Positions 1 through 64,000 of a DNA stretch of 64,000 bases are shown one piece after another. The stretch comes from an uncultured delta proteobacterium (GTDB lineage: Bacteria > Myxococcota_A > Polyangia > Polyangiales > Polyangiaceae). Every line of letters begins with the position of its first letter. Position 1 is the stretch's first letter. The position numbers and the translations under genes were made by a program. The notes below the pieces were generated by a model. The model searched no databases. It was not told where the DNA came from and saw only the letters and a program-made list of their open reading frames with translations. Location: assembly GCA_963850305.1 (NCBI GenBank), contig CAWKKR010000008.1:768001-832000 (forward strand), written 5' to 3'.

Positions 1-519
1 ATCATGAGCGGGCACCCTTACGTCTACTGGCGCGGGACGAGCACGCGTCCGTCCGAGGAAGCCCTTTGGGACACCGCGCTCACCTCCGGACAGCGATTCA
101 TGGGCGTCGCCGTGGACGACATGCATCACCTCCGCGTGACCGCCGATCCACCGGCATATGCCGGGCGAGGCTGGGTTCAGATCTTCGCGACTCACAACGA
201 TCCCGGTACTGTCTGTGATGCCTTACGGCGCGGCGCGCTCTATTCTTCCGACGGCGTGTCGCTTCGGCGTATCCGGATCACCCGCAACACCTACAGCGTG
301 TGGCCCGCAACGTCCAACGTGGTCGTCAGTTTCATCGGCGCGCACGGAAAGATCCTGAGTCGCTCCGCGAACGTCGCGGCGGGGGAACCGGCCACCTACG
401 CGCTGGAGGGGGACGAGTCCTACGTAAGGGCCCGTGTCACCGCGCCGGACGGGACGCAGGCCTGGACCCCCGCCGTGTTCGTCGCGCCGGAGCTGCCGAC
501 GGCGGTCGCGAACCTCTGA
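1..519 (+). CDS. C-terminal part of a PHP-domain (CehA/McbA-like) metallohydrolase, running in from the window edge
   Basis: EALWDTALTSGQRFMGVAVDDMHH, ALRRGALYSSDG and YVRARV...AWTPAVFV resemble PHP-family C-terminal motifs. Confidence 0.7.
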   Translation: MMSGHPYVYWRGTSTRPSEEALWDTALTSGQRFMGVAVDDMHHLRVTADPPAYAGRGWVQIFATHNDPGTVCDALRRGALYSSDGVSLRRIRITRNTYSVWPATSNVVVSFIGAHGKILSRSANVAAGEPATYALEGDESYVRARVTAPDGTQAWTPAVFVAPELPTAVANL

Positions 520-606
520 GCAGCGCTCCTGGAATTCAGTGACTCGACGGCCGACGGGCCCCTTCTCGGTCAGGACGGGACCGGTGTCGCGTGGAACGCG
601 AAGAGT

Positions 607-912
607 CTCGGCGAGGATGCGTCCGTCCTCGGCCAGGATGCGTCCGTCCTCGGCGAGGATGCGTCCATCCTCGGCGAGGATGCGTCCGTCCTCGGCCAGG
701 ATGCGTCCGTCCTCGGCGAGGATGCGTCCGTCCTCGGCGAGGATGCGTCCGTCCTCGGCGAGGATGCGTCCGTCCTCGGCCAGGATGCGTTCGTCCTCGG
801 CCAGAATGCGTTCGTCCTCGGCCAGGATGCGTTCGTCCTCGGCCAGGATGCGTCCGTCCTCGGCCAGGATGCGTCCGTCCTCGGCGAGATCATGCACGTC
901 CTCGGCGAGATC
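607..912. repeat. 21-bp tandem repeat (CTCGGC[G/C]AGGATGCGTCCGTC), 13 conserved units plus 1-2 degenerate
   Basis: 21-bp periodicity seen directly; encodes the heptad ILAEDGR on the minus strand. Confidence 0.95.
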
Positions 913-935
913 AGTGCCTCCCTCGCCCTCGGATC

Positions 936-2486
936 TGAGCGACCGGGTGCCTGGGTGACGGAATAGACCGGGACCCTTGGTTACAGGTCCGGCTCTGTTC
1001 AATCACAGATTCGGTGCTGTGGGGACGTAAACCGGGTGCCTCTAAGACACAGACCGGGAAGCGCAACGACACGGACCGATCGCGAAGAGACAAAGCCTCA
1101 GCGAGCGAAGACGCTATCCGGGCGCAATCCGGGTTCGGGCTGACGGAGCCGGAGGCGACGGAAGCGCAGTCCGGGAGCGAGAGACGGACGCGGTAGATGG
1201 AGGGGGGCGGCTGAGCTCTGGGCTACGGCCGCTCGAGTCGCAGCTCGCCGTTGCGCAGGAGAACATGACCGAGGAGCACCGGGCCGTAGTGAAGGTCCCA
1301 CTCTTCCTCGTCGACCCGCTGAAGACCGAGCGGCTGATCGGTGAAGAGTGTGCTGACGGTCAGCTGCTTGCCCTTGAACTTCAGAACCCCGCTTGTGTTA
1401 ACTCGCCGCACGTCGAAATCGTCGCCGTAAGCGGGAGCTCGCAAACGCTCCGGCATGGGACGCAGCGACGGCTCGTAGTGTCGCGCAGGCGGCGTGAGGC
1501 CGAGCGCTTCGTGCGGACGATGGTCGTTGTAGTCGGCGCGAAAGCAATCGAAGGCGCGTTGCTGATCAATCGGCGTTGCAGCCGGTGGATTGGCGGTCTG
1601 CTCCTTGAGCGTCTTGTGCATGCGCTCGTGACGACCATTCTGTTGCGGTTGCCCTGGCTCGATGCGCTCGGGCACGATGCCGAGCTGAATCCACCACATG
1701 CTGAGGCGGGAAAGTCCGCCTAAAGCCTTGCTGGCGAACGGCGACCCGTTGTCCGAGCGAATGCGACGGGGCACTCCGAACTCGCGGAACGCGAGCTCGA
1801 ACTGCTCACGCACCGGTCCTTCTTTCTCACCGGGTAGCCCCTCGCATTTGACGAGGTACCGGCTCATCGCGTCGGTGATGGTCAACGGGTGGCAGCGGGT
1901 GCCATCGCCGCAAGCGAAGTGCCCCTTGAAGTCCGTGCACCAGACGTCGTTGGGCAGCTCGGCGTGGGCCAAGGGCTCCGTGCTCGGCGGAACACGAAGC
2001 CGCGAGCGGCGCGGACGCACGAGCCCGTAGCGATCCAGAATCTCACCGATCGTGCTCGCTGCGGGGAGAGCGAAGTCAGCACCATCGATGTCTCGGAGCC
2101 GGACGCGCAGCTTCTTGGGACCGTCGAATGGAAACCGCTTCCGCAGCGTGATGATCCGGTCGACCACGTCATCCGGCGTGCGGTGCGGGCAGCTCTTCGC
2201 GACCGACCTTTGGTCCTCGAGCCCCGCCGGGCCTAGCCGCTCGTACCGCTCCAGCCATTTGTAGCCCTTCGCCCGGCTGATGCCGAAGCTGGCGCACAGG
2301 CGGGTGAAGTTTCCCCTCGGGTCCTCCGCGACAGCCGCGATGAATCGAACTCGCTCGTCCACAATCCGGGCTTCCTTCCACGGCATGGCGGCAATTAGCC
2401 GTCAGCCCGCCGTCAGGCAGACCCGTCACCCAAAAAGTGTCACCCAGGGACCCGGTCTAAAGTGTCACCAGAGCACCCGGTTTGCA
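936..2486 (-). mobile_element. IS481-family insertion sequence (ends approximate)
   Basis: Transposase flanked by inverted subterminal repeats: ACCGGGTGCCTGGGTGAC (942) versus GTGTCACCCAGGGACCCGGT (2438) and GTGTCACCAGAGCACCCGGT-TTGCA (2462-2486). Confidence 0.8.
1223..2386 (-). CDS. IS481-family DDE transposase
   Basis: N-terminal HTH (FGISRAKGYKWLERY), rve core WCTDFKG...RSDNGSPF...QQNGRHERMHKTLK, YNDHRPHEAL. Confidence 0.95.
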   Translation of the reverse strand: MPWKEARIVDERVRFIAAVAEDPRGNFTRLCASFGISRAKGYKWLERYERLGPAGLEDQRSVAKSCPHRTPDDVVDRIITLRKRFPFDGPKKLRVRLRDIDGADFALPAASTIGEILDRYGLVRPRRSRLRVPPSTEPLAHAELPNDVWCTDFKGHFACGDGTRCHPLTITDAMSRYLVKCEGLPGEKEGPVREQFELAFREFGVPRRIRSDNGSPFASKALGGLSRLSMWWIQLGIVPERIEPGQPQQNGRHERMHKTLKEQTANPPAATPIDQQRAFDCFRADYNDHRPHEALGLTPPARHYEPSLRPMPERLRAPAYGDDFDVRRVNTSGVLKFKGKQLTVSTLFTDQPLGLQRVDEEEWDLHYGPVLLGHVLLRNGELRLERP

Positions 2487-2511
2487 CCGACCGAGCCATC
2501 ATTCAAAAGTG

Positions 2512-4219
2512 TCACTGAAGGACGCGGTCGACCTTCAGCTCGACGGCGCCCCCTCCCACGTACTTGTCGCGACCGAGCTCGCCGAGGGCAGTGACGGGCG
2601 CGTTGCTTCCGAGGCTCTTCGCGAGACTTCCGAGCGTGGCGCCGAAGCAGCGCAGCCGATTGCCCCCGTCGATCTGGAGCTCGAGCTTCAGGTGGCCGCC
2701 GCGAACTTCACGCGCGACGAGCACGCGACCCTCCACGACGAGGCGCGGCGCGGGGTTGCCCTGGCCGCAAGGTTCGAGTCGCTCGATGTCGAGCACGACG
2801 TTCCGCGGCTCGTCGTCGGGGACCAGGCGGACGGCGTCCCGCGGATCATCTACCGAAAGGGGCGGACCTTGTGCCTCGATCGCGCGTTCGAAGGCCGAAC
2901 GCAGCTCGGCGAGGCGTTCGACGCGAACCTCGAGACCGGCGGCGGCCTGGTGACCGCCGAAGCGATCGAGCACGGGCCCGATGCTCGCGAGCGCGTCGTG
3001 AAGGCGCGCGCCTTTCGGACCGCGGACGGAGCCGCGACCCGCGCCCCGGTCGAACCCGACGACCACGACGGGTCGCGCGTAACGGTCCGAGAGACGACCC
3101 GCGACGATGCCGACGATGCCGGAGCTCCACCCCTCGCGGCCGACGACGATCGCCGGCCGCTCCGCGAAACCGTCGCGCTCGATTTCGTCGATCGCTTCGG
3201 CCGTCATGGCCTCTTGAAGCGCACGTCGTTCGACCGACAGGGCCTCGACGCGCGCGGCAATGTCCCGAGCGCCGGCGTCCGAGCGGGCCAGCAGCAACTC
3301 GAGCGCGAGATCCGGGGGCCCGAGCCGGCCCGGCGCGTTGAGCCTCGGCGCGAACCGAAACGCAACGTCCCGCGCGACGATCGGCGAAGAGCCGTCGAGC
3401 TGCACGAATTCGGCCAGCGCGCGGAGACCGGGGCGTGCCGAGGGCGCGCCGAGCGCCGCGAGACCGGCGCGAACGAGGGCGCGATTGTCGCCGTCGAGCG
3501 GCGCGACGTCCGCGATCGTTCCGATGGCGACGAGGTCGAGCCACTGTCTCGAAATCGAGATTTTTGCCGAGCGCGGTCCGGAGCGCGGCGGCGAGACTCA
3601 GCGCGAGTCCGCACGAGGCCAGCCCCTTGTACGCGAAGCCGCAGTCCGGGCGATGCGGATTCAGAAACGCGACGGCGGGCAGCGGCTCATCCGGGACCAG
3701 GTGATGATCGATGACGACCGTATCGAGACCGCGCTCCTTCAGGACAGCCAGCGACGGATGGTCGGACGAACCGCAGTCGCACGTGACCAGGACGCTCGCG
3801 CCGCTCGCGAGGATCCGGTCGCATGCAGCGGCGGAGACGCCGTAACCGCCGTCGAAGCGACTGGCGAGCAACGGCGTGACCTCGCCTCCGAGCGCCCGGA
3901 GCACCTCCGTCATTATGGCCGTGCTGGTGATGCCGTCGCAGTCGTAGTCCCCGAATACGGCGATGCGCTCGCCGGAGCGAATGGCCCGCGCGAGGCGCTC
4001 CGCGGCGATGCTTCGATCGGCCATGGCGTCGGGCGCCGACAGATGCGACAGCTTCGGGTCGAGGTAGCGACGCGTGGCATCCGAACCATCGTAGCCGCGG
4101 CGATGGAGCCACGCGGCAATGGTCGTGGTCAGGTTGAGGGATCGCCCGAGCGTACGCGCCTCGGAGCTGGCGGGCTCGGGTAACGCAGATCGAGAGAACG
4201 CGACGGTCGGGGCCACCAT
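2512..4219 (-). CDS. recJ: ssDNA-specific exonuclease RecJ, +1 frameshift near 3551
   Basis: DHH motifs GDYDCDGITS, TCDCG, IDHH; DHHA1 motifs GRGSVRG, FGGHQAAAG, LEPCGQGNP; split over two frames. Confidence 0.92.
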
Positions 4220-4270
4220 GATGGACTCATCGAGCTAATGCTCGGACGAGTTTCCGGTGTCAATCGCGCT

Positions 4271-5503
4271 TCAGACGACCGATTCTTCCTTCTTCCGTGC
4301 CCGGGGGCGGTTGTCGCGGACACCGCGGCCACCTTTGGTCGCGAAGAAACGGCGATCCAGCCACCAGGTGATCGGGAGCGCGACGTACACCGAGGAGTAC
4401 GTGCCGAAGACGACGCCGACGATGAGGGCGAGAGCGAAATCCTTCAACGGGCCGGTGCCCCAGATGAAGAAGGCCAGGAGGCTCATGACGACGGTCGAGC
4501 TGGTGAGGATGGTCCTCCCGAGCATCTCGGAGATGCTCGTGTCGATGATCGATTCGAAGGTCGCGCCGCGCATGACCCCGAAATTCTCTCGCACGCGGTC
4601 GTACACGATGACGGTGTCGTTCACGCTGTAGCCGACGACGGTCAGGATGGCGGCGACCGTCGTCAGGTTCACCTCGCGATGGAACGCGATGAGAATGCCG
4701 AGCGTCCCGAGCGCGTCGTGCGCGAGCGAGATGACCGCGCCTGGTGCAAACCTGAGATCGAACCGGAACGCGATGTAGACCATGATGAAGACCAGCGCGA
4801 TCGCGATGCTCTTCAGCGCCGAATCGCGAAGCTGTGCCCCCGCCTTCGGACCGATCCACTCGACGCGAAGGGCCGTGTCGGGCACGCGGTCCGATCCGAG
4901 CCTCGTCCGCAGCCCGTCCAGGAGCTGGTCGCCCTTGCTCTTGAGCTGGATCTCGACGCGATTGTCGTGGGCGTTCTGGACCGTCGGATTGTTCTCTCCC
5001 TCGCGGAGAACGACGCCGGGCACCGTCGCCATGCGCTTTTTCACCCAGGCGAGGTCCGGGGTCGAACGGAACCTCAGGGCGATCTTGTCGCCGCCGGGAC
5101 TCACCTTGAGCTCCGTCGCGCGCCTGTCGTCGGGGCACGTCGCTGCCGGAGCGTCGTCACCGACGCACAGAGCGCGCGCGAGCTCGAGCTGCTTCGCCGG
5201 ACCGATCGTGGACACTTCCTGGACGCGGATCAGATAGCGGTTCTTCGCGGAGTTCTCCGCGACGCGGATCACCTCCGGCGCGGAAAAGCCGGATGCCTTC
5301 ACCGCGTCGCGGATCTCCTTCGGCCCCGTCTCCTTCTTGAACTCGACCTCGATCTCCGTGCCTCCCTTGAAGTCGGTGCCGAGGTCCGGCCCTGGCTAGA
5401 CGATGAGCACGGCGGCGGTCAGCGTCATCAGCATGCTGATGACCGCGAACATCCGTCGCTGCCCCATGAAGTCGAAGACGCGGCCAACCGGGAAAATCTG
5501 CAT
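4271..5503 (-). CDS. secF: Protein translocase subunit SecF, with in-frame TAG at 5396-5398
   Basis: LGTDFKGGTEIE, IGPKAGAQLR, GYSVNDTVIVYDRVRE, GTYSSVYVA; ATG at 5503 is in frame with the stop at 4271. Confidence 0.93.
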
Positions 5504-5506
5504 GGC

Positions 5507-7613
5507 TCAGCCCATGTCCAGTTTTGCGTTGCGGTCGATGTTGCGGACCCAGAAGTCGAACACCACCCGCGTGACCAGCACGCCGGTGAAGATGCTCGCG
5601 ATGACGCCGACGATGAGCGTCACCGCGAAGCCCTTGACCGGCCCGGTGCCGAACTGCGCGAGCACGATGCCGGAGATGAACGTCGTGACGTGGCCGTCGA
5701 TGATCGCGGACAGCGCGCGCGCATAGCCGATCTCGACCGCCGTGCGCGGACTCTTGCCGGCGCGGAGCTCATCGCGGATGCGCTCGTTGATGAGCACGTT
5801 CGCGTCGACGCTCATGCCGATGGTGAGCGCGAGGCCCGGCGATGCCGGGCAGGGTCATGGACGCATCGAACGACGCGAGCACCGCGAGCTGCAGGAACAG
5901 GTTCAGCGCGACGGCGAAGTCCGCGACGATGCCTGCACGATGGTAGTAGAGAATCATGAACGCGAGCACGAGCACGCTGCCGGCGAGCGCGCCCTGGATC
6001 GCGAGCCGGATCGCGTCGCGACCGAGCGAAGGCCCGATGTGCTGCTCGTTCGACGGCGTGATCGGCGCGGGCAGCGCGCCGGAGCGCAGCACGAGCTCGA
6101 GCTTCTTCGCTTCTTGCAGCTGCATCTCCGGGTCGCTCGCGCCCATGGTGATCGTCGCGTGACCGCCCGGAATACGCGTCTGGATGACCGGGGCGCTCTC
6201 GACTCGCTTGTCGAGGATGATCGCGAAGCGGCGCTTGATGTTCTCGCCCGTGATGCGCTCGAAGATCCGCCCACCCTGGTCGGTGAAGGTGAGCGCGACG
6301 TGCCACTGGCCGAATCCGCCGCGACTCTGGTCGGGCTGCGCGGAGGCGTCGCGGATCATGTCGCCGGTGATCTCCGCGCGGCTCTTGAGGAAGAACGTGC
6401 GCCAGCCGGCCTCCGTCTGCTTGAGCGTCACCGGATTGGTGTCGTAGACGAGCTCGTACCCGATCTCGCGATCCTGGGGGACGTCCAGCGTCGCGATCCA
6501 CTCCTTGAGGCGAGCCAGGGCTTGCTGGCTCGTCTCCTTGTCCCCGCGCTTGATGAACGCGTAGGTGTCCGTCTTCGATTTCGTTTCGCCGGAGTCGTCC
6601 TGTCCGACGGGGACGCTCTCGCGCTCGAACTTGAGACCCTCCGGGAGGCTTTCGGGCGCCGTATTCTTCGCGATGGGGCCGAAGAAATCCGTGTCGTCGT
6701 CGAGCAGCTTGAACTCCAGCCGCGCGGTCTGACTGATGATGTCGCGGATGTTCCGGAAGCTCGCCTCGTTCTCGCCGGGGACCTCGATGATGATGTCTTC
6801 GTCGCGGGTGGATACGCTGGCCTCGCGGAGGCCCATCTCGTCGATGCGGCGGTGAACGATGTCCTTCGCCTGACCGACCGCGCGCTCCCGGATCTGACTC
6901 TCGACGCCGTCCTTGATCCGGAACTCGAACGTGCGTCCGTCGGAGCTCCGGGAGAACGCGAGGTCGCCGCGAAACTGATCGAGGAAACGGGTGTCGATCT
7001 TCGACGAATCCGCGGCATCCGCGAGCGTGAGGGTGATGCGCGACACGTCGTTCCGCGGAGCGACGACCGTGACCTTGGCTCGGAGCTTTGCGTATTCCGC
7101 GTCCGTCGGCCGGCTATCGCCGGAATGGAAGCCGAAGATCTTCGCGAGCTCGACCTGCATGTCTTCGTAGTACCGGTCACGCTTGTCGCGGATCGCCTCA
7201 CCCACGTCGACCGTGTAGACGAGGCGCATGCCGCCGCGGAGATCGAGACCCGCAACGAGGCGGAACGCGACGCGCTGCTCGACCCAGCGAGGGCACGGGA
7301 TCTTCCCGTTCGTCATGACGTCGAGCGACGGCCACAGCGCAAGACACGCGAAGGCGCCGGCCGTCATCACGAGGCTGAAGCGCATCCGCCAGTTCAGATC
7401 CGCGAAGTGCAGGCCGCCGACGAAGCCCCAGAGCGACGCCACGGCGAACGACGCCATCGTCCAGAACGAGTCGTAGTGAGCGCCCAGGGCCGCCGCCGCC
7501 GCGCAGCCCGCGCCGAGCCAGAACGCGAGGCGGCGCGTTCTGTCCGCGTAGCCCCAAGCGAGCAGGATCGCCGAAAAGCCGGCGAGGATGTACTGAAGGA
7601 CGATACTGACCAC
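5507..7613 (-). CDS. secD: Protein translocase subunit SecD, frameshift near 5836
   Basis: GLDLRGG, LRSGALPAP, IGPSLGRDAI, TLPGIAG, MSVDANVLINERIRDE, GPVKGFAVTL. Confidence 0.93.
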
Positions 7614-7634
7614 GGGAGTGCGCGACCCCGTCCC

Positions 7635-8054
7635 TTACGTCTTCTTCTCGGACGCGGGCTCGTCCTTTTTACCGTCGTCGGTGTCGCGGCCCGTGAGGCT
7701 CGTCCGGAGAATCTGGACCTTCACGCCCGGGGCAATCTCGAGCTTCGCGTACCGCGGCTCGATGTCGACCAGGCGCCCGACGAGCCCGCTCTGAGTGATC
7801 ACCCGATCGCCCTTCTTCAAGTCTGCAACCGCCGCATCCTGCTTTTTCTGCTGGGAACGGCTGGACCAGAAGATGAAGACGAGCATCCCGACCAGAAGGA
7901 GCGGAAACAGCATCCCGAAGGGACCCGCGCCAGGAGCAGGTGGCGGGTTGTCACCGGCGGGTGGGGATTTATCCGGGACCTGCGTCGTGATGGGAGTGCC
8001 CGCCCGACCGGGCGCGGGCGGTACGGCCTGAAATGCAAAAACCGCGAAATCCAA
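7635..8054 (-). CDS. yajC: Preprotein translocase subunit YajC
   Basis: One TM segment then LKKGDRVITQSGLVG; directly upstream of secD; TTG start preceded by GGAGG. Confidence 0.9.
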   Translation of the reverse strand: MDFAVFAFQAVPPAPGRAGTPITTQVPDKSPPAGDNPPPAPGAGPFGMLFPLLLVGMLVFIFWSSRSQQKKQDAAVADLKKGDRVITQSGLVGRLVDIEPRYAKLEIAPGVKVQILRTSLTGRDTDDGKKDEPASEKKT

Positions 8055-8230
8055 GGCGCCTCCGAGGGGCGGGCTATTACCGGGTTTCCGGTGACCGCGC
8101 AAGCTGAGGCTCCGATGGAGCCGGTGGGCCCCCGCGAGACCGCTCGTCGATGGCTCCACCATCGCGCGGGTCGGATTGACAGGCAGGTAACCGGGAGGTA
8201 GACGGGTCGCCCTGTTTGTCGAATCGATTC

Positions 8231-8302
<72 letters not shown>

Positions 8303-8402
8303 CAAGAATGGCCTCCCTCGACATGCTTTTACGCGGTCTTTCTTCGTCGTCTGTACCGTACTGCCCGCGTTCCGACGTGTCCCGCATGTCGTTCCTTTGG
8401 CA

Positions 8403-10412
8403 ATGAGCGGCGCGCTTCGGACGCCACGTGAGCTGCTGGCGGAGCGCCGTCAGCTCGACGACGCCGTGATTGCGGTGAAGACGGGCCAGGGGCTCGTGGA
8501 TCTGTTCACGCCGATCGATCCCGAGGCGCCCTTCGAAATCGTCCGCGACGGCGACGCAAACGCCCTCGAGATCGTCCGGCACTCGACGTCCCACGTCATG
8601 GCGCAGGCCGTGCAGCGCCTCTTCCCGGGTACCCAGGTGACGATCGGTCCCGCGATCGAGAACGGCTTTTACTACGACTTCGACAAGGCCGACGGCGCGT
8701 TCACCGATCAGGATCTCCTCAAGATCGAAAAGGAGATGAAGCGACTCATCGCGCTGAATCTGCCCTTTCACCGGAAGGTCGTGAGCCGCGACGAAGCCCG
8801 GCGGCTCTTCGACGGCATGGGCGAGAAGTACAAGCTCGAGCTCATCGACGCGATCCCCGAAGGGGAGGAGATCAGTCTCTACTGGCACGGTAAGGACGAC
8901 GAACCGACCACGCAGTGGACGGATCTCTGCAGCGGGCCTCACGTTCCCTCGACTAAGCACCTCGGCGTGGTGAAGCTCACGAGCGTCGCGGGCGCGTACT
9001 GGCGCGGCGACGAGCGGAACCCGATGCTCCAGCGCATCTACGGCACCGCTTTCACGACCCAGGCGGACCTCGACCTGCATCTGAAGATGCTCGAGGAGGC
9101 GCGAGCCCGGGATCACCGGAAGCTCGGCAAAGAGCTCGAGCTCTTCACGTTCCACGAGTGGGCGCCGGCGATGCCGTTCTTCTTGCCGCGCGGCGCGTTC
9201 GTCTACAACCAGCTCGTCGCGTTCACGCGGCAGCTCTACGCCGAATACGGGTACGAGGAGGTCATCAGCCCGCAGATCTTCGATCGCCGGCTGTTCGAGA
9301 CCAGCGGACATCTGCCGAACTACCGCGAGAACATGTATTTCCCGGCCACGCCGGATGATCTGGACGACCTGGGGTTCCTCGCGAATCCGTCCGAGGGGAT
9401 GAAGGCCGAAGATGTCCCGAAGGCGCGCGAGCTCTCGAGGAGTGCCGTCGCCAAGCTCGAATCCCTCGTCCAGAAGCCGATGAATTGCCCGGGGCACTGC
9501 TTGCTCTTCGGGCAGCGACGGCGGAGTTATCGCGAGCTTCCGTGGCGCGTCGCGGATTTCGGACGGCTTCACCGGTACGAGCGCGGCGGCGTCGTGCACG
9601 GCCTGACGCGCGTGCGCAGCTTCTCGCAGGACGACGCGCACATCTTCTGCACGCCCGAACAGGCGAAGGGAGAAATCGCGTCGTTCAACCGCTTGCTCTT
9701 CGACGTGTACGAGGCGTTCGGGTTCACGGACCTGTCGATCAAGCTCGCGCTCCGCCCCGAAAAGCGCATCGGGTCCGACGAGCAGTGGGACGTGGCGGAA
9801 AAGACGCTCGCCGACGTCCTGCGGGAATCGAATCTCGAGTTCGAGTCATTGCCGAACGAAGGCGCCATCTACGGTCCGAAGATCGAATTCCACGTGAAGG
9901 ATGCAATCCGGCGAAGCTGGCAGCTCGGTACCATCCAGCTCGACACCGCTCTGCCCGAGCGCTTCCGCCTGGAGTACGTGGGGCAAGACGGCGCGGCGCA
10001 CACCCCGGTGATGCTTCATCGTGCCATCCTGGGAAGTCTCGAGCGGTTCTTCGGAATTTACATCGAACACGTCGCAGGAAAGTTCCCGGTCTGGATTGCG
10101 CCGGAGCAGGCCGTGCTCGTGACGGTGAGCGAGAGGCAAACCGAGTACGCTCGCCGGATGCACGCAGACCTTCGAGCGCGCGGCCTACGCGTCACCATCG
10201 ACGACGGCGCCGACAAGCTCGGCGCGAAGATCCGAAACGCACGACTCTCGCGGGTGCCGTACATCGCCGTCATCGGCGAGAAAGAAGTCGAGGCGAACGC
10301 CGTGGCTCCGAAGACGAGCGATGGCACCGACCTCGGCACGATGCCGGTGAGCGTCTTCACGGAACGCCTTCTCGCCGAAGCGCGTCCACCCCGACTCAAG
10401 CATCCCCAATGA
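8403..10412 (+). CDS. thrS: Threonine--tRNA ligase
   Basis: RHSTSHVMAQAV, DLCSGPHV, AGAYWRG, RDHRKLG, KPMNCPGH, GLTRVRSFSQDDAH, HRAILGSLERF. Confidence 0.98.
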   Translation: MSGALRTPRELLAERRQLDDAVIAVKTGQGLVDLFTPIDPEAPFEIVRDGDANALEIVRHSTSHVMAQAVQRLFPGTQVTIGPAIENGFYYDFDKADGAFTDQDLLKIEKEMKRLIALNLPFHRKVVSRDEARRLFDGMGEKYKLELIDAIPEGEEISLYWHGKDDEPTTQWTDLCSGPHVPSTKHLGVVKLTSVAGAYWRGDERNPMLQRIYGTAFTTQADLDLHLKMLEEARARDHRKLGKELELFTFHEWAPAMPFFLPRGAFVYNQLVAFTRQLYAEYGYEEVISPQIFDRRLFETSGHLPNYRENMYFPATPDDLDDLGFLANPSEGMKAEDVPKARELSRSAVAKLESLVQKPMNCPGHCLLFGQRRRSYRELPWRVADFGRLHRYERGGVVHGLTRVRSFSQDDAHIFCTPEQAKGEIASFNRLLFDVYEAFGFTDLSIKLALRPEKRIGSDEQWDVAEKTLADVLRESNLEFESLPNEGAIYGPKIEFHVKDAIRRSWQLGTIQLDTALPERFRLEYVGQDGAAHTPVMLHRAILGSLERFFGIYIEHVAGKFPVWIAPEQAVLVTVSERQTEYARRMHADLRARGLRVTIDDGADKLGAKIRNARLSRVPYIAVIGEKEVEANAVAPKTSDGTDLGTMPVSVFTERLLAEARPPRLKHPQ

Positions 10413-10459
10413 GCTGGGGCCGACTGCCCCGGAGAAAGAACAGGTAAGAGAGAGCACGC

Positions 10460-11170
10460 ATGGCGACCGATCGACGGAATTTCCGCGACACGAGGGCCCC
10501 CCAGATCCGAGTCAATCACCGCATCCGCGTTCCCGAAGTCCGGGTCGTGTTGGAAGAAGGCGGTGTGATGCTCGGAGTCATGTCGACGCAGCAGGCGCTG
10601 CGCGAAGCCGAACAGCGCGGGCTCGACCTCGTCGAGGTGAACCCCAAAGCCGCGCCGCCAGTCTGCAAGATTCTCGACTTCGGTAAGTTCAAGTACGAGG
10701 AGAAGAAGCGAGCCCGGGACGCGAAGCGAAAGCAGACCGTCGTCGAAGTGAAGGAGCTCAAGCTCCGTCCGAAGACGGACGACCACGACCTCGACGTGAA
10801 GCTCCGCGCGGCGCGCCGCTTCATCGAGGCGGGCAACAAGGTCAAATTCACGGTGCGCTTCCGCGGACGCGAGATCGCGCACCCCCAGCGTGCCCAGATG
10901 CAGCTCGACTGGCTGCGCGCCAAAGCGGACGATCTGGCGACGGTCGAACAACCACCGAGCATGGAGGCCCGTGCCATGAGCTTGATCCTGGCACCGCGGC
11001 CGCAGGTGCTGCAGAAGCTCGCCAGCGATCGTCAGAAGGAGCGGCAGGCGAAGCGCGAGCGCGGCGAGGATCACGACGAGCACGAGGACGAGATCGACGA
11101 GGATATCGACACCGGCGACGACGCGGACGACGACGACGATGACGCGGACGACGGCGCCGCGGAAGGATGA
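10460..11170 (+). CDS. infC: Translation initiation factor IF-3 with acidic C-terminal extension
   Basis: RVNHRIRVPEVRV, GLDLVEV, PPVCKILDFGKFKYE, VKFTVRFRGRE; follows thrS. Confidence 0.97.
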   Translation: MATDRRNFRDTRAPQIRVNHRIRVPEVRVVLEEGGVMLGVMSTQQALREAEQRGLDLVEVNPKAAPPVCKILDFGKFKYEEKKRARDAKRKQTVVEVKELKLRPKTDDHDLDVKLRAARRFIEAGNKVKFTVRFRGREIAHPQRAQMQLDWLRAKADDLATVEQPPSMEARAMSLILAPRPQVLQKLASDRQKERQAKRERGEDHDEHEDEIDEDIDTGDDADDDDDDADDGAAEG

Positions 11171-11201
11171 GCCCGGCCTTACGGCGGCTCTGCCGGGCGG
11201 C

Positions 11202-12630
11202 TCAGTGGAAGAGGCCGCCGAAATAAGCGCCCACGGCACCCGCAGCGGCGACGACGACGACGACGACCGCGATCATCGCTCCCGAGCCTCCGCTCTTTGC
11301 GGGCGGGGCCGGGGTCGGCGGCGGTAGCGGTGCCCGCGATGTGACCGCCGGTGCCGGCGGGGGGACGGCGGAGTCGGCTGAAGAAGAGGACCCGGTCGAG
11401 GAAGGCGGCTCGTCGTCCCCCTCGAGGGCGGCGAGATTGCCGGCTTCGTAAGACGCTCTCGGTAGCGACGGCCGGCTGTCGTCCTTGGCTGGAGCGACGT
11501 CGAGGTCCTTCGCCCAATCTTGCATGTCCTCGAACGAACCGAGGTTGAGCGGCGAAGCCCCGCCTGGCGCCTCCTTCGGCGCGGAGACGGTGCTGCCGTC
11601 ACTGCGCTTCACGGGGGCGTCGAGCGACGTGAATTCGACCATCGCCTCGTCGATGAGCGAGCCGATGATCGAGACCTTGTCGTCCTTCTGTTTCTTGTGC
11701 CGTTCTCCCTCGCGCGCGAGCATCGCTTCGCGCACGAGCGTCGCGATGTCGAACGACGACACGGCGTGCCCGACGCGATAGAGATGTACGTTGAGATCGC
11801 GGCCGAGATCTCGCGCCGACTGGTATCGACGCGCGGACTCGCTTCGCGAGCGCCTTCTGCACGATGCGCTCGAGCTCCGGCGTCACCTCCGGGTTCATCT
11901 GCGAGAGCGCCGGAATCCGCGCCGCTTGAACCTGGCGCACGGTATCGATGTCCGACTCCCCGAGGAACAGCTTCCGCCCGGCGAGCATCTCCCACAGCAT
12001 GATGCCGATGGCGAAGATGTCCGTGCGATGGTCCACGCTTTCGCCCATCGCCGCTTCCGGCGAGAGGTAGCTGAACTTTCCCTTGATGATACCGGGTTCG
12101 CTCCGCTCGAGCTGGCTGTTGGCCTTGGCGAGCCCGAAGTCCGCGATCTTGACCTCGCCGTGCCGCGTGATGAGGACGTTCGGCGGCGACATATCCCGGT
12201 GGACGATCCCGAGCTTCCGGCCTTTCGTGTCGGTGACTTCGTGCGCGTACGCGAGACCTTCGCAGATCTTCAGACAGATCAGGCACGCGGCTTCGAGCGG
12301 CACGCGCTGACCGCGCGATCTCCGATGTTCGATGATGGCTTTGAGGTCGGAGCCATCGACGAACTCCATGACGATGAAGTAGGTGTTGTCGCCCACTCCG
12401 ATGTCGAAGACCTGAACGCAGTTCGAATGCGACAAGTGCGCGCTCGTCCGCGCCTCGTCGAGGAACATGCCGATGAACTGCTTTTTTTCCGCGAGGTGCG
12501 GCAGCACCCGCTTGATCGCGACGATCTTCTTGAACCCCTCGAGCCCCGCGCTCTCGGCGCGATACACCTCGGCCATTCCGCCGGCGGCGATCCGTTCGAT
12601 GATCCGGTAGCGCTGTTGCTGCTGTGCCAT
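11202..12630 (-). CDS. Hanks-type Ser/Thr protein kinase with C-terminal TM anchor, frameshift near 11841
   Basis: IAAGGMAEVY, VAIKR, HRDMSPPNVL, DFGLAK, GKFSYLSPE, DIFAIG; C-terminus continues in ORF 11202-11762. Confidence 0.9.
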
Positions 12631-12797
12631 CCGAGCTGGTGCCGACTCGAGTCAGGGTATGGTTCCGGCCGAGCGCAGGTCAAGGAACGTGCCGACGTCA
12701 TCGAGGCTAGCACGCCCGGCGTCCCGGCTTCCGGAGCGACGGAACGGAAGGCGCCGTCAACCGGTGCAGACCCACGCTCGAAACGAGCGGCCTTTCG

Positions 12798-12870
12798 TGG
12801 AGCCGAGGGGGATCGAACCCCTGACCTCTAGCATGCCATGCTAGCGCTCTCCCAGCTGAGCTACGGCCCC
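12798..12870 (-). tRNA. tRNA-Ala (GGC)
   Basis: Reverse complement GGGGCCGTAGCTCAGCTGGGAGAGCG-CTAGC-ATGGCAT-GCTAG...GGTTCGATCC...CGGCTCCA. Confidence 0.96.
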
Positions 12871-12933
12871 GAACGGGCGCGCGGACCTTAGACGACGGTC
12901 AGGCTCGAAGCAAGCGGGCGGTCCCGGTGGACC

Positions 12934-13929
12934 TCAGTTCGCCGCCGCCTCCAGCAATCGCTCCGCCAGGCGCATGGCCGCGACCATACCCTCGGGATCG
13001 GCCTTGCCCGACCAGGCGATGTCATACGCGGTTCCGTGGTCGACGCTGGTGCGAACGACGCCGAGACCCATGGTGACGTTCACCGCCTCGCCGAACGCGA
13101 CGAGCTTCAGGGGGATCGTCGCCTGGTCGTGGTACATCGCGACGACGCCGTCGTATCGGCCGGCAAACGCCAGGCGATACGCCGTCTCGGCGCCGACCGG
13201 ACAGACGAAGCGCGCCTTTCGTCCGACGATCTTCTGCGCGAGGCGCGCGCCGGGAACGATCGCACGCGACTCTTCCAGACCGAGGAGCTCGCTCTCCCCG
13301 GCGTGCGGGTTGAGCGACGCGATCGCGATGAGCGGCCGTGGCTTGCCGAGCGCGTGAAGAAGAGCGACGAGCTCCACGGCGGCGTCGCGTACACCGGCAG
13401 CAGTCAGCGCCCGAGGGACGCGGCCGAGCGGCAGGTGCGTCGTCACGAGGCTCGTGACGAGTGCGGGCGACGCGAAGCACATGATCGCGTGTTTCGCGCC
13501 GTCGCGATCGCGCAGCCACTCGGTGTGGCCGCGAAAACTCGCCGCTCCCTTCACTCCCGACCGGGCGATCGCCGCCTTGCTCACGGGGCCGCTCACGAGG
13601 GCGGCACCGGGGTTCGCCTTCACGAAACGATACGCCGCGTCCACGTACGCGAGCTGCGCCGCCCCCGCGAGTTTCGACGGCTTCCCGGGACGCCGGTCAC
13701 GGGCACCGAGCACTGGGCCCGCCGGAAGGATCGCTATCGTCGTCCGATCCGGCGGCCTTCGAGCGAGCCGGACGAGACGCTCCTGCGGCACGCGGACGCG
13801 GTCAGCCGCAGCGCGCAACGTCGCCTCGTCCCCGACGAGCACGGTGGTGGTGCCGCGCAGCTTGGCAGCGGCGAGCACGGAAACCTCAGGGCCCACTCCT
13901 GCGGGGCAGCCGGTCGAGACGACGATCAT
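12934..13929 (-). CDS. pdxA: 4-hydroxythreonine-4-phosphate dehydrogenase PdxA
   Basis: GCPAGVGPE, FRGHTEWL, LVTTHLPL, LNPHAGE, AMYHDQA, RTSVDHGTAYDIA. Confidence 0.95.
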   Translation of the reverse strand: MIVVSTGCPAGVGPEVSVLAAAKLRGTTTVLVGDEATLRAAADRVRVPQERLVRLARRPPDRTTIAILPAGPVLGARDRRPGKPSKLAGAAQLAYVDAAYRFVKANPGAALVSGPVSKAAIARSGVKGAASFRGHTEWLRDRDGAKHAIMCFASPALVTSLVTTHLPLGRVPRALTAAGVRDAAVELVALLHALGKPRPLIAIASLNPHAGESELLGLEESRAIVPGARLAQKIVGRKARFVCPVGAETAYRLAFAGRYDGVVAMYHDQATIPLKLVAFGEAVNVTMGLGVVRTSVDHGTAYDIAWSGKADPEGMVAAMRLAERLLEAAAN

Positions 13930-14681
13930 TCTTCTTCGGAGGCCGGCGCGTCCGGCACCCGAAGCTTGTATCCGGACCCTCTGAGGGTGTCGAGCGGGAG
14001 CGCTTCTCCCAGCTTCGCCCGCAGCCGTCGAACGTGGATGTCCACCGTACGGGGCCCGCCGTCGTAACGATTCCCCCACACCCGCGCGAGCAGGTGGTCG
14101 CGAGACAGCACCTTCCCCCGCCGGTCGCACAGGTACGCCAGCAGAGCGAACTCCTTGGCGGTGAGCTGGACGTGACGGCCGTCGACACTCACTTCCTGCG
14201 CGGCCTTGTCGACCATGATGCCGCCGATCTTGTGGCGCTCCTCGGTCGCGAACTCGCTCTTCCGCCACTCGACGGCTCGGATGCGCGCGTAGAGCTCTTC
14301 CGGAACATAAGGATGGAGGACGAAATCATCGAAGCCGCTCGATGGCTCGATGCGCGCCATCTGCCCGACCGTCACGGCGACGATCGCCCCGACGTTGTCG
14401 AACGTGGATTCCTTCCGAACCGCCCGGAGCGCCGCAATCGCGAGGTCCGGACGATCGAGCGCCTCGAACAGCAACGCGCGAGGCCGTGCCTCATCGTCCG
14501 GGTCGTCGTCCGCGAAGAGATTGATCGGATCGTCCCAGAGATCGAGCGTGCGGACGGTCGCCCCCAGCTGCCGCAGCGTCGACGTGGCGCCGTCGTCGCG
14601 CTCGAGGAGCGGACCATGCCCGATGACCGCCACGAACGAGCGGGCGCGAGCAGACTTTTGTTCAGGCGATTTCGGTACCAC
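13926..14681 (-). CDS. OmpR/PhoB-type winged-helix regulator with atypical receiver domain
   Basis: LTAKEFALLAYL...RTVDIHVRRLRAKLG...TLRGSGYK; GTG start at 14681 is inferred. Confidence 0.88.
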   Translation of the reverse strand: MVPKSPEQKSARARSFVAVIGHGPLLERDDGATSTLRQLGATVRTLDLWDDPINLFADDDPDDEARPRALLFEALDRPDLAIAALRAVRKESTFDNVGAIVAVTVGQMARIEPSSGFDDFVLHPYVPEELYARIRAVEWRKSEFATEERHKIGGIMVDKAAQEVSVDGRHVQLTAKEFALLAYLCDRRGKVLSRDHLLARVWGNRYDGGPRTVDIHVRRLRAKLGEALPLDTLRGSGYKLRVPDAPASEEE

Positions 14682-16110
14682 CGATTGTAATTCGCGAGAT
14701 CTTGATGGTTGGACAGCCCACACCTACCGGCACGCTCTGGCCGTCTTTTCCGCACGTCCAGATGCCGTCCGAGACGGCTACATCGGTACCCAGCATGGAT
14801 ACTTCGCGCAATGTTTCTGGACCATTGCCGATGAGATTCACGCCCTTCAAGGGCGCCGTTATTTTTCCATCTTCTATCAGGTAGCTCTCGGTGAGGGAAA
14901 AGACGAAGTCGCCGTTCGAGATATCGACCTGTCCCCCCCCGAAAGTCTTCGCAAAAACGCCCTTCTTCACGCTCCGCACGATTTCCTCGGGGTCGTGCGG
15001 CCCGGCCAGGAGCACCGTGTTGGTCATACGGGGCATCGGGACGCTCGCGAAGGTCTCACGCCGGCCATTGCCGGTCGGCTCGGTCCGGAAGTGTCGCGCC
15101 GAGAGGCGATCGTGCATGTAACCGCGCAGCGTCCCCTCCTCGATGAGCACGTTCTTCCGCGGCTCGGCGCCTTCGTCATCCACGTTGATGGACCCGCGGG
15201 ACTGGAAGAGCGTCGGATCGTCGACCACGGTGCACAGCGCGCTCGCAACGCGCTTGCCGACCTGGCCAGTGTAGTTGCTCGTGCCCTTGCGGTTGAAATC
15301 CGCCTCGAGCCCGTGCCCGACGGCTTCGTGCAGCAGGATGCCGCTGTCACCCGGCGCGAGCACGACCTCCATCTGCCCCGCCGGTGCCTCCCGTGCGTCG
15401 AGCAGCACCAGAGCCTGCCGCACCGCTTCCTTCGCATGCTTCTCGGGCGACGCGGCGTCGAAGTACCCGAGCGTCATGCGTCCGCCGCCGCCGCTCCGTC
15501 CCGACTCGCGCCGCCCGTTCTGTTCCACGATGACGCGCATGCCGAATCGAAACAGAGGTTGAACGTCGTGCGCGAAGCTTCCCGAGCTCGTGGCGACGAG
15601 CACTTCCCGGACTTCCTCGACGAACGACGCTTCTACCTTGTGGACGCGCGAGTCCTCGGCCATCGCCGCGCGGCTGGCCCGTTCGAGCAGCATCCGCTTC
15701 TCGCGACCGTCGACGTCGAGCGTGAGCTTGCCGCGGGCGTAGCGCTCCGGAAGCACCGAGGGCGAGAGACCCACGACGCCACCGGCAGACCCGCCCGCGA
15801 TCCTCGCCGCCGTCTCCGCCGCACGCTTCATGGCGTCCCAGGAAAGATCCTCCACATGAGCGTAACCCGTGGCGTCTCCTCTCTGGACGCGCACGCCGAG
15901 CCCGAGGCCGGTGCCGCGCGACGCGCTCCGGGTGATCCCCTCTTCGAAGGTGAGGCTGCCGCTAGCCCGATATTCGAAGAACAGATCCGCGTAATCCCCC
16001 CCCCGGGAGAGGGCGATTTCGAGCAGCCGGCGGCACGTGTCCTGGTCGATCGCATTCGGGCCCCCAGGGGCGAAAGGCGCGCGGTAGCTCTCGCTGGTCG
16101 TCATGGGCAT
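14662..16110 (-). CDS. tldD: TldD/PmbA family metalloprotease
   Basis: GILLHEAVGHGLEADF, PMPRMTNT, GGQVDISNGDFVF, CGKDGQSVPVGVGCPT. Confidence 0.93.
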   Translation of the reverse strand: MPMTTSESYRAPFAPGGPNAIDQDTCRRLLEIALSRGGDYADLFFEYRASGSLTFEEGITRSASRGTGLGLGVRVQRGDATGYAHVEDLSWDAMKRAAETAARIAGGSAGGVVGLSPSVLPERYARGKLTLDVDGREKRMLLERASRAAMAEDSRVHKVEASFVEEVREVLVATSSGSFAHDVQPLFRFGMRVIVEQNGRRESGRSGGGGRMTLGYFDAASPEKHAKEAVRQALVLLDAREAPAGQMEVVLAPGDSGILLHEAVGHGLEADFNRKGTSNYTGQVGKRVASALCTVVDDPTLFQSRGSINVDDEGAEPRKNVLIEEGTLRGYMHDRLSARHFRTEPTGNGRRETFASVPMPRMTNTVLLAGPHDPEEIVRSVKKGVFAKTFGGGQVDISNGDFVFSLTESYLIEDGKITAPLKGVNLIGNGPETLREVSMLGTDVAVSDGIWTCGKDGQSVPVGVGCPTIKISRITIGGTEIA

Positions 16111-16382
16111 CGGTAGGGAGTGATACCACCACGCAGACCGCCGAGCAGACGCCACTCCGCGATGTATGGCCTGGCGTTCGTTGTCCTTTTCGACCTCGAG
16201 CTGCGGCAGCCGCGGCGTCCTCGTTGTTAGCGAAGCCGCTAGGAGACACACCGTGAACGGGACGATCGCCGAGCTAACGCGCGGCAGCAACCCGCGGCGC
16301 CTGCGCCTTGACCCCTCGCCAAGCCTGGAGGTACGCTTTATGACTTCGGAAAACGCCAGCGATTTCCGAATAGAAGAGTACT

Positions 16383-19080
16383 TTGGCCCTCGATCGCGAG
16401 AAGATACTCCAGGCCGCCCAGAAGCATGTCGACAAGAAGAAGTTCGACAAGGCGATCCAGGAATACCAAAAGATCATCCAGCAGGATCCGACCGACGCAC
16501 GGACTCTGCTGAAGATCGGTGATCTGCAAGCGCGGATGGACGCGTACGCGGAGGCGATCGCCACCTATGACCGTGTCGGCCAGCACTACTCGGCGCAGGG
16601 CTTCGCCCTCAAGGCCATCGCCGTTTACAAGCAGATCCGCGAGCTGATCAAGAAGCACGTCCCTCAACTGGAGGACCGGTACGGGCACATCGTTCCGAAG
16701 CTCGCGACGATCTACACGGAGCTCGGGCTCACCACGGACGCCCTCGCCGCGTACGACGAGGTCGCGACCCGGCTACAGCGGGCCGGACGCGACCGCGACG
16801 CGATCGACGTGTTCCGCAAGATGGTGTCGCTCGACGCCACGAACCCGCTTCCTCATCTCCGCCTCGCGGAAGCCTGCTGCCGAGTTCAGGCGGTCGACGA
16901 AGCCATCGATTCGTTCTGGACGGCCGCCGAGCTGTTGATCCGTCTGAAACGGCGCGACGACGCTCTCAAGGTCGTCGAGCGGATCTTGCACTTTCGCGCG
17001 GAAGCCAAGTACGCGCGCGTCGCGGCTCAACTCTATCTGGAACGCGGCGGGCAACAGGACGGCCTGCAAGCGCTCGCGAAGCTGCAGCTCTGCTTCCAGG
17101 CCGATCCGAAGAACATCGAGGTCCTCGATCTCCTGTCCCGCGCCTTCGTCGCGATCGGACAAGCGCCGAAGGCCCTCGAAGTCAAAAAGGAGATCGCTCG
17201 ACTCGCGCAGGAGCAAGGGCGCGCTGACGTGTTCGATGAGGTGATGGCGTTCCTCCGGAACGCGGCCCCGGACGACGAACAGGTGCTTGCGCTGCTGCGC
17301 GGGCCGATGTCCGTGCGGCCCGGGGCAACCTCCCAGCGCCCCGAAGCCAGCTACGACGACGTCGAGTTGATCGACTCATCCGTACACCCGCAACCGAGCT
17401 CGCGGGCGGCCGTATCGATCGTTCCCGATACGTCGGATTTCGACTTCGACGACGAGCCGGTGTCGCGCGGTGCACTCGCGAGCTCCGTGCGGATAGACGA
17501 CGCGGAGCGGGACGTCCGCGCGGCGCGGCCGTTCATGGCGAGCTCCCCGGATGTCGTCGTCGTGGACGAGGACATCGAGGCCGCCGAGGAAATCGTCGGC
17601 GCGGACTCGGCCGATGCGCACGCACATGCCCGGAAAGCGGTCGTGGATGCCGAGTCGTTCCGCGGCCTCCGCCTCTACAGCAAGGCCATCGAGACCTTGC
17701 ACATCGCGCTCGAGATCGAGCCGCAGTCGCTCGAGATTCGCGAAAAGCTCCGCGACGTCTTGCTCGAAGCGGGCGATCGTGACGGCGCGATCGGCGAGAT
17801 GATTTCGCTCGCCGCGATCCACATCGACCGGGGGGCATTCGGAGACGCCGAGGCCGAGCTCTATCAGGTGCTCGAGGCCGAACCAGGACATCCGACGGCC
17901 TTCGAGATGCTCGAGCAACTCGCGGCGTATCGGTGGCGAGGTCGCGCCGTACACCGACGAGCACAATGACACGACCACCGCAGAAGTCGCCGAGCCGGAG
18001 CTCATCCGCGAGCCTTACGACCCCGAGGCGCCGCTGCCCTCGTACGACTTCGAAGAGATCCCGGCGGCCGCTGCGATTCGCGAAGACCCTGCGCACGGTC
18101 GGCGCGCGCTCGAGCAGGCGGATGATCCGTTCGAGACCATGGCCCGCGAGGCGCCGGCACAGGCGTTCCTGCGCAAGGTCGAGGACCTGGATGATTTCAT
18201 CGAAGAGCCAGAGCCCGCCGCGCCTCCGCCCCGGGCGTCACTCGCGCCGTCGGGCGTGGAAGGCATCGAAGAGGCGCTCGAGGAGGCCGAGTTCTTCACG
18301 CTGCGCGGTCTGGTGGACGACGCGCGTGCGATCCTCGTGGACGCGCTCGCGCGGGCACCGGGGCACCCGCTGCTCGTCGAGCGGCTGCGAGAGCTCGACG
18401 GCAACCCGGACACCGCCCAGAGCGGCACGCACGAACGGACCGACCCCGAGCAGGCGCCTCAGGAAGACCGCGTCTTCGACATCGCCGCGTCGCTCGACGC
18501 TCTCGACGAGCTCGAACAAGCCACCCGATCGTCGCGCCCGCCGACGTCACTGCGTCCCGTCGACGAGGTCGACGTCGACCAGGTCTTCGCGAAGTTCAAG
18601 GAAGGCGTCCGCGCGCAGATCTCCGACTCCGACAGCTCGACGCACTACGATCTGGGCGTCGCTTACAAGGAGATGGGCCTCTTGCCCGACGCCATCAACG
18701 AATTCGGCGTCGCCGCCCGGGATCCGAAGTTCGAGTGCACCTGCTACGCCATGATCGGGATGATTCAGCTGGAGCAGGGCCAGTTCGACGATGCCGCCGA
18801 GTCTTACATTCGTGGCCTCGGGGCGGCGCAGAAGACCATCGATCAGGAGATGAGCCTCTATTACGACGTCGGAAACGTGTACGAGCTGAAGGGGAACAAC
18901 CCCGAGGCCCTCTATTACTTTCAGAAGATCGCGCGCCGCGATCCCGGCTACCGCGACGTCAAGGACCGTGTCGACGCCCTGACCCCCGCCTCGGCGGCAA
19001 AGCCGACCGCCGCCAAGCGTCAGCTCCAGAGCGACGACGAGCTCGAAGCCGCCTTCGACGATCTATTCGAATCCAAGTGA
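16383..19080 (+). CDS. Large tetratricopeptide-repeat protein, frameshift near 17931
   Basis: N-terminal TPRs (KAIQEYQKIIQQDPTD), acidic linker, C-terminal TPRs (THYDLGVAYKEMGLLPDAINEF, DPGYRDV). Confidence 0.85.
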
Positions 19081-19092
19081 ATGTCCGCGTGC

Positions 19093-19655
19093 CTACTGGG
19101 AAAGGGGGCCTTGCCCTTGCCCCCGCGGCTCGCTGCGCGACCGCTCCCCCGCCGCCTTCGGCGGGCTCGTGTTCGCAAGGGGGTCTTGACCCCCGCGGCT
19201 CGCTCCGCGACCGCTCCCCCGCCGCCTTCGGCGCGCTCGTGTTCGCAAGGGGGTCTTGACCCCCGCGGCTCGCTTCGCGACCGCTCCCCCGCCGCCTTCG
19301 GCGCGCTCGTGTTCGCAAGGGGGTCTTGACCCCCGCGGCTCGCTCCGCGACCGCTCCCCCGCCGCCTTCGGCGCGCTCGTGTTCGCAAGGGGGTCTTGAC
19401 CCCCGCGGCTTGCTTCGCAACCGCTCCCCCCGCCGCCTTCGGCGCGCTCGTGTTCGCAAGGGGGTCTTGACCCCCGCGGCTCGCTTCGCGACCGCTCCCC
19501 CGCCGCCTTCGGCGGGCTCGTGTTCGCAAGGGGGTCTTGACCCCCGCGGCTTGCTTCGCAACCGCTCCCCCCGCCGCCTTCGGCGCGCTCGCTGCGCTCG
19601 CGTAGTGCCGCGGCTCTTTGATCCCTCGGGGACGACGCTGCTCGTCGATGCGGAA
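19093..19655. repeat. Structured repeat element 1: leader, 6 full plus 1 partial 70-bp units (19121-19591), trailer and ~50-bp tail
   Basis: Unit CCCCGCGGCTCGCTNCGCGACCGCTCCCCCGCCGCCTTCGGCG[C/G]GCTCGTGTTCGCAAGGGGGTCTTGAC starts at 19121, 19191, 19261, 19331, 19401, 19472, 19542. Confidence 0.97.
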
Positions 19656-19668
19656 CTACTAGGAAGCT

Positions 19669-20901
19669 CTACGCCGCATGAGGTTTGATCTCGACTTCGC
19701 AGCCGAGGTCGGTCAAGCGGCGGACGAGGCGTTTGATGGTCTTGCTCTGGTCGCGGCGGTCGAAGTGATGGGGTCCGAGGTCGCGGTAGGGAGTGCCGTC
19801 GCGGAGCATGTAGAAGGCGGCGGTGAGCATCGATGCGGCGACGGCCAAGATCGCCTTCTTTGCTCCACGGCGGGACTTGAGCCGGAGAAACTGGGCTCGA
19901 AGGTAGCTTTCCTTCGTGCGCACCGCGGCCCAGGCGGATGTGACGAGCGTCGTCTTGAGCCAGTTGGCGCTCTTGCGGACGCGCGTCGAGCGACGCTTGC
20001 CGGCGCTCTCGTCGTTGCGGGGGCAGAGGCCGGCCCAGGACACGAGGTGTCCCGCAGACGGGAAGCGCGACATGTCGACGCCGATCTCCGCCACGATCAC
20101 GTTCGCGACGATGTCACTCACTCCCGGCATCGTCGTCAGGATCTCGGCGTGCGCCCGGATCGGCTCCAGCGCTTTTCCCGCAGCTGCATCGATCTCGGCC
20201 AGGGCCCCTTCGAGCGAGCCGATGACGCCGAGATGCAGCTTCAGCATGGCTCGGTGATGAGGGGTAACCCGCCCGCGCAGCGCTTCGATCAAGTCGGCCC
20301 TCTTCTTGCGCGCGGTACCGACCGCGAGATCGGCAAGGCGCTCGGGGTCATCTTCTCCGGCGATGAGAGCGGCGAGCATCGCCCGGCCGCTGGTCCCGAG
20401 CACGCTGGACAGGACGCTCGCGACCTTGATGTTCGAGTCCTCGAGCGTTTTCTGTATGCGCAGCGTGTGCTGGGCGATTTCTCGCACGAGCTGCGCGCGC
20501 GTTCGAGTGAGATCGCGCAGCTCCTGGATTCGCGCAGGAGGCACGAAACTGCTGCGGATCAGCCCGTGCGCGAGCAGATCGGCGATCCACGTCGCGTCGT
20601 TCACGTCGGTCTTGCGCCCTGGCACGTTGCGAATGTGCTGGGCGTTCGCGAGCACGAGTTCGAAGCTCCCTTCGAGCATGTGCCAGACCGGCTTCCAGTA
20701 CACGCCGGTGGCCTCCATCGCCACGTGGGTCACGCCGTGCTCCTCGAGCCATTCCGCCAGCTCGAAGAGGCTACGTGTGGTCGTGCCGAACGTTCGGACC
20801 TCGCGCCGCGTTGGTTCGCTGACGCAGCGCACGCAGGCAACGACGCTATCCTTGTGGACGTCGAGGCCCGCGCAACGGGGATACATGACTTCCATGACCA
20901 T
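19669..20901 (-). CDS. IS110-family DEDD recombinase/transposase
   Basis: GLDVHK, MEATG, KTDVNDA (DEDD), SWAGLCPRNDESAGK (conserved Ser of the Tnp domain). Confidence 0.97.
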   Translation of the reverse strand: MVMEVMYPRCAGLDVHKDSVVACVRCVSEPTRREVRTFGTTTRSLFELAEWLEEHGVTHVAMEATGVYWKPVWHMLEGSFELVLANAQHIRNVPGRKTDVNDATWIADLLAHGLIRSSFVPPARIQELRDLTRTRAQLVREIAQHTLRIQKTLEDSNIKVASVLSSVLGTSGRAMLAALIAGEDDPERLADLAVGTARKKRADLIEALRGRVTPHHRAMLKLHLGVIGSLEGALAEIDAAAGKALEPIRAHAEILTTMPGVSDIVANVIVAEIGVDMSRFPSAGHLVSWAGLCPRNDESAGKRRSTRVRKSANWLKTTLVTSAWAAVRTKESYLRAQFLRLKSRRGAKKAILAVAASMLTAAFYMLRDGTPYRDLGPHHFDRRDQSKTIKRLVRRLTDLGCEVEIKPHAA

Positions 20902-20904
20902 CTC

Positions 20905-21149
20905 CTCCTTTCGGCGCGTCGAGAGGAGCCCTCGTCATCGAAGTCTACTAGGCGTGCTCCCGGATCTTTCGACCCGCGGTCACAATTCGGGGTGCTCGCA
21001 GGGCTCCGGGTCCATCTACTGAACGGGTTCTTGGCACCAAGTCACGGCCGACCTCGTTCCCGACGCCGCGGCAGGATACACTCGACTCCACCGTCCACGC
21101 GACGACCCGAGCTTCATGCTTCGGGGACGGCGCTCTCGCCGATGGGCAT
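20905..21149 (-). ncRNA. Putative IS110 bridge RNA (boundaries approximate)
   Basis: Non-coding left end containing CTACTGA (21016-21022, matches target junction) and TCTACTAGG (20944-20952, matches donor junction). Confidence 0.75.
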
Positions 21150-22520
21150 CTACTGACATTCGTATGGACCGCACAGGATCAGCAAACAGGACTGCTTGCA
21201 AGAGCCGCTCGTGCAGTCCGTGCCCGTCGAGCAGCCTTTGCCTTTTGCACACTTGGCGCAGAGCGCACCGCCGCAGTCGGTGTCCGTCTCGTCGCCGTCT
21301 TTCTTGCCGTCGGTGCAATGCGTCCCGCACTGATTCGCGACGCCCCCGCCAGCGCAGGTCGCCGGCGCCGTGCAGCCCGGGCAAGTCAGCGTGCCGCCGC
21401 ACTTGTCGGAGATGGAACCGCACTCGTTGGCGATGCACTGGGTGAGCGGCGTGCAGCCGCAGATCCCCTCGTTACAAGGTCCGCTCGAGCAATCCGACGT
21501 CGCGGAGCACTTCTTCCCGGGTGCGCAAGTGGCGCCGCAGTTGCCGCCGCAATCCACGTCCGTCTCCGCGGCATTCTGCACGCCGTCCGAGCACGTCGCG
21601 GACTGACACGTGGACTTGGCATTAAAACCCGTCCCCTTCTTGCAGACGTCGCTCGCGCAATCGGTCCCAGCGCCGCAATCCTTGCCGTCCGAGCATTTGC
21701 TACAGACGCCTCCGCCGCAATCCACGTCGGTCTCCGAGCCATCCTTCGTGCCGTCCGAGCAGGTGCTCGGAGGGCCGCCGCCTGCGCCCGTCGTGCCGCC
21801 TGAACCCGTCGTGCCGCCTGAACCCGTCGTGCCGCCTGAACCCGTCGTGCCGCCTGAACCCGTCGTGCCGCCTGCGCCCGTCGTGCCGCCTGCGCTTGTC
21901 GTGCCGCCCGTCGCTGTCGCACCACCTGCGCCCGTCGCGCCGCCTGCGCTTGCCGTGCCCCCCGTGGCTGTAGTACCGCCCGCGCCCGTCGTGATCTCGA
22001 CGCACGTGGACCCCGATGGTTCGTATCCCGAATAACAACCGAACCCGCAAACGCCGCCCGCGCACTCCGGGTAACCGTTTTCGACCGTCGGACACGCGAC
22101 GCAGTGTCCGAGATCGCATCCGTTCGCTGGGCTCGGCGCCACGCACTCTCCCTGGCACTGCTTCTGCGTGGGGTCTGCGCACTCTCCGGCGACGGACCCG
22201 TCGGGCCCGGCGTCCCGAGCTCCCGCGGTGCCCGCTTCCAGACTCTGCAACGCACCGCCCGACGACGCGTCGCTGACGCCGCCCGCTTCGGTTCCTCCCC
22301 CGCCCTGCGTACCTTCGCCGCCCGCGCCCCCACTCGCGCCTACACCGGATCCACCCGTCGCTCCGGAAGCACCGCCCGAAATCACGCCGCCCTCGTCATG
22401 GCGCGCGCCGACGCCGGCATCGCCAAGAGCGCTGATCTTGCCTCCCACCGTCTCCCCGGTCGCGCACCCGACATACGGGGCGACGACGAAGAGCGCAAGA
22501 AACAAGCGTGATCTACGCAT
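21150..22520 (-). CDS. Cys-rich lipoprotein with ETDVDCGG repeats and Gly/Thr linker
   Basis: Lipobox-like YVGC, three CxDGxxx(G/A)xETDxDCGG modules, GGTTGS linker repeats. Confidence 0.85.
   Translation of the reverse strand: MRRSRLFLALFVVAPYVGCATGETVGGKISALGDAGVGARHDEGGVISGGASGATGGSGVGASGGAGGEGTQGGGGTEAGGVSDASSGGALQSLEAGTAGARDAGPDGSVAGECADPTQKQCQGECVAPSPANGCDLGHCVACPTVENGYPECAGGVCGFGCYSGYEPSGSTCVEITTGAGGTTATGGTASAGGATGAGGATATGGTTSAGGTTGAGGTTGSGGTTGSGGTTGSGGTTGSGGTTGAGGGPPSTCSDGTKDGSETDVDCGGGVCSKCSDGKDCGAGTDCASDVCKKGTGFNAKSTCQSATCSDGVQNAAETDVDCGGNCGATCAPGKKCSATSDCSSGPCNEGICGCTPLTQCIANECGSISDKCGGTLTCPGCTAPATCAGGGVANQCGTHCTDGKKDGDETDTDCGGALCAKCAKGKGCSTGTDCTSGSCKQSCLLILCGPYECQ
21783..21990. 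repeat. 18-bp coding tandem repeat (GGTTGS/GGTTGA linker)
   Basis: CCCGTCGTGCCGCCTGAA repeated, degenerating outward. Confidence 0.85.
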
Positions 22521-22665
22521 GAACCTTTACGATATCACAGGGGGGCGCGGGTGCGCCGCTCGGTTCGAGGACGCGACGTCGCGTCACTCCTCCATGGTCC
22601 ATGGTCCATGGTCACCGACCAGCTCCGAGATCAGGCAGCCGCCCGCGATCCTCGGGTTCGTTCGT

Positions 22666-23421
22666 TCAGGGTCGGACCTCGACGCGAGCGCGCGTCGCGA
22701 CGAGGGCACCGTCTTTGACGAGCGCGAAATCGAGACTGCGCTCGCGCCCGGGCGTTCGCCACGTACGCGCGGCCACTGCGTCTCCCGTTCGCAACTCGTG
22801 AGAGTACTCCACGGTGAACCGGCGCACGGTGCCGTCCCACGTGCCCTTACCGTAGACGCCCGCGCGCGCCGAGAGCAGCCGAGCATCTTCGACGAAGTCG
22901 GCGTAGCGCGCGTGGTTCACGTGCTGCTGCAAGTCGTGATCGCTCGGCCGCACGTGGACGGGCGACTCCGACGCGAAGGCGGGTACGTCGCCGTCGAGAC
23001 GCTCGACGGCCAGAGCTTCTCGTTCGAGGAGGTACGCAGCAGCGCCGTCCTTGATCGCAGCGGGACGTCGCGCGTCGTCGAGGGCCACGATCGTCGCCGC
23101 ACTCTTTGCGACTACATCGCCGTCGCGGGTGCGCACGATGTCGTGCGAGAAGCTCATGCTCGTTCGCCCGAGGCGGCTCATCCACATGGAGAGCTCGAGC
23201 TCTTCGTCGAAGCCGACGTATTCGTAAACTTCGAGCGTCTGGGACCGCACGACCCCCATGGCCCAGAACTGACGAAGCGGCAGCTTTTGCGAGGTCGAAA
23301 TGGTCCGCCACCGGATGTGTTCCAGATACTTCAGGTACTGCGACGGCGGTATGGAGCCCGACGCCGACAGCTCGTAGCCGCGTGTCACCAGGCGAAGGCG
23401 CTCGATCTTGTCGTCATCCAT
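22666..23421 (-). CDS. Double hot-dog acyl-CoA/acyl-ACP thioesterase
   Basis: RLGRTSMSFSHDI and VRPSDHDLQQHVNHARYADFVE motifs. Confidence 0.85.
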   Translation of the reverse strand: MDDDKIERLRLVTRGYELSASGSIPPSQYLKYLEHIRWRTISTSQKLPLRQFWAMGVVRSQTLEVYEYVGFDEELELSMWMSRLGRTSMSFSHDIVRTRDGDVVAKSAATIVALDDARRPAAIKDGAAAYLLEREALAVERLDGDVPAFASESPVHVRPSDHDLQQHVNHARYADFVEDARLLSARAGVYGKGTWDGTVRRFTVEYSHELRTGDAVAARTWRTPGRERSLDFALVKDGALVATRARVEVRP

Positions 23422-23535
23422 TGGATCCGGCAAGCGCCTGTCCTACCACGTGGCGTTACCCCGTTCCCAGGGGTCCCATCGATAAGCCCCGAGCATGGCC
23501 CGTCGAGGGTCGCGTGCTACGTTACTCAGTTCAGA

Positions 23536-24183
23536 ATGGCGCTCCCTTCGCAGAAAGGCACTTCGTTTCTCCCGGTGGTGGAGGCGCTCAAGCAACGGCC
23601 GGACTGCCGCAAGCTCGTTCCGGAACCCCTCTGGAAGTACTTCGACCAGCACATGCTGGTCTCGGGCTGGTATCCCGAGCGCGACTACTGGGTCTTCATC
23701 GAGGCACTGGTGAAGGTGCTCGAGCGAGAGACGCGGAGCGACGTCTGGCGTTACTTCGCCAAGTTCAGCGCCGAGCGGGACATCGGCGGCAAGGCAACCA
23801 CGGGCGCCGGGAGCAAGGCGACCGTCGGGGTCTACAAGACGTACGCGACCGGGGACGCGAGCGATCCCGAGAAGTTCTTCCGTCGGGCGCAGAAACTCTG
23901 GAGCCAGTATCACGACACGGGAACGATGGAGCTCGCAGGCGGCCGCATCGCCACGAACAGCGTATTTCTACGCCTCGTCGCCTTCCAGATCCCGATCGAT
24001 GGATTCGTGCGCCTGCAGGGTTACTACCTCGAAGAGTTCGGAAAGCTCATCGGGCTCGACGTGGACAGCAAGGTGCTTCGCAGCACGGCGCAGGGCCATC
24101 CATTTTGCGAATGGGAATGCATCCTCGGCCGCAGCGAACAGACAGAAGCGTTCGTGGCGTCCCTGCCCCAGCTCACGCGCTGA
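23536..24183 (+). CDS. Myxobacterial conserved protein (DUF2378/TIGR02265-like)
   Basis: KGTSF...LVSGWYP...LWSQYHDTG...GHPFCEW pattern; coherent protein from ATG 23536. Confidence 0.65.
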   Translation: MALPSQKGTSFLPVVEALKQRPDCRKLVPEPLWKYFDQHMLVSGWYPERDYWVFIEALVKVLERETRSDVWRYFAKFSAERDIGGKATTGAGSKATVGVYKTYATGDASDPEKFFRRAQKLWSQYHDTGTMELAGGRIATNSVFLRLVAFQIPIDGFVRLQGYYLEEFGKLIGLDVDSKVLRSTAQGHPFCEWECILGRSEQTEAFVASLPQLTR

Positions 24184-24204
24184 CCCGCATCCGGCACGTG
24201 CCCC

Positions 24205-26151
24205 TCACACGCTCGACGAGAGCCGGTCGAGAAGAGCGATGCGACCTCGGAGGCGCGCGCCGTCCTCCGTGTCGCCGACGCGACGGGGCGACTCCCAGCG
24301 ACGGATCACGCTGACCGCCGGAATGATATCGACCCCGTCGCGGACCGCCGCTTCCACGGAATCGAAGTGGTGATGCATCGCGAGCGACGTCCCGTCGGCG
24401 TCGATGACCAGCGTGTAACCATGGTCGCCGTACGCTTCCGAGAACGCGCCGTCGATCGTCACGGCCTTGCCGCTCCTCTTGACCGGACTCTCGCCCTTCT
24501 CGATCTTCACCGGGACGTGCCCGTTGACGATGAGCCCATGCTCGGGGTCCACGCCGAACTCCGCCAGGATCCGGTCGCAAAAGGGCGCGTCGTGAATCAG
24601 GGTGAAGTACGCGTTCTTGTGCTCCTCGTATGTCTGCGTGTCGGCAACGAAATCGCGCTCGAACGTCGTGATCCGGTCCTTGCCGAAGAGCGGCGAGCGG
24701 GGTCCGCACCAGAGATACCAGAGCAGATCGAGCCTCGCTTCGGTCGGGTGCTCCAGGCTCTGCGCGACCTCGCCCTTCAGTGCGTCGAACAGCGCGCGTC
24801 CCGAGAGCGCGACGCCGCCCACGGGCATCGACAGAAATTCTCCACCGTCGTCGACCGGCACGCACCCGTGAAACACGAGGTGCCGATCGCGGACGAGGTG
24901 AAGCCCTCCGTTTCGAACCATGAACCGGATGTGTTCCCAGAGCTTGCTGCTTCCGAGGAACGAGCGGCGGATGCGCTCCATGCACGCCTCCTCCGCGGCC
25001 GAGAGGCGATACGGCTCGGAAGGGTCCAGCGTCGGAAGGTGCGAGTCCTTCAGCGAGCGGACCGTCCCGTCAATCTCCACGGTGCCCGCGCGCAGATCCA
25101 TTCGACCGAGCAGCCGCCGATGCTCGAGCTCGTACTCCGGGTGGCGCTGGATGAGCTGTCCCTCGAGCTTGTGCTGAAGGATCGCGGCGGCCTTGTGCAT
25201 GCGCGCCATCTGCAAGTCGTCTCGGAGCCCCTTGCCCCGCGTGTGAAAGTGCTCCGCCGGGTCGTTCGCATAGACGTCGCGCGCCAGCTTCTCGAGCGGC
25301 TGGAGCGTGATGCCGTAACCCTCCTCGAGCTGAGAGAGGCGCCGGTAGCGCAGCGAGATCCGGAGCACGTGCGCGATCAGCGCCGGACACCCGAGCGCGG
25401 CGCCGATCCAGGCGACGTCGTGGTTCCCCCACGTGAACGCGACCTTCGGCTGCTGGAGCAAATACTCCACCACGCGATCGCCGCGCGGTCCCCGGTCCCA
25501 GCAATCTCCTGCAATGACGATCTCCGTCACGGCAAGGTTGCGTAGCGCGCGCGCAACCACGCGGATGACTCGCCCATCGTGACCGGATCTCGACAGCGAC
25601 CCGACGATTGCGTCCACGTACTCGCCCCCCCGCTCGGCCGTCGCATCGGAGAGAAGCTCGCGCAGGAGTCCCCGGTACTCGTCCGGCAAGACGCGCTCGA
25701 CGTGTTCGAAGGATGAGTGCCGCGCGAGTGCGCGCGTGACCTCCAGCAGATCGAGGAGCACCTTACGAAACCAGGCCGCCCGCTGCGCCGGGTCCGGGCG
25801 CGCGACCAGACCGCGCTCGAGCGACTCATGCGGATAGAAGATCAGCGTGAGTAACTCGCGCAGCTCCGCCGGCGTCCGGCGCGCCGCGAACAGCCGCTCG
25901 ACGACGGGGCGGAGCGTGCCCGAGGCGTTGTTGATGACGTGGCGCAGCTTGCCGTCCTCGCCGTGAATGTCGCTGAGCACGTGGACCGCGCCCTTCCGCC
26001 GCGCGAGCTCGCCCCGGAGCCGCGCGGCCTCGGCGGCGGCGTATTCCGTGCCCGGGTAGTGTTCTCGCAGGAGCTCGAGGGCGACGGTTTCGGCGTCGGA
26101 GCCGGACGTGTGAGAGGTCGAGCGTGCCTCGGGCGGGGAAGACTCGCTCAT
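24205..26151 (-). CDS. fbp: Fructose-1,6-bisphosphatase class III
   Basis: LSDIHGE, INNASG, GDCWDRGP, WGNHD, LEEGYGI, WYLWCGPRSPLFGKDRITTFER, NGHVPVK, IDGAFSEAY. Confidence 0.92.
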   Translation of the reverse strand: MSESSPPEARSTSHTSGSDAETVALELLREHYPGTEYAAAEAARLRGELARRKGAVHVLSDIHGEDGKLRHVINNASGTLRPVVERLFAARRTPAELRELLTLIFYPHESLERGLVARPDPAQRAAWFRKVLLDLLEVTRALARHSSFEHVERVLPDEYRGLLRELLSDATAERGGEYVDAIVGSLSRSGHDGRVIRVVARALRNLAVTEIVIAGDCWDRGPRGDRVVEYLLQQPKVAFTWGNHDVAWIGAALGCPALIAHVLRISLRYRRLSQLEEGYGITLQPLEKLARDVYANDPAEHFHTRGKGLRDDLQMARMHKAAAILQHKLEGQLIQRHPEYELEHRRLLGRMDLRAGTVEIDGTVRSLKDSHLPTLDPSEPYRLSAAEEACMERIRRSFLGSSKLWEHIRFMVRNGGLHLVRDRHLVFHGCVPVDDGGEFLSMPVGGVALSGRALFDALKGEVAQSLEHPTEARLDLLWYLWCGPRSPLFGKDRITTFERDFVADTQTYEEHKNAYFTLIHDAPFCDRILAEFGVDPEHGLIVNGHVPVKIEKGESPVKRSGKAVTIDGAFSEAYGDHGYTLVIDADGTSLAMHHHFDSVEAAVRDGVDIIPAVSVIRRWESPRRVGDTEDGARLRGRIALLDRLSSSV

Positions 26152-26293
26152 GGTGGACACATCATCTCCGGCGCTGAGACCAGTCGCAAGGAGGTGAGCC
26201 GGGGGTGCCCCCTCCTCGCACGGACGGGGAGCGGGAGTGTATCCAGTCTGGAGAGTCATAATTCCGGGCTTCCGGCCCCACCAACTCTTCACG

Positions 26294-27238
26294 ATGAAGC
26301 TCATTTTCGGTCTTGGTGACGTGCGCCGCGCGCTCGGCGTCGGCCTGCGCTTGGCTCTGACGATTCCAGTGCTCGCCGGCGCGTCGTGCTCCTCGTCGAG
26401 CACGGGTTCGGGGATAGCCGGCGGAACCGGCCCCTGCTCCGCGGCGAGCTGCCCGCTCGGGTGCACCGCGACGCTCGGCTGCCTCGAGTGCGTCTCGAAT
26501 ACGCAGTGCGTCGGGAAGCGCGGCGCGGTCTGCTTTCAAGGTCAGTGTGATGGCTGCGGCACGAACGCCGATTGCTCGACGGGCCAAGCCTGCTTCCCGA
26601 GCGATCGCCAGTGCCACCCGCAGTGCCAGGCGGATTCGAACTGTACGCCGGGCGCGCCCTTCTGCGACCCGACCACCAATGCCTGCGTGGGGTGTCGCAC
26701 TGCGGCCGATTGCGGCGGCGCGCAGCCCGTCTGTGAGCCGACCTTCGGGCGCTGCTCGCAATGCGCCGTGAACACGGACTGCGGCGCCGCTGCTCCGGTC
26801 TGCGCCGTGCAGCTCGCCGCGTGCGTCCAGTGCCTCGCGGACGTGAGCTGCCCCGCGGGCTCCACGTGCGGCGGCGATCATCGCTGTCACGCGGGCTGCC
26901 ACTCGAACCTGGACTGCCACGACGGCGACACGCCCGTCTGCAACGTGGTGACGGGCGAGTGCATCGGTTGTGCGAGCGCCGCGGATTGTCATGCGCCGAA
27001 TGCCCTCTGTGACCAGGACGGCCAGTGCGTCGAGTGCATCACCGACGCCAACTGCGCAACCACTCCGAGCACGCCCGTCTGCGGCGGGGGCCAGTGCGTC
27101 GAGTGCACGTCCGACGCCAACTGCACCATCGATCCCTTGCGCACGATGTGCCGCGGGCAAGTGTGCATTCAATGCAAGAACGACCACGACTGCAGCGGCG
27201 CGACGCCGCGGTGCCAGGCCGGCGTCTGCGGCGCGTGA
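26294..27238 (+). CDS. Cys-rich repeat lipoprotein
   Basis: Signal ending in LAGASC, then about ten CVxCxxxADC-type repeats. Confidence 0.85.
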   Translation: MKLIFGLGDVRRALGVGLRLALTIPVLAGASCSSSSTGSGIAGGTGPCSAASCPLGCTATLGCLECVSNTQCVGKRGAVCFQGQCDGCGTNADCSTGQACFPSDRQCHPQCQADSNCTPGAPFCDPTTNACVGCRTAADCGGAQPVCEPTFGRCSQCAVNTDCGAAAPVCAVQLAACVQCLADVSCPAGSTCGGDHRCHAGCHSNLDCHDGDTPVCNVVTGECIGCASAADCHAPNALCDQDGQCVECITDANCATTPSTPVCGGGQCVECTSDANCTIDPLRTMCRGQVCIQCKNDHDCSGATPRCQAGVCGA

Positions 27239-27341
27239 TCGGTGCGAAACACGTTCTGCCCACGCCTCGTTCGGCCTGGAAGCCACCCGGACTCGCCCTC
27301 GCCCTTCCGCCCGCCAACGTCGCGGCCGCATACTCCCCCGC

Positions 27342-27920
27342 ATGAGCGACCTCCCCTGCGCCTGGGCTCCCGCCGATGACATCCTTTATCGTGGCTATCA
27401 CGACGAGGAGTGGGGCGTTCCCGAGCGAAACTCGCGGGCCCTCTGGGAGAAGTTCCAGCTCGACGGCTTCCAGGCCGGCCTTTCGTGGATCATCGTGCTC
27501 CGCAAGCGCGCGGCCATGCGCAAGGAATTCGACGCCTTCGACCCCGAGACGATCGCGCGCTGGAACGAGCGACGCATCGCTAAGGCTCTGGGCAACGCAG
27601 CCATCATCCGCAGCCCGACGAAGATCCGCGCGATGATCGGCAATGCGCGCGTGTACCTCGACATGAAGTCATCCGGAGTCGACTTCGCCGAGTACCTCTG
27701 GGACTTCGTGGACGGCATCCCCGTCGTCTCGAGGCTCGACAGCTGGAGAAAGGTGAAACCCAAAACTCTGCTCTCCGAAACCATCTCCAAGGACATGAAG
27801 AAGCGCGGCTTCAAATTCTGCGGCCCGACCATCGTCTACGCGACGATGCAGGCCGTGGGGCTCGTGAACGATCACGAGGTCCGCTGTCCACGCTTCAAGG
27901 CGGTGCAAAAGCTCGTTTGA
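27342..27920 (+). CDS. tag: DNA-3-methyladenine glycosylase I
   Basis: YHDEEWGVP, FQAGLSW, MKKRGFKFCGPTIVYATMQAVGLVNDH. Confidence 0.96.
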   Translation: MSDLPCAWAPADDILYRGYHDEEWGVPERNSRALWEKFQLDGFQAGLSWIIVLRKRAAMRKEFDAFDPETIARWNERRIAKALGNAAIIRSPTKIRAMIGNARVYLDMKSSGVDFAEYLWDFVDGIPVVSRLDSWRKVKPKTLLSETISKDMKKRGFKFCGPTIVYATMQAVGLVNDHEVRCPRFKAVQKLV

Positions 27921-27962
27921 GCCGCGCCGAAAGCTCACTGCAGGCCGTGCTACAGACACCCC

Positions 27963-29312
27963 ATGCAGTCAGATGCGTTCGTCTTCTTCGGTGCCACGGG
28001 CGATCTCGCCTACAAGAAGATCTTCCCAGCCCTCGAGTCGATGGTCCGGCGCGGTCGTCTCGACATACCGATCATCGGCGTCGCCAAGCAGGGCTGGAAC
28101 CTGGACCAGCTTCGAGAGCGCGCCCGCGCCAGCGTGAACGAACACGGCGGCATCGACGAAGCCGTATTTGCGAAGTTGAGCGGGCTCTTGCGCTACGTCG
28201 ATGGAGACTACAACGACCGCGCCACGTTCGACCAGCTCCGGCGCGCGATGGGTGACGCGCACGCGCCCATTCATTACCTGGCCATTCCGCCCGCGATGTT
28301 TCCGGTGGTCGTGGAGCACCTCGCTGGCTCGGGCTGCGCAAAAGGGGCCCGGGTGATCGTCGAGAAGCCGTTCGGACGAGACCTGGCGTCCGCCAAGGCC
28401 CTCAACAAGACGCTCCACGCCGTGTTCGAGGAACCGAGCATCTTTCGCATCGACCACTATCTCGGCAAGGAGGCCGTGCTGAATCTGGAGTTCTTTCGGT
28501 TCGCGAACGCGTTCCTCGAGCCCATCTGGAACCGCCACTACGTCAAGAGCGTCCAGATCACGATGGCAGAACAGTTCGGCATCAAAGGGCGCGGGGCGTT
28601 CTACGAGCAGGCCGGCGCCATCCGGGACGTGATCCAGAACCACATGATGCAAGTCGTCGGCATGCTGGCCATGGAGCCACCGGCTGTCGCCTACCGGGAA
28701 TCCATTCGCGACGAGCAGACCAAGGTGCTCCGTCAGATCAAGCCACTCGAGCCGAGCGACGTCGTGCGGGGACAGTTCACGGGGTACCGGCACGAGCCCG
28801 GCGTCGCCGCCGCGTCTCAGGTCGAGACGTTCGCGGCCCTCAAGCTCGAGGTCGATTCATGGCGCTGGGACGGGGTCCCGTTCTTCATCCGCGCCGGCAA
28901 GTGTCTGCCGACCACGGCCACCGAGGTCGTCGTGCAGCTGAAGCGCCCGCCGCTGGCCGCCATCTCCGCAGGCCTGACGAACTACGTGCGCTTTCGTCTG
29001 ACCCCCGACGTGGCCATCGCCCTCGGGGTTCACGTCAAAAAGCCGGGAGAAGAGATGCTCGGTGAACAGACGGAGCTCGCGTTCGCACACTACCCCGCTG
29101 CCGGCGAGATGGACGCTTACGAACGCCTCCTGGGTGACGCCATGAACGGCGACGCCACCCTGTTCGCGCGCGAAGACACCGTCGAAGCCGCCTGGGCCAT
29201 CATGGACCCGATTCTCGGCAACGTCGTCCCCGTTCACGAATACGAGCCGGGAACCTGGGGCCCCGTCGAAGCCGAGCGTCTCACCGACGACCTGGTCCGT
29301 CCCGTCCATTGA
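27963..29312 (+). CDS. zwf: Glucose-6-phosphate 1-dehydrogenase
   Basis: [44 protein letters not shown]. Confidence 0.97.
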
Positions 29313-29505
29313 GACGGCCGTCACCTGCTCTCGTTCGACGGACGCATCGCGCAACGGGAACCGTGTCGACGCCTGGCCGCAGCTGCAACAGGGCCATCCC
29401 GACGGCCGGCAGCAGGGGCCGCGCGACTGAGCAACGTCCGGCTCACGCCGAGCAACGTCCGGCTCTGAGCGACCAAGAGACGTGCGTTGATGGGTCGGTG
29501 GCGCC

Positions 29506-29945
29506 CTAGGCAAGGGGCCTTGCCTGCCTTGACCCCCGCGGCTCGCTCCGCGACCGCTCCCCCGCCGCCTTCGGCGGGCTCGTGCTCGCAAGGGGGTCTT
29601 GACCCCCGCGGCTCGCTCCGCGACCGCTCCCCCGCCGCCTTCGGCGGGCTCGTGCTCGCAAGGGGGTCTTGACCCCCGCGGCTCGCTCCGCGACCGCTCC
29701 CCCGCCGCCTTCGGCGGGCTCGTGCTCGCAAGGGGGTCTTGACCCCCGCGGCTCGCTCCGCGACCGCTCCCCCGCCGCCTTCGGCGGGCTCGTGCTCGCA
29801 AGGGGGTCTTGACCCCCGCGGCTCGCTCCGCGACCGCTCCCCCGCCGCCTTCGGCGGGCTCGTGCTCGCAAGGGGGTCTTGACCCCCGCGGCTCGCTCCG
29901 CGACCGCTCCCCCGCCGCCTTCGGCGGGCTCGCTGCGCTCGCTAG
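29506..29945. repeat. Structured repeat element 2: leader, 5 full identical 70-bp units plus 1 partial, trailer; flanked by CTAG...CTAG
   Basis: Units start at 29534, 29604, 29674, 29744, 29814, 29884; same family as 19093-19655. Confidence 0.97.
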
Positions 29946-30971
29946 AAACCGATGTCGCCGAAGAAGGAGCCGCCGAAGGCGACGGTCGGCGTTTCGTTGC
30001 CGATGACGTAGAGAAGCGACGTCGAAAACTCGAGGCCGGTCGTCCAGGCGTCGGAGCGGGCATCGTACTTCGGCGATGGGGGCGGCGGCGGTAGGAGCAA
30101 GAAGCGCAGGCCAGCTCGCGGGCCATGAACGGTGGCTTCGACCGCCTCGTTCGTGCTTGGATCGGTCCCGAAGGTCCAGGCCTCGAGCTCATAGCCAAGC
30201 TCGAGCCCCGTCGCGAAACGCCGGATGACGAGCAACGGCGAGTCCACCCGCGCACCGATTTCCAGGACGCCCCCGGATTCGGCTCCCGTGGTCGGGTTAC
30301 GCGGACCGGCGGCGACCCCGGCGCCAAACTCGAGCCCGAGTCGCACGGGCCCGGCAAAGCCTCCGAATCGAAATCGGAGCGACGACGGTCGCACCGACAT
30401 TCTCGAGGCGATGTTTCGGCACCTCGACCCGGACCTCGGCACCAAACCACCAACCGGGTCGCTGGCGCCATTCGACCGTGTCGCCGCCCGCAACGAGCAG
30501 GGGAAGCCGCAGGCAAGAGCTCGTCGCGGGACTCGTGCCCGCGAATCTCGCGACCGGGACGTCGAGCACCGTCGGGCGCACGAGCAGCAGACCCTCGCGA
30601 TCGATGTTCGCGTTGGTGAACGACGCCGTCAGGACACCGTGCGTGCCGGGATCGAGCCGGGTGAGACGATCCGTCAACCCCGTGGCCCACCCGTTCGCTC
30701 CTTCGCCGCTCGAGCATTCCGGTTGCTCGGGACTCGTCAGACGCGGGCGCCCGAACGCGACGTCGAGGTCGCGCGCGTGGACGTCGGCACTGGTGACGGT
30801 GAACATCAGCGCGCGCGAGATAGCCTTCGCCTGGAGCTCGGCGCCGGCTGTCTTCGCCTTCAACGGACTGACCGGCTCGTACCAGCGAGCGCTCGGGATG
30901 CAGCCAGCAAACAGGAGCGATACGAGCGCCGCGAGGAACCGAGATGCATTGCTCTTGCTCGACGGACGCAT
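29942..30971 (-). CDS. Hypothetical lipoprotein with beta-rich C-terminus, frameshift near 30380
   Basis: Lipobox-like LLFAGC; ORFs 30297-30971 and 29942-30493 join; ends in ...FFGDIGF. Confidence 0.6.
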
Positions 30972-31114
30972 CGCGAAACCGCGACGGTATCGACACCCCG
31001 CAGCGACTGCAACGGGGCACCGCCACCGCTAAGCCCGCCCGTGCAGCGCGCCGCGCATGGGACCACCACTCGTTTTTCGTGATCCGTCCGGAGCTTCGAA
31101 GGCATTAACCAGGA

Positions 31115-32218
31115 ATGGTCGTTCTTCGCACGCTGGCGTTCGTGGTGGTTGCCGGGTTGGCTGTGGGCTTGCCGAGCAAGGTTGTGTACGGTGACGAAGG
31201 GACGTCGCTGAGCTATGCGGCGCCGGACGGATGTCCGTCGCGCGCGGACTTCGTTGCCAGCGTCGAGGCGCGGGGGGCGCGGTTCGACGCGGCGGCTCCG
31301 CTCGCGCGACGGCTCGAGGTGTCGATCGCGAAAGGGAGCGATGGGTTCACGGGGTCGCTCCGCGTGGACGGTGCAGATGGCGGCTCGGGTACGCGTGAGG
31401 TGCACGCTGCCGGGTGCGGAGAGGTGGCAGACGGGCTGTCGGTGGTCGCGGCGATCGCGCTCGGGGCGCACCCCGAGGATGCGAAGCCTCCCGCGGCAAG
31501 CGAGACGAAGCCGTCCGCCCCAGCACCGGCTCCGGCCGTTCCGGAAAGTCCTGGTCGACCGACGTCACCGCCGCGTTCGATGCCCCCCCCAACCGAAGAA
31601 GGCCGTCTGCGCGGAACCAATTTTGGAACGCCCAAGACGTTGGAGGTTCCGGCGGGGACACTGCGCTTCGAGCGCGCACGGAGCTATCAGCTGGCGGCCG
31701 GCGCCACGTACGGCGTGCTGCCCACGGTGATGCCGCGGTTCGATCTGACGCTCTCGATCGCAAACTTCGTCCAGACGCCTTCGCGAGTGAGCACCCTCGT
31801 CGGCAACGTGCTTCAGGTGGCGTGGAGTTTCCTCGGCCCCACGACGTACGAGACAGGCGGGTACTCGACGCGCGCGCTCGGCATCCTCGCGGGGGTGAAC
31901 TCGTGCTCGTCGCCACTCTACGACACGGGAGGGGCAATCATCATGATCTGCGCGGAGTTCCGGGTCGGTGCCGTGGGCCTGGAAACCCACGATGCCAGCG
32001 GGGCTCGCACGCAGACGAAGAATGCCGGCTTCGGGACGGGCGGGATCTCCCTCGACGCGCGCTACGACATCGGGTCGCTGGTGGACGTCGGGCTGCGGCT
32101 CGGCGGCGCCCTTCAATTCGGTCAGATTTCCGCGGAAAGGCCCGACGGGACGCGGCTCTTCGCTTCGCCGCTCTTCGACGGCTACGGGCTCCTCGGCGTG
32201 GGGCTGCATTTTCAGTGA
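31115..32218 (+). CDS. Secreted/outer-membrane protein preceding an ECF sigma factor
   Basis: Signal peptide, YAAPDGCPS motif, Pro-rich linker, beta-barrel-like C-terminus ending GVGLHFQ. Confidence 0.75.
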   Translation: MVVLRTLAFVVVAGLAVGLPSKVVYGDEGTSLSYAAPDGCPSRADFVASVEARGARFDAAAPLARRLEVSIAKGSDGFTGSLRVDGADGGSGTREVHAAGCGEVADGLSVVAAIALGAHPEDAKPPAASETKPSAPAPAPAVPESPGRPTSPPRSMPPPTEEGRLRGTNFGTPKTLEVPAGTLRFERARSYQLAAGATYGVLPTVMPRFDLTLSIANFVQTPSRVSTLVGNVLQVAWSFLGPTTYETGGYSTRALGILAGVNSCSSPLYDTGGAIIMICAEFRVGAVGLETHDASGARTQTKNAGFGTGGISLDARYDIGSLVDVGLRLGGALQFGQISAERPDGTRLFASPLFDGYGLLGVGLHFQ

Positions 32219-32248
32219 TCGAAGGACGCCTGCCGTGTCATTAGCAAG

Positions 32249-32857
32249 GTGGTGTCGAGCGCCGATTCAGCGGGGAAGCGCGGGCTGCTCGAGACGGCGA
32301 GGGCGGCGAGTGACGGCGCGACCGAGAGCCCGACGGTCGAGCTCGAAGGGATGTTCCAGACGCACTACGGTTCGATCGTTCGCCTGCTGCGACGGTTTGG
32401 CGTGGCATCGGCGGACCTCGACGACGCCGCGCAGGAGGTCTTCTGGGTCGCGGCGCGTCGGCTCTCGGATATCCGGCCCGGGTCGGAGCACGCGTTCCTC
32501 TACGGGGTTGCGATCCGCGTCGCGGCGAGCAAGGTGCGGCGTGAGCGGTCGAGTCGCGCAGTGGTCGATCTCGAGGCGCTAGCGAACGTCGCCGATGGAC
32601 GGCCGTCGCCCGAAGAGGATCTGGAACAGCACCGGGCGCGCGCGCTCCTCGACTTCGTGCTCGAGCATCTGCCGCTCGAGCTCAGAACGGTGTTCGTCCT
32701 TTTCGCGCTCGAGGGGCAGTCGGTGCCGGAGATCGCACAGCTCTGCGCAATCCCGATGGGCACGGCCAGCTCGCGGCTGAGGCGCGCGCGCGAAGAGTTC
32801 TCGGCGGTCGCGAAGCGCGTACGTGCGGTGCTCATGGCAAACGGGAAGCTACGCTGA
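32249..32857 (+). CDS. ECF-subfamily sigma-70 factor
   Basis: DLDDAAQEVF, FLYGVAIRVA, LRTVFVLFALEG...EIAQ...GTASSRLRRARE. Confidence 0.93.
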   Translation: MVSSADSAGKRGLLETARAASDGATESPTVELEGMFQTHYGSIVRLLRRFGVASADLDDAAQEVFWVAARRLSDIRPGSEHAFLYGVAIRVAASKVRRERSSRAVVDLEALANVADGRPSPEEDLEQHRARALLDFVLEHLPLELRTVFVLFALEGQSVPEIAQLCAIPMGTASSRLRRAREEFSAVAKRVRAVLMANGKLR

Positions 32858-33648
32858 TGGATCCGCAACTATCTCCGGAGCTCGAGTTCGAGCGCTGGCT
32901 CGTGGATTCGGCGCGTGAAGATTCGATGCCGTCAGCGCCGGAAGCGTGGGCGAACTTCTCCGCGGCTGCAGGTGCGCTGGCCGCGGTCTCGAGCGCGCGC
33001 TCGGGCCATGTGCTGCGCCTGTTCCGGGCAGCCGGGGTGCGCTGGGCACTGGTCGGTGCGGCGTGCGGCAGCGCCGTCACGGCAGCGTGGATGTCGAGGC
33101 ACGAGGAAGAGCCAGGTGCACCCGCGGCTTTGGTGGCCGCGCCACGTGACACGCCGGAGGCAGCTACACCGACGAGCGCCGTGCGCGTCATGCAGAACGC
33201 TGGAGTCTCGCCACGAGAGTCGACCTCGGCGACAACGAGCTCGGCGCGGGCCGTATCGACCCTGTCGGTGGACAGGACTCGGGCGCGTGCCGAAACGCGA
33301 ATGGCGAACGAGCACCGAAGCCCCGAGCCGCGAAGCGCCGAACCGCGGGTAGCGTCGAATGCCGCGAGCCCGGCGTCGCTCGCGGAAGAAGTGGCCGCGC
33401 TCGATGCGATCCGGACGGCCATGGCCGTCGGGGACTATCGCGACGCCGTCCGGCAAGTGGACGCTTACCGTCGCGCGTTCGCCGGTGGAGAGTTGACGCC
33501 GGACGCCGAGGTCCTCGCGATCGAGGCGCTCTCCAAGGCCGGGGACACGACGAGCGCAGAGCGCCGGGCAGCGAGCTTCCTCGCGAAGTACCCCGACGAC
33601 CCGCACGCGCTGCGGATCGAGAAGATCGCGGAGCGGTCCCGGTTCTGA
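32857..33648 (+). CDS. Putative anti-sigma factor with C-terminal TPR-like helices
   Basis: Coupled to the sigma gene (TGATG overlap), central TM, SLAEEVAALD...FLAKYPDDPHA. Confidence 0.75.
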   Translation: MDPQLSPELEFERWLVDSAREDSMPSAPEAWANFSAAAGALAAVSSARSGHVLRLFRAAGVRWALVGAACGSAVTAAWMSRHEEEPGAPAALVAAPRDTPEAATPTSAVRVMQNAGVSPRESTSATTSSARAVSTLSVDRTRARAETRMANEHRSPEPRSAEPRVASNAASPASLAEEVAALDAIRTAMAVGDYRDAVRQVDAYRRAFAGGELTPDAEVLAIEALSKAGDTTSAERRAASFLAKYPDDPHALRIEKIAERSRF

Positions 33649-33814
33649 TGCTGGTCGGGAGACGATGGACTTGGCCTCCCGCGACTTCGAGCGAGGCGTT
33701 GCGCGTCGCGGCAGCGCACGCCATGTGTCTCGCATCTTGCACAATAGGCGAGCCTGGAGATGGAGGTGCGGCAAGTGCTCGCCCCGGCCAGGGGAAGGCG
33801 TATGATTATCGATC

Positions 33815-35995
33815 ATGCGAGGGCAATGGCCCAGGTCGCGGGGGCGCCGGTGGCTGCTCGCGTGCCTCGCGCTCACGGAGTGCGGGCGGATCGGTTACGA
33901 GCCGATGCAGCTTGCGGGGCACCTGCGCGGCGGGGGCACCCGTGATGCGTCGCTCGCGCTGCGGCCCGATGCGGGCTCTCTCGACGGATCCGCCGGCGCG
34001 GCTGGGCAAGGCCGGGACGCCTCGATCTTCGACGCCCACTCCCCTGTGCCGGAAGCGGGCACGAACGTCGTCAAAACGGCGCTCCCGCCACTGCCCGAGC
34101 TAACCAACGTCGTCGTGTCGCAGCGTAACGACTCCGTGGGCGTCGACTTCGATCCCGTGGACGGCGCGCAAGACTACCGCATCTACCCGCTTCCCGACGA
34201 CTCGGCCATCGTCGAGAACGCCGATGGTTCGGTCACCGTCCAGGGCGCCACCTATCGCTGTTCGGGCGACCGGCAGACGTGGGACGCCCAAAGCGCGCAG
34301 AACACGACAGGTGTGTTTGCCCAGGGCCTGACAACGCAGTTCGATTCGGATCTAGCCAATGACACCCTGGGATATGTCTACGTGAAGCCCGCGAGCGGCC
34401 TGGTCCCCGTCTACGCCCTCGGCGGCGTGGGCCCGACGGCAGAAGGCGACGAATTGGGCTGGGAGGAGGGTCGCCTGAAGATCTATACGGCGGACACCTC
34501 GCAGCGGACGAGCCTTCTCGGCCAGGGCTGGCGCGACGACGGGATCGTCTTCTACGTACCGAGTTCCGCGAGCAGCAGTACGCAGACGGTGTACGGCTCG
34601 CAAAATGCACAGGTCGTCCCAGGACAGGGTTGGACGCAATACCACCAATATTACTTTCTTGGCGCGTCGCAATCGTCTCACACAAAGGACACGACGCCTC
34701 CCGCGCCTGCCTTTCAGGTCTTGGCCGCGCAGGTGGCGGGGACGGTCCCTCTCATGTCCGTCTTCTATTCCGGAAGACACGAGCACACCGAGCTCGTCGC
34801 CGGTCAGGAGCGTTTTCAACGTGCCGCCTATCAGGGAAACGGTCCGCTCTGGCATCTCGAGTGGTCGGGAATTACGGCGCCGACCACGCTCGTGGTCGAA
34901 GCCCTAGACTCGGGCTGTCCCTTTCAAGGGTTCCTGTCTCCACAGCACATCGACACGACGGCGACGCACCAAGCTTTCCTGACCCTGGACGATCTGAGGG
35001 CCGCTTCGCCGACCGGTGAGGTCTTCGTGAACGGTCAGCACGATCCCACGAGCAAGCCCAGGGCCATCGCGCGCTCCTTCGTCACCGTCGCGCCGCAGCC
35101 CATCGATCCGAGTGCGTGGGACTGGTACGAGGACTTCGGGGTCGGTTCCACCTTCGGGCCCGTAACGGCGGTCCCGGGCTGTACGGATCTGAACTGTGGG
35201 CGGTGGCAGACGCCGGATTTCGACTTCAGCGTGTACCGGATGGACAAGGCGGGGTCCCAGATGATCTTCACGTACGGACAGTTCTTGGGGCAATTCTGGG
35301 TGGCCTATGACGATGCGGCCAGCGACGCCGCGGGCAAGGTTCGATTCACGGCCCGCCGGAAGGCCACGGTCGATCCCGATGCCTCGAAGTACCTCCACGT
35401 CACGCTATCCATGGATATCGTCTCGACGGACCGCAGGTTTCCCCAGCTGATCATCTCGGATCAGGATGCACCGGTCCAGGAGGGTCTCGCGAATCCTGAT
35501 AACAATACGTTGCTGGTTCAGCCGACGCAGGGGCCTCCGATGCGGTTCGAGGTCCAGGCGATACACGGGCTGGTTGGGGGCAAGCCGTGGGACGCGGACA
35601 ATGAGGCGCCGGAACATCGATTCATCGACCCTGGAGCTGCGCCACTGGAACCCGTGGACTGGCCGTTCGAGCACGCGGGGATGGACCGCTTGACTCGCTT
35701 CGACGTGTACGTTTCGTCACAGCAGATCTACTCGTTCATGGATGGCAAGCCGTCGGGATGCGCTCTCTATCCGGCTGGCTTCTCGCTCTCGGGACCAGTG
35801 ACGGTGAGTTTCGGCGACCTTCTCAATCACGAAGGAGCGGCGGACGAGCTCGTGTGCTCACAAGCGTTGCCGTACGGCTTCTTGCATCCGCATCAGTGCG
35901 TGGAAACGAAGCGTCACTTCGACGATTTCGGATTCAAGAGCGAATCGGCCGCACCTGTCTGGGACGAAACGCTTTTCCCGTGCAGGACGTACTAA
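33815..35995 (+). CDS. Large secreted lipoprotein-like protein with a DUF5648-like segment
   Basis: Signal ending ALTEC-GRIGYE; IYTADTSQRTSLLGQGWRDDGIVFYV resembles DUF5648 repeats. Confidence 0.7.
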   Translation: MRGQWPRSRGRRWLLACLALTECGRIGYEPMQLAGHLRGGGTRDASLALRPDAGSLDGSAGAAGQGRDASIFDAHSPVPEAGTNVVKTALPPLPELTNVVVSQRNDSVGVDFDPVDGAQDYRIYPLPDDSAIVENADGSVTVQGATYRCSGDRQTWDAQSAQNTTGVFAQGLTTQFDSDLANDTLGYVYVKPASGLVPVYALGGVGPTAEGDELGWEEGRLKIYTADTSQRTSLLGQGWRDDGIVFYVPSSASSSTQTVYGSQNAQVVPGQGWTQYHQYYFLGASQSSHTKDTTPPAPAFQVLAAQVAGTVPLMSVFYSGRHEHTELVAGQERFQRAAYQGNGPLWHLEWSGITAPTTLVVEALDSGCPFQGFLSPQHIDTTATHQAFLTLDDLRAASPTGEVFVNGQHDPTSKPRAIARSFVTVAPQPIDPSAWDWYEDFGVGSTFGPVTAVPGCTDLNCGRWQTPDFDFSVYRMDKAGSQMIFTYGQFLGQFWVAYDDAASDAAGKVRFTARRKATVDPDASKYLHVTLSMDIVSTDRRFPQLIISDQDAPVQEGLANPDNNTLLVQPTQGPPMRFEVQAIHGLVGGKPWDADNEAPEHRFIDPGAAPLEPVDWPFEHAGMDRLTRFDVYVSSQQIYSFMDGKPSGCALYPAGFSLSGPVTVSFGDLLNHEGAADELVCSQALPYGFLHPHQCVETKRHFDDFGFKSESAAPVWDETLFPCRTY

Positions 35996-36015
35996 ACTAT
36001 AAACTAAACTAACGA

Positions 36016-36060
36016 AGGACGGGCCTTGGCAGCCTTGGCCCCCGCGGCTTGCTCCGCCAC
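36016..36060. repeat. Degenerate truncated relic of the 70-bp array element (leader plus first hairpin)
   Basis: GGGCCTTGGCAGCCTTGGCCCCCGCGGCTTGCTCCGC matches the array leaders GGGGCCTTGCC(TG/GC)CTTG(A/C)CCCCCGCGGCT. Confidence 0.7.
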
Positions 36061-36085
36061 GTCCGAAGCTCCGCATCGAGCGGCG

Positions 36086-37113
36086 TCAATCCGGGAAACA
36101 GGCTGCCAGATGGAGGGCAGTCGGCGCGTCGTACGGCACGTTGAACGACTCCCCCCCATCGATCGTCACCGCATACGTGCCGCCGCGCTGGTCGCCATCT
36201 TCGAGGCGGATACCGCCGGAAGCATCATCGCTGCCGTACACGACTTCTCCCGAGATCGATCCCGACGTGCCCGAGTCCGACGAGGTTCTTTCGACCGAGG
36301 CGTCGTGATCCGAGGGCAGCGGGGCCGTCGCGATTGCGAAATGCAGAGTGCCGTAAAGAGCGCCGTTGCCGCCCGTATCGGTCTTCGTCGCCTTCGTCCC
36401 GCTGACGGTGTAGCCGGTGAAGTCGCTGTACCCATCGTAGGCAAACTGCGTCAGCGGGCTCAGCAGGTCGTCCAGCGAGACGCGCACGGTGCCGGCGAGC
36501 TGCCCGCGGAATACCGCCGCGCGCGAGTACTCCAGCATCCCCCGTCCCCCGAAGCCGGGCATGCGCAGCTCGGCGCTGCCCGTCGTCGAAATTCAGGAGC
36601 TCCACCGCGCAGCGAGCTCCTTCGGGGCTTGCCTCGTCGAGCCCGGAAACGACCTTTCCGAAGTCTCGCAGGGGCGGCATCGAAACGTCGCCGGAGAGAA
36701 GCACTTGGTCGTCGTTCGAACGAAACGCGAAAGCGAGCGTCCGAGCGACGGGCGTGCGCGCGTTGCCGGACTGCGACGTTCCAGAATTGCTCTCGTACTC
36801 GAGGGTTGCCGACAGGGTGAGCGTCCCCGCGACAGGATCGAGGTCGTACGTCCCGGTCAGGGATTCGTCGCCTTCCGCGGCGCCGAGCTCGAATCAGCGC
36901 GAAGCTCGCGGGCTCCGCCCCGGTCTTGTCACCGAGAACGAGGAGGGTCACCTTCGTCGTTTCGAACGCGACCCACGTCGATGCGCCCGAGCCGAAGACT
37001 CGCGTCTCGTCACGCTTTTCGCCCAGCCCTGGGTACTCCCCGAGGTCGCAGGCTGGCAGCAAGACCGCGACTGCCAGCACTGCCACCATCGGGATCGTCG
37101 CGAGGTGACTCAC
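36086..37113 (-). pseudogene. Hypothetical lipoprotein broken by at least two frameshifts
   Basis: Lipobox-like LLPAC at the start; protein-like segments hop between ORFs 36460-37113, 36225-36704 and 36086-36562. Confidence 0.55.
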
Positions 37114-37739
37114 AAGCGGACTCCGACGGCGGCGCCCGCGATGAATGACACCCCGTAGTCGAGGCGATTGCCATGCAGGATGTCGACGACATCGAGGCTA
37201 CTCCGGAGTAACCCGGCGACGATGATGGGCGCGCCGAAGACCCTTTCGTCGGTCGCATATGCGACTTGAGCCGCGAGACCCCCGCCGAGGACCGCGCTCT
37301 GGAACGTTCTATAGGCAGTATCCCCCTCCAGCGTGGTGTATAGGCCGTGCAGTCGTGGACCGATCGCAAGTTCGATCCTCGTCGAGAGGGGTATGCGGCG
37401 GTCGACGCCGAGCGAGAGGTCGAGAGCGAACGCAGCCGCGTAGACGTTGCCAAACGAAACGAAGCCTCCGTTCTCGGCAGCGGCGACCGGGAATGCCAGA
37501 TTCAAGGCCCCCGTGAAGGCCCATTTGGCACCGGCGTTCAGCGAATATCCAAAACCCGGCGATTGGAACGTGTACCGATTACCGGCATCCGTTCGCACGA
37601 GATCGGTCTGAAATGTCGGACCAACGGACTGTTCGACCGACGCTCGAGCGCGGAGTGACCAGAAGAAGTACGCCGCCACCAGCGAGCAGCGGAAAACGGC
37701 GTGATTCAGGCCTTGCCGTGAAGGGCGTGCGCGAGACAC
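37110..37739 (-). CDS. Hypothetical exported beta-strand-rich protein
   Basis: Signal-like N-terminus, amphipathic strands, C-terminal AVGVRL; overlaps the next start (GTGA). Confidence 0.6.
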   Translation of the reverse strand: MSRARPSRQGLNHAVFRCSLVAAYFFWSLRARASVEQSVGPTFQTDLVRTDAGNRYTFQSPGFGYSLNAGAKWAFTGALNLAFPVAAAENGGFVSFGNVYAAAFALDLSLGVDRRIPLSTRIELAIGPRLHGLYTTLEGDTAYRTFQSAVLGGGLAAQVAYATDERVFGAPIIVAGLLRSSLDVVDILHGNRLDYGVSFIAGAAVGVRL

Positions 37740-38704
37740 GCGGGAGTGAGAGCAACTCTCGTGCCTTCTGGATCGGCCTCAACGCGATTGCGCCCTCTCG
37801 CCTTTGCTCTGTAGAGCGCCGAATCCGCGCGACCGAGCCAGGCCGCCGCGTTCTCGTCCATCGGCGAGAGCTCGGCGACACCGAGGCTCAGCGTCATCAC
37901 GCCGGCACCGGTGACCGTGTGCAGCGCGAGGCTCTGGACCGCGAGGCGGATTCGCGTCGCTGCTTCCGCGGCTCGACGCAATGACTGCTCGGGCAGGACC
38001 ACGACGAACTCCTCGCCACCATACCGATACACGCTGTCGCCGGCTCTGAGTTGCCCCTGAATTGCCTTGGCAACGGAGAGCAATGCGGCGTCCCCGGCGA
38101 GATGACCAAAGTGGTCGTTGTAGGCCTTGAACCAGTCGATGTCCGCCATCGCGATGCTGTACCGACGGCCGTATCGCTCCGCCTGCGACCAAAGCGCGCG
38201 AAGATCGCCGTCGAGGCGCAAGCGATTCGCGACTCCGGTCAAGGCGTCGACACGGGCCAGCGTGAACGACGTCTGGCTGTCGCGCCGGAGGGCGATGTTT
38301 CTTTCGGTGAGTCTCCGGTAAACCGAGACGACGCGCGCGGCGGAAGCGAGGCGGGCTTGCAGCTCGTCGAGATCGACCGGCTTGGTCTGGTAGTCGTCCG
38401 CGCCCGCCTCCATCCCCTGGATGAAGTGCTCCCAATCGCCGAATGCGGTCATGAAGATGAAATACGTGTAGCCGCTGGTGCCGTCCGCAACGCGCGTTCG
38501 CTTGCAGAGCTCCAGTCCGTCCATGCGCGGCATTTCCCAATCGCTGAGGATGACGTCCGCGTGGTCCTTCTGGTGCATCGACCAGGCCTCGAGTCCGTCC
38601 CCGGCGGTTCGACATTCGTATCCGAAGGAAGTGACGACTTCTGCGAGCTCGTTGCCCGCGGCCCTCTCGTCATCGACGACGAGCACCTTGAGTGGGGGAG
38701 ACAC
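37706..38704 (-). CDS. Response-regulator diguanylate cyclase (REC-GGDEF)
   Basis: LVVDD...SDWEMPRMDG...TKP receiver; DALTGVANR, DIDWFKAYNDHFGH, YRYGGEEF, ADSALYRAK. Confidence 0.95.
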   Translation of the reverse strand: MSPPLKVLVVDDERAAGNELAEVVTSFGYECRTAGDGLEAWSMHQKDHADVILSDWEMPRMDGLELCKRTRVADGTSGYTYFIFMTAFGDWEHFIQGMEAGADDYQTKPVDLDELQARLASAARVVSVYRRLTERNIALRRDSQTSFTLARVDALTGVANRLRLDGDLRALWSQAERYGRRYSIAMADIDWFKAYNDHFGHLAGDAALLSVAKAIQGQLRAGDSVYRYGGEEFVVVLPEQSLRRAAEAATRIRLAVQSLALHTVTGAGVMTLSLGVAELSPMDENAAAWLGRADSALYRAKARGRNRVEADPEGTRVALTPACLAHALHGKA

Positions 38705-38781
38705 GTATCGCTACGTTGCACGGAGTGGGCCATCTCCGCCGGCCCGGTCCGCGGGGCACGGCTATTGCTCGAGGTGGACCC

Positions 38782-39168
38782 ATGGCCACTGCATCCATGC
38801 GTCCGGAGCGGAAACGCATTCTGATCGTGGAGGACGACACCGGCGCGCTCAGCGCCTTGGCGTACGCGCTCGGCGCACGTTACGACGTGGTGGTTGCCCG
38901 CGACGGAGTCGAGGGGGCCGAGGTGGCAGCCAAGTCGCCGCCGGACCTGATCATCACGGACGTGACGATGCCGCGCCTGGACGGGATCGGGATGGTCCGA
39001 AGGATCCGCGAGCAACAGGCAGCCAAAGTGCCGGTCATTTTCGTTTCGGCGCTCGACTCACCGATGGCGGTCGTCGCCGGCATCGCGGCCGGCGCCCGTC
39101 ATTACCTGACCAAGCCGCTGGATCTCAACGACCTCGAGAAGCGCATCGTGCGCGTGCTCGGGGAGTGA
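38782..39168 (+). CDS. Single-domain response regulator
   Basis: ILIVEDD, PDLIITDVTMPRLDG, YLTKP. Confidence 0.93.
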   Translation: MATASMRPERKRILIVEDDTGALSALAYALGARYDVVVARDGVEGAEVAAKSPPDLIITDVTMPRLDGIGMVRRIREQQAAKVPVIFVSALDSPMAVVAGIAAGARHYLTKPLDLNDLEKRIVRVLGE

Positions 39169-39371
39169 GCGTGCGCCGCCGAGCGAAGGACGGCGCGCAC
39201 GGGGGTGCGGTACGCAATCCATGCGGCGCCGCGAAGGCCTTGCACGATCGCCCGGCGCGCGACCGAGACGACGGGTCCCACCGGTCGGCCTCCGCTGCCG
39301 GCACCAGCGCCCGCGCCAGAGCTGGCTCGAAGGCGCCCTCGGGCGGGCGCCTTCTTCGCGCATTGACGGCC

Positions 39372-40539
39372 TCACTTCGCTCGATACGCCCCTCGACCAG
39401 CAAGCTGGCTCTGGAGCGACTTCACTTCCTGGCGAAGCTCGTCGAGCTCGTGCTTCTGTTCCTGGAGCGCTGCGACGGCCATGCTGGTGTAGCCGTAGAG
39501 GTCGACCTGATCGTTCTTCGAGTCGACGCTGGGACTCGGCTCGACGTCCTCGATGATGAAGCCGAGGTGCTGCCGTTCGGGACCGTCCTTGTAACGGTAC
39601 CTGACGAGCGGGATCGACATCAGAATCGCTCGCGAGCGCTTCGCGTTCCCCGGTGCTCAGGTACTCGATGTCGGTCTTGTACTTCGCGCGGGAGATCGGG
39701 CAGAGGCCGCCGTGCGTCGGATCGGTCGTGGTGCACATCAGATTCACCCCGCATCCCGAGCCCGGGTCGCATTCGGCACCGGCGGGGGAGCACGCGGCGC
39801 CGACGGCTTCCGTCGAGGTGCATGGTGCGACACCCGACGTGCTGCCGCCCGTTCCCCCGACGCGGCAGACGGGATCCCCGCAGGTCCGGTACCATTCGAG
39901 GTTGCCTGCCGCCCCGCATCCCGGAAAGGTCGTCAGGCACTTGCCGTTCACGCACGCTCCCGTCGCGCACGACGAGCCGCCGTCCGGGCACGATAGACAA
40001 ATCTGGGGAACCGCGCAGTCGCCGCCGCTCCGACACTCGCCGGTCGCGCCGCCGCTCGAGGTCGTACCGCCGGAGCCGGTCGACCCGCCCGCGCCGCCGC
40101 CGCCGCACGGCGGAATCGTCGTCTCGCACTCACCATTCACGCAGGAGGCGGTCGCGCACGATGTGCTGCCGTCCGAGCACTGTCTGCAGATCGCCGGAAC
40201 GATGCAATCGCTGGCGCTCGTGCATTCCGTGCCGCCGCCGCCCGAAGCGCCGCCGCTCGCCGTGCCTCCGGCGCCGCCACACGGCGGATAAGAAATCTGG
40301 CAGCCGCCGTCGACGCACGCGCCCATCGCGCAGGACGCGGCGCCTCCCGGACACAGCCGGCAGAGGGCGGGAGCGGGGCAGTCGCCCGCGACGTTGCATG
40401 GGATACCCCCGGAACCCCCGCTGCCAGGCGATCCGCCCGAAGCGCCGCCGTCCTTGAGACCCGATCCGCCGGGACTCGACGTCCCCCCGCACGCGACGGA
40501 AATCAGGATTACCGATCCAAGGGTCAAGATGTCACGCAT
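39372..40539 (-). CDS. Cys-rich lipoprotein with C-terminal peptidase S74 (tail-fibre chaperone) domain, frameshift near 39625
   Basis: Lipobox-like SVAC, three CxxCxxGxxSCAxxxCVxGxC modules, then CPISRAKYKTDIEYL...YRYK...LGFIIEDV...AALQEQ coiled coil. Confidence 0.8.
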
Positions 40540-40588
40540 GCTTCGGTCTCCTCGCACTTCGTGCACTCTTCGCTCTCGTCGTTCCCGT

Positions 40589-40644
40589 GGTAGCAGGAAT
40601 CGATCCAACGAAGAACGGTAGCAGGAATCGATCCAACGAAGAAC
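40589..40644. repeat. Perfect 28-bp tandem duplication
   Basis: GGTAGCAGGAATCGATCCAACGAAGAAC twice. Confidence 0.95.
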
Positions 40645-40763
40645 CGGTGCGCATCTCGACGCGATCGGTCAACGACGTGCACGCCTTGCAGGCCCGCGCA
40701 AACCGATTCATCCGAGCGGACCGAACTGCGCGATGCGTCCCCGAGCGTGAGGCTCGGCGGCGC

Positions 40764-40931
40764 TCATCGACGCTTCAGGAACCTCAAATAGAACGCGCCA
40801 AACACGAGGACGATCCCGACGTTAACCAGCAGCCGCTCCCAGAACCGGTTCCTGAAGAACAGCACGTCCACGCCGACCACGACGACTACCAGCGCGAGCA
40901 CGAAGGGCACGAGGGCTGGCGGTCTTTCCAT
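40764..40931 (-). CDS. Small 55-aa two-TM membrane protein, missing from the ORF track
   Basis: Manual translation MERPPALVPFVLALVVVVVGVDVLFFRNRFWERLLVNVGIVLVFGAFYLRFLKRR*; GC3-rich codons. Confidence 0.75.
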   Translation of the reverse strand: MERPPALVPFVLALVVVVVGVDVLFFRNRFWERLLVNVGIVLVFGAFYLRFLKRR

Positions 40932-41155
40932 CTTTCGTTTCTACCACCTGCTCCGGGACAAGCCGAGGCTCCTTGCTCCTCGGAACGATCCTGCGCGCCG
41001 CGGTCCACCCGAGACGCGAATCGCGACCGGTGGCGCGGGAAGCATCGAAGATGTCATCCGGGCGGGCGTCGATGCAGCGGAGTTGCGCCACAGGCGGCCT
41101 TTCCGCCACGAGCCGGTTCGTGCGCTACCGGTCAAGTCGCTGGATTCGTTCGTTG

Positions 41156-41228
41156 TGGGCCAAGACAGACTTGAACTGTCAGCCAACGGATTAAGAGTCC
41201 GCTGCTCTACCAATTGAGCTATTGGCCC
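41156..41228 (-). tRNA. tRNA-Lys (CTT)
   Basis: Reverse complement GGGCCAATAGCTCAATTGGTAGAGCA-GCGGA-CTCTTAA-TCCGT-TGGCT-GACAG-TTCAAGT-CTGTC-TTGGCCCA. Confidence 0.93.
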
Positions 41229-41411
41229 GGGCCGGCGCGGATAGCCGCGCGAGCCGGAGGCCGCTCATACCATTGCGTCTAGCGCCGTCAAGCATCGGTT
41301 GGCGGCGCGCGTTTCGCGCGGGAGACTCCGGTCGCTTTTGATGGGCGAGAGTCGGCAACTTGGCGCTACGCTCGGGCGGGAGTCTGCGCCCCTTGCCAGA
41401 ATAGCTCCGTC

Positions 41412-42416
41412 GTGCCCGACCCGAATATCACCGTCGTCGTCCCGTTCCTCGACGAAGAGGGCAGCCTGGAGGAGCTTTATTCGCGGGTCTCCGCGGTGCT
41501 GGAACGAGTCGGGGAACCGTTCGAAATCCTGCTCATCGACGACGGGAGCCGCGATCGCGGAGGCGGCATCGCGGACAGGCTCGCGGAACAGGACCCGCGC
41601 GTGGGCGTCGTTCACTTCCGGCGAAACTTCGGCAAAGCCGCGGCGCTCGATGCGGGGTTTCGGCGCGCGCGCGGCCGCATCGTCTTCACGATGGACGCCG
41701 ATTTGCAGGACGACCCTTCGGAGATTCCGAACTTTCTCGCGAAGCTCTCCGACGGCTTCGACCTCGTGAGCGGCTGGAAGAAGAAGCGCCACGATCCCCT
41801 CGGGAAGACGCTGCCGTCGAAGTTCTTCAACTTCGTCGTGAGCGCGTCGAGCGGCCTCAAGCTCGACGACTTCAACTGCGGCTTCAAGGCGTACCGCGCG
41901 GAAGCCGTCCGCGGGCTCGACCTTTACGGCGAACTTCACCGTTACGTTCCCGTCCTCGTCCACTGGCGAGGCTTTCGGGTGACGCAGATTCCCGTCGTGC
42001 ACCACCCGAGAACCACGGGCACGTCCAAGTATGGCGTCGAGAGGATGGTGAAGGGATTCTTCGATCTCCTGACCGTGCTTCTCATCACCCGCTATCGCGC
42101 CCGTCCGCTCCATCTGTTCGGCGGCGCAGGGATCATATTCGCCGGACTCGGCTTCGCCAGCCTGAGCTATCTGTCGATCCTCTGGTTTCTTGGCCACCCC
42201 CTCGCCAACCGACCGTTGCTCCTGTTCGGCGTGTTGTTGATGATGCTCGGCGTACAGCTCATCAGCACCGGCCTGCTCGGCGAAATGATTGGCATCACCC
42301 AGGTCGGCGCGAAACCACACTACGAGGTGCGGAGCGAGCGAGCCTCGTTCGCGGGACCGATGATCGAGACCGAGAACCAGTCCGCCGTCGCCCGGGACGC
42401 GGCACTCGCCGGCTGA
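41412..42416 (+). CDS. GT2 polyprenyl-phosphate glycosyltransferase (ArnC/Dpm1-like)
   Basis: VVPFLDEE, IDDGSRD, RNFGKAAAL, MDADLQDDP, DFNCGFKAYR, two C-terminal TMs. Confidence 0.93.
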   Translation: MPDPNITVVVPFLDEEGSLEELYSRVSAVLERVGEPFEILLIDDGSRDRGGGIADRLAEQDPRVGVVHFRRNFGKAAALDAGFRRARGRIVFTMDADLQDDPSEIPNFLAKLSDGFDLVSGWKKKRHDPLGKTLPSKFFNFVVSASSGLKLDDFNCGFKAYRAEAVRGLDLYGELHRYVPVLVHWRGFRVTQIPVVHHPRTTGTSKYGVERMVKGFFDLLTVLLITRYRARPLHLFGGAGIIFAGLGFASLSYLSILWFLGHPLANRPLLLFGVLLMMLGVQLISTGLLGEMIGITQVGAKPHYEVRSERASFAGPMIETENQSAVARDAALAG

Positions 42417-42441
42417 CGTCGGAGCAGATTGAGCGCGGTAC

Positions 42442-43614
42442 TCACCGTATCGCGCGTCGCAGGACACGCAGCAGCACGTCGCGACCGGTATCGTAGCCGT
42501 AGCTGGCGATGAGCTTTTCTCGTCCCCTTTCGCCGAGGTTGCGGCGGAGCTCGGGGTCGCTTGCGAGGGTCACGAGAGCGTCGGCCAGGGCGTCGGGATC
42601 GCCGGGCGGGACGATGAGGCCTGCGCCTTCGAGGATCTCGGGCATGTCGTTGAGGGCGCTCGCGACGATGGGCTTGGCCATGGACATGCCGTCGAAGAGC
42701 TTGGCCGGGATCTGGCCCCATGCCGCCGGGACGTCGAGACTCGGCAAAGCGATGATGTCCGCGACGCGCAGGTGATCGCAGAGTGCGAGGAACGGGAACT
42801 GCGGCCACGCGACGAATCGTTCGTCGCCGATCAGAGAACGCGCGCGGAGCAGGACGGGATCCGTGGGATCGTCTGCGCCCATGACGACGAGGCCCACGTC
42901 GGCGCGGCGCCGCGCGCGGGCGACGGCATCGACGAGCACGCCGACGCCCTTGTGCGGTCGCGGCGTGCCGACGAAGCCGACCCAGACGGCGTCGCGCGAG
43001 AGCGAACCCACATCGTGTTCGATGGGCCGGGCGGGGTCGAGGACGCGCGGGTCGCGCACGTGGTACAGGAGCTCCCCGCCGAACTTCGCGCGGAGCCACT
43101 TGTTCGAGACGAGGCGATGCGGCATGCGCATCGCGTAAGCTTCGAGCAAGCGGGCGGCGACGAATCGGTTCACGCCGGCGTCCGCCAGGTAGCTCCGCGC
43201 GCGCGCCCGGCGGAGCCTGGAACCGACCATGCCCGGCTCGTGTGCGCCTTTCTGGATGAGCCCGGTCTCCCAATCGTCGATGTCGACGACGAAACCGCGC
43301 GCGCCGACGCGGCTCACCGCAGCGAGCCCGAGACTCTGGAACACGGGCTTCGTGACGATCACGGCGTCGTCGCCCACTCGCTCCCGGAGCCAGGGGATCG
43401 CCTTGCCGTATTCGAGCGGACTCTTCGGTACCAGGAATGAGTACACCGGGATGCCGGTGCTCAGCGCGGGGGCCCAGACCGCCGGCTTGGAGCCCACGCC
43501 GACGACCTGGACGGCCGTCTCTTCGCGAAGCAAATCGGCGATGAGGAGCGCCCGGCCCATGCCGTTGGAGCTCGCGTTCGCGCAGATGACGGAGACGGGG
43601 GGGAGCGCGCTCAA
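42442..43614 (-). CDS. GT4 family glycosyltransferase
   Basis: FVGTPRPHKGV, PAKLFDGMSMAKPIVAS, IVPPGDPDALA. Confidence 0.9.
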   Translation of the reverse strand: MSALPPVSVICANASSNGMGRALLIADLLREETAVQVVGVGSKPAVWAPALSTGIPVYSFLVPKSPLEYGKAIPWLRERVGDDAVIVTKPVFQSLGLAAVSRVGARGFVVDIDDWETGLIQKGAHEPGMVGSRLRRARARSYLADAGVNRFVAARLLEAYAMRMPHRLVSNKWLRAKFGGELLYHVRDPRVLDPARPIEHDVGSLSRDAVWVGFVGTPRPHKGVGVLVDAVARARRRADVGLVVMGADDPTDPVLLRARSLIGDERFVAWPQFPFLALCDHLRVADIIALPSLDVPAAWGQIPAKLFDGMSMAKPIVASALNDMPEILEGAGLIVPPGDPDALADALVTLASDPELRRNLGERGREKLIASYGYDTGRDVLLRVLRRAIR

Positions 43615-43665
43615 TTCAGCCGTACTACCCTAACCCGCGTTCGCGGGCGACGCGCGGACGTCCCC

Positions 43666-44580
43666 ATGCGAATTCCCGAGCCGAGCGACATCTGTGCCGT
43701 CGTCGTCACGTACCACCCCGATCCGGGGTTCGCGGGTCGCTTCGAGCGCCTTGCCGGCCAGGTCGGGAAGACCGTCATCGTCGACAATGGGTCGAGTGAA
43801 GCCGAAAAAGAGCTGCTGCGCAGCCTCTGTTGCGCTCCGGGCGCGACGCTGATCGAGCACCCAACCAATCTCGGGATCGCTCGCGCGTTGAACACCGGGG
43901 TCCGTACCGCGCGCACTCTCGGCGCGACATGGGTCATGACGTTCGACGACGATTCGACCGCGGCGAACGGCTTCGTCGAGAACGCGATCCGCGTGTGCGC
44001 ATCTATCGGGGAACGCGGGCTCGATCGTCTCGGCGTGCTGGGGGCGAATCACGTCGATGACAACACGGGCAAGCTCTACGCGGCTCCTGCTACGTCTCCG
44101 AGCGGATTCATCGAACGGAAGACGGTCATCACCTCCGGCAGTTTGTTCTCGCTCGAGGCGTACGAACATATCGGGGATTTCAGGGAAGAGTTCTTCATCG
44201 ACGGCGTGGACCACGAGTATTGTCTGCGCGCGCGGGCGAAGGGGTACCGCGTCCTCCTCTCGCTCGAACCGCTGCTGGCCCACGCGATGGGAAACCGGAA
44301 AGCCGTGCGCGCGCTACCCGGCGTCGCGCTCGAGACGGTGAATTACACGCCGTTCCGCTGGTACTTCATGGTGAAAAATCGGCTGACGCTCGTCACCGAG
44401 TACGCGACGAAGGAACCGACGTGGGCAGCGGCGCGCGCGGGGCGTCTGGTGACGCAGGCCCTGACGACCCTCGCGCTCGAGCCTGGGCGACTGGAAAAGG
44501 CGCGCTGCATGGGGCTCGGTGTCCTCGACTTCATCACGCGACACGACGGGCGACCGCTCGACGAAATCGAGCGACCCTGA
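43666..44580 (+). CDS. GT2 glycosyltransferase (rhamnosyltransferase-like)
   Basis: VVVTYHPD, IVDNGS, NLGIARALN, FDDDS, VITSGSL, FFIDGVDHEYCLR. Confidence 0.9.
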   Translation: MRIPEPSDICAVVVTYHPDPGFAGRFERLAGQVGKTVIVDNGSSEAEKELLRSLCCAPGATLIEHPTNLGIARALNTGVRTARTLGATWVMTFDDDSTAANGFVENAIRVCASIGERGLDRLGVLGANHVDDNTGKLYAAPATSPSGFIERKTVITSGSLFSLEAYEHIGDFREEFFIDGVDHEYCLRARAKGYRVLLSLEPLLAHAMGNRKAVRALPGVALETVNYTPFRWYFMVKNRLTLVTEYATKEPTWAAARAGRLVTQALTTLALEPGRLEKARCMGLGVLDFITRHDGRPLDEIERP

Positions 44581-44608
44581 AGCGTCGAACGCGCGACGCC
44601 ACCACGTC

Positions 44609-46066
44609 TCATCTCGAGACTGCCGGCGCGGGGGGCGGACTGGGCGGTGGCCTCGGACGCGGCGGCGGTCGTGGACGCGCCGGGCGCGGCGGCCTCGGAC
44701 GCCGCACGGGCCGGGGCTCGTGGCTCAAGACCCAGGTGGGGCCGAGACGATTGCGGTTCGGCGCGCTCTCGAGAAAGTTGTGCCAGACGGAGAACTGAAA
44801 GGGTGACGTGAGCCCGTCCTGGACGTTGAAGGCGCTGACGGCGAATGCCGCGAACACCAGCGTCCACTTCACGCGCCCGAGCGTCGCCCGGTCGAGCCAG
44901 AGTCCGAACAGCAGCACGAGCCAGGGCATGATCGGCACGAGCCAGCGCATGCCGACGCACCAGCCGCCATAGTTGTGCGTCCGGACGATGTAGAACGCGG
45001 TCACGACGAAGACGGTCGCTGCGAGCACCGCTGTCTCGGCGAAGAAGCGATCGCGCTTCCAGAGCCTCCGGCAGATCTCGTAGAGGGAGAAGCAGAAGAT
45101 CGGCGTCATGCTGAAGACGCCGTGATGTCCGAGGAGCACGTTGAAGGCGTACGTGCTCTTTGGCTCGAGGAGCGCGTCGATCCCGGAGCGCCGCCCGCCG
45201 AAGTAGCTCCCCGCATACTTCATGAGCGACGCGTCGGCATACGCGGGGATCCAGGTGCCGGTGGCGGCGTGGGCCAAGAGGAGCTCGGCTGCGAGCCCCG
45301 GTACGACCGCAGGCGCGAAGACGAGGAGCGTCCGCTTCCAGTTCACGCGCAGGAGATAGATGCCGGTGAACCCAGTGAGCGCGAGCGACGACAGATCCAC
45401 CGCAGGGAGCACACCGAGCCAGAACCCCGCGAGCAGCCAGTCGGCGAGCCGCCCCTCGCTACTCTGCGCGCGGTACGCGTAATAAAACCCCACGACCGCG
45501 AGAGCCCCGCCCGGCGAGTGATTGTTGATGGCCGTGGCATACGCGACGCCGAGATACGCGAAGCACGCCGCGGCCATCGTGATGATGATCGCGAGCTCCT
45601 TCTGTAGAAGAAGGCGACAGAGTCGAAAGAAATAGATCAGGAACACGAGGTGACTGAGCCACCCCGTGAACACGCCCACCGTCCAGACGACGATGCCCTC
45701 GTTGTCCTCGATGTTGTAGCCGGTGATCTTCTTGAGGACGTAGTACACGCCCGCGCCGTACGTCGGCAGGAGCGGGGGCTTGGACGACACGAAATGACCG
45801 CGGGCCCGCACCTTGTCGGGCGTGAACACGTAGCGGCTCGCGTCGATGTTGTAGGTGCCGTAGTCGACGAGCGACTCGATCGTCGCGTAGCGGCTGCCCG
45901 TGTTCGCGTTTTCGCGCGACGAGAGCTGCATGTGCCACACGACCATCACGAGACTCGTCAGCATGAGCAGGGCGACGATCACCGACGTGTCGCGCCGTCG
46001 CTCGGCGTCGACGGGTTCTCGCCGCTGCTCCGGCCCCACGGGCCCCTGCTCGCCGAGGTCGGTCAT
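44609..46066 (-). CDS. Multi-TM membrane protein, GT-C-like
   Basis: N-terminal loop ANTGSRYATIESLVDYGT...SSKPP, about 10 TMs, GGWCVGMRWLVP. Confidence 0.7.
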   Translation of the reverse strand: MTDLGEQGPVGPEQRREPVDAERRRDTSVIVALLMLTSLVMVVWHMQLSSRENANTGSRYATIESLVDYGTYNIDASRYVFTPDKVRARGHFVSSKPPLLPTYGAGVYYVLKKITGYNIEDNEGIVVWTVGVFTGWLSHLVFLIYFFRLCRLLLQKELAIIITMAAACFAYLGVAYATAINNHSPGGALAVVGFYYAYRAQSSEGRLADWLLAGFWLGVLPAVDLSSLALTGFTGIYLLRVNWKRTLLVFAPAVVPGLAAELLLAHAATGTWIPAYADASLMKYAGSYFGGRRSGIDALLEPKSTYAFNVLLGHHGVFSMTPIFCFSLYEICRRLWKRDRFFAETAVLAATVFVVTAFYIVRTHNYGGWCVGMRWLVPIMPWLVLLFGLWLDRATLGRVKWTLVFAAFAVSAFNVQDGLTSPFQFSVWHNFLESAPNRNRLGPTWVLSHEPRPVRRPRPPRPARPRPPPRPRPPPSPPPAPAVSR

Positions 46067-47124
46067 CCGTGGGCCGTGCGGGTGCTGCGCGGAGCCGTGT
46101 GCGACAGCAGCTCGTCGATTTCTTCGACGACGTAGGCGGTGACGTCCAGGTGGTCGTGAACGAGCCGGTCACGGGCGTCACGGCGAGCGTCCGCATCCAC
46201 GGGCGCGTCGAGGAGAGCGAGGGTCTTTCCGAGCGCCGGCGCCGCGTCCTTGAAGTTGTAGACGAGGCCGTACCGGCGCTCCTGGTCGTTCAGGTAGCCG
46301 CGTTCCGTCGTGTTCAAGTAAACCGCCGGCACACCGAGACAGGCCGCTTCGCTCGCCGTCGACGCACCCTCCGTCACGACGAGCCGCGAGAACGCGAGCA
46401 CGTCGTGAAAACGTTCCGGCGGAACGCGGAGCCGCTGAGGTTCCCACTTCTCGGGCAATATGCCGCCCTCGGGGACGATGAATACGCGAGCGCGCTCCGA
46501 AACGCGGGTGACGAACTCGTCCAGGCGATCGCCGAAGCCGCGGTTGCCGATGTCGTGCAGCGTGTTCCACGCGGAGACGCGCAGCACGACGTAGTTACCG
46601 GGAGCCACGCCGTCCATCATCGACAGGACGTCGCTGCGCGGCGTGAAGCGCGACGGGTGCAGGAACGCAAGCTCGTGATAGCCCGCATAGCGGCGCTGCT
46701 TCTTGCCGAGGTTCTTCCAGAAGCACTCCGGTGTATAGATGCGCGTCGCGAACGGGTGCGCGATCCGGTGGTTCAGGCTCTGAAACTCGCTATCCGTGAA
46801 GACGATGTTCGGCTTTCCGAAGAGAAAAGCCGATTGGGTATAGCTCCCCATCAAGCTCAGCACCGCGTCCGGCCGGAACGACGCGATCGTCTTCGCGACG
46901 AGAAGCTGCCGCTCGAGCATCTCCCCCATGGGGATCCGGTTGTTCTTGCGCTGCGCGGTGAGGATACGGTGCGGAATGAAGTCGTAAGCCGCGAGCAGTC
47001 GCTTCATGACGTCGCGATCACGCCCGAGTAGCAGCACCTCGTCCCCACGCTTCCGCCAGATCTCCACGGCGTTCCTGAAGAAGTGGATGTGCGCGGGGTG
47101 GTGCGCCTCGAGCAGAAGTCGCAT
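46063..47124 (-). CDS. DUF354 domain protein (GT-B-like)
   Basis: HPAHIHFFRN, FTDSE, YAGYHELAFLHP, EAACLGVPAV. Confidence 0.85.
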   Translation of the reverse strand: MRLLLEAHHPAHIHFFRNAVEIWRKRGDEVLLLGRDRDVMKRLLAAYDFIPHRILTAQRKNNRIPMGEMLERQLLVAKTIASFRPDAVLSLMGSYTQSAFLFGKPNIVFTDSEFQSLNHRIAHPFATRIYTPECFWKNLGKKQRRYAGYHELAFLHPSRFTPRSDVLSMMDGVAPGNYVVLRVSAWNTLHDIGNRGFGDRLDEFVTRVSERARVFIVPEGGILPEKWEPQRLRVPPERFHDVLAFSRLVVTEGASTASEAACLGVPAVYLNTTERGYLNDQERRYGLVYNFKDAAPALGKTLALLDAPVDADARRDARDRLVHDHLDVTAYVVEEIDELLSHTAPRSTRTAHG

Positions 47125-47186
47125 GAGAGCGCGACCGATCTAGCAGATTGGAAGGCCATTCGGGAGCCGACGCGTGAGCATCACCC

Positions 47187-48797
47187 TCATAATGTGGGCT
47201 CAACCTTACCGAAGGTCGCAGGCAAGCGACGGCCACGGGTCTCGGAGAAGTGGTTCATCTGGTACAAGATCACGTTGTCCGACAAGGACCATAGCCGGTA
47301 GCGACAGAACCAGAGATCGATGTCGCAGTAGCTCGGGCCGAGGTATTCCCCGTGCGCGGCGGCAAATCTCCGCGCTTCGGGCTCCGTGAGAAAGCTGATG
47401 GGTCTCCGAGCGCCGGGCGACCGAGTGACGAAGATCCGGCGCATGTTCCACGAACGGTCGTAGCTGAGCACGCCGAGCCCTTGCACGAAGACCGACCACG
47501 AAAGGAGCGCGGCGAAGACGGTGCGGCGGAGCGGCGAGCGCAACATTGCGTCCATCACCGGAACCAGAAACAGCGCGAGATACGGTACGACGTCGAGCCA
47601 GGGCCGGTAGCCATAGGCGTGGCCACCCCACCAGTCGAACCATTTGCACTGCAGCAACATCATCGCGAGGGTCGCGACGGTAAGCGGGCGGAACGCTCGA
47701 AAGCCCGGGTCCCTCCACGTCCGTGCGGCCCCCCAGAAGGACGCGGCGAGGACCGGCGAGAAGACCAGGAGCCCGCGCGACGGACTCACGAGCAGCCCGA
47801 GGGCACCCTCCCAGAGCGGCGTCTGCCACAGGTTCGGCGAACCCGTCTTCTCGAGCGCGATGACGTGCCCCACGAGCTCCTGTGCGAACACGAAAGGGCT
47901 CCCGAAGAAGTACTGATTGTAGACGGCGACGGCGAGCGGCACCGGCGCCGACGCGACGAGGTACGGCAAGAGCCGCCGTCGGTGGTAGATCGCGAGGTGG
48001 ACGAGCACGGCGACGAAGACGAAGAGCCCCGTAGCGCGACACGCCGTGGCCGCACCGAAGGAAAACCCCGCGAGCGCCGCCGCTTGCCAGGAAGCTCTCT
48101 TCCTGAGGAAGAAGAACGCGCCGAGCGCGAGGAAGAACTGAGTGACGGTTTGTTGCCAGAGATCCTGGCTCGAAACGGCGAACGCACACGTCCCGAGCCC
48201 GTAGGTGACGGCGACGAGCAGCGCCCGCTGCCACGCCGTGTAAGAGAGCGCGATGAGGAGGATCAGCACCGCGCTCGACGCGACGAGGATCGACGCGCAG
48301 AGCTTCCCCACCGTCGCTCGGTGCACGAGCTGGCGGGGCAGATCGTGATCGACGGCGTAAAAGGGCGCCATGACTGGCAAGAGCACGAACCCCGGGACGG
48401 GTCCGAACGTGCTGACGTACGTGTGGCGCAGCTTGGACTCCGTCACGTAGTAGCGAGGACCATTGAATTCGAGCGCTCCCGCATCGCGCCAGTCTCTCGC
48501 CGTTCGGTCGGCGATCTCGTCCTTCCAGCGCATGATGAAGAAGTCGTCGAGTGGAGCGAAGGGTGGATGAGTCTTCCACTTGAACATCTCGGGGAACTCT
48601 TCAGGACCGAAGGAGAGACGGCCGGCGTGGAGGAGCGCCAGCGGCAGATTCTCGGTAGGCACGGCGTCACCCTCGTTCAGGATGGTGCCGTTGGCATGGT
48701 ACGCCGCGAGAAGCGCGCAGAAGAGGACGAGGCACAGAAGGAGCCTGCGGCGCCACGACAAACCCGGGTGCTCGGTGCGACCGGTGGAAGTGCTCAT
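47187..48797 (-). CDS. Multi-TM GT-C (ArnT/PMT-like) glycosyltransferase
   Basis: About 11 TMs, LLVSPSRGLLVFSP, WWGGHAYGYR. Confidence 0.75.
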   Translation of the reverse strand: MSTSTGRTEHPGLSWRRRLLLCLVLFCALLAAYHANGTILNEGDAVPTENLPLALLHAGRLSFGPEEFPEMFKWKTHPPFAPLDDFFIMRWKDEIADRTARDWRDAGALEFNGPRYYVTESKLRHTYVSTFGPVPGFVLLPVMAPFYAVDHDLPRQLVHRATVGKLCASILVASSAVLILLIALSYTAWQRALLVAVTYGLGTCAFAVSSQDLWQQTVTQFFLALGAFFFLRKRASWQAAALAGFSFGAATACRATGLFVFVAVLVHLAIYHRRRLLPYLVASAPVPLAVAVYNQYFFGSPFVFAQELVGHVIALEKTGSPNLWQTPLWEGALGLLVSPSRGLLVFSPVLAASFWGAARTWRDPGFRAFRPLTVATLAMMLLQCKWFDWWGGHAYGYRPWLDVVPYLALFLVPVMDAMLRSPLRRTVFAALLSWSVFVQGLGVLSYDRSWNMRRIFVTRSPGARRPISFLTEPEARRFAAAHGEYLGPSYCDIDLWFCRYRLWSLSDNVILYQMNHFSETRGRRLPATFGKVEPTL

Positions 48798-50755
48798 GAC
48801 GGCTCGGCGTCCCGCAGACGCGGCCCTGAGCGCATCGAACGGAGGCCCCAGAAAGCGAGGAGACCGAATCCCAGCACCGTCACGAGCCCGGGGATCCGGC
48901 TCGGCGCGTACCAGATGTGCACGTCGAAGCTTCCCTTCGAGATGCCGTCGATTACCAGGAACCCTTCCGGACTCTCGCGCAGCCACCCTCCGGGGATGCC
49001 TTCGAGATGCCACCACGCGTGAAAGTTCGTCTTCGCGAGGACACGCGTTCCGCCGTAGTCCGTGCGAAGGTGAAATCGCATTTCGCCCGGGCGGAACGCG
49101 ACGGGCCCGACATGATTCGTCGGCGTGAGACTGGCGATCGGAAGGTTTTCGGCGCCGCGACGCCGAAAGACGGCGTAGTGGGACTCGTCGTGGAGGCGAT
49201 CGAACGCGCCCGTTCCGTCGATCCGCTCCGCCATCTCGCCGTTCGAGGTGACGAGGACGCCCGCGTTGGTCTTCTCCATCGCCTCGAGAATCCAGGCCTT
49301 TCCGGGACGCGGCGCGCTAAATAGCGTGCCGAACTCGCTGCAAGACCAACGAAGCTTGTACGGGACCACGCCGTAATAGGTTCCGAGCACGGGTCTGTCG
49401 ATCGCGTGCGCGGTCAGGGCGAGCACGTGGGACTGCGACAAGCCGCCCGCCTTCCAGTCCGCGCCGAGCGTGTCCTCGACGTAAATTCGTCCCCAATCGG
49501 CGCGGGCGTTCGTGCGGAGCCAGGCCCAGAGTGGTTCGAGTCGTGCGAGCTCGTCGCGGACGGATCGCGGGCTGTCCTTTGCGAGCGGCAAGACCCACCA
49601 CGCGCCGAGGAGCGTGCCGCACAGAGCGAAGGCCGTTGCGAGCGCCGCGGCGACCCTGGGCGACCGTGGAGACGGCAGCGCCGCGACCACGGGGATGGCG
49701 GACAGCGCGAACCCGATGCGCACCCAGTCCAGAAACCGCCAGCTCACGGGGCCGAGAAACCACAGTGGGTACGTGTGATGGAGGACGAGCATCCCGAACA
49801 GCAGCGTCGCGATCCAGAACCCCGACATCGACAGCGGCGATCGCCTGGACCGCGCGAAGACAAACCCTGCCACGCCGAGGAGGACCAGCGCGACCATCGG
49901 GATCGAATCGGTGAAGTGCAGATCGCGGCGAATGGCATCCTGAAGGTGATCGTCCAGGAGGAGCATCGCATCGGAAGGCAGGAGCAGCCGACAGAGCAGC
50001 GCCTGCAACGAAAACGGCTTGAGCGGTGCGGGGTCGCCATTTCCGACCCACAGGAACGTAAGCCAGTAGTCGGCGGAAGCGAGCCCGCCCACGAGGGCCG
50101 AAAGGGCGCGACGCGACAGCTCGTGCCGCGTCAGCGCGCGCCGATGCACGAATGTGGTCACGACGGCCGCGAGCGCGAGTACCGGTAGCACGAACAGGTG
50201 CGTGAGCGTCGCGAGAGCCAGGATGAGCGCGAGTCCGACGTGCTGGCGCTCGGTCAACGCGGGTCGCGACAGCAGATCGACGGCGACGATGAGCGCTCCG
50301 TTCGCGAGGCCGTACGTCCACATCCCGCCCAGCGGCGACCCGATGCCCCAGATCATCGGCGACTGTACGAGGAGCAGATACGCGAGAAGGCCCGCACGCG
50401 GCGCGTTCAGGTGACCGCGCGCCACGTGATAGAACGAGAGCGGGATCGCGACGAACCCCGCAAAGAGTGCGGTGGCGTACATCGGGCCGAGCGGCACCCC
50501 AGCGCGAACGAGGCGCGCAAGTAGCGGGTACCAGAGCGGCGAGTGCAACGTCGGGAGGGGAAATCCGGTGAACCCGATCTCCGACCAGCCGCTTCCACCG
50601 TTCGCGAGCGCGTACACCTCCGCCAGGTGCACCGAGTTGTCGATGTACGTCAGATAGCCCCCGCGCAGGATCGGGAACGCGATGACCAGCGCCGTGCCGA
50701 GCAGACACGACAGGGCGACGAGGTCTCCGCGCTCGAAGCGAGTCGATGCGGGCAT
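48794..50755 (-). CDS. Multi-TM membrane protein, GT-C/YfhO-like
   Basis: DNSVHL...GWSEIGFTGFP N-terminal loop, many TMs, periplasmic C-terminal domain and final TM. Confidence 0.7.
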   Translation of the reverse strand: MPASTRFERGDLVALSCLLGTALVIAFPILRGGYLTYIDNSVHLAEVYALANGGSGWSEIGFTGFPLPTLHSPLWYPLLARLVRAGVPLGPMYATALFAGFVAIPLSFYHVARGHLNAPRAGLLAYLLLVQSPMIWGIGSPLGGMWTYGLANGALIVAVDLLSRPALTERQHVGLALILALATLTHLFVLPVLALAAVVTTFVHRRALTRHELSRRALSALVGGLASADYWLTFLWVGNGDPAPLKPFSLQALLCRLLLPSDAMLLLDDHLQDAIRRDLHFTDSIPMVALVLLGVAGFVFARSRRSPLSMSGFWIATLLFGMLVLHHTYPLWFLGPVSWRFLDWVRIGFALSAIPVVAALPSPRSPRVAAALATAFALCGTLLGAWWVLPLAKDSPRSVRDELARLEPLWAWLRTNARADWGRIYVEDTLGADWKAGGLSQSHVLALTAHAIDRPVLGTYYGVVPYKLRWSCSEFGTLFSAPRPGKAWILEAMEKTNAGVLVTSNGEMAERIDGTGAFDRLHDESHYAVFRRRGAENLPIASLTPTNHVGPVAFRPGEMRFHLRTDYGGTRVLAKTNFHAWWHLEGIPGGWLRESPEGFLVIDGISKGSFDVHIWYAPSRIPGLVTVLGFGLLAFWGLRSMRSGPRLRDAEPS

Positions 50756-50948
50756 GAGGCTCGCCGAGCCTGCCGTTTCGGAATATCCGTGACAAGGACG
50801 ACGTGTCGGACGCATCCGCGCCGTCCCCGGAGGCCTCATACGGTCGCCATTTGCGTCGCTCCGAGGGCATCCCCTGCCCGGGCGCGCGCCACGGGTCTTC
50901 CTGAGGTCTTCCTGGGGGCTGCTGCGCCTTTGTGGGAGTCTCGTGCGC

Positions 50949-51434
50949 ATGGCACCTCCCAGGAAGGGCGGTTTGATCGTCATCGGCGTGCTGGCGGTCC
51001 TCAAGGCGTCCGCGCTGGCGTTCGTCGGGCTCGGCTTTCTCTCGCTGCTCCACAGGGATGCCGCGACCACCCTGGGCGAATGGGTAGAACGCATTCGCGT
51101 CGACCCCAGGAACCGGATCATTCACGCGCTCATCGAGAAGATTGTCGGCGTGCGGCCGCGCACCCTCGAGACGCTCGGCGTCGGGACGCTCGTGTACGCG
51201 GCGGTGTTTGCGACGGAGGGGCTCGGCCTCATCTTGCAGAAAAGGTGGGCCGAGTACATGACGCTCCTGGTCACGGTGTCGTTCTTGCCCGTCGAGGTGT
51301 TCGAGCTCGTCGAGCACCCTCGCTTCTCGAAAGCGGCGCTGCTCGCCGTGAACGCGTTCGTGGCGTTCTACATCGCGCGTCAGATCGCGCGCGAGCGCGC
51401 CGCTCACCGCGCCGGCAACGGAAGGAACTCCTGA
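50949..51434 (+). CDS. DUF2127 membrane protein
   Basis: ATEGLGL...KRWAEYMTLLVTVSFLPVEVFEL. Confidence 0.85.
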   Translation: MAPPRKGGLIVIGVLAVLKASALAFVGLGFLSLLHRDAATTLGEWVERIRVDPRNRIIHALIEKIVGVRPRTLETLGVGTLVYAAVFATEGLGLILQKRWAEYMTLLVTVSFLPVEVFELVEHPRFSKAALLAVNAFVAFYIARQIARERAAHRAGNGRNS

Positions 51435-51498
51435 TCGTCGCCAGGCATCCTTCCGAAGTGAATCTGTCTCCAGTCATCCTTCGCGCGGACCGGATGTT

Positions 51499-53109
51499 TC
51501 AGCTCGCGGCTGCCTTCTTCAGTCTGTCGACGCTCGAAGACAGCTCCCTGACTGCGGTTTCCTGGAGACGCGCGGCTTCCTCGATCTGCTTCGCCGCCTC
51601 GGCGGCCTGCTCGGAGCCCCGCGACTGCTGCCGGTGTGCGCTGTTGAGCTGATGCACCATGTTGCTGATGCTCTCGATCGCCTGAGTGATCTGACGACCG
51701 CCGCGCGATTGCTCCTGGCTCGAGCGCTCGACCTGTTGCGCAACCGTGCGCATGGTCTCGCCCGTCTTCATGATGAGCTCGGTGCCGCGCGCCTGCTGCG
51801 CCGTGGCGGCGGCGATCTGCTGCACCGTCTCGGCGATGCGGCCGATGGCGTCCGTGACCTGCTTGCTGCCCTTCGCTTGCTCGACCGTCGCTCGGGCGAT
51901 GGCGCGGACCATGTTCGTGCTCTTCTGCGAGCTTTCGAGAATCTTCTTCAACGCGCGTTCGGCTTCGTTCGACACCTGGACACCGCGATCGACGTTCTGC
52001 GCGCCGCGCTCGACGGCCTGGATCGCGTTGCGGCTCTCGGACTGGATGGTCTTGATGAGGTCCGCGATTTCCTTCGTGCTCGCTCCGGCGCGCTCGGCGA
52101 GGTCTTTGATCTCGTCCGCGACGACGGCGAAGCCCTTGCCGTGCTCGCCGGCCTGCGCGGCGATGATGGCGGCGTTCAGCGCGAGGAGATTCGTCTGTTC
52201 GGCAACCTCGTCGATGACGTTCAGGATCTGTCCGATCGCGTCGATCCGCGAGCCGAGGTTCGAGATGACCGAGACGGCCTCCTGGCTGCTCTCCTTGATG
52301 CGATAGATTTCCCCGATCGTCTTCAGGATCGATTCGGCGCCGTGTTCCGCGTCGCGAGCCACTTCCTCGCTGAGCCGGGCGGTTTCGTTCGCGTTCGACT
52401 GAACCTGATCGATGGAGACGTCCATCTCGTTCATGGACGAGCTCGTCTCTTCGGCGGTGAGCGAGAGCGCGTCGACGTTCTTCGCCACTTCCTTGATCGA
52501 ATACGTCATCTCTTCGATCGAGGAGACGCTCTCCCGGACGCTCTGGCTGAGCTCGCCGATGTGTTCGGCCATCTCGTCGTTCGTCGCCGTCATCTCGAGG
52601 ATCGAGGAGCTCGACTCTTCGGCGCTCGCGGCGAGCATCTCGACGTGCTGCGCGATCTCTCTCAGAGCCGTGGTCATCTCCTTGATGCTGCGAGCGGCCG
52701 TCTCGCTCAGGGACATCTGGTTCGACACGGTGTCGGTGATACGGCGAAGACCGTCGGTGACTTGCGCACCCGCGACCTCCACGGTGCGCGCTTGTTCGTC
52801 CGACCCCGTCTCGAGCTCCCGAATGGACGCCGCGAGCGCGGCGAGACCCGAGTAAACCTCGAGCAGGTCCGGCGACGCCCCCTCCGGAGGTTCCGGTCGC
52901 TTTCCGTCTCGCGTCCTCGTGACCGCGTCCTTGATGCGATCGAGGGACTCGCCGCGCTTCGCGCCACCCGCCCAGACGACGACGAAGACCGCTATCGCCG
53001 TCAAGGCGACCGCGTAAGGGACGACCGCACGGTCGAGCGCGAGGACCGCGAAGAGCGCGAGCAAGAGGATGAAGATTCCGTAGATCTGTCGCTGGGCGAG
53101 AGGGGGCAT
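51499..53109 (-). CDS. Methyl-accepting chemotaxis protein
   Basis: Hairpin tip [42 protein letters not shown]; two close N-terminal TMs. Confidence 0.95.
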
Positions 53110-53246
53110 CGCGAGTCGATCTCCAGTTCGCGGGCGGACCGCGTAGAGATTGGGAAATCCGTAGCGTATTTGGCGTTCGTCGAGACAACAAGCACGGTCG
53201 TCGCTCCTTATCGAAGCACGCGATAAAACCCCCGTTCCGGCGTCGA

Positions 53247-54899
53247 TCACGAGCTCGGCGGGGGTGAATCGGGGAGCAGCATTGGCCCCGCGACCGGCAG
53301 GAGCACGGTGAACTCGGCGCCGCCGCCCGGTCCATCGCGATATTCGATGTCCCCCCCGTGCTCCACGATGATGCGTTCGACGATGGCGAGCCCGAGCCCG
53401 GTGCCTTCACGCTTCGTCGTCGCGTACGGCGTGAAGAGTCGTGACTTCATGTCGTCGGCGACGCCGGGACCGTTGTCGCGGACGACGATGCGGACGCGAT
53501 GGCCATCCGCTCCGCCTACCTCGACCGTGACCGCAGGACTCGCCACGCCGGCGACCGCGTCGAGCGCGTTCTGGACGAGATTCGTGAGGACCTGGACGAT
53601 CTGCGCCCGGTCCGCGACGATGGGCGGCACGTCTTCGACGTGGAGAGCAATCTCGAGGCCCGCCGCGGAGTGAAGGCCGACGACGTCGCGAACGGCGCTC
53701 TCGAGATCCATGGGTGCCGGGTTCGGAGCCGGGAAGCGAGCGAACTGCGTGAACTCCCGGACGATGGTGGAGATCCGGGATACCTCGTCTAGGACGGTGC
53801 GTGTGGCTTCGTCGAAGTATTCGTCGAACGCGGGGTCGCCGCGAGCCCGGAGGCGTCGCAAGGTTTCGACCGCGGCGCGGATCGGCGCGAGCGGATTCTT
53901 GATTTCGTGAGCGACCTCGCGAGCCACTTCGCGCCGCGCGGCGATCCGCTCCGTCGCCGCGAGTCGCTTCCGGAGCGAAACGAGATCCGCTATCGTCTGG
54001 TTGAACGCGAGCGCGAGTTCCTCGAGCTCGCGACCCCCGCGTCCTTCCACCGGCACCGGCTCTCCGGTGACCACGCGCCGTGCCTGCTCCGAGAGAAGGA
54101 CGATCGGACGCGCCAGTCCGCGCGCCAAGAGAATCGCGATCACGAGCGCACCCGCGAACGTAGCCATGCCCAGGATCACGACGGCGCGATCGAGGTCGGC
54201 GAGGGCATCGGTCAGCGGCAGTCGCGAGCGGGTAGCGACGATCGACATCCCGCCGAGCTGCGGCAAGCGCATGGTCCTGACGAGGAGGTCGCTCGCGTCC
54301 TTTGGCGGCACGAGAGAGAGCGACAACCCCTGCCCGGCGCCGACGCGGGCAAGGACGGACTCCAGATGTCGCGCGCCGTAAAGGCCGAGCGTCTCGTCGC
54401 CGTTCGAACGCGTGCAGTGCGCAACGATGGCCACGGGGCCGTCGTTCGTCCGCAACGTGGCGTGTCGCGAATCGGATCGCAGCTCCGCCGCGAGCTTCCG
54501 ATCACGCGACCCCACGAGCCCGCCCGCCTGCCCGGCGCCCAGGATCTCGCCGCGACCGGTGAGGAGGACGAGCTCGTCCACTCGGATGGCCTTCATCAGC
54601 TCCACGACGCGCAAGCTGAGCGCCAGCCGTCGTCCCGCGTCGAGCTGTCCGGCGCGAAGATCGACGAGAGCCCCATCGAGGACCGGGTCGTGATCGCACA
54701 GCGGGCGCAGCAGCGACGGAAGATCCCGCACCTCGTCGCCGAGCTCCGCGCCGAGGCGCGAGACGGTGCCCTCGAACTGGAGCTGAAACTGTCGCTCCTC
54801 TGCGCGCCGCCACGCTTCGCGAACGCCGATCGCGAGTGAAAGCGTCGTCGCAACGGTGAGCACGCCGATCGCGACGAGCAAGCGCTGGGCGAGCGTCAC
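53247..54899 (-). CDS. Membrane sensor histidine kinase (HAMP-HisKA-HATPase, NtrY-like)
   Basis: [40 protein letters not shown]. Confidence 0.95.
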
Positions 54900-54994
54900 G
54901 GAACCGGAGGGTAGCCGCCCGAGGCGCGCCAGGCGAGTCGCGCTTCTCGCGGGTTGCGCTCGGCACCGCGCGCTGGCACCGTGCGCCGGCTCTC

Positions 54995-57592
54995 ATGGGT
55001 ACTCGTCGATGGCTCGCGCTGGTCGCCGTTTTCGGTGCCGCGTGCTCGCAATCGCTGACGCTGCCGCCGCTCGCTCGTCCGGAGCATCACGCGTTTCTTC
55101 CGAAGGCCGAGGCGCCGCCGCCACCGAAGGTCGGATTTCCGTCGAATCGCCTCACGGTCGTACCGGCGGGGACGTTCGGTCCCTACGTCGGCGATCGTCC
55201 CGAGGGGATGCTCACGGCGTGGGCCGCCGACCTGAACGGCAAGCGGCGATGGCTCACCGCTCCCATCCGACGGACGCCGAGCGAAGAACCGAAGATCGTC
55301 GCGGACGCCGCACCCGACATCGATCTCGTCGCGCTTCGTCCGCTCGGTGGGACGTCGCAAGGGTTCGTGCTGCTGTCGAGCGCGCGCGAATTCTCCGGAG
55401 AACGGGTGGACGCGATGGCGCTGGGCCTTCGGGGCGAACTCGCCGGAGGGCCGACCCCGCTCGCGCAATCGCTGCCCGAGGTGGTCTGGGTCGACGCCGT
55501 GCCGACCGCCACCGGCGCGATCGCCATGTGGGCGGTTCGTCGCGACGACCGCGCGGATCTCTACGGCGTGGAGCTCGGCACGTCGGGCGACCTGCGCGAC
55601 CAACCTTCCGTTCTCGTGCCCGACGTACGCGCCTGGCAAGTCGCCGCGTTTGGACAGGGCGCGGCCATCGCGGCGCTGACGGCCGGCAAGACGCGCGACG
55701 CGCCCGGCACGATCCGCGTCAGCTTCGTCGACAGCGAGGGCCACGCGGACAAGAAGTCGCTGACCGTTGCGGACGGCGCCACGGCGGAACCCGATCTCGA
55801 TCTCGCCGCGCTCGGAGACAAACTCGAGGTCGCCTGGTCGGATCGGAAAGACGGCGAGGCCCGTCTTTACGGCGCGGTCGTGGACGCTTCCGGGAATCTG
55901 ACGAAGCCCGCGTCGGAGCTCGGGTTACCATTCGGCGCCCAGTCGCTGGTGAAGATCGTCCCTCCCGAGCACCCGGGCGGGCCCGCGTTCCTGGCGTGGG
56001 AAAATGCAGTCGAGCAAGGCGACGCGGTGCGGGCGATACGCGTCGCGCCGCTGTCCGCGAGCGGAACTCTGGGCGACGCGTCCGGCATCGTGCAGATGTC
56101 GGCCACGGACGGCGTGCCGGAGCTCGTCGCGACGCCGGCGGGACTTGCGGGACTGACCCTCGCGCCCGCGTGCCGCGTCAGCGAATCGTGTGGCGGGCGT
56201 CGCCCCGTGCCGACCTTCGTCGGGTTCGATTCGACGCTGAACGTCGTCGTGTCCGCCCCGGTCCGCGTCGACGAGCTCGACGGACAGCCCGCTGATCTCG
56301 CGTGGGGACTGACCTGCCACGGGAGCAACTGCACGGCGCTCGCCGCGGGCCCCGGATCGCCCGCGCCCGTATTTTCCGTCGAGCTCTCCGAAGTTCCCCC
56401 GGAATGGACGCCTTCGGCCTGGAATGTCGCGAACGGCCCTGCGCCACGAGCCACGTGGATGAACTCGATCGCCCGGAGTGACTCCATCGCGGAACTGTCT
56501 GCCGTGCGACAGGGTGCGACGTCTCGGGTGGCCTGGGTGACGTATTTCGATCCCGAAACGCCGTTCCTCCGATCGAAGACAGCGGCGCCGGACGGCAAGT
56601 ACGAGCCACCCCGCGCGGTCGTCCGCGTGCTCGACTTGCCCGACAAGGGCGTGCCCGCGGAGACGACGGTGATTTCCTATCGGGCGCATTCGCCGGGTGG
56701 CGTCGCCATCGCGCCCGGTGACCCGACGAGCGGACAGTCGCTCATCGCCTGGGCTGGCATCGACAACAAGGTGCCTCAGGTGTTTCTGACCCTCGTCGGC
56801 CCCAACGGCAAGAAGGTCGCGCAGAAGATGCTGACGCACGGAAAGAACGGGGTCAGTGGCGTCACCCTCGCATCCGTCGGCAACGCCTGGGTCGTCGCCT
56901 GGATCGAAGAGAGGCCGAACGCGTCCGACGTCCACATCGCAAAGGTGGACGACAAGTTGAAGCCCATCGTGACCGAGCGCCGCCTGGGCAACGACGCCGG
57001 GAGCGCCACGGGCGTCCAGCTTCTCGAGCGCGGCGATCACGTGTTTGCCGTCTGGGCCGACGCACGGGGTCCGAACGTCGGCGTTGCCGATATCTTCGCG
57101 GCGCGGCTGTCGTCGGCAGATCTCGCGTCGGTCGGCCCCGAGCATCCCGTCGCGGAAACGCCCACACACTCCCGTTCGCCCGCGCTCGCCGCGTTCGGCG
57201 ACGGGGCCGTCGTGGGGTGGGTCGAAGAACCCCCGAGCAACTCGTCGCAGTCGGATGCGTCGCTCATGTTCGCGCAGCTGGATTCAGGCGCAGAAACCGT
57301 GTCGGGCTCCGTCACGAGGGTCACGCTTTCCGGCTCGGCCGAGGGCCTCGGCATTTCGTGCGGCAACGACGTTTGCCGGTTCGCGGCGTCGGTGGCCACG
57401 AGCGACGCCGGGGGGATCGAGGCGTTCGAGTGGGCCCCGAATCGGGACGTCGTGCCGCGCCACCTCGTTGGCCTGGCCGCCATGCCGCGCGACGCCGCCG
57501 CGCCAGTCATTCTGGGCGACGGGATCTTCTACGCCGATGAGGCTCGCCCCGGAGACGCACGCTTACGACACCTCGGCGTTACCTGGAAGTAA
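54995..57592 (+). CDS. Large hypothetical lipoprotein with beta-propeller-like repeats
   Basis: Lipobox-like GAAC, recurring VAW/VVAW strands. Confidence 0.75.
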   Translation: MGTRRWLALVAVFGAACSQSLTLPPLARPEHHAFLPKAEAPPPPKVGFPSNRLTVVPAGTFGPYVGDRPEGMLTAWAADLNGKRRWLTAPIRRTPSEEPKIVADAAPDIDLVALRPLGGTSQGFVLLSSAREFSGERVDAMALGLRGELAGGPTPLAQSLPEVVWVDAVPTATGAIAMWAVRRDDRADLYGVELGTSGDLRDQPSVLVPDVRAWQVAAFGQGAAIAALTAGKTRDAPGTIRVSFVDSEGHADKKSLTVADGATAEPDLDLAALGDKLEVAWSDRKDGEARLYGAVVDASGNLTKPASELGLPFGAQSLVKIVPPEHPGGPAFLAWENAVEQGDAVRAIRVAPLSASGTLGDASGIVQMSATDGVPELVATPAGLAGLTLAPACRVSESCGGRRPVPTFVGFDSTLNVVVSAPVRVDELDGQPADLAWGLTCHGSNCTALAAGPGSPAPVFSVELSEVPPEWTPSAWNVANGPAPRATWMNSIARSDSIAELSAVRQGATSRVAWVTYFDPETPFLRSKTAAPDGKYEPPRAVVRVLDLPDKGVPAETTVISYRAHSPGGVAIAPGDPTSGQSLIAWAGIDNKVPQVFLTLVGPNGKKVAQKMLTHGKNGVSGVTLASVGNAWVVAWIEERPNASDVHIAKVDDKLKPIVTERRLGNDAGSATGVQLLERGDHVFAVWADARGPNVGVADIFAARLSSADLASVGPEHPVAETPTHSRSPALAAFGDGAVVGWVEEPPSNSSQSDASLMFAQLDSGAETVSGSVTRVTLSGSAEGLGISCGNDVCRFAASVATSDAGGIEAFEWAPNRDVVPRHLVGLAAMPRDAAAPVILGDGIFYADEARPGDARLRHLGVTWK

Positions 57593-57820
57593 TGTCGGTG
57601 ACTGTCAGGCCATGACCCTCATTTACCTACATGTTGTCCACCCGCTGGGGATAAGTACGCACCGCTGTTGGCCGCGCAAGGATCGTACGGTGCGCAAGGA
57701 ACCAGCACGATCGGCGTCCGCCCTGAGGGGGAATTCGGGCATCACCCGCTTGAAATCGCATGAATTCGATGACCTTCGGTGCCGCAGGGCGATGGAACGC
57801 CGGCTGCAGTACCGCTCGCC

Positions 57821-58339
57821 ATGGAACGATCGGTGGAAGAATCGGTGCTCGTCGTGGTCGAGGGTGATGCCGCGTGCCCACTCTGGCTGAACCACTGGGG
57901 CCCGGCGCCGGTCAACGGCTGGAGCATGCTCGAGCAGGAAGAAGGGGAAACGCAGGCCGCGTTCGGCGAGCGCATGACCTCGACCATCGAACGGTTCAGC
58001 GACCCTGAGTCGAACGACGTCGTCGTGATCGTCGTGGGCCGGGGCACGGGCGAAAGCGCGTGCGGCAGCCGCTGGGACCTCGCCGGCACCGTGCTCACGC
58101 ACCTGTCGAAGCGCGCCGGCGGCCGCGTCCTGTTCACCCACGGATACGGTTGCGATGACGCCCCGGACGCCTCGCTGGCCGCCTTCGTCGCAGAGCTTGC
58201 CGCAGAATGGTCCTGGTCGGGCATCGAAATCGGCGTTCGAACCCGGGGTATCGTGCGGACTCCGCAGCTTCGCCGGACCTCGGCGCCGCCCCCAGGCAGC
58301 TACCGCCCCGACGCGCTCCCCGCCTCGCAGGCGGTCTGA
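57821..58339 (+). CDS. Hypothetical protein
   Basis: ORF with coding-like composition; no recognised motif. Confidence 0.55.
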   Translation: MERSVEESVLVVVEGDAACPLWLNHWGPAPVNGWSMLEQEEGETQAAFGERMTSTIERFSDPESNDVVVIVVGRGTGESACGSRWDLAGTVLTHLSKRAGGRVLFTHGYGCDDAPDASLAAFVAELAAEWSWSGIEIGVRTRGIVRTPQLRRTSAPPPGSYRPDALPASQAV

Positions 58340-58409
58340 TCTTTCGCGGGCCGCGTACGGGCCGGGCCGACGTTGCCATGGCGTGAGATTCGCGTAGAAA
58401 TCCCGCCGC

Positions 58410-60209
58410 ATGTCGCAACCCGAGGCGGCTGCGGGCTCCGATGCTCGCGCCGGAGTGCCGAGCGAGACCCCGGAAGCGGCCTCTCATCCGCCGCGGGTCT
58501 CGAAGGGTGATTGGGTTTGTTGCGGCGTCGTGGTGGCCGTCACGGCCGCTCATGTCGCCTATTACTTTCCGCGGGTCGTCGACGACCTGTTCATCTCGCT
58601 CCGCTTCGCCGAGAACTTCGCGCACGGAAACGGCGCGGTCTACAACCCGGGGGATCGCGTCGAGGGGTATTCGAGTCCGCTCTGGATGTTCTTGCAGAGC
58701 GTCGGGATCTTCCTCGGGTTCGAAGGGGTCACGTGGACGAAGCTCCTCGGTTGCGCGTCGCTCTTCGGGCTCGAGTACGCCCTCTATCTCCTCTCGAGAC
58801 GCGTTTTCGGCATAAAGGGTCCGCTGGCCTTTCTACCCGCCCTGTGCGTCGCCACGAATAGTTACGTCGTGAACTGGGCCGTGCTCGGCCTCGAGACGCC
58901 CCTTCATCTGCTCGCGATCGCCGCAGCACCCGTCGCCATCGAGGCGGCGCTGGCGGCGTCGACCCGGCGGTCCCGCGGAACCGCGACGGTCGCGATCATC
59001 GGCCTCGGGCTCACGCGTCCGGAATCGGTGCTCTACCTCGGCGCGAACGCGCTCGCTCCGTTCGTCCGCGCGACCTCCCTCGCGCGCGCGAACGGCATTC
59101 TGCGAGCGGTCGTGCGCGTGTTCCTGCCCGGGGCGCTGGTGCTCTTCGCGCTGCTGCTCGTTCGTCGCGGCTACTACGGTTCTTTCGTTCCCAACACGTA
59201 CTTCGTGAAAGGCGTCACGAGGGCGTTCGACGTGAACAAGCTCTCGGCCCTCTGGGACGAGGGCGCAACGACCTGGGAAGCCGCGACGTATCTCGGCGGA
59301 GCCGCGTTGCTCCTCTACTTCGGCTTCGCGAGACGCGCGCTCGCGCCAGCGCTCTCCGTGCTCGCGTGCCTTTACTTCACCGCGAATGTCCGGCTCGACT
59401 GGATGCCGAGCCTTCGTCATCTCCTGCCCGTCACGGTGTTGACGCCGGTCGGATTCGCGTGTCTGGCAGACGCGTTCGCTCGCGCACGGCAGCGTCCACT
59501 GCGCCTCCTCGCCTGGACGCCGCTCGTCGTACCCGTGCTGGCGTTCGCCAGCGTCGTCACGATCGACAATCGGAACAGCCCCGAGGAAAATCGCGGGCGC
59601 GGATGGATCCGGCCGAAGACGCTGCGGAAGTGGGAAGACACGCGGCTCTCTTACGAGCGCCTCGAACCGCCGCACGTATCGCGCATGCGGAGCTATGAAA
59701 TGGGCCAGATCACGCAGGCATGGCACGTGTTAGAAGCCAGCGCGGAACCCGTGGCGGAGAGCTGGTACATCGGACGCGATATCGGCGCGGTCGGCTACTA
59801 CACGGGCGTTCGCGTCTTCGACACTGCGGGCCTCTTCACGAAAGAGGTCTCGCACTCGACGGCGTGGACGCGAGACCACCGCGTGCCGGACGACCTGATC
59901 CGAACCGGAATGGCGAAAAGGCCGGTGGCCGGTGAGATCTACGAAGGCTGGGAGACCGCGCTCGGACGGGATCCGGACCTCTTGCGCGGCTATCGCATAC
60001 GGACGGGCAGCATGCGCTCACCCTTCGCGTTTCTCGCCGAGGACCGCCGGCGACCGTCGGCCGCCGAGGTGCTTCGCCGATACGAGGCGATGGTCGCCAA
60101 ATTTCCGAAGCTCTACTATCTGAACACACTGTACGGAGAGTCCGTCGGCGCCGTCGTCGAGAGACGGCTCAGGATCGTGAAGCAGCAACTCTCGACGGGA
60201 AGGCTCTGA
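58410..60209 (+). CDS. GT-C membrane glycosyltransferase (AftB-like family)
   Basis: VDDLFISLRFAENFAHGNGAVYNPGDRVEGYSSPLW, GLETPL, LTRPES, PNTYFVK, DIGAVGYY...DTAGL. Confidence 0.85.
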   Translation: MSQPEAAAGSDARAGVPSETPEAASHPPRVSKGDWVCCGVVVAVTAAHVAYYFPRVVDDLFISLRFAENFAHGNGAVYNPGDRVEGYSSPLWMFLQSVGIFLGFEGVTWTKLLGCASLFGLEYALYLLSRRVFGIKGPLAFLPALCVATNSYVVNWAVLGLETPLHLLAIAAAPVAIEAALAASTRRSRGTATVAIIGLGLTRPESVLYLGANALAPFVRATSLARANGILRAVVRVFLPGALVLFALLLVRRGYYGSFVPNTYFVKGVTRAFDVNKLSALWDEGATTWEAATYLGGAALLLYFGFARRALAPALSVLACLYFTANVRLDWMPSLRHLLPVTVLTPVGFACLADAFARARQRPLRLLAWTPLVVPVLAFASVVTIDNRNSPEENRGRGWIRPKTLRKWEDTRLSYERLEPPHVSRMRSYEMGQITQAWHVLEASAEPVAESWYIGRDIGAVGYYTGVRVFDTAGLFTKEVSHSTAWTRDHRVPDDLIRTGMAKRPVAGEIYEGWETALGRDPDLLRGYRIRTGSMRSPFAFLAEDRRRPSAAEVLRRYEAMVAKFPKLYYLNTLYGESVGAVVERRLRIVKQQLSTGRL

Positions 60210-60210
60210 C

Positions 60211-62190
60211 ATGGTGAAGGCGGCACTCTCACGCTTCGCGACCTGGCTCTCGACGGTGCTCGGAGCGCTCGGTATCGGCGCGTTCGTGTGGCCGATGGCG
60301 ATCGGGATGGGCATCGGCGTCGGGGGCCTGGAGCTTTTCGTCCCCGCATTCCTCCACGGCATGATCAAGCGACGCGCGACGCTCGAGTTCACCCGGCCGA
60401 GCCTGCTCTCGACCATGGTCGCGGCCGCCGTGGTCGCCGCGATCGCGGCGCTTCTCGCCATTCGCGCGCGACGCCGAGGGGACCGGCGAAGCACGCCGGA
60501 GATATACAATTCCAATCTGCGACGCGGCGCGTTTCTGGCTGCCCTGCCGCTCGTCGTCTCTCTGGCGGAACCACTCGAGGCCACGCATTCGTGGCTCGTG
60601 CTCACGTTCGCCGCGGTCACGGCGATCCTCGTGACGTATTCCGCCTACCACTGGTCGCGGGAGCTTCCGGATGAGTCGCCCCGGTCGCGTTTTCGGTTCA
60701 TGGCACCCACCGTCGTGGGCGTCGCGATCGCGTCGTACATCGTGGTCGTCACGTCCATCGCGTTCATCAACCACCTCGCCTTCAACACCGGACGAAGCGA
60801 CCTCGGCTACTACATGAGCATCTTCCGACAGTCGAGCCAGGGCGTCCCGCTCGGCTGCTCGCTGTGCGGGAACGGGAGCCATCTGACCGGTCACTTCGAT
60901 CCGATCCTGGTGCTGCTCTCGCCGCTATATCTCCTCTATCCGTTCGCGGAGACGCTCCTGCTCCTCCAGACCGTGTGGCTCGCCCTCGGCGCGGTGCCGG
61001 TCTACCTGGTCACCGTTCATCACGTTCGCCGCAGCAGCGCAGGCGTCGCCCTGGCGATTGCGTATCTTGCATTCCCCGCGCTCCACGGAGTGAATCTCTT
61101 CGACTTTCACTCGCTGTCGCTCTGTGTGCCGCTCTTCATCTGGGTCCTTTACTTTCTCGATTCCGGCAAGATCCGCGCGTACTATCTGACACTCCCTCTG
61201 CTCCTCCTGGTTCGCGAGGACATTTCGATCGCGATGTGCCTCGTTGGGGCGGGCGCGCTGTTCTCCAAGGAACCCGCGCGCGTGCGCGTCGGTCTCGTCA
61301 CCGTCGCGGCGTCGGTGGCGTACTTCCTCGTCGCGAAGGGCGTGTTCATGGGGCACATCGATCCCCTGAACTCCACGGGGACGAGTCGCGGCTACGCGGG
61401 CGCGTACGGCGACCTCATTCCCGCAGGCAAATCGACCGCAGGCCTCATCGCCACCGTGTTCGGTGATCCGATGTACGCGCTCACGCGAATCCTGACCGAA
61501 GAGAAGCTCGACTATGTCGCGAAGCTATGCGTGCCCCTGCTCGCCCTTCCGTTCCTCGCCAGGGACAGGCTCCTGCTCTCCTACGGGGCAGCCCTCACGC
61601 TCCTCGGCTCGGTGCCGTTTTTGTACAGCACCCATTTCCAATATTCGAGCATGTTGATTCCCTTTCTCTTCGTGCTCGCTGCCGGCGCGCTCGGCCGGAT
61701 CCGGACGGGGGATGTCTCGTTTCCGCGCGTGTCGGGGGCCCGTCTGTCGCGCGTCTTACCGCTCGGAATCCTCGTCTCGACGCTGCTCTGCTCATGGAAG
61801 TTCGGAGGCATAGTTCCCAACGGCAGCTTCACCGGCGGCTTTCGCCCGCTCGTTCGCACGGTGTCGCCCGGCGGTCTCGCGATGGATGCCTGGCTCCGGA
61901 AGTTCGCGCGTTCGTTGCCGAAGGGAGCCAAGGTGGCAGCCAACAGCCGCATCTTGACGCACCTCGGACCGGTAACGAGCGTTCTCATGATCGACGATCG
62001 GGCACGAGCCGACTACGTCGTCGCGGGCATGGCGAACCACGCCGTGGCCCGGGAACTGAGGCCCGAGATCAGGGCGGGCCGCCTGATCCAGCTCGACTCG
62101 TTCGATGACGTGAAGATCTTCAGGGCGCACTATCCAAAGGCGCCCGCGGCGGCTGCCGCGACGAACCGCCCGCCGATCGAAGCCGAGTGA
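60211..62190 (+). CDS. DUF2079 membrane protein (GT-C-like)
   Basis: DLGYY, HFDPILVLLSPLY, LLLLQT, NLFDFH, VRED, HFQYS. Confidence 0.87.
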   Translation: MVKAALSRFATWLSTVLGALGIGAFVWPMAIGMGIGVGGLELFVPAFLHGMIKRRATLEFTRPSLLSTMVAAAVVAAIAALLAIRARRRGDRRSTPEIYNSNLRRGAFLAALPLVVSLAEPLEATHSWLVLTFAAVTAILVTYSAYHWSRELPDESPRSRFRFMAPTVVGVAIASYIVVVTSIAFINHLAFNTGRSDLGYYMSIFRQSSQGVPLGCSLCGNGSHLTGHFDPILVLLSPLYLLYPFAETLLLLQTVWLALGAVPVYLVTVHHVRRSSAGVALAIAYLAFPALHGVNLFDFHSLSLCVPLFIWVLYFLDSGKIRAYYLTLPLLLLVREDISIAMCLVGAGALFSKEPARVRVGLVTVAASVAYFLVAKGVFMGHIDPLNSTGTSRGYAGAYGDLIPAGKSTAGLIATVFGDPMYALTRILTEEKLDYVAKLCVPLLALPFLARDRLLLSYGAALTLLGSVPFLYSTHFQYSSMLIPFLFVLAAGALGRIRTGDVSFPRVSGARLSRVLPLGILVSTLLCSWKFGGIVPNGSFTGGFRPLVRTVSPGGLAMDAWLRKFARSLPKGAKVAANSRILTHLGPVTSVLMIDDRARADYVVAGMANHAVARELRPEIRAGRLIQLDSFDDVKIFRAHYPKAPAAAAATNRPPIEAE

Positions 62191-62193
62191 CGG

Positions 62194-62549
62194 CTACTAG
62201 GAAAGGGGGGCCTTGCCGCCTTGCCCCCCGCGGCTCGCTTCGCGACCGCTCCCCCGCCGCCTTCGGCGCGCTCGTGTTCGCAAGGGGGTCTTGACCCCCG
62301 CGGCTCGCTTCGCGACCGCTCCCCCGCCGCCTTCGGCGCGCTCGTGTTCGCAAGGGGGTCTTGACCCCCGCGGCTCGCTTCGCGACCGCTCCCCCGCCGC
62401 CTTCGGCGCGCTCGTGTTCGCAAGGGGGTCTTGACCCCCGCGGCTCGCTTCGCGACCGCTCCCCCGCCGCCTTCGGCGGGCTCGCTATGCTCGCGTAGTG
62501 CCGCACCCTCTTTGATCCCTCGGGGACGACGGTGCTCGTCGGTGCGGAA
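62194..62549. repeat. Structured repeat element 3: leader, 3 full plus 1 partial 70-bp units, trailer and ~50-bp tail
   Basis: Units start at 62226, 62296, 62366, 62436; tail homologous to 19606-19655. Confidence 0.97.
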
Positions 62550-62562
62550 CTACTAGGAAGCT

Positions 62563-63795
62563 CTACGCCGCATGAGGTTTGATCTCGACTTCGCAGCCGA
62601 GGTCGGTCAAGCGGCGGACGAGGCGTTTGATGGTCTTGCTCTGGTCGCGGCGGTCGAAGTGATGGGGTCCGAGGTCGCGGTAGGGAGTGCCGTCGCGGAG
62701 CATGTAGAAGGCGGCGGTGAGCATCGATGCGGCGACGGCCAAGATCGCCTTCTTTGCTCCACGGCGGGACTTGAGCCGGAGAAACTGGGCTCGAAGGTAG
62801 CTTTCCTTCGTGCGCACCGCGGCCCAGGCGGATGTGACGAGCGTCGTCTTGAGCCAGTTGGCGCTCTTGCGGACGCGCGTCGAGCGACGCTTGCCGGCGC
62901 TCTCGTCGTTGCGGGGGCAGAGGCCGGCCCAGGACACGAGGTGTCCCGCAGACGGGAAGCGCGACATGTCGACGCCGATCTCCGCCACGATCACGTTCGC
63001 GACGATGTCACTCACTCCCGGCATCGTCGTCAGGATCTCGGCGTGCGCCCGGATCGGCTCCAGCGCTTTTCCCGCAGCTGCATCAATCTCGGCCAGGGCC
63101 CCTTCGAGCGAGCCGATGACGCCGAGATGCAGCTTCAGCATGGCTCGGTGATGAGGGGTAACCCGCCCGCGCAGCGCTTCGATCAAGTCGGCCCTCTTCT
63201 TGCGCGCGGTACCGACCGCGAGATCGGCAAGGCGCTCGGGGTCATCTTCTCCGGCGATGAGAGCGGCGAGCATCGCCCGGCCGCTGGTCCCGAGCACGCT
63301 GGACAGGACGCTCGCGACCTTGATGTTCGAGTCCTCGAGCGTTTTCTGTATGCGCAGCGTGTGCTGGGCGATTTCTCGCACGAGCTGCGCGCGCGTTCGA
63401 GTGAGATCGCGCAGCTCCTGGATTCGCGCAGGAGGCACGAAACTGCTGCGGATCAGCCCGTGCGCGAGCAGATCGGCGATCCACGTCGCGTCGTTCACGT
63501 CGGTCTTGCGCCCTGGCACGTTGCGAATGTGCTGGGCGTTCGCGAGCACGAGTTCGAAGCTCCCTTCGAGCATGTGCCAGACCGGCTTCCAGTACACGCC
63601 GGTGGCCTCCATCGCCACGTGGGTCACGCCGTGCTCCTCGAGCCATTCCGCCAGCTCGAAGAGGCTACGTGTGGTCGTGCCGAACGTTCGGACCTCGCGC
63701 CGCGTTGGTTCGCTGACGCAGCGCACGCAGGCAACGACGCTATCCTTGTGGACGTCGAGGCCCGCGCAACGGGGATACATGACTTCCATGACCAT
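62563..63795 (-). CDS. IS110-family DEDD recombinase/transposase
   Basis: Protein identical to 19669-20901. Confidence 0.97.
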   Translation of the reverse strand: MVMEVMYPRCAGLDVHKDSVVACVRCVSEPTRREVRTFGTTTRSLFELAEWLEEHGVTHVAMEATGVYWKPVWHMLEGSFELVLANAQHIRNVPGRKTDVNDATWIADLLAHGLIRSSFVPPARIQELRDLTRTRAQLVREIAQHTLRIQKTLEDSNIKVASVLSSVLGTSGRAMLAALIAGEDDPERLADLAVGTARKKRADLIEALRGRVTPHHRAMLKLHLGVIGSLEGALAEIDAAAGKALEPIRAHAEILTTMPGVSDIVANVIVAEIGVDMSRFPSAGHLVSWAGLCPRNDESAGKRRSTRVRKSANWLKTTLVTSAWAAVRTKESYLRAQFLRLKSRRGAKKAILAVAASMLTAAFYMLRDGTPYRDLGPHHFDRRDQSKTIKRLVRRLTDLGCEVEIKPHAA

Positions 63796-63798
63796 CTC

Positions 63799-64000
63799 CT
63801 CCTTTCGGCGCGTCGAGAGGAGCCCTCGTCATCGAAGTCTACTAGGCGTGCTCCCGGATCTTTCGACCCGCGGTCACAATTCGGGGTGCTCGCAGGGCTC
63901 CGGGTCCATCTACTGAACGGGTTCTTGGCACCAAGTCACGGCCGACCTCGTTCCCGACGCCGCGGCAGGATACACTCGACTCCACCGTCCACGCGACGAC
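63799..64000 (-). ncRNA. Putative IS110 bridge RNA, partial
   Basis: Same non-coding region as copy 1, with guide candidates at 63910-63916 and 63838-63846. Confidence 0.7.

What the first reader, a model, noticed from the sequence alone, without database searches (positions are those of the whole stretch)
19093..21152. IS110 bridge recombinase inserted twice at the same base of a structured tandem-repeat element
Seen: both IS110 copies (19656, 62550) begin right after ...TGCGGAA|CTA, the end of a ~50-bp tail that follows a 70-bp tandem array. The IS copies differ by about 1 SNP in 1.45 kb, but the tails differ at several positions (GCGGCTC/GCACCCTC, GCTGC/GGTGC, GATGCGG/GGTGCGG) and the arrays differ in unit number (6.7 vs 3.7). 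Known: IS621 (IS110 family) uses a bridge RNA to target REP repeats. Inference: the repeat element is an older, multicopy landing pad that this RNA-guided recombinase targets. This repeat/IS110 partnership may be undescribed in myxobacteria.
Basis: partly seen in the sequence, partly recalled or inferred. Interest (0 to 1): 0.88.

Follow-up and report, generated by a model that had tools for sequence, protein, structure and literature searches.

The report
IS110 element docked beside related mini-elements
A bridge-RNA-type (IS110 family) insertion sequence in a myxobacterial genome sits almost always head-to-tail against a much older, roughly 70-copy family of small repeat elements whose ends imitate the insertion sequence's own ends, a natural example of how such RNA-guided elements pick landing sites.

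Summary
Both window copies of an IS110-family element start right after ...GCGGAA|CT|ACT at the end of a ~60-bp tail that follows a 70-bp array. Genome-wide, 7 of 8 copies do so.

The reading is partly right.
- The tail is an independent multicopy element: 73 copies, about 64 without the IS. It also occurs in three sister genomes that lack the IS.
- It is not an unrelated REP-like pad. Its end is homologous to the IS end next to the bridge-RNA gene, and its other end matches the IS donor guide. It is a MITE-like relative of the IS, as in ISPpu9/MITEPpu9.
- Covariation across about 30 relatives locates two guides. One reads CT-ACTGA (core plus flank). The other reads the IS's own tnp-distal end.
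- No guide that reads the tail itself was found.
- Among 60 CTACTGA sites eligible before insertion, the IS took 7 of 16 tail sites and 1 of 44 others. Something beyond that guide favours tails.
- IS-linked arrays share one subtype (5 of 5 versus 1 of 31), and tail variants follow IS lineage. The hits are therefore not all independent.

Verdict: a new member or variant of a known kind, of moderate interest.

The parts
19093..19657 (+). Repeat element copy 1 (MITE-like). It runs from the left core CT (19093-19094) through the left end ACTGGGAAAGGGGG..., the 70-bp array and the tail to the right core CT (19656-19657).
   Evidence: CTACT flanks both ends. The flanks GAATGTC (19079-19085) and GACATTC (21155-21161) form a perfect inverted repeat, which suggests they were once contiguous.
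19116..19591 (+). 70-bp tandem array, 6.8 units. Each unit carries three short hairpins, two with TTCG loops.
   Evidence: 95% matches. One search gives a folding z-score of about -2 on either strand, which is modest.
19592..19655 (+). Tail. Inner arm GTAGTGCCGC (19602-19611), hairpin CGACG-CTGCT-CGTCG (19633-19647), terminal GATGCGGAA. Read on the minus strand it resembles the bridge-RNA-side end of the IS.
   Evidence: 73 genomic copies; a profile HMM built from 61 tails hits the IS end with E=6.8e-6; sister-genome tails are 97% identical to the IS end over 31 nt.
19656..19657 (.). Core dinucleotide CT (AG in transposase orientation) at the tail/IS junction.
   Evidence: The same dinucleotide lies at both junctions of all 8 copies and ends both verified guides.
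19658..21151 (-). IS110-family insertion sequence copy 1 (1494 bp, counting one core).
19669..20901 (-). Transposase/recombinase gene, 410 aa. Motifs GLDVH (D14), MEATG (E63), TDVND (D99, D102), PGVS (S262).
20902..21149 (-). Upstream non-coding region encoding the bridge-RNA-like scaffold, conserved in relatives with 48-85% protein identity.
   Evidence: There is no Rfam match.
21008..21014 (-). Guide 1, RNA UCAGUAG. It pairs with CT-ACTGA (core plus flank). It is the right target guide if the CT strand is taken as top. The next two RNA bases, AU (21006-21007), equal the first two bases of the IS end, as a handshake guide would.
   Evidence: a 7-nt or longer match to the flank in 26 of 33 readable relatives' loci; 22-25 of 25; 16 of 18 distinct.
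20945..20952 (-). Guide 2, RNA CCUAGUAG. It pairs with CT-ACTAGG, the IS end next to the transposase stop codon (right donor guide).
   Evidence: a 6-nt or longer match in 28 of 33; 19-21 of 21.
21041..21048 (-). Candidate left target guide patch (RNA CCGUGA-CU). Not established.
   Evidence: It matches the flank well in some relatives (L032 6 of 6, L033 5 of 5) and not in others. It matches the tail at 3 of 7 positions.
21128..21141 (-). Subterminal hairpin of the IS end (CGGCG-CUCU-CGCCG), the counterpart of the tail hairpin.
   Evidence: the stem is kept in relatives with different sequences.
21150..21156 (+). Second core CT plus ACTGA, the flank read by guide 1. It overlaps the stop codon of the convergent ORF 21150..22520.
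62194..62551 (+). Repeat element copy 2: left core, 3.8-unit array, tail and right core.
62552..64000 (-). IS copy 2. It runs off the window; the genome copy ends 46 bp beyond it.
29505..29945 (+). Third array of the same family (5.8 identical units). It has no tail, no IS, and a different unit-junction subtype.

Best explanation
The 19093-21152 stretch is two mobile modules in head-to-tail tandem.

Module 1 is a non-autonomous, MITE-like element made of a left end, n x 70-bp hairpin units and a tail. It belongs to a family of roughly 70-90 copies. One end imitates the IS end next to the bridge-RNA gene, with the same order of core, short variable stretch, CATCG and subterminal hairpin. The other end carries the 8-nt match to the IS donor guide.

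Module 2 is a young IS110-family element with 8 near-identical copies. It encodes a DEDD/Ser recombinase and a bridge-type RNA.

The IS joins the repeat by recombinase-mediated exchange at the CT core of the site [tail GCGGAA]-CT-[ACTGA].

Shown:
- Guide 1 of the RNA pairs with CT-ACTGA.
- Guide 2 pairs with the IS's own far end.
- The tail family is older and wider than the IS.
- Tails are preferred over other sites that match guide 1.

Inferred:
- The extra preference comes from the tail being a mimic of the IS's own donor half-site, including its hairpin. The complex then treats tail-CT-ACTGA like its own end junction. This would be a natural case of the donor half-match insertion reported for IS621.
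- Once paired, the IS and the adjacent part of the repeat spread or convert together as modules (IS alone, repeat alone, IS plus repeat), as shown experimentally for ISPpu9/MITEPpu9.
For: - IS family: Pfam hits. The genome holds 8 copies and no other IS110-type or Y1 transposase.
- Junctions: 7 of 8 copies lie at a tail end, and 8 of 8 have CT-ACTGA on the other side.
- Guides: covariation in relatives from many phyla, with 14 distinct guide-1 heptamers each matching its own flank. The two bases after guide 1 track the IS end.
- Tail preference: 7 of 16 tail sites occupied against 1 of 44 other CTACTGA sites, P=2e-4.
- Hairpin variant: occupied tails are all of one variant, 7 of 7 against 4 of 11 empty ones, Fisher 0.013.
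- Homology of tail and IS end: nhmmer E=6.8e-6. Sister-genome tails end in the IS-type GGGCAT.
- Other repeat end: CTACTAGG is exact in 8 of 26 left ends and within one mismatch in 16 of 26.
- The repeats are themselves inserted at CT(ACT). Evidence: tandem repeat-after-tail cases, a pair with matching outer TCCT cores, and a 125-bp mini-element sitting exactly on the guide-1-coding DNA in 2 of 8 IS copies.
- Age: tails occur in G002 (30 matches), G006 (29) and G004 (3) without the IS.
- Co-descent: the unit-junction subtype TGTTCGCAA is in 5 of 5 IS-linked multi-unit arrays against 1 of 31 others. The tail variant GTAGTGCCGC is in 3 of 3 tails of IS lineage A, 0 of 4 of lineage B and 0 of 66 other tails.
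- Precedents: PMC12288879 (introduction and discussion read), 10.64898/2026.08.31.748434 (abstract and one section read).
Against: - No guide that reads the tail side was located. The candidate patch matches the tail at 3 of 7 positions and is inconsistent among relatives. RNA-guided reading of the tail is therefore unproven, and the donor-mimic idea is inference.
- None of about 20 distinct relatives, including the same-genus one at 59% protein identity, lies next to a tail-like sequence.
- The shared array subtype and tail variants mean the 7 tail insertions are not independent, so P=2e-4 is too optimistic.
- Most repeat copies are 78-98% alike while IS copies are at least 99.7% alike. Most repeats were therefore placed by something earlier than this IS.
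- The tail's terminal AA does not fit this IS's AU handshake bases.
- The left ends and flanks of IS-linked repeats differ, which argues against simple whole-composite moves.
- There are no data on circles, transcripts or empty orthologous sites. The sister genomes were too diverged to compare, and only fragmentary contigs could be laid.
Confidence: 0.62

Rival explanations
1. The repeat is an unrelated, older REP-like landing pad. The bridge RNA's target loop is fully programmed for the tail, and each IS copy is an independent RNA-guided hit.
For: - 7 of 8 copies lie at the same base.
- The tails are older and mostly IS-free.
- The repeats next to the IS copies differ in left ends, flanks and unit numbers.
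- IS621 and ISPpu9/10 target REPs (PMC11208160 passages; PMC12288879).
Against: - The tail is homologous to the IS's own end, and the repeat's other end carries the donor-guide match.
- The verified target guide covers CT-ACTGA only. The candidate second guide matches the tail at 3 of 7 positions.
- IS-linked arrays share one subtype, Fisher 1.6e-5.
- The tail variant tracks IS lineage.
- The genome has no Y1/RAYT transposase of the kind that usually accompanies REPs: 0 matches at 94.8% completeness.
Confidence: 0.15
2. Pure composite transposon. One founding IS-plus-repeat pair moves as a single unit, bounded by the IS bridge-RNA-side end and the repeat's far end. Tails are not targeted at all, and adjacency is inherited.
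For: - Shared array subtype, 5 of 5 against 1 of 31.
- A rare tail variant is confined to one IS lineage.
- The repeat's far end matches the donor guide.
- ISPpu9 forms such composite circles (PMC12288879).
Against: - The left ends of IS-linked repeats differ by about 10% and by indels, while the IS differs by at most 0.3%.
- Unit orders and numbers differ, from 0.75 to 8.5 units.
- The tails of window copies 1 and 2 differ at about 6 of 55 positions.
- One IS copy has no repeat.
- Close relatives of the IS end at the canonical CCTAGT-AG with no repeat attached.
Confidence: 0.15
3. The tail is simply part of the IS, so the IS right end is longer than assumed.
For: The tail is adjacent to the IS in 7 of 8 copies.
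Against: - 64 tails lie without any IS.
- One IS copy lacks the tail.
- Relatives' IS copies end before it.
- Guide 2 marks the IS end at CCTAGT-AG.
Confidence: 0.02
4. The copies arose by segmental duplication or homologous recombination rather than by transposition.
For: Four copies lie within about 150 kb on one contig.
Against: Homology stops exactly at the CT cores in all 8 copies, with unrelated sequence beyond. The copies lie on four contigs.
Confidence: 0.03

Closest known systems
ISPpu9 with MITEPpu9 (the ssr9 module) of Pseudomonas putida KT2440 (PMC12288879; introduction and discussion read)
   Same: - An IS110-group element whose ends are imitated by a small non-autonomous module.
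- The module lies directly downstream of the transposase gene in most IS copies (5 of 7 there, 7 of 8 here) and also occurs alone.
- Exchange happens at an AG/CT dinucleotide.
- A short palindrome is shared by the IS left end and the sequence on the right of the insertion.
- Tandem modules occur.
   Different: - The module there has 8 copies and encodes one sRNA. Here there are about 70 tails and 89 array loci built from 70-bp tandem units.
- ISPpu9 and its MITE both land in REPs. Here the sequence next to the IS is the module's own end, and no separate REP family was seen.
- Circles were shown experimentally there and nothing was shown here.
- The host here is a myxobacterium.
IS621 bridge recombinase and bridge RNA (PMC11208160 and PMC11208158; passages read)
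   Same: - DEDD plus Ser recombinase domains.
- An upstream non-coding RNA with guide segments ending in the core complement.
- A CT core.
- A guide on the 3' side of each loop that pairs with core plus right arm, followed by two handshake-type bases.
- Natural insertion into repeats.
   Different: - Protein and RNA belong to a different subfamily with no Rfam model.
- The right target guide is 7 nt here, against 4 nt in IS621.
- The left guides could not be located.
- IS621's REP target is not related to its own ends.
Half-match (donor-half) insertion of IS621 (bioRxiv 10.64898/2026.08.31.748434; abstract and one results section read)
   Same: Sites that match only one arm, including donor-arm look-alikes, are used for insertion. 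The site here combines a donor-like arm with a cognate right target arm.
   Different: Half-match insertion is a minority off-target class in assays there. Here it would be the main natural site. This is untested.
ISPpu10 target stem-loop (bioRxiv 10.64898/2026.03.19.712850; abstract only)
   Same: A stem-loop beside the base-paired target acts as a second specificity layer. Here, occupied tails are all of one hairpin variant.
   Different: The evidence here is only a 7 of 7 against 4 of 11 correlation (P=0.013), confounded by relatedness.
IS4321/IS5075 (IS1111 group), which target the terminal repeats of Tn21-family transposons (title seen in the reference list of PMC11208160)
   Same: An IS of the wider family that lands in the end of another mobile element.
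   Different: A different subgroup, and the target element is unrelated to the IS. I know it from the title and from recall only.

Membership tests
IS110 family insertion sequence (IS110 group, bridge recombinase) | N-terminal DEDD (RuvC-like) transposase domain | tested here: met
   PF01548 E=7e-28, covering 1-152 of 155 profile positions. Motifs with D14, E63, D99 and D102 are present. The residues were assigned by motif, not by alignment to IS621.
IS110 family insertion sequence (IS110 group, bridge recombinase) | C-terminal Transposase_20 domain with the catalytic serine | tested here: met
   PF02371 E=1.4e-22. PGVS motif with S262.
IS110 family insertion sequence (IS110 group, bridge recombinase) | No terminal inverted repeats, a long non-coding region upstream of the gene, and the same core dinucleotide at both junctions | tested here: met
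   About 250 nt lie upstream and 11 nt downstream of the gene. CT is at both junctions in 8 of 8 copies.
IS110 family insertion sequence (IS110 group, bridge recombinase) | Non-coding RNA with target-binding and donor-binding loops whose four guides covary with target and donor | tested here: inconclusive
   Two guides (right target, right donor) covary strongly in relatives, and handshake-type bases fit. The two left guides were not located. RNA expression was not observable.
IS110 family insertion sequence (IS110 group, bridge recombinase) | Circular intermediate joining the two ends | not testable with these tools
   Only fragmentary metagenome contigs were available, and they showed no joints.
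IS110-derived MITE-like element (MITEPpu9 type) | Ends resembling the two ends of the parent IS, flanked by the core | tested here: met
   The tail matches the IS end with E=6.8e-6. The left end CTACTAGG is exact in 8 of 26 copies and within one mismatch in 16 of 26.
IS110-derived MITE-like element (MITEPpu9 type) | No transposase of its own, with multiple dispersed copies both linked to the IS and alone | tested here: met
   Elements are 125 to about 700 bp of repeats. Of 73 tails, 7 are IS-linked, 2 lie inside IS copies and 64 stand alone.
IS110-derived MITE-like element (MITEPpu9 type) | Mobilised in trans by the IS recombinase | not testable with these tools
   Indirect evidence only. A mini-element is inserted exactly at the guide-1-coding DNA of the IS. 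GA is enriched after CTACT at tail flanks, in 13 of about 37 non-tandem cases by my own tally of the listing, not computed by a script.
REP/BIME-type landing pad with RAYT | Short extragenic palindromic unit in many copies | tested here: inconclusive
   The tail has 10-11-bp terminal inverted arms and an inner hairpin, but its folding z-scores are not significant (+0.95 and -0.45). It is homologous to the IS end.
REP/BIME-type landing pad with RAYT | An associated Y1 (RAYT) transposase in the genome | tested here: not met
   PF01797 has 0 matches in the genome, which is 94.8% complete. The control search hit 6 of 14 reference genomes.

The most novel reading that the evidence does not exclude
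The IS chooses its landing sites mainly by donor-type recognition. The end of a resident non-autonomous relative imitates the IS's own end (core, short arm, hairpin), so tail-CT-ACTGA looks like the IS's own junction. The repeat family would then be a genome-wide network of safe docks at gene ends that the IS and its mini-relatives share. A side effect follows: the guide is encoded in sense, so the bridge-RNA gene itself contains a perfect copy of the target arm and is hit by a mini-element in 2 of 8 IS copies. That would be a built-in self-targeting that inactivates or reprograms the target loop.
Probability: 0.25. Interest if true: 0.7.

Novelty: new variant of a known kind. Interest (0 to 1): 0.5.

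Why it matters
Bridge recombinases are being developed as programmable DNA-insertion tools, and what limits their specificity in nature is an open question. This genome offers a natural tally. There were 60 sites matching the verified 7-nt guide, of which 16 carried a look-alike of the IS's own end. Occupation was 7 of 16 against 1 of 44, with a further split by hairpin variant.

If the bias holds up in an assay, it would show donor-arm or hairpin recognition acting as a second, guide-independent layer of target choice in a subfamily distant from IS621. It would also document a large family of IS110-type mini-elements outside Pseudomonas.

For genome annotation, it explains a family of roughly 70-90 intergenic repeats in this myxobacterial genus.

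Tried and rejected
- Rfam scan of 18900-21400 at E<=1 found nothing.
- Single-sequence folding of the non-coding region was uninformative, z=0.05.
- I first assumed that the guide before the conserved UGGACC was a left target guide, taking the transposase strand as top. Comparison with the IS621 papers shows it fits the right target guide if the CT strand is top. I relabelled it.
- Search for the left target and left donor guides, three attempts:
  - k-mer matching was inconclusive.
  - A column-by-position covariation scan over 20-25 relatives recovered only the two right guides.
  - Inspection of variable patches gave one candidate that fits some relatives and not others.
- The GGGAAC patch that looked complementary to the tail is shared by a relative with a different flank, so I dropped it.
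- Orthologous empty sites could not be recovered. The gene left of site 1 is found in 4 of 5 same-genus genomes at 78-80% identity, but the downstream region is not conserved.
- Public runs: no RNA holder is listed. Four soil-metagenome runs of one study hold about a third of the sampled words as short contigs. When laid, they gave no joints, no empty site and no circle junction.
- A loose fuzzy search for the repeat's left end and a loose regular expression for tail ends returned mostly noise. I replaced them with BLAST-based lists.
- The relative in same-genus genome G001 (59% protein identity) is not next to a tail.
- nhmmer with the tail profile did not reach the ends of the more distant relatives' IS copies at E<=10. 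The family-wide resemblance (AG-TT-nnn-CATCG-hairpin-CCCCGA) is by eye.

Full report
**What is there.**
Window 19093-21152 holds two things in a row.

The first is a repeat element. It opens with CTACT (19093-19097), continues with a G-rich left end and 6.8 tandem 70-bp units (19116-19591), and closes with a tail of about 60 bp ending ...GATGCGGAA.

The second is a 1494-bp IS. It follows directly after the dinucleotide CT (19656-19657). Its 410-aa gene lies on the minus strand (19669-20901), with 11 nt between the stop codon and the IS end and about 250 nt of non-coding DNA upstream. The IS ends ...GATGGGCAT-CT (21150-21151), followed by ACTGA.

The protein carries both IS110-family domains: PF01548 at 7e-28 and PF02371 at 1.4e-22. 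Motifs with D14, E63, D99, D102 and S262 are present. IS621's essential residues are D11, E60, D102, D105 and S241 (PMC11208158, passage). The correspondence is by motif only.

**Genome-wide census.**
- The IS has 8 copies at 99.7-100% identity. Two of them carry a 125-bp insert, and one has a frameshift in the last codons.
- No other IS110-type transposase and no Y1/RAYT transposase was found.
- Seven of 8 copies lie directly after a tail, always in the same orientation. The eighth follows an unrelated sequence, ...GACGGGG-CT.
- All 8 have CT-ACTGA on the other side.
- The tail has 73 BLAST copies at E<1e-4: 7 next to the IS, 2 inside IS copies and 64 elsewhere.
- The 70-bp unit hits 243 places in 89 loci.
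- After ...GCGGAAC most tails continue TACT and then diverge.

**Age.**
No close copy of the IS was found in 40 related genomes. The best match is 70% DNA identity (59% protein identity) in one same-genus genome.

The tail, by contrast, is abundant in three of six other same-genus genomes. G002 has 30 matches, G006 has 29 and G004 has 3, at 78-90% identity. These counts are limited by the number of candidates scored. The repeat family is therefore older and wider than this IS expansion.

**The RNA guides.**
I fetched 41 loci encoding relatives of the transposase at 48-85% identity, from Polyangiaceae, Anaeromyxobacteraceae, proteobacterial, acidobacterial, Dehalococcoidia and other assemblies. 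Their upstream regions align into a conserved scaffold with variable patches.

*Guide 1.* The 7 nt before the conserved (U/A)UGGACC equal, in each element, the five flank bases plus AG that abut the IS end next to the RNA gene.
- A match of 7 nt or more was found in 26 of 33 loci where the guide could be read.
- There are 14 different heptamers.
- Column statistics are 22-25 of 25.

*Guide 2.* The 8 nt after the conserved GAGCACG equal the last bases of the other IS end plus AG.
- A match of 6 nt or more was found in 28 of 33 loci.
- Column statistics are 19-21 of 21.

*Labels.* I take the CT strand as top, as in the IS621 papers (PMC11208160 and PMC11208158, passages). On that reading these are the right target guide (UCAGU-AG, window 21008-21014) and the right donor guide (CCUAGU-AG, window 20945-20952). 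Both sit on the 3' side of their loops, as in IS621.

*Handshake bases.* The two bases after guide 1 (AU here, UU in most relatives) equal the first two bases of the IS end in 16 of 18 distinct cases. This is what a handshake guide would do, but only two variants exist, so the evidence is thin.

*Left guides.* I could not locate the two left guides. The candidate patch (CCGUGA-CU, window 21041-21048) fits the flank in some relatives (6 of 6 in L032, 5 of 5 in L033), fails in others, and matches the tail at 3 of 7 positions. The only verified reading of the target is therefore CT-ACTGA: the core, the last three bases usually found after the tail, and two flank bases.

**Is the tail preferred beyond that guide?**
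The genome has 68 CTACTGA sites against 363 expected from base composition. The motif carries stop codons on both strands. They divide as follows:
- 8 are the IS junctions themselves.
- 6 are the guide-1-coding DNA of intact IS copies.
- 11 are tail ends, 2 of them inside IS copies.
- 43 are unrelated.

Before insertion there were thus 16 tail sites and 44 others. The IS took 7 and 1, hypergeometric P=2e-4. All 7 occupied tails have one hairpin variant (..TGCTCGTCG), against 4 of 11 empty ones, Fisher 0.013. Something on the tail side matters, but see the section on non-independence below.

**What the repeat is.**
Read in transposase orientation, the tail has the same build as the IS end next to the RNA gene: AG, two bases, a short variable stretch, CATCG, a hairpin, CCCCGA.
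- A profile HMM of 61 tails hits that IS end with E=6.8e-6 in a small database of 37 upstream regions. It does not reach the more distant relatives.
- In sister genomes the tails end in GGGCAT or GGGAAT, up to 97% identical to this IS's end over 31 nt.
- The hairpin stem differs between tail (CGACG/CGTCG) and IS (CGGCG/CGCCG) by a compensated change. In relatives it is kept with quite different sequences.
- The repeat's other end reads CTACTAGG, the exact match to guide 2, in 8 of 26 left ends. It is within one mismatch in 16 of 26.

The repeats behave as insertions at the same kind of site.
- Several follow another element's tail in tandem.
- One tandem pair has TCCT at both outer cores and TACT inside.
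- At site 1 the sequences outside the repeat-plus-IS block are a perfect 7-bp inverted repeat (19079-19085 and 21155-21161), as if they were once contiguous.
- A 125-bp mini-element sits exactly on the guide-1-coding DNA (...CCAT-CT-ACTGAAC...) in 2 of 8 IS copies. Those two inserts are identical to each other, and other copies of the mini-element are 90-98% alike.

Because the guide is encoded in sense, the RNA gene necessarily contains a perfect copy of the target arm. This insertion is the best indirect sign that the mini-elements follow this family's guide.

Taken together, the repeat is a non-autonomous, MITE-like relative of the IS, not an unrelated REP. The 70-bp units form three small hairpins, two with TTCG loops, with folding z-scores of about -2 on either strand. 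The tail alone is not significantly stable. 'Structured' is fair but modest.

**Are the seven tail insertions independent?**
No.
- Among 36 array loci with at least one unit junction, the subtype TGTTCGCAA is in 5 of 5 IS-linked arrays and 1 of 31 others, Fisher 1.6e-5.
- The eight IS copies fall into two lineages by a double substitution. Lineage A is the four copies on contig C8. Lineage B is the four copies on three other contigs.
- The rare tail variant GTAGTGCCGC occurs in the three tails of lineage A, in none of lineage B, and in none of the other 66 tails.
- Against this, the left ends, flanks, unit orders and unit numbers of the IS-linked repeats differ far more than the IS copies do. 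The two window tails differ at about 6 of 55 positions.

The simplest account is a mixture: insertion of the IS beside resident repeats, followed by joint spread or gene conversion of the IS-proximal part. I cannot separate these with the data at hand.

**Comparison with what is known.**
The closest case is ISPpu9 with MITEPpu9 in Pseudomonas putida (PMC12288879; introduction and discussion read). That system has:
- an IS110-group element;
- a small module with look-alike ends lying downstream of the transposase gene in 5 of 7 copies and alone elsewhere;
- circles of the IS, the module, or both;
- a palindrome shared by the IS left end and the right side of the insertion site.

Two preprints supply precedents for the layers of recognition I invoke. 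IS621 can insert at sites matching only a donor arm (10.64898/2026.08.31.748434; abstract and one section read). The ISPpu10 target needs an adjacent stem-loop (10.64898/2026.03.19.712850; abstract only).

New here are the host group, the size of the repeat family, its tandem-array build, the fact that the sequence beside the IS is the repeat's own IS-like end rather than a separate REP, and the hit in the RNA gene.

A library search for IS110 together with myxobacterial terms listed no paper holding both among its top 12 of 553. A search for IS110 with MITE returned the ISPpu9 paper as the only directly relevant one among its 15 listed. Supplements were not consulted.

**Verdict.**
- Observation: confirmed.
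- Interpretation: partly supported.
- Best explanation (0.62): a young bridge-RNA IS docked, by exchange at CT, against the IS-like end of an older family of its own non-autonomous relatives. One verified guide reads CT-ACTGA, and an unverified second layer (donor-arm or hairpin mimicry) favours tails. Partial co-propagation follows.
- Novelty: a new variant of a known kind.
- Interest: 0.5.

Noticed in passing
genome C8:718134-719759 and C5:149078-150704 (outside the window); the equivalent window position is 21008: Two of the eight IS copies carry an identical 125-bp mini-element inserted exactly at the DNA that encodes guide 1 of the bridge-type RNA. After the insertion, the bases next to the conserved UGGACC read like the IS's own donor arm (..CCUAGUAG). 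The target loop of these copies is therefore disrupted or re-aimed at element ends.
   Followed up: partly
window 29505-29945: A third array of the same 70-bp family has 5.8 units at 100% identity. It has no tail and no IS and ends ...GCTCGC|TAGAAACC. Its unit-junction subtype (TGCTCGCAA) differs from the one next to the IS copies.
   Followed up: partly
window 21150-21156 and genome C5 near 298939-299551: The target motif CTACTGA overlaps natural stop codons of flanking genes: the TAG of the convergent ORF 21150..22520, and an apparent ...CAC TAC TGA gene end at another copy. The motif is about five times rarer than base composition predicts (68 against 363).
   Followed up: partly
window 21777-21993: An 18-bp tandem repeat with 12 copies at 81% matches lies inside the long minus-strand ORF 21150..22520, so it probably encodes a hexapeptide repeat.
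   Followed up: no
window 607-925: A 21-bp tandem repeat with 14.4 copies at 93% matches. Earlier notes of this scan describe 21-bp minisatellites elsewhere in this genome.
   Followed up: no
genome C8:864852-866348 (outside the window): This IS copy has a one-base insertion near the 3' end of the transposase gene, so the protein match stops at residue 403. It also has an extra 3-base repeat at its junction (..CATCTACTACTGA).
   Followed up: no
loci L022, L024, L028, L044 (Acidobacteriota/Terriglobales assemblies): Relatives of this IS sit next to a conserved palindromic sequence (..GCCGGTCTCCGGC..) at four different loci. This may be a REP-type target in those genomes.
   Followed up: no
locus L021 (Dehalococcoidia chromosome): The sequence after the tnp-distal end of this relative starts like the bridge-RNA-side end of another copy of the same IS. 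This suggests a head-to-tail tandem of two elements or a solo end.
   Followed up: no
window 40589-40644: A perfect 28-bp direct repeat, 2 copies.
   Followed up: no

Follow-up and report, generated by a model that had tools for sequence, protein, structure and literature searches.

A complete IS110 element of 1496 bases, counted from core to core, lies at 19656..21151 on the minus strand of the window, by which we mean the whole stretch of 64,000 nucleotides analysed here. It is one of eight near-identical copies (99.5-100% identity) of the sole IS110 found in this genome, and its recombinase gene (19669..20901, minus; 410 aa) matches PF01548, PF02371 and NF033542. Residues D14, E63, D99, D102 and S299 align with motifs of IS621 that we take to be catalytic, and the similarity between the two recombinases is distant (E 1.4e-12). 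The adjoining DNA is occupied by a whole non-autonomous, MITE-like element, which extends from core dinucleotide to core dinucleotide at 19093..19657 (minus), and the IS110 gene lies 12 bases beyond its trailer. Inside this element is a tandem array of a hairpin module (19116..19591, minus; period 70, 6.8 copies and 95% matches by Tandem Repeats Finder), the unit junctions of which have no donor arms. The first-pass annotation had correctly described a tandem 70-bp array and had rightly set it apart from CRISPR, the units being arranged head-to-tail with no unique spacers, but it missed that the array sits inside a mobile element with IS110 ends and directly beside an IS110 gene. It had also ended the array at 19605; the trailer actually reaches 19657, and the 52 bases added in this way are the informative part.

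Two sister arrays were detected in the window by Tandem Repeats Finder, at 29528-29932 (5.8 copies) and at 62220-62484 (3.8 copies). The former belongs to a second array at 29506..29945 (minus), which has 5.8 identical units and no left end and is probably immobile. This array stops exactly at the TAG stop codon (29943-29945) of a convergent predicted ORF (29942-30493), and the target motif also ends in TAG. The latter is the interior of a third element (62194..62551, minus; 3.8 units) with both ends intact, which is adjoined by a second IS110 copy (62550..64000, minus; gene at 62563-63795) continuing about 50 bases past the window end. An earlier statement that all arrays share a leader and a trailer is valid for the leader and trailer common to the copies, but the array at 29.5 kb has a short trailer only. 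Other features of the window are a 21-bp tandem repeat at 607-909 (14.4 copies, 93% matches), an IS481-like transposase gene at 1223-2386 on the minus strand (NF033577, 202 bits, under the 224-bit cut-off) and an 18-bp tandem repeat at 21777-21993 (12 copies) within a 456-aa ORF with no Pfam match.

Seven of the eight IS copies adjoin the left end of an element. The same element-IS junction is present on another metagenome contig (L163), whose recombinase is 94.9% identical, and is spanned by two contigs in four soil contig sets, which are from one study, are shallow and may not be independent of the source. In same-genus relatives with the element, no close recombinase was found: the best match was 37% (G006), and there was none in G002-G005, the assemblies being fragmented into 150-990 contigs. 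G001 has a 59% recombinase homologue, yet lacks the element. One IS copy (G000:C8:866350; G000 is the present genome) has three extra bases at its left junction, which suggests a register slip between two AG dinucleotides.

For analysis of the bridge-RNA guides, we used 26 of 41 homologous loci, namely those that have an AG core and whose upstream region is readable, together with this IS, and guides were assigned following the guide model as given in the accessible text of PMC11208160. For the left target guide (16 distinct guides), 75/80 bases match the flank (permutation mean 24, maximum 49); for the left donor guide (9 guides), 38/45 bases match the right end (permutation maximum 34), a count lowered by one mis-called guide; and for the right target guide, 27/42 bases match (permutation maximum 25). 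In the IS next to the array, all on the minus strand, the predicted left donor guide CCTAGTAG (20945..20952) and the predicted right target guide GACT (21040..21043) are assigned by covariation in the homologues, the predicted right donor guide AATT (20984..20987) by position and complementarity with no permutation, and the predicted left target guide TTCAGTAG is located at 21016..21023. As we read the sequence, both right guides are 5' of the corresponding left guides. At 21152..21156 (minus) are the left-target bases of the host site, which read TCAGT on the top strand. Judged from the guide matches of the homologues, the core is the second AG of AGTAG on the top (minus) strand; the first AG was rejected for the IS by homologues with differing guides, and a three-base register slip is possible in some element copies. 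Since RNA folding of the upstream region was no better than that of shuffled sequences (z 0.65), it is covariation that supports the bridge RNA.

What has been amplified in the 70-bp array is the interior of a small non-coding mobile element; the array is not a free-standing repeat. The right end of this element (19093..19109, minus) consists of a left-donor arm and the AG core; it carries the same donor arm as the IS, with one U-G wobble against the donor guide in this copy. The left end (19602..19657, minus) comprises a right-donor arm and a small hairpin, together with the left-end motif conserved in this IS110 subfamily; its stretch 19602-19612 repeats the terminal 11 bases in inverted orientation. 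This end aligns with the left end of the IS and follows the left-end pattern of the subfamily. When a profile of 24 foreign IS110 left ends was searched against the 6.26-Mb genome, 17 matches at E <= 10 were obtained (8 IS, 6 element and 3 other), and the three best were element ends, with weak E-values (0.23-1.2). In our reading, the predicted circle junction of the element (core then TT) pairs with the right donor guide via one wobble, and that of the IS itself (AT) has one mismatch to the same guide; some element copies in G002 begin with AT, like this IS.

A BLAST search of the genome with one unit gave 267 matches in 104 clusters, some of which are chance matches. By a stricter parse, 230 units at 90 loci (44 with a single unit and 46 with 2-10 units) were obtained, with periods of 50-142 bases, and a profile search gave 74 trailer ends, of which 49 have a leader that can be recognised. 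Most copies with one unit are 128-146 bases long. The element is dispersed and has no recombinase gene of its own, and most arrays in this genome are located away from any IS. Among relatives, it is present in five of six same-genus genomes, and otherwise just weak matches were found among 40 relatives. In metagenomes, 97 loci match a 17-base end motif; 25 pass the element filter, about a dozen more look real by eye, and the rest are chance matches. A sample of 400 genomes of the phylum, with two candidates scored per genome, gave seven weak DNA matches, none of which was a real element on inspection, and a plasmid collection gave no match. After the TPR gene, this element is missing from three of four relatives, and the fourth has a different subfamily, oppositely oriented; because the intergenic DNA there is unalignable, this does not amount to a proven empty site. 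A second, more decayed family, in which the same hairpin module is located between different ends, is present at roughly 20 loci in this genome (for example C11 near 64.6 kb and 250.4 kb, C7 near 219.7 kb and C1 near 792.2 kb) and at L095 in G006. The right end of five of its copies resembles that of IS110 homologues L064, L073 and L076, and the left end of two resembles that of L063/L064; no IS110 with ends of the L064/L073/L076 type was found in this genome.

A 12-of-15 match filter left 70 of the 74 trailer ends; 13 of these are followed by another copy (6) or by the IS (7), and 57 are outer ends. Because the filter contained CTACT, the next two bases alone provide an unbiased target test. 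GA is next to 22 of the 57 outer ends vs 68 of 2927 background sites (2.3%), as the left target guide predicts, and these bases are also seen at the ends in relatives (G 10/21, A 11/21) and in metagenome copies (GA at 7/23). On the right-target side, the bases disagree with the resident right target guide (GA 2/26, AA 0/26), which suggests that most copies were probably placed by other or earlier IS110s, or by half-match reactions such as those described in the available part of bioRxiv 10.64898/2026.08.31.748434. The simplest reading is that of an older family, placed by related IS110s or half-match reactions, that is now shared with the resident IS. Only 14 of 42 copies have an exact right-end junction. 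Among the 70 ends there are six full-length head-to-tail junctions of donor type, whose sequence is that of the predicted circle junction, here found in the genome. An element of 130 bases is located precisely in the DNA copy of the left target guide in two IS copies (G000:C8:718266-718396 and C5:149210-149340), the six others representing the empty site, and such an insertion should disable the bridge RNA of that IS copy. An empty paralogue was available for just 2 of 43 elements tested, and both inserts look identical and may represent one event. A five-base target-site duplication was considered and rejected, the left and right pentamers having agreed in 3 of the 37 rows where either deviated. 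No circle junction of the element was detected in the four shallow contig sets of the one soil study, which may not be independent of the source.

From the homology of the ends, the guide matches, the target bias, the one precise insertion with its empty sites and the adjacency to the IS, we consider it highly probable that the array is cargo of a non-autonomous IS110 element mobilised in trans by an IS110 recombinase and its bridge RNA. A very different history would be a REP/REPIN-like family spread by a now-lost HUH (RAYT) nuclease, which IS110 merely targets and which the left end of the IS110 has come to resemble. The trailer is indeed a GTAG...CTAC inverted repeat, but the palindrome begins 7 bases further on and the GTAG overlaps the IS core. 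REPs serve as targets for IS621 and ISPpu9, and the A box of ISPpu9 shares a palindrome with its target REP (PMC12288879, accessible text). The right target guide of the resident IS fits the element's left end, relatives that yielded no close IS110 are among those with the element, and such a repeat may well be the source of the hairpin module itself. IS110 relatives (L056, L058, L059, L075 and L081) also insert in a GNA-rich palindromic repeat; these are Dehalococcoidia homologues with an AT core, and head-to-tail ends are seen in L057 and L059. The HUH/RAYT partner proposed in the first-pass annotation was searched for and did not appear: this genome (94.8% complete) has no Y1_Tnp match, and RAYT-like genes are present in three of five relatives with the element beside none of 15 RAYT-like loci. 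Queries with the RAYT-like proteins of relatives (true queries L035, L037 and L046) gave no tblastn match in this genome. A weakly Y1_Tnp-like family of about 235-aa proteins is found at 13 loci in G006 (L035, L038, L040-L049 and one more) and also in G003 and G005; it is not flanked by the element and was not found in this genome. The left-end motif is moreover conserved in IS110s of unrelated phyla outside this repeat, and the element combines both IS ends and a guide-like left-target bias with the insertion in the bridge-RNA gene. For these reasons a REP/REPIN-like origin of the whole family appears very unlikely, and the mobile element with IS110 ends is the reading that we follow below.

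Within this IS110-type element, unit number varies from 1 to 10 per locus over the 90 loci of this genome. Structural selection had been proposed rather than slippage as the cause of the array, but the two are not alternatives, since unit number varies while the hairpins are kept. The unit types of the 19 kb array are, in order, CCCCTCT. Since a donor arm is absent from the dominant 70-bp junction, the array is not directly accounted for by the recombinase. Some of the rarer junctions of 78-134 bp look like a right end joined to the module, as would be expected if the terminal hairpin had been lost from a head-to-tail dimer. The junction variant of the 19 kb array is present in 5 of 6 IS-adjacent multi-unit loci vs 1 of 40 others (Fisher p 2.6e-5), two trailer variants were found exclusively beside IS copies, and the outer ends differ among IS-adjacent arrays sharing the junction variant. 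Either composites moved and underwent later alteration, or the adjacent units were reached by gene conversion between IS copies.

The three hairpins named in the first-pass annotation are present in the sequence of the units and fold in a prediction with DNA parameters. The assignment of GNA loops to the minus strand, which is the top strand of the element and the sense strand of the recombinase gene, was likewise borne out: motifs counted as GC-GNA-GC or CC-GNA-GG occur 15 times on the minus strand and 0 times on the plus strand in 19093-19660; at the genome-wide density of about 1.5 per kb per strand, about 0.85 would be expected on each. Top-strand loops have G first and A last in 227/230 first, 196/197 second and 99/116 third hairpins; the middle loop base of the first hairpin takes all four values, and four-base loops keep G..A in 6 of 8 cases. 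Lengthened stems in which the G..A loop caps are still kept are seen in other genomes. The central stem pair over 230 units is C-G in 158, T-A (TTGC/GCAA) in 68 and T-G in 4. TTGC/GCAA units are indeed found at 19401 and 19542, but they represent one genome-wide haplotype (the 68 of 230 units) and not two independent paired changes in the array. Covariation was evaluated in an alignment of 29 sequences from this genome, relatives and metagenomes, in which lengthened stems are mis-registered, against shuffles that ignore relatedness. Stems are paired in 95.6% of cells vs 93.7 +/- 0.3 in shuffled alignments (exceeded by 0/500 shuffles), and there are 18 double-change cells vs 5.6 (matched by 0/500), but just 4 of 35 stem pairs have a double change, a number that 50/500 shuffles reach. 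The earlier claim of selection on structure is therefore retained insofar as the stems covary beyond shuffles and loop ends are kept on one strand, and is weakened by the small number of double-change pairs and by the relatedness that the shuffles ignore. On the aligned sequences, hairpin structure is conserved, but on few independent events.

It is plausible, although we hold it as a tentative and rather doubtful suggestion, that the GNA module acts in cis as a fitness element of the single-stranded circle in IS110 copy-out transposition. The module on the excised top strand would then shield the circle from nucleases or give an SSB-free site for second-strand priming, the 11-base inverted repeat would fold back to make the core and the right-donor arm double-stranded, and tandem copies would enlarge a circle otherwise too small for double-strand conversion. 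If true, this would account for about 90 element loci vs 8 parent IS copies and for the same module between the ends of at least two IS110 specificities. At least as likely, and a serious possibility if still short of a probable one, is that the hairpins are a neutral relic of a REP-like repeat, whose stems persist through template-switch correction and gene conversion and whose strand bias is one historical accident. Template switching in palindromes can produce paired changes with no selection, and the double changes are confined to the few pairs given above. The unpaired variant TCGC/GCGC is tolerated in 31/230 units, and with one ancestral module for all copies the strand bias would be one event. 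In addition, 20 of 23 autonomous IS110 homologues have no GNA motif between the stop codon and the right end, and the hairpins are therefore dispensable for IS110 transposition. Among the exceptions, L225 has one motif on the top strand and L067 has one there vs two on the other strand. The third, L012 (L012:2730-2880 in G001), is an autonomous homologue (59%) with a right non-coding end of 152 bases and is possibly a source type for such hairpin modules; its three motifs are all on the top strand, the same strand as here, and none is on the other, which speaks against neutrality. Template switching, moreover, mends stems but leaves unexplained the G..A loop ends that are kept around a variable middle base, and the lengthened stems of other genomes are still capped by G..A. 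Selection of the hairpins as RNA, either as an Ssr9-like small RNA or as 3'-end structures of neighbouring transcripts, seems unlikely. MITEPpu9 encodes an abundant small RNA (PMC12288879, accessible text) and elements in the window begin 13 and 4 bases past stop codons, but as RNA the mini-hairpins have much lower stability than as DNA (PMC13037366, accessible text), and in 19000-21300 a promoter scan gave no sigma-70-type match and Rfam 15 no match at E <= 1.

As a non-autonomous IS110 element, the family may have arisen as follows. The basic element of about 128-146 bases would consist of a left end, a GNA mini-hairpin module and a right end. An IS110 recombinase and its bridge RNA, acting in trans, would join the two element ends at the AG core, and the element would be copied out as a circle and inserted at TCAGT-AG sites. 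The left-target arm would survive insertion, so that more elements and the IS could insert at the same junction, and repetition of this would yield head-to-tail copies and IS-plus-element composites. Most likely, the 70-bp unit derives from a head-to-tail dimer that lost the ends at its junction, and such end-less units would then expand and contract between the two outer ends via slippage or unequal recombination.

These results indicate that a parasite of IS110 can look like a dispersed REP repeat family, and that its insertion in the DNA copy of the target guide can interrupt the bridge-RNA gene of its helper. Single-stranded IS110 circles and their double-strand conversion are a question in two preprints, bioRxiv 10.64898/2026.08.31.748434 and 10.1101/2025.10.25.684509, in the portions available. 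Since the present family is a natural, high-copy donor of roughly 130 bases with strand-specific DNA mini-hairpins, it makes the circle question directly testable, and it may point to cis elements that improve donors for bridge recombinases. Even if the hairpins are neutral, a further and well-supported IS110 MITE with an internal variable tandem repeat has been obtained.

For comparison with known systems, the texts cited here were accessible in part. GTAG/CGTC REP/REPIN families with RAYT (PMC3733652) resemble the present family in being intergenic, high-copy and palindromic, in their GTAG-bounded inverted repeat and in tandem reiteration. In contrast to these (20-40 bp, with RAYT), the element is far longer and has IS110 ends, and no RAYT was found; Myxo, Sorangium and IS110 are not mentioned in the main text of that paper. 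Mini-hairpins of the type d(GCGNAGC)/d(GCGNNAGC) are found at priming sites of phages G4, St-1 and alpha3 and at RSF1010 ssiA, and such DNA mini-hairpins are reported to be nuclease-resistant and to bind SSB poorly (PMC13037366). The loop rule, with three or four bases, G first and A last, is the same here, and the shared mini-hairpin motif is the single point of likeness to single-strand initiation signals (ssi or G4-type origin); the word stem 'transpos' does not occur in the accessible text of that review.

The recombinase side resembles IS621 and CazIS110-1 (PMC11208160; bioRxiv 10.64898/2026.08.31.748434; bioRxiv 10.1101/2025.10.25.684509) in having DEDD and serine recombinase residues, an upstream bridge RNA with four guides and a two-base core. 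The core is AG here rather than CT, and the guide order is the reverse of that of IS621. In the two preprints, copy-out excision has been described as giving a single-stranded circle for IS621, and of the top strand for CazIS110-1; by analogy, the GNA mini-hairpins are on the strand reported to be excised as single-stranded DNA by such recombinases. Tandem non-coding units directly beside IS110 genes (n = 468) and repeated insertion at occupied sites have been presented in bioRxiv 10.64898/2026.08.14.744561, and the present family could be among its examples. The boundaries of those units preferentially keep left-donor matches, whereas the dominant 70-bp junction here has none, and the words MITE, non-autonomous and hairpin are not seen in the accessible main text of that preprint. 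No description of this element family was found in the literature searched, which excluded ISfinder and most subscription papers.

The closest likeness is to MITEPpu9 of Pseudomonas putida ISPpu9, which has a 43-bp A box, a 16-bp B box, an AG core and its own circles (PMC12288879). Like MITEPpu9/ssr9, the element is non-coding, with a long left box and a short right box copied from an IS110-group element and with an AG core, and occurs downstream of the recombinase gene in most IS copies and also alone and in tandem. At the level of sequence, it would be assigned to the IS110-dependent MITEs of the MITEPpu9 type, everything compared being in agreement except the right-target match. MITEPpu9 is found at 8 loci in three strains, whereas the element here is present at about 90 loci and in several species, and the known small-RNA gene inside MITEPpu9 is replaced here by a GNA mini-hairpin module in variable tandem copies, which is known from sequence alone. 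What is new in comparison with MITEPpu9 is the copy number, the cargo of strand-specific mini-hairpins, the internal amplification, the insertion into the guide of the helper, and the second end type.
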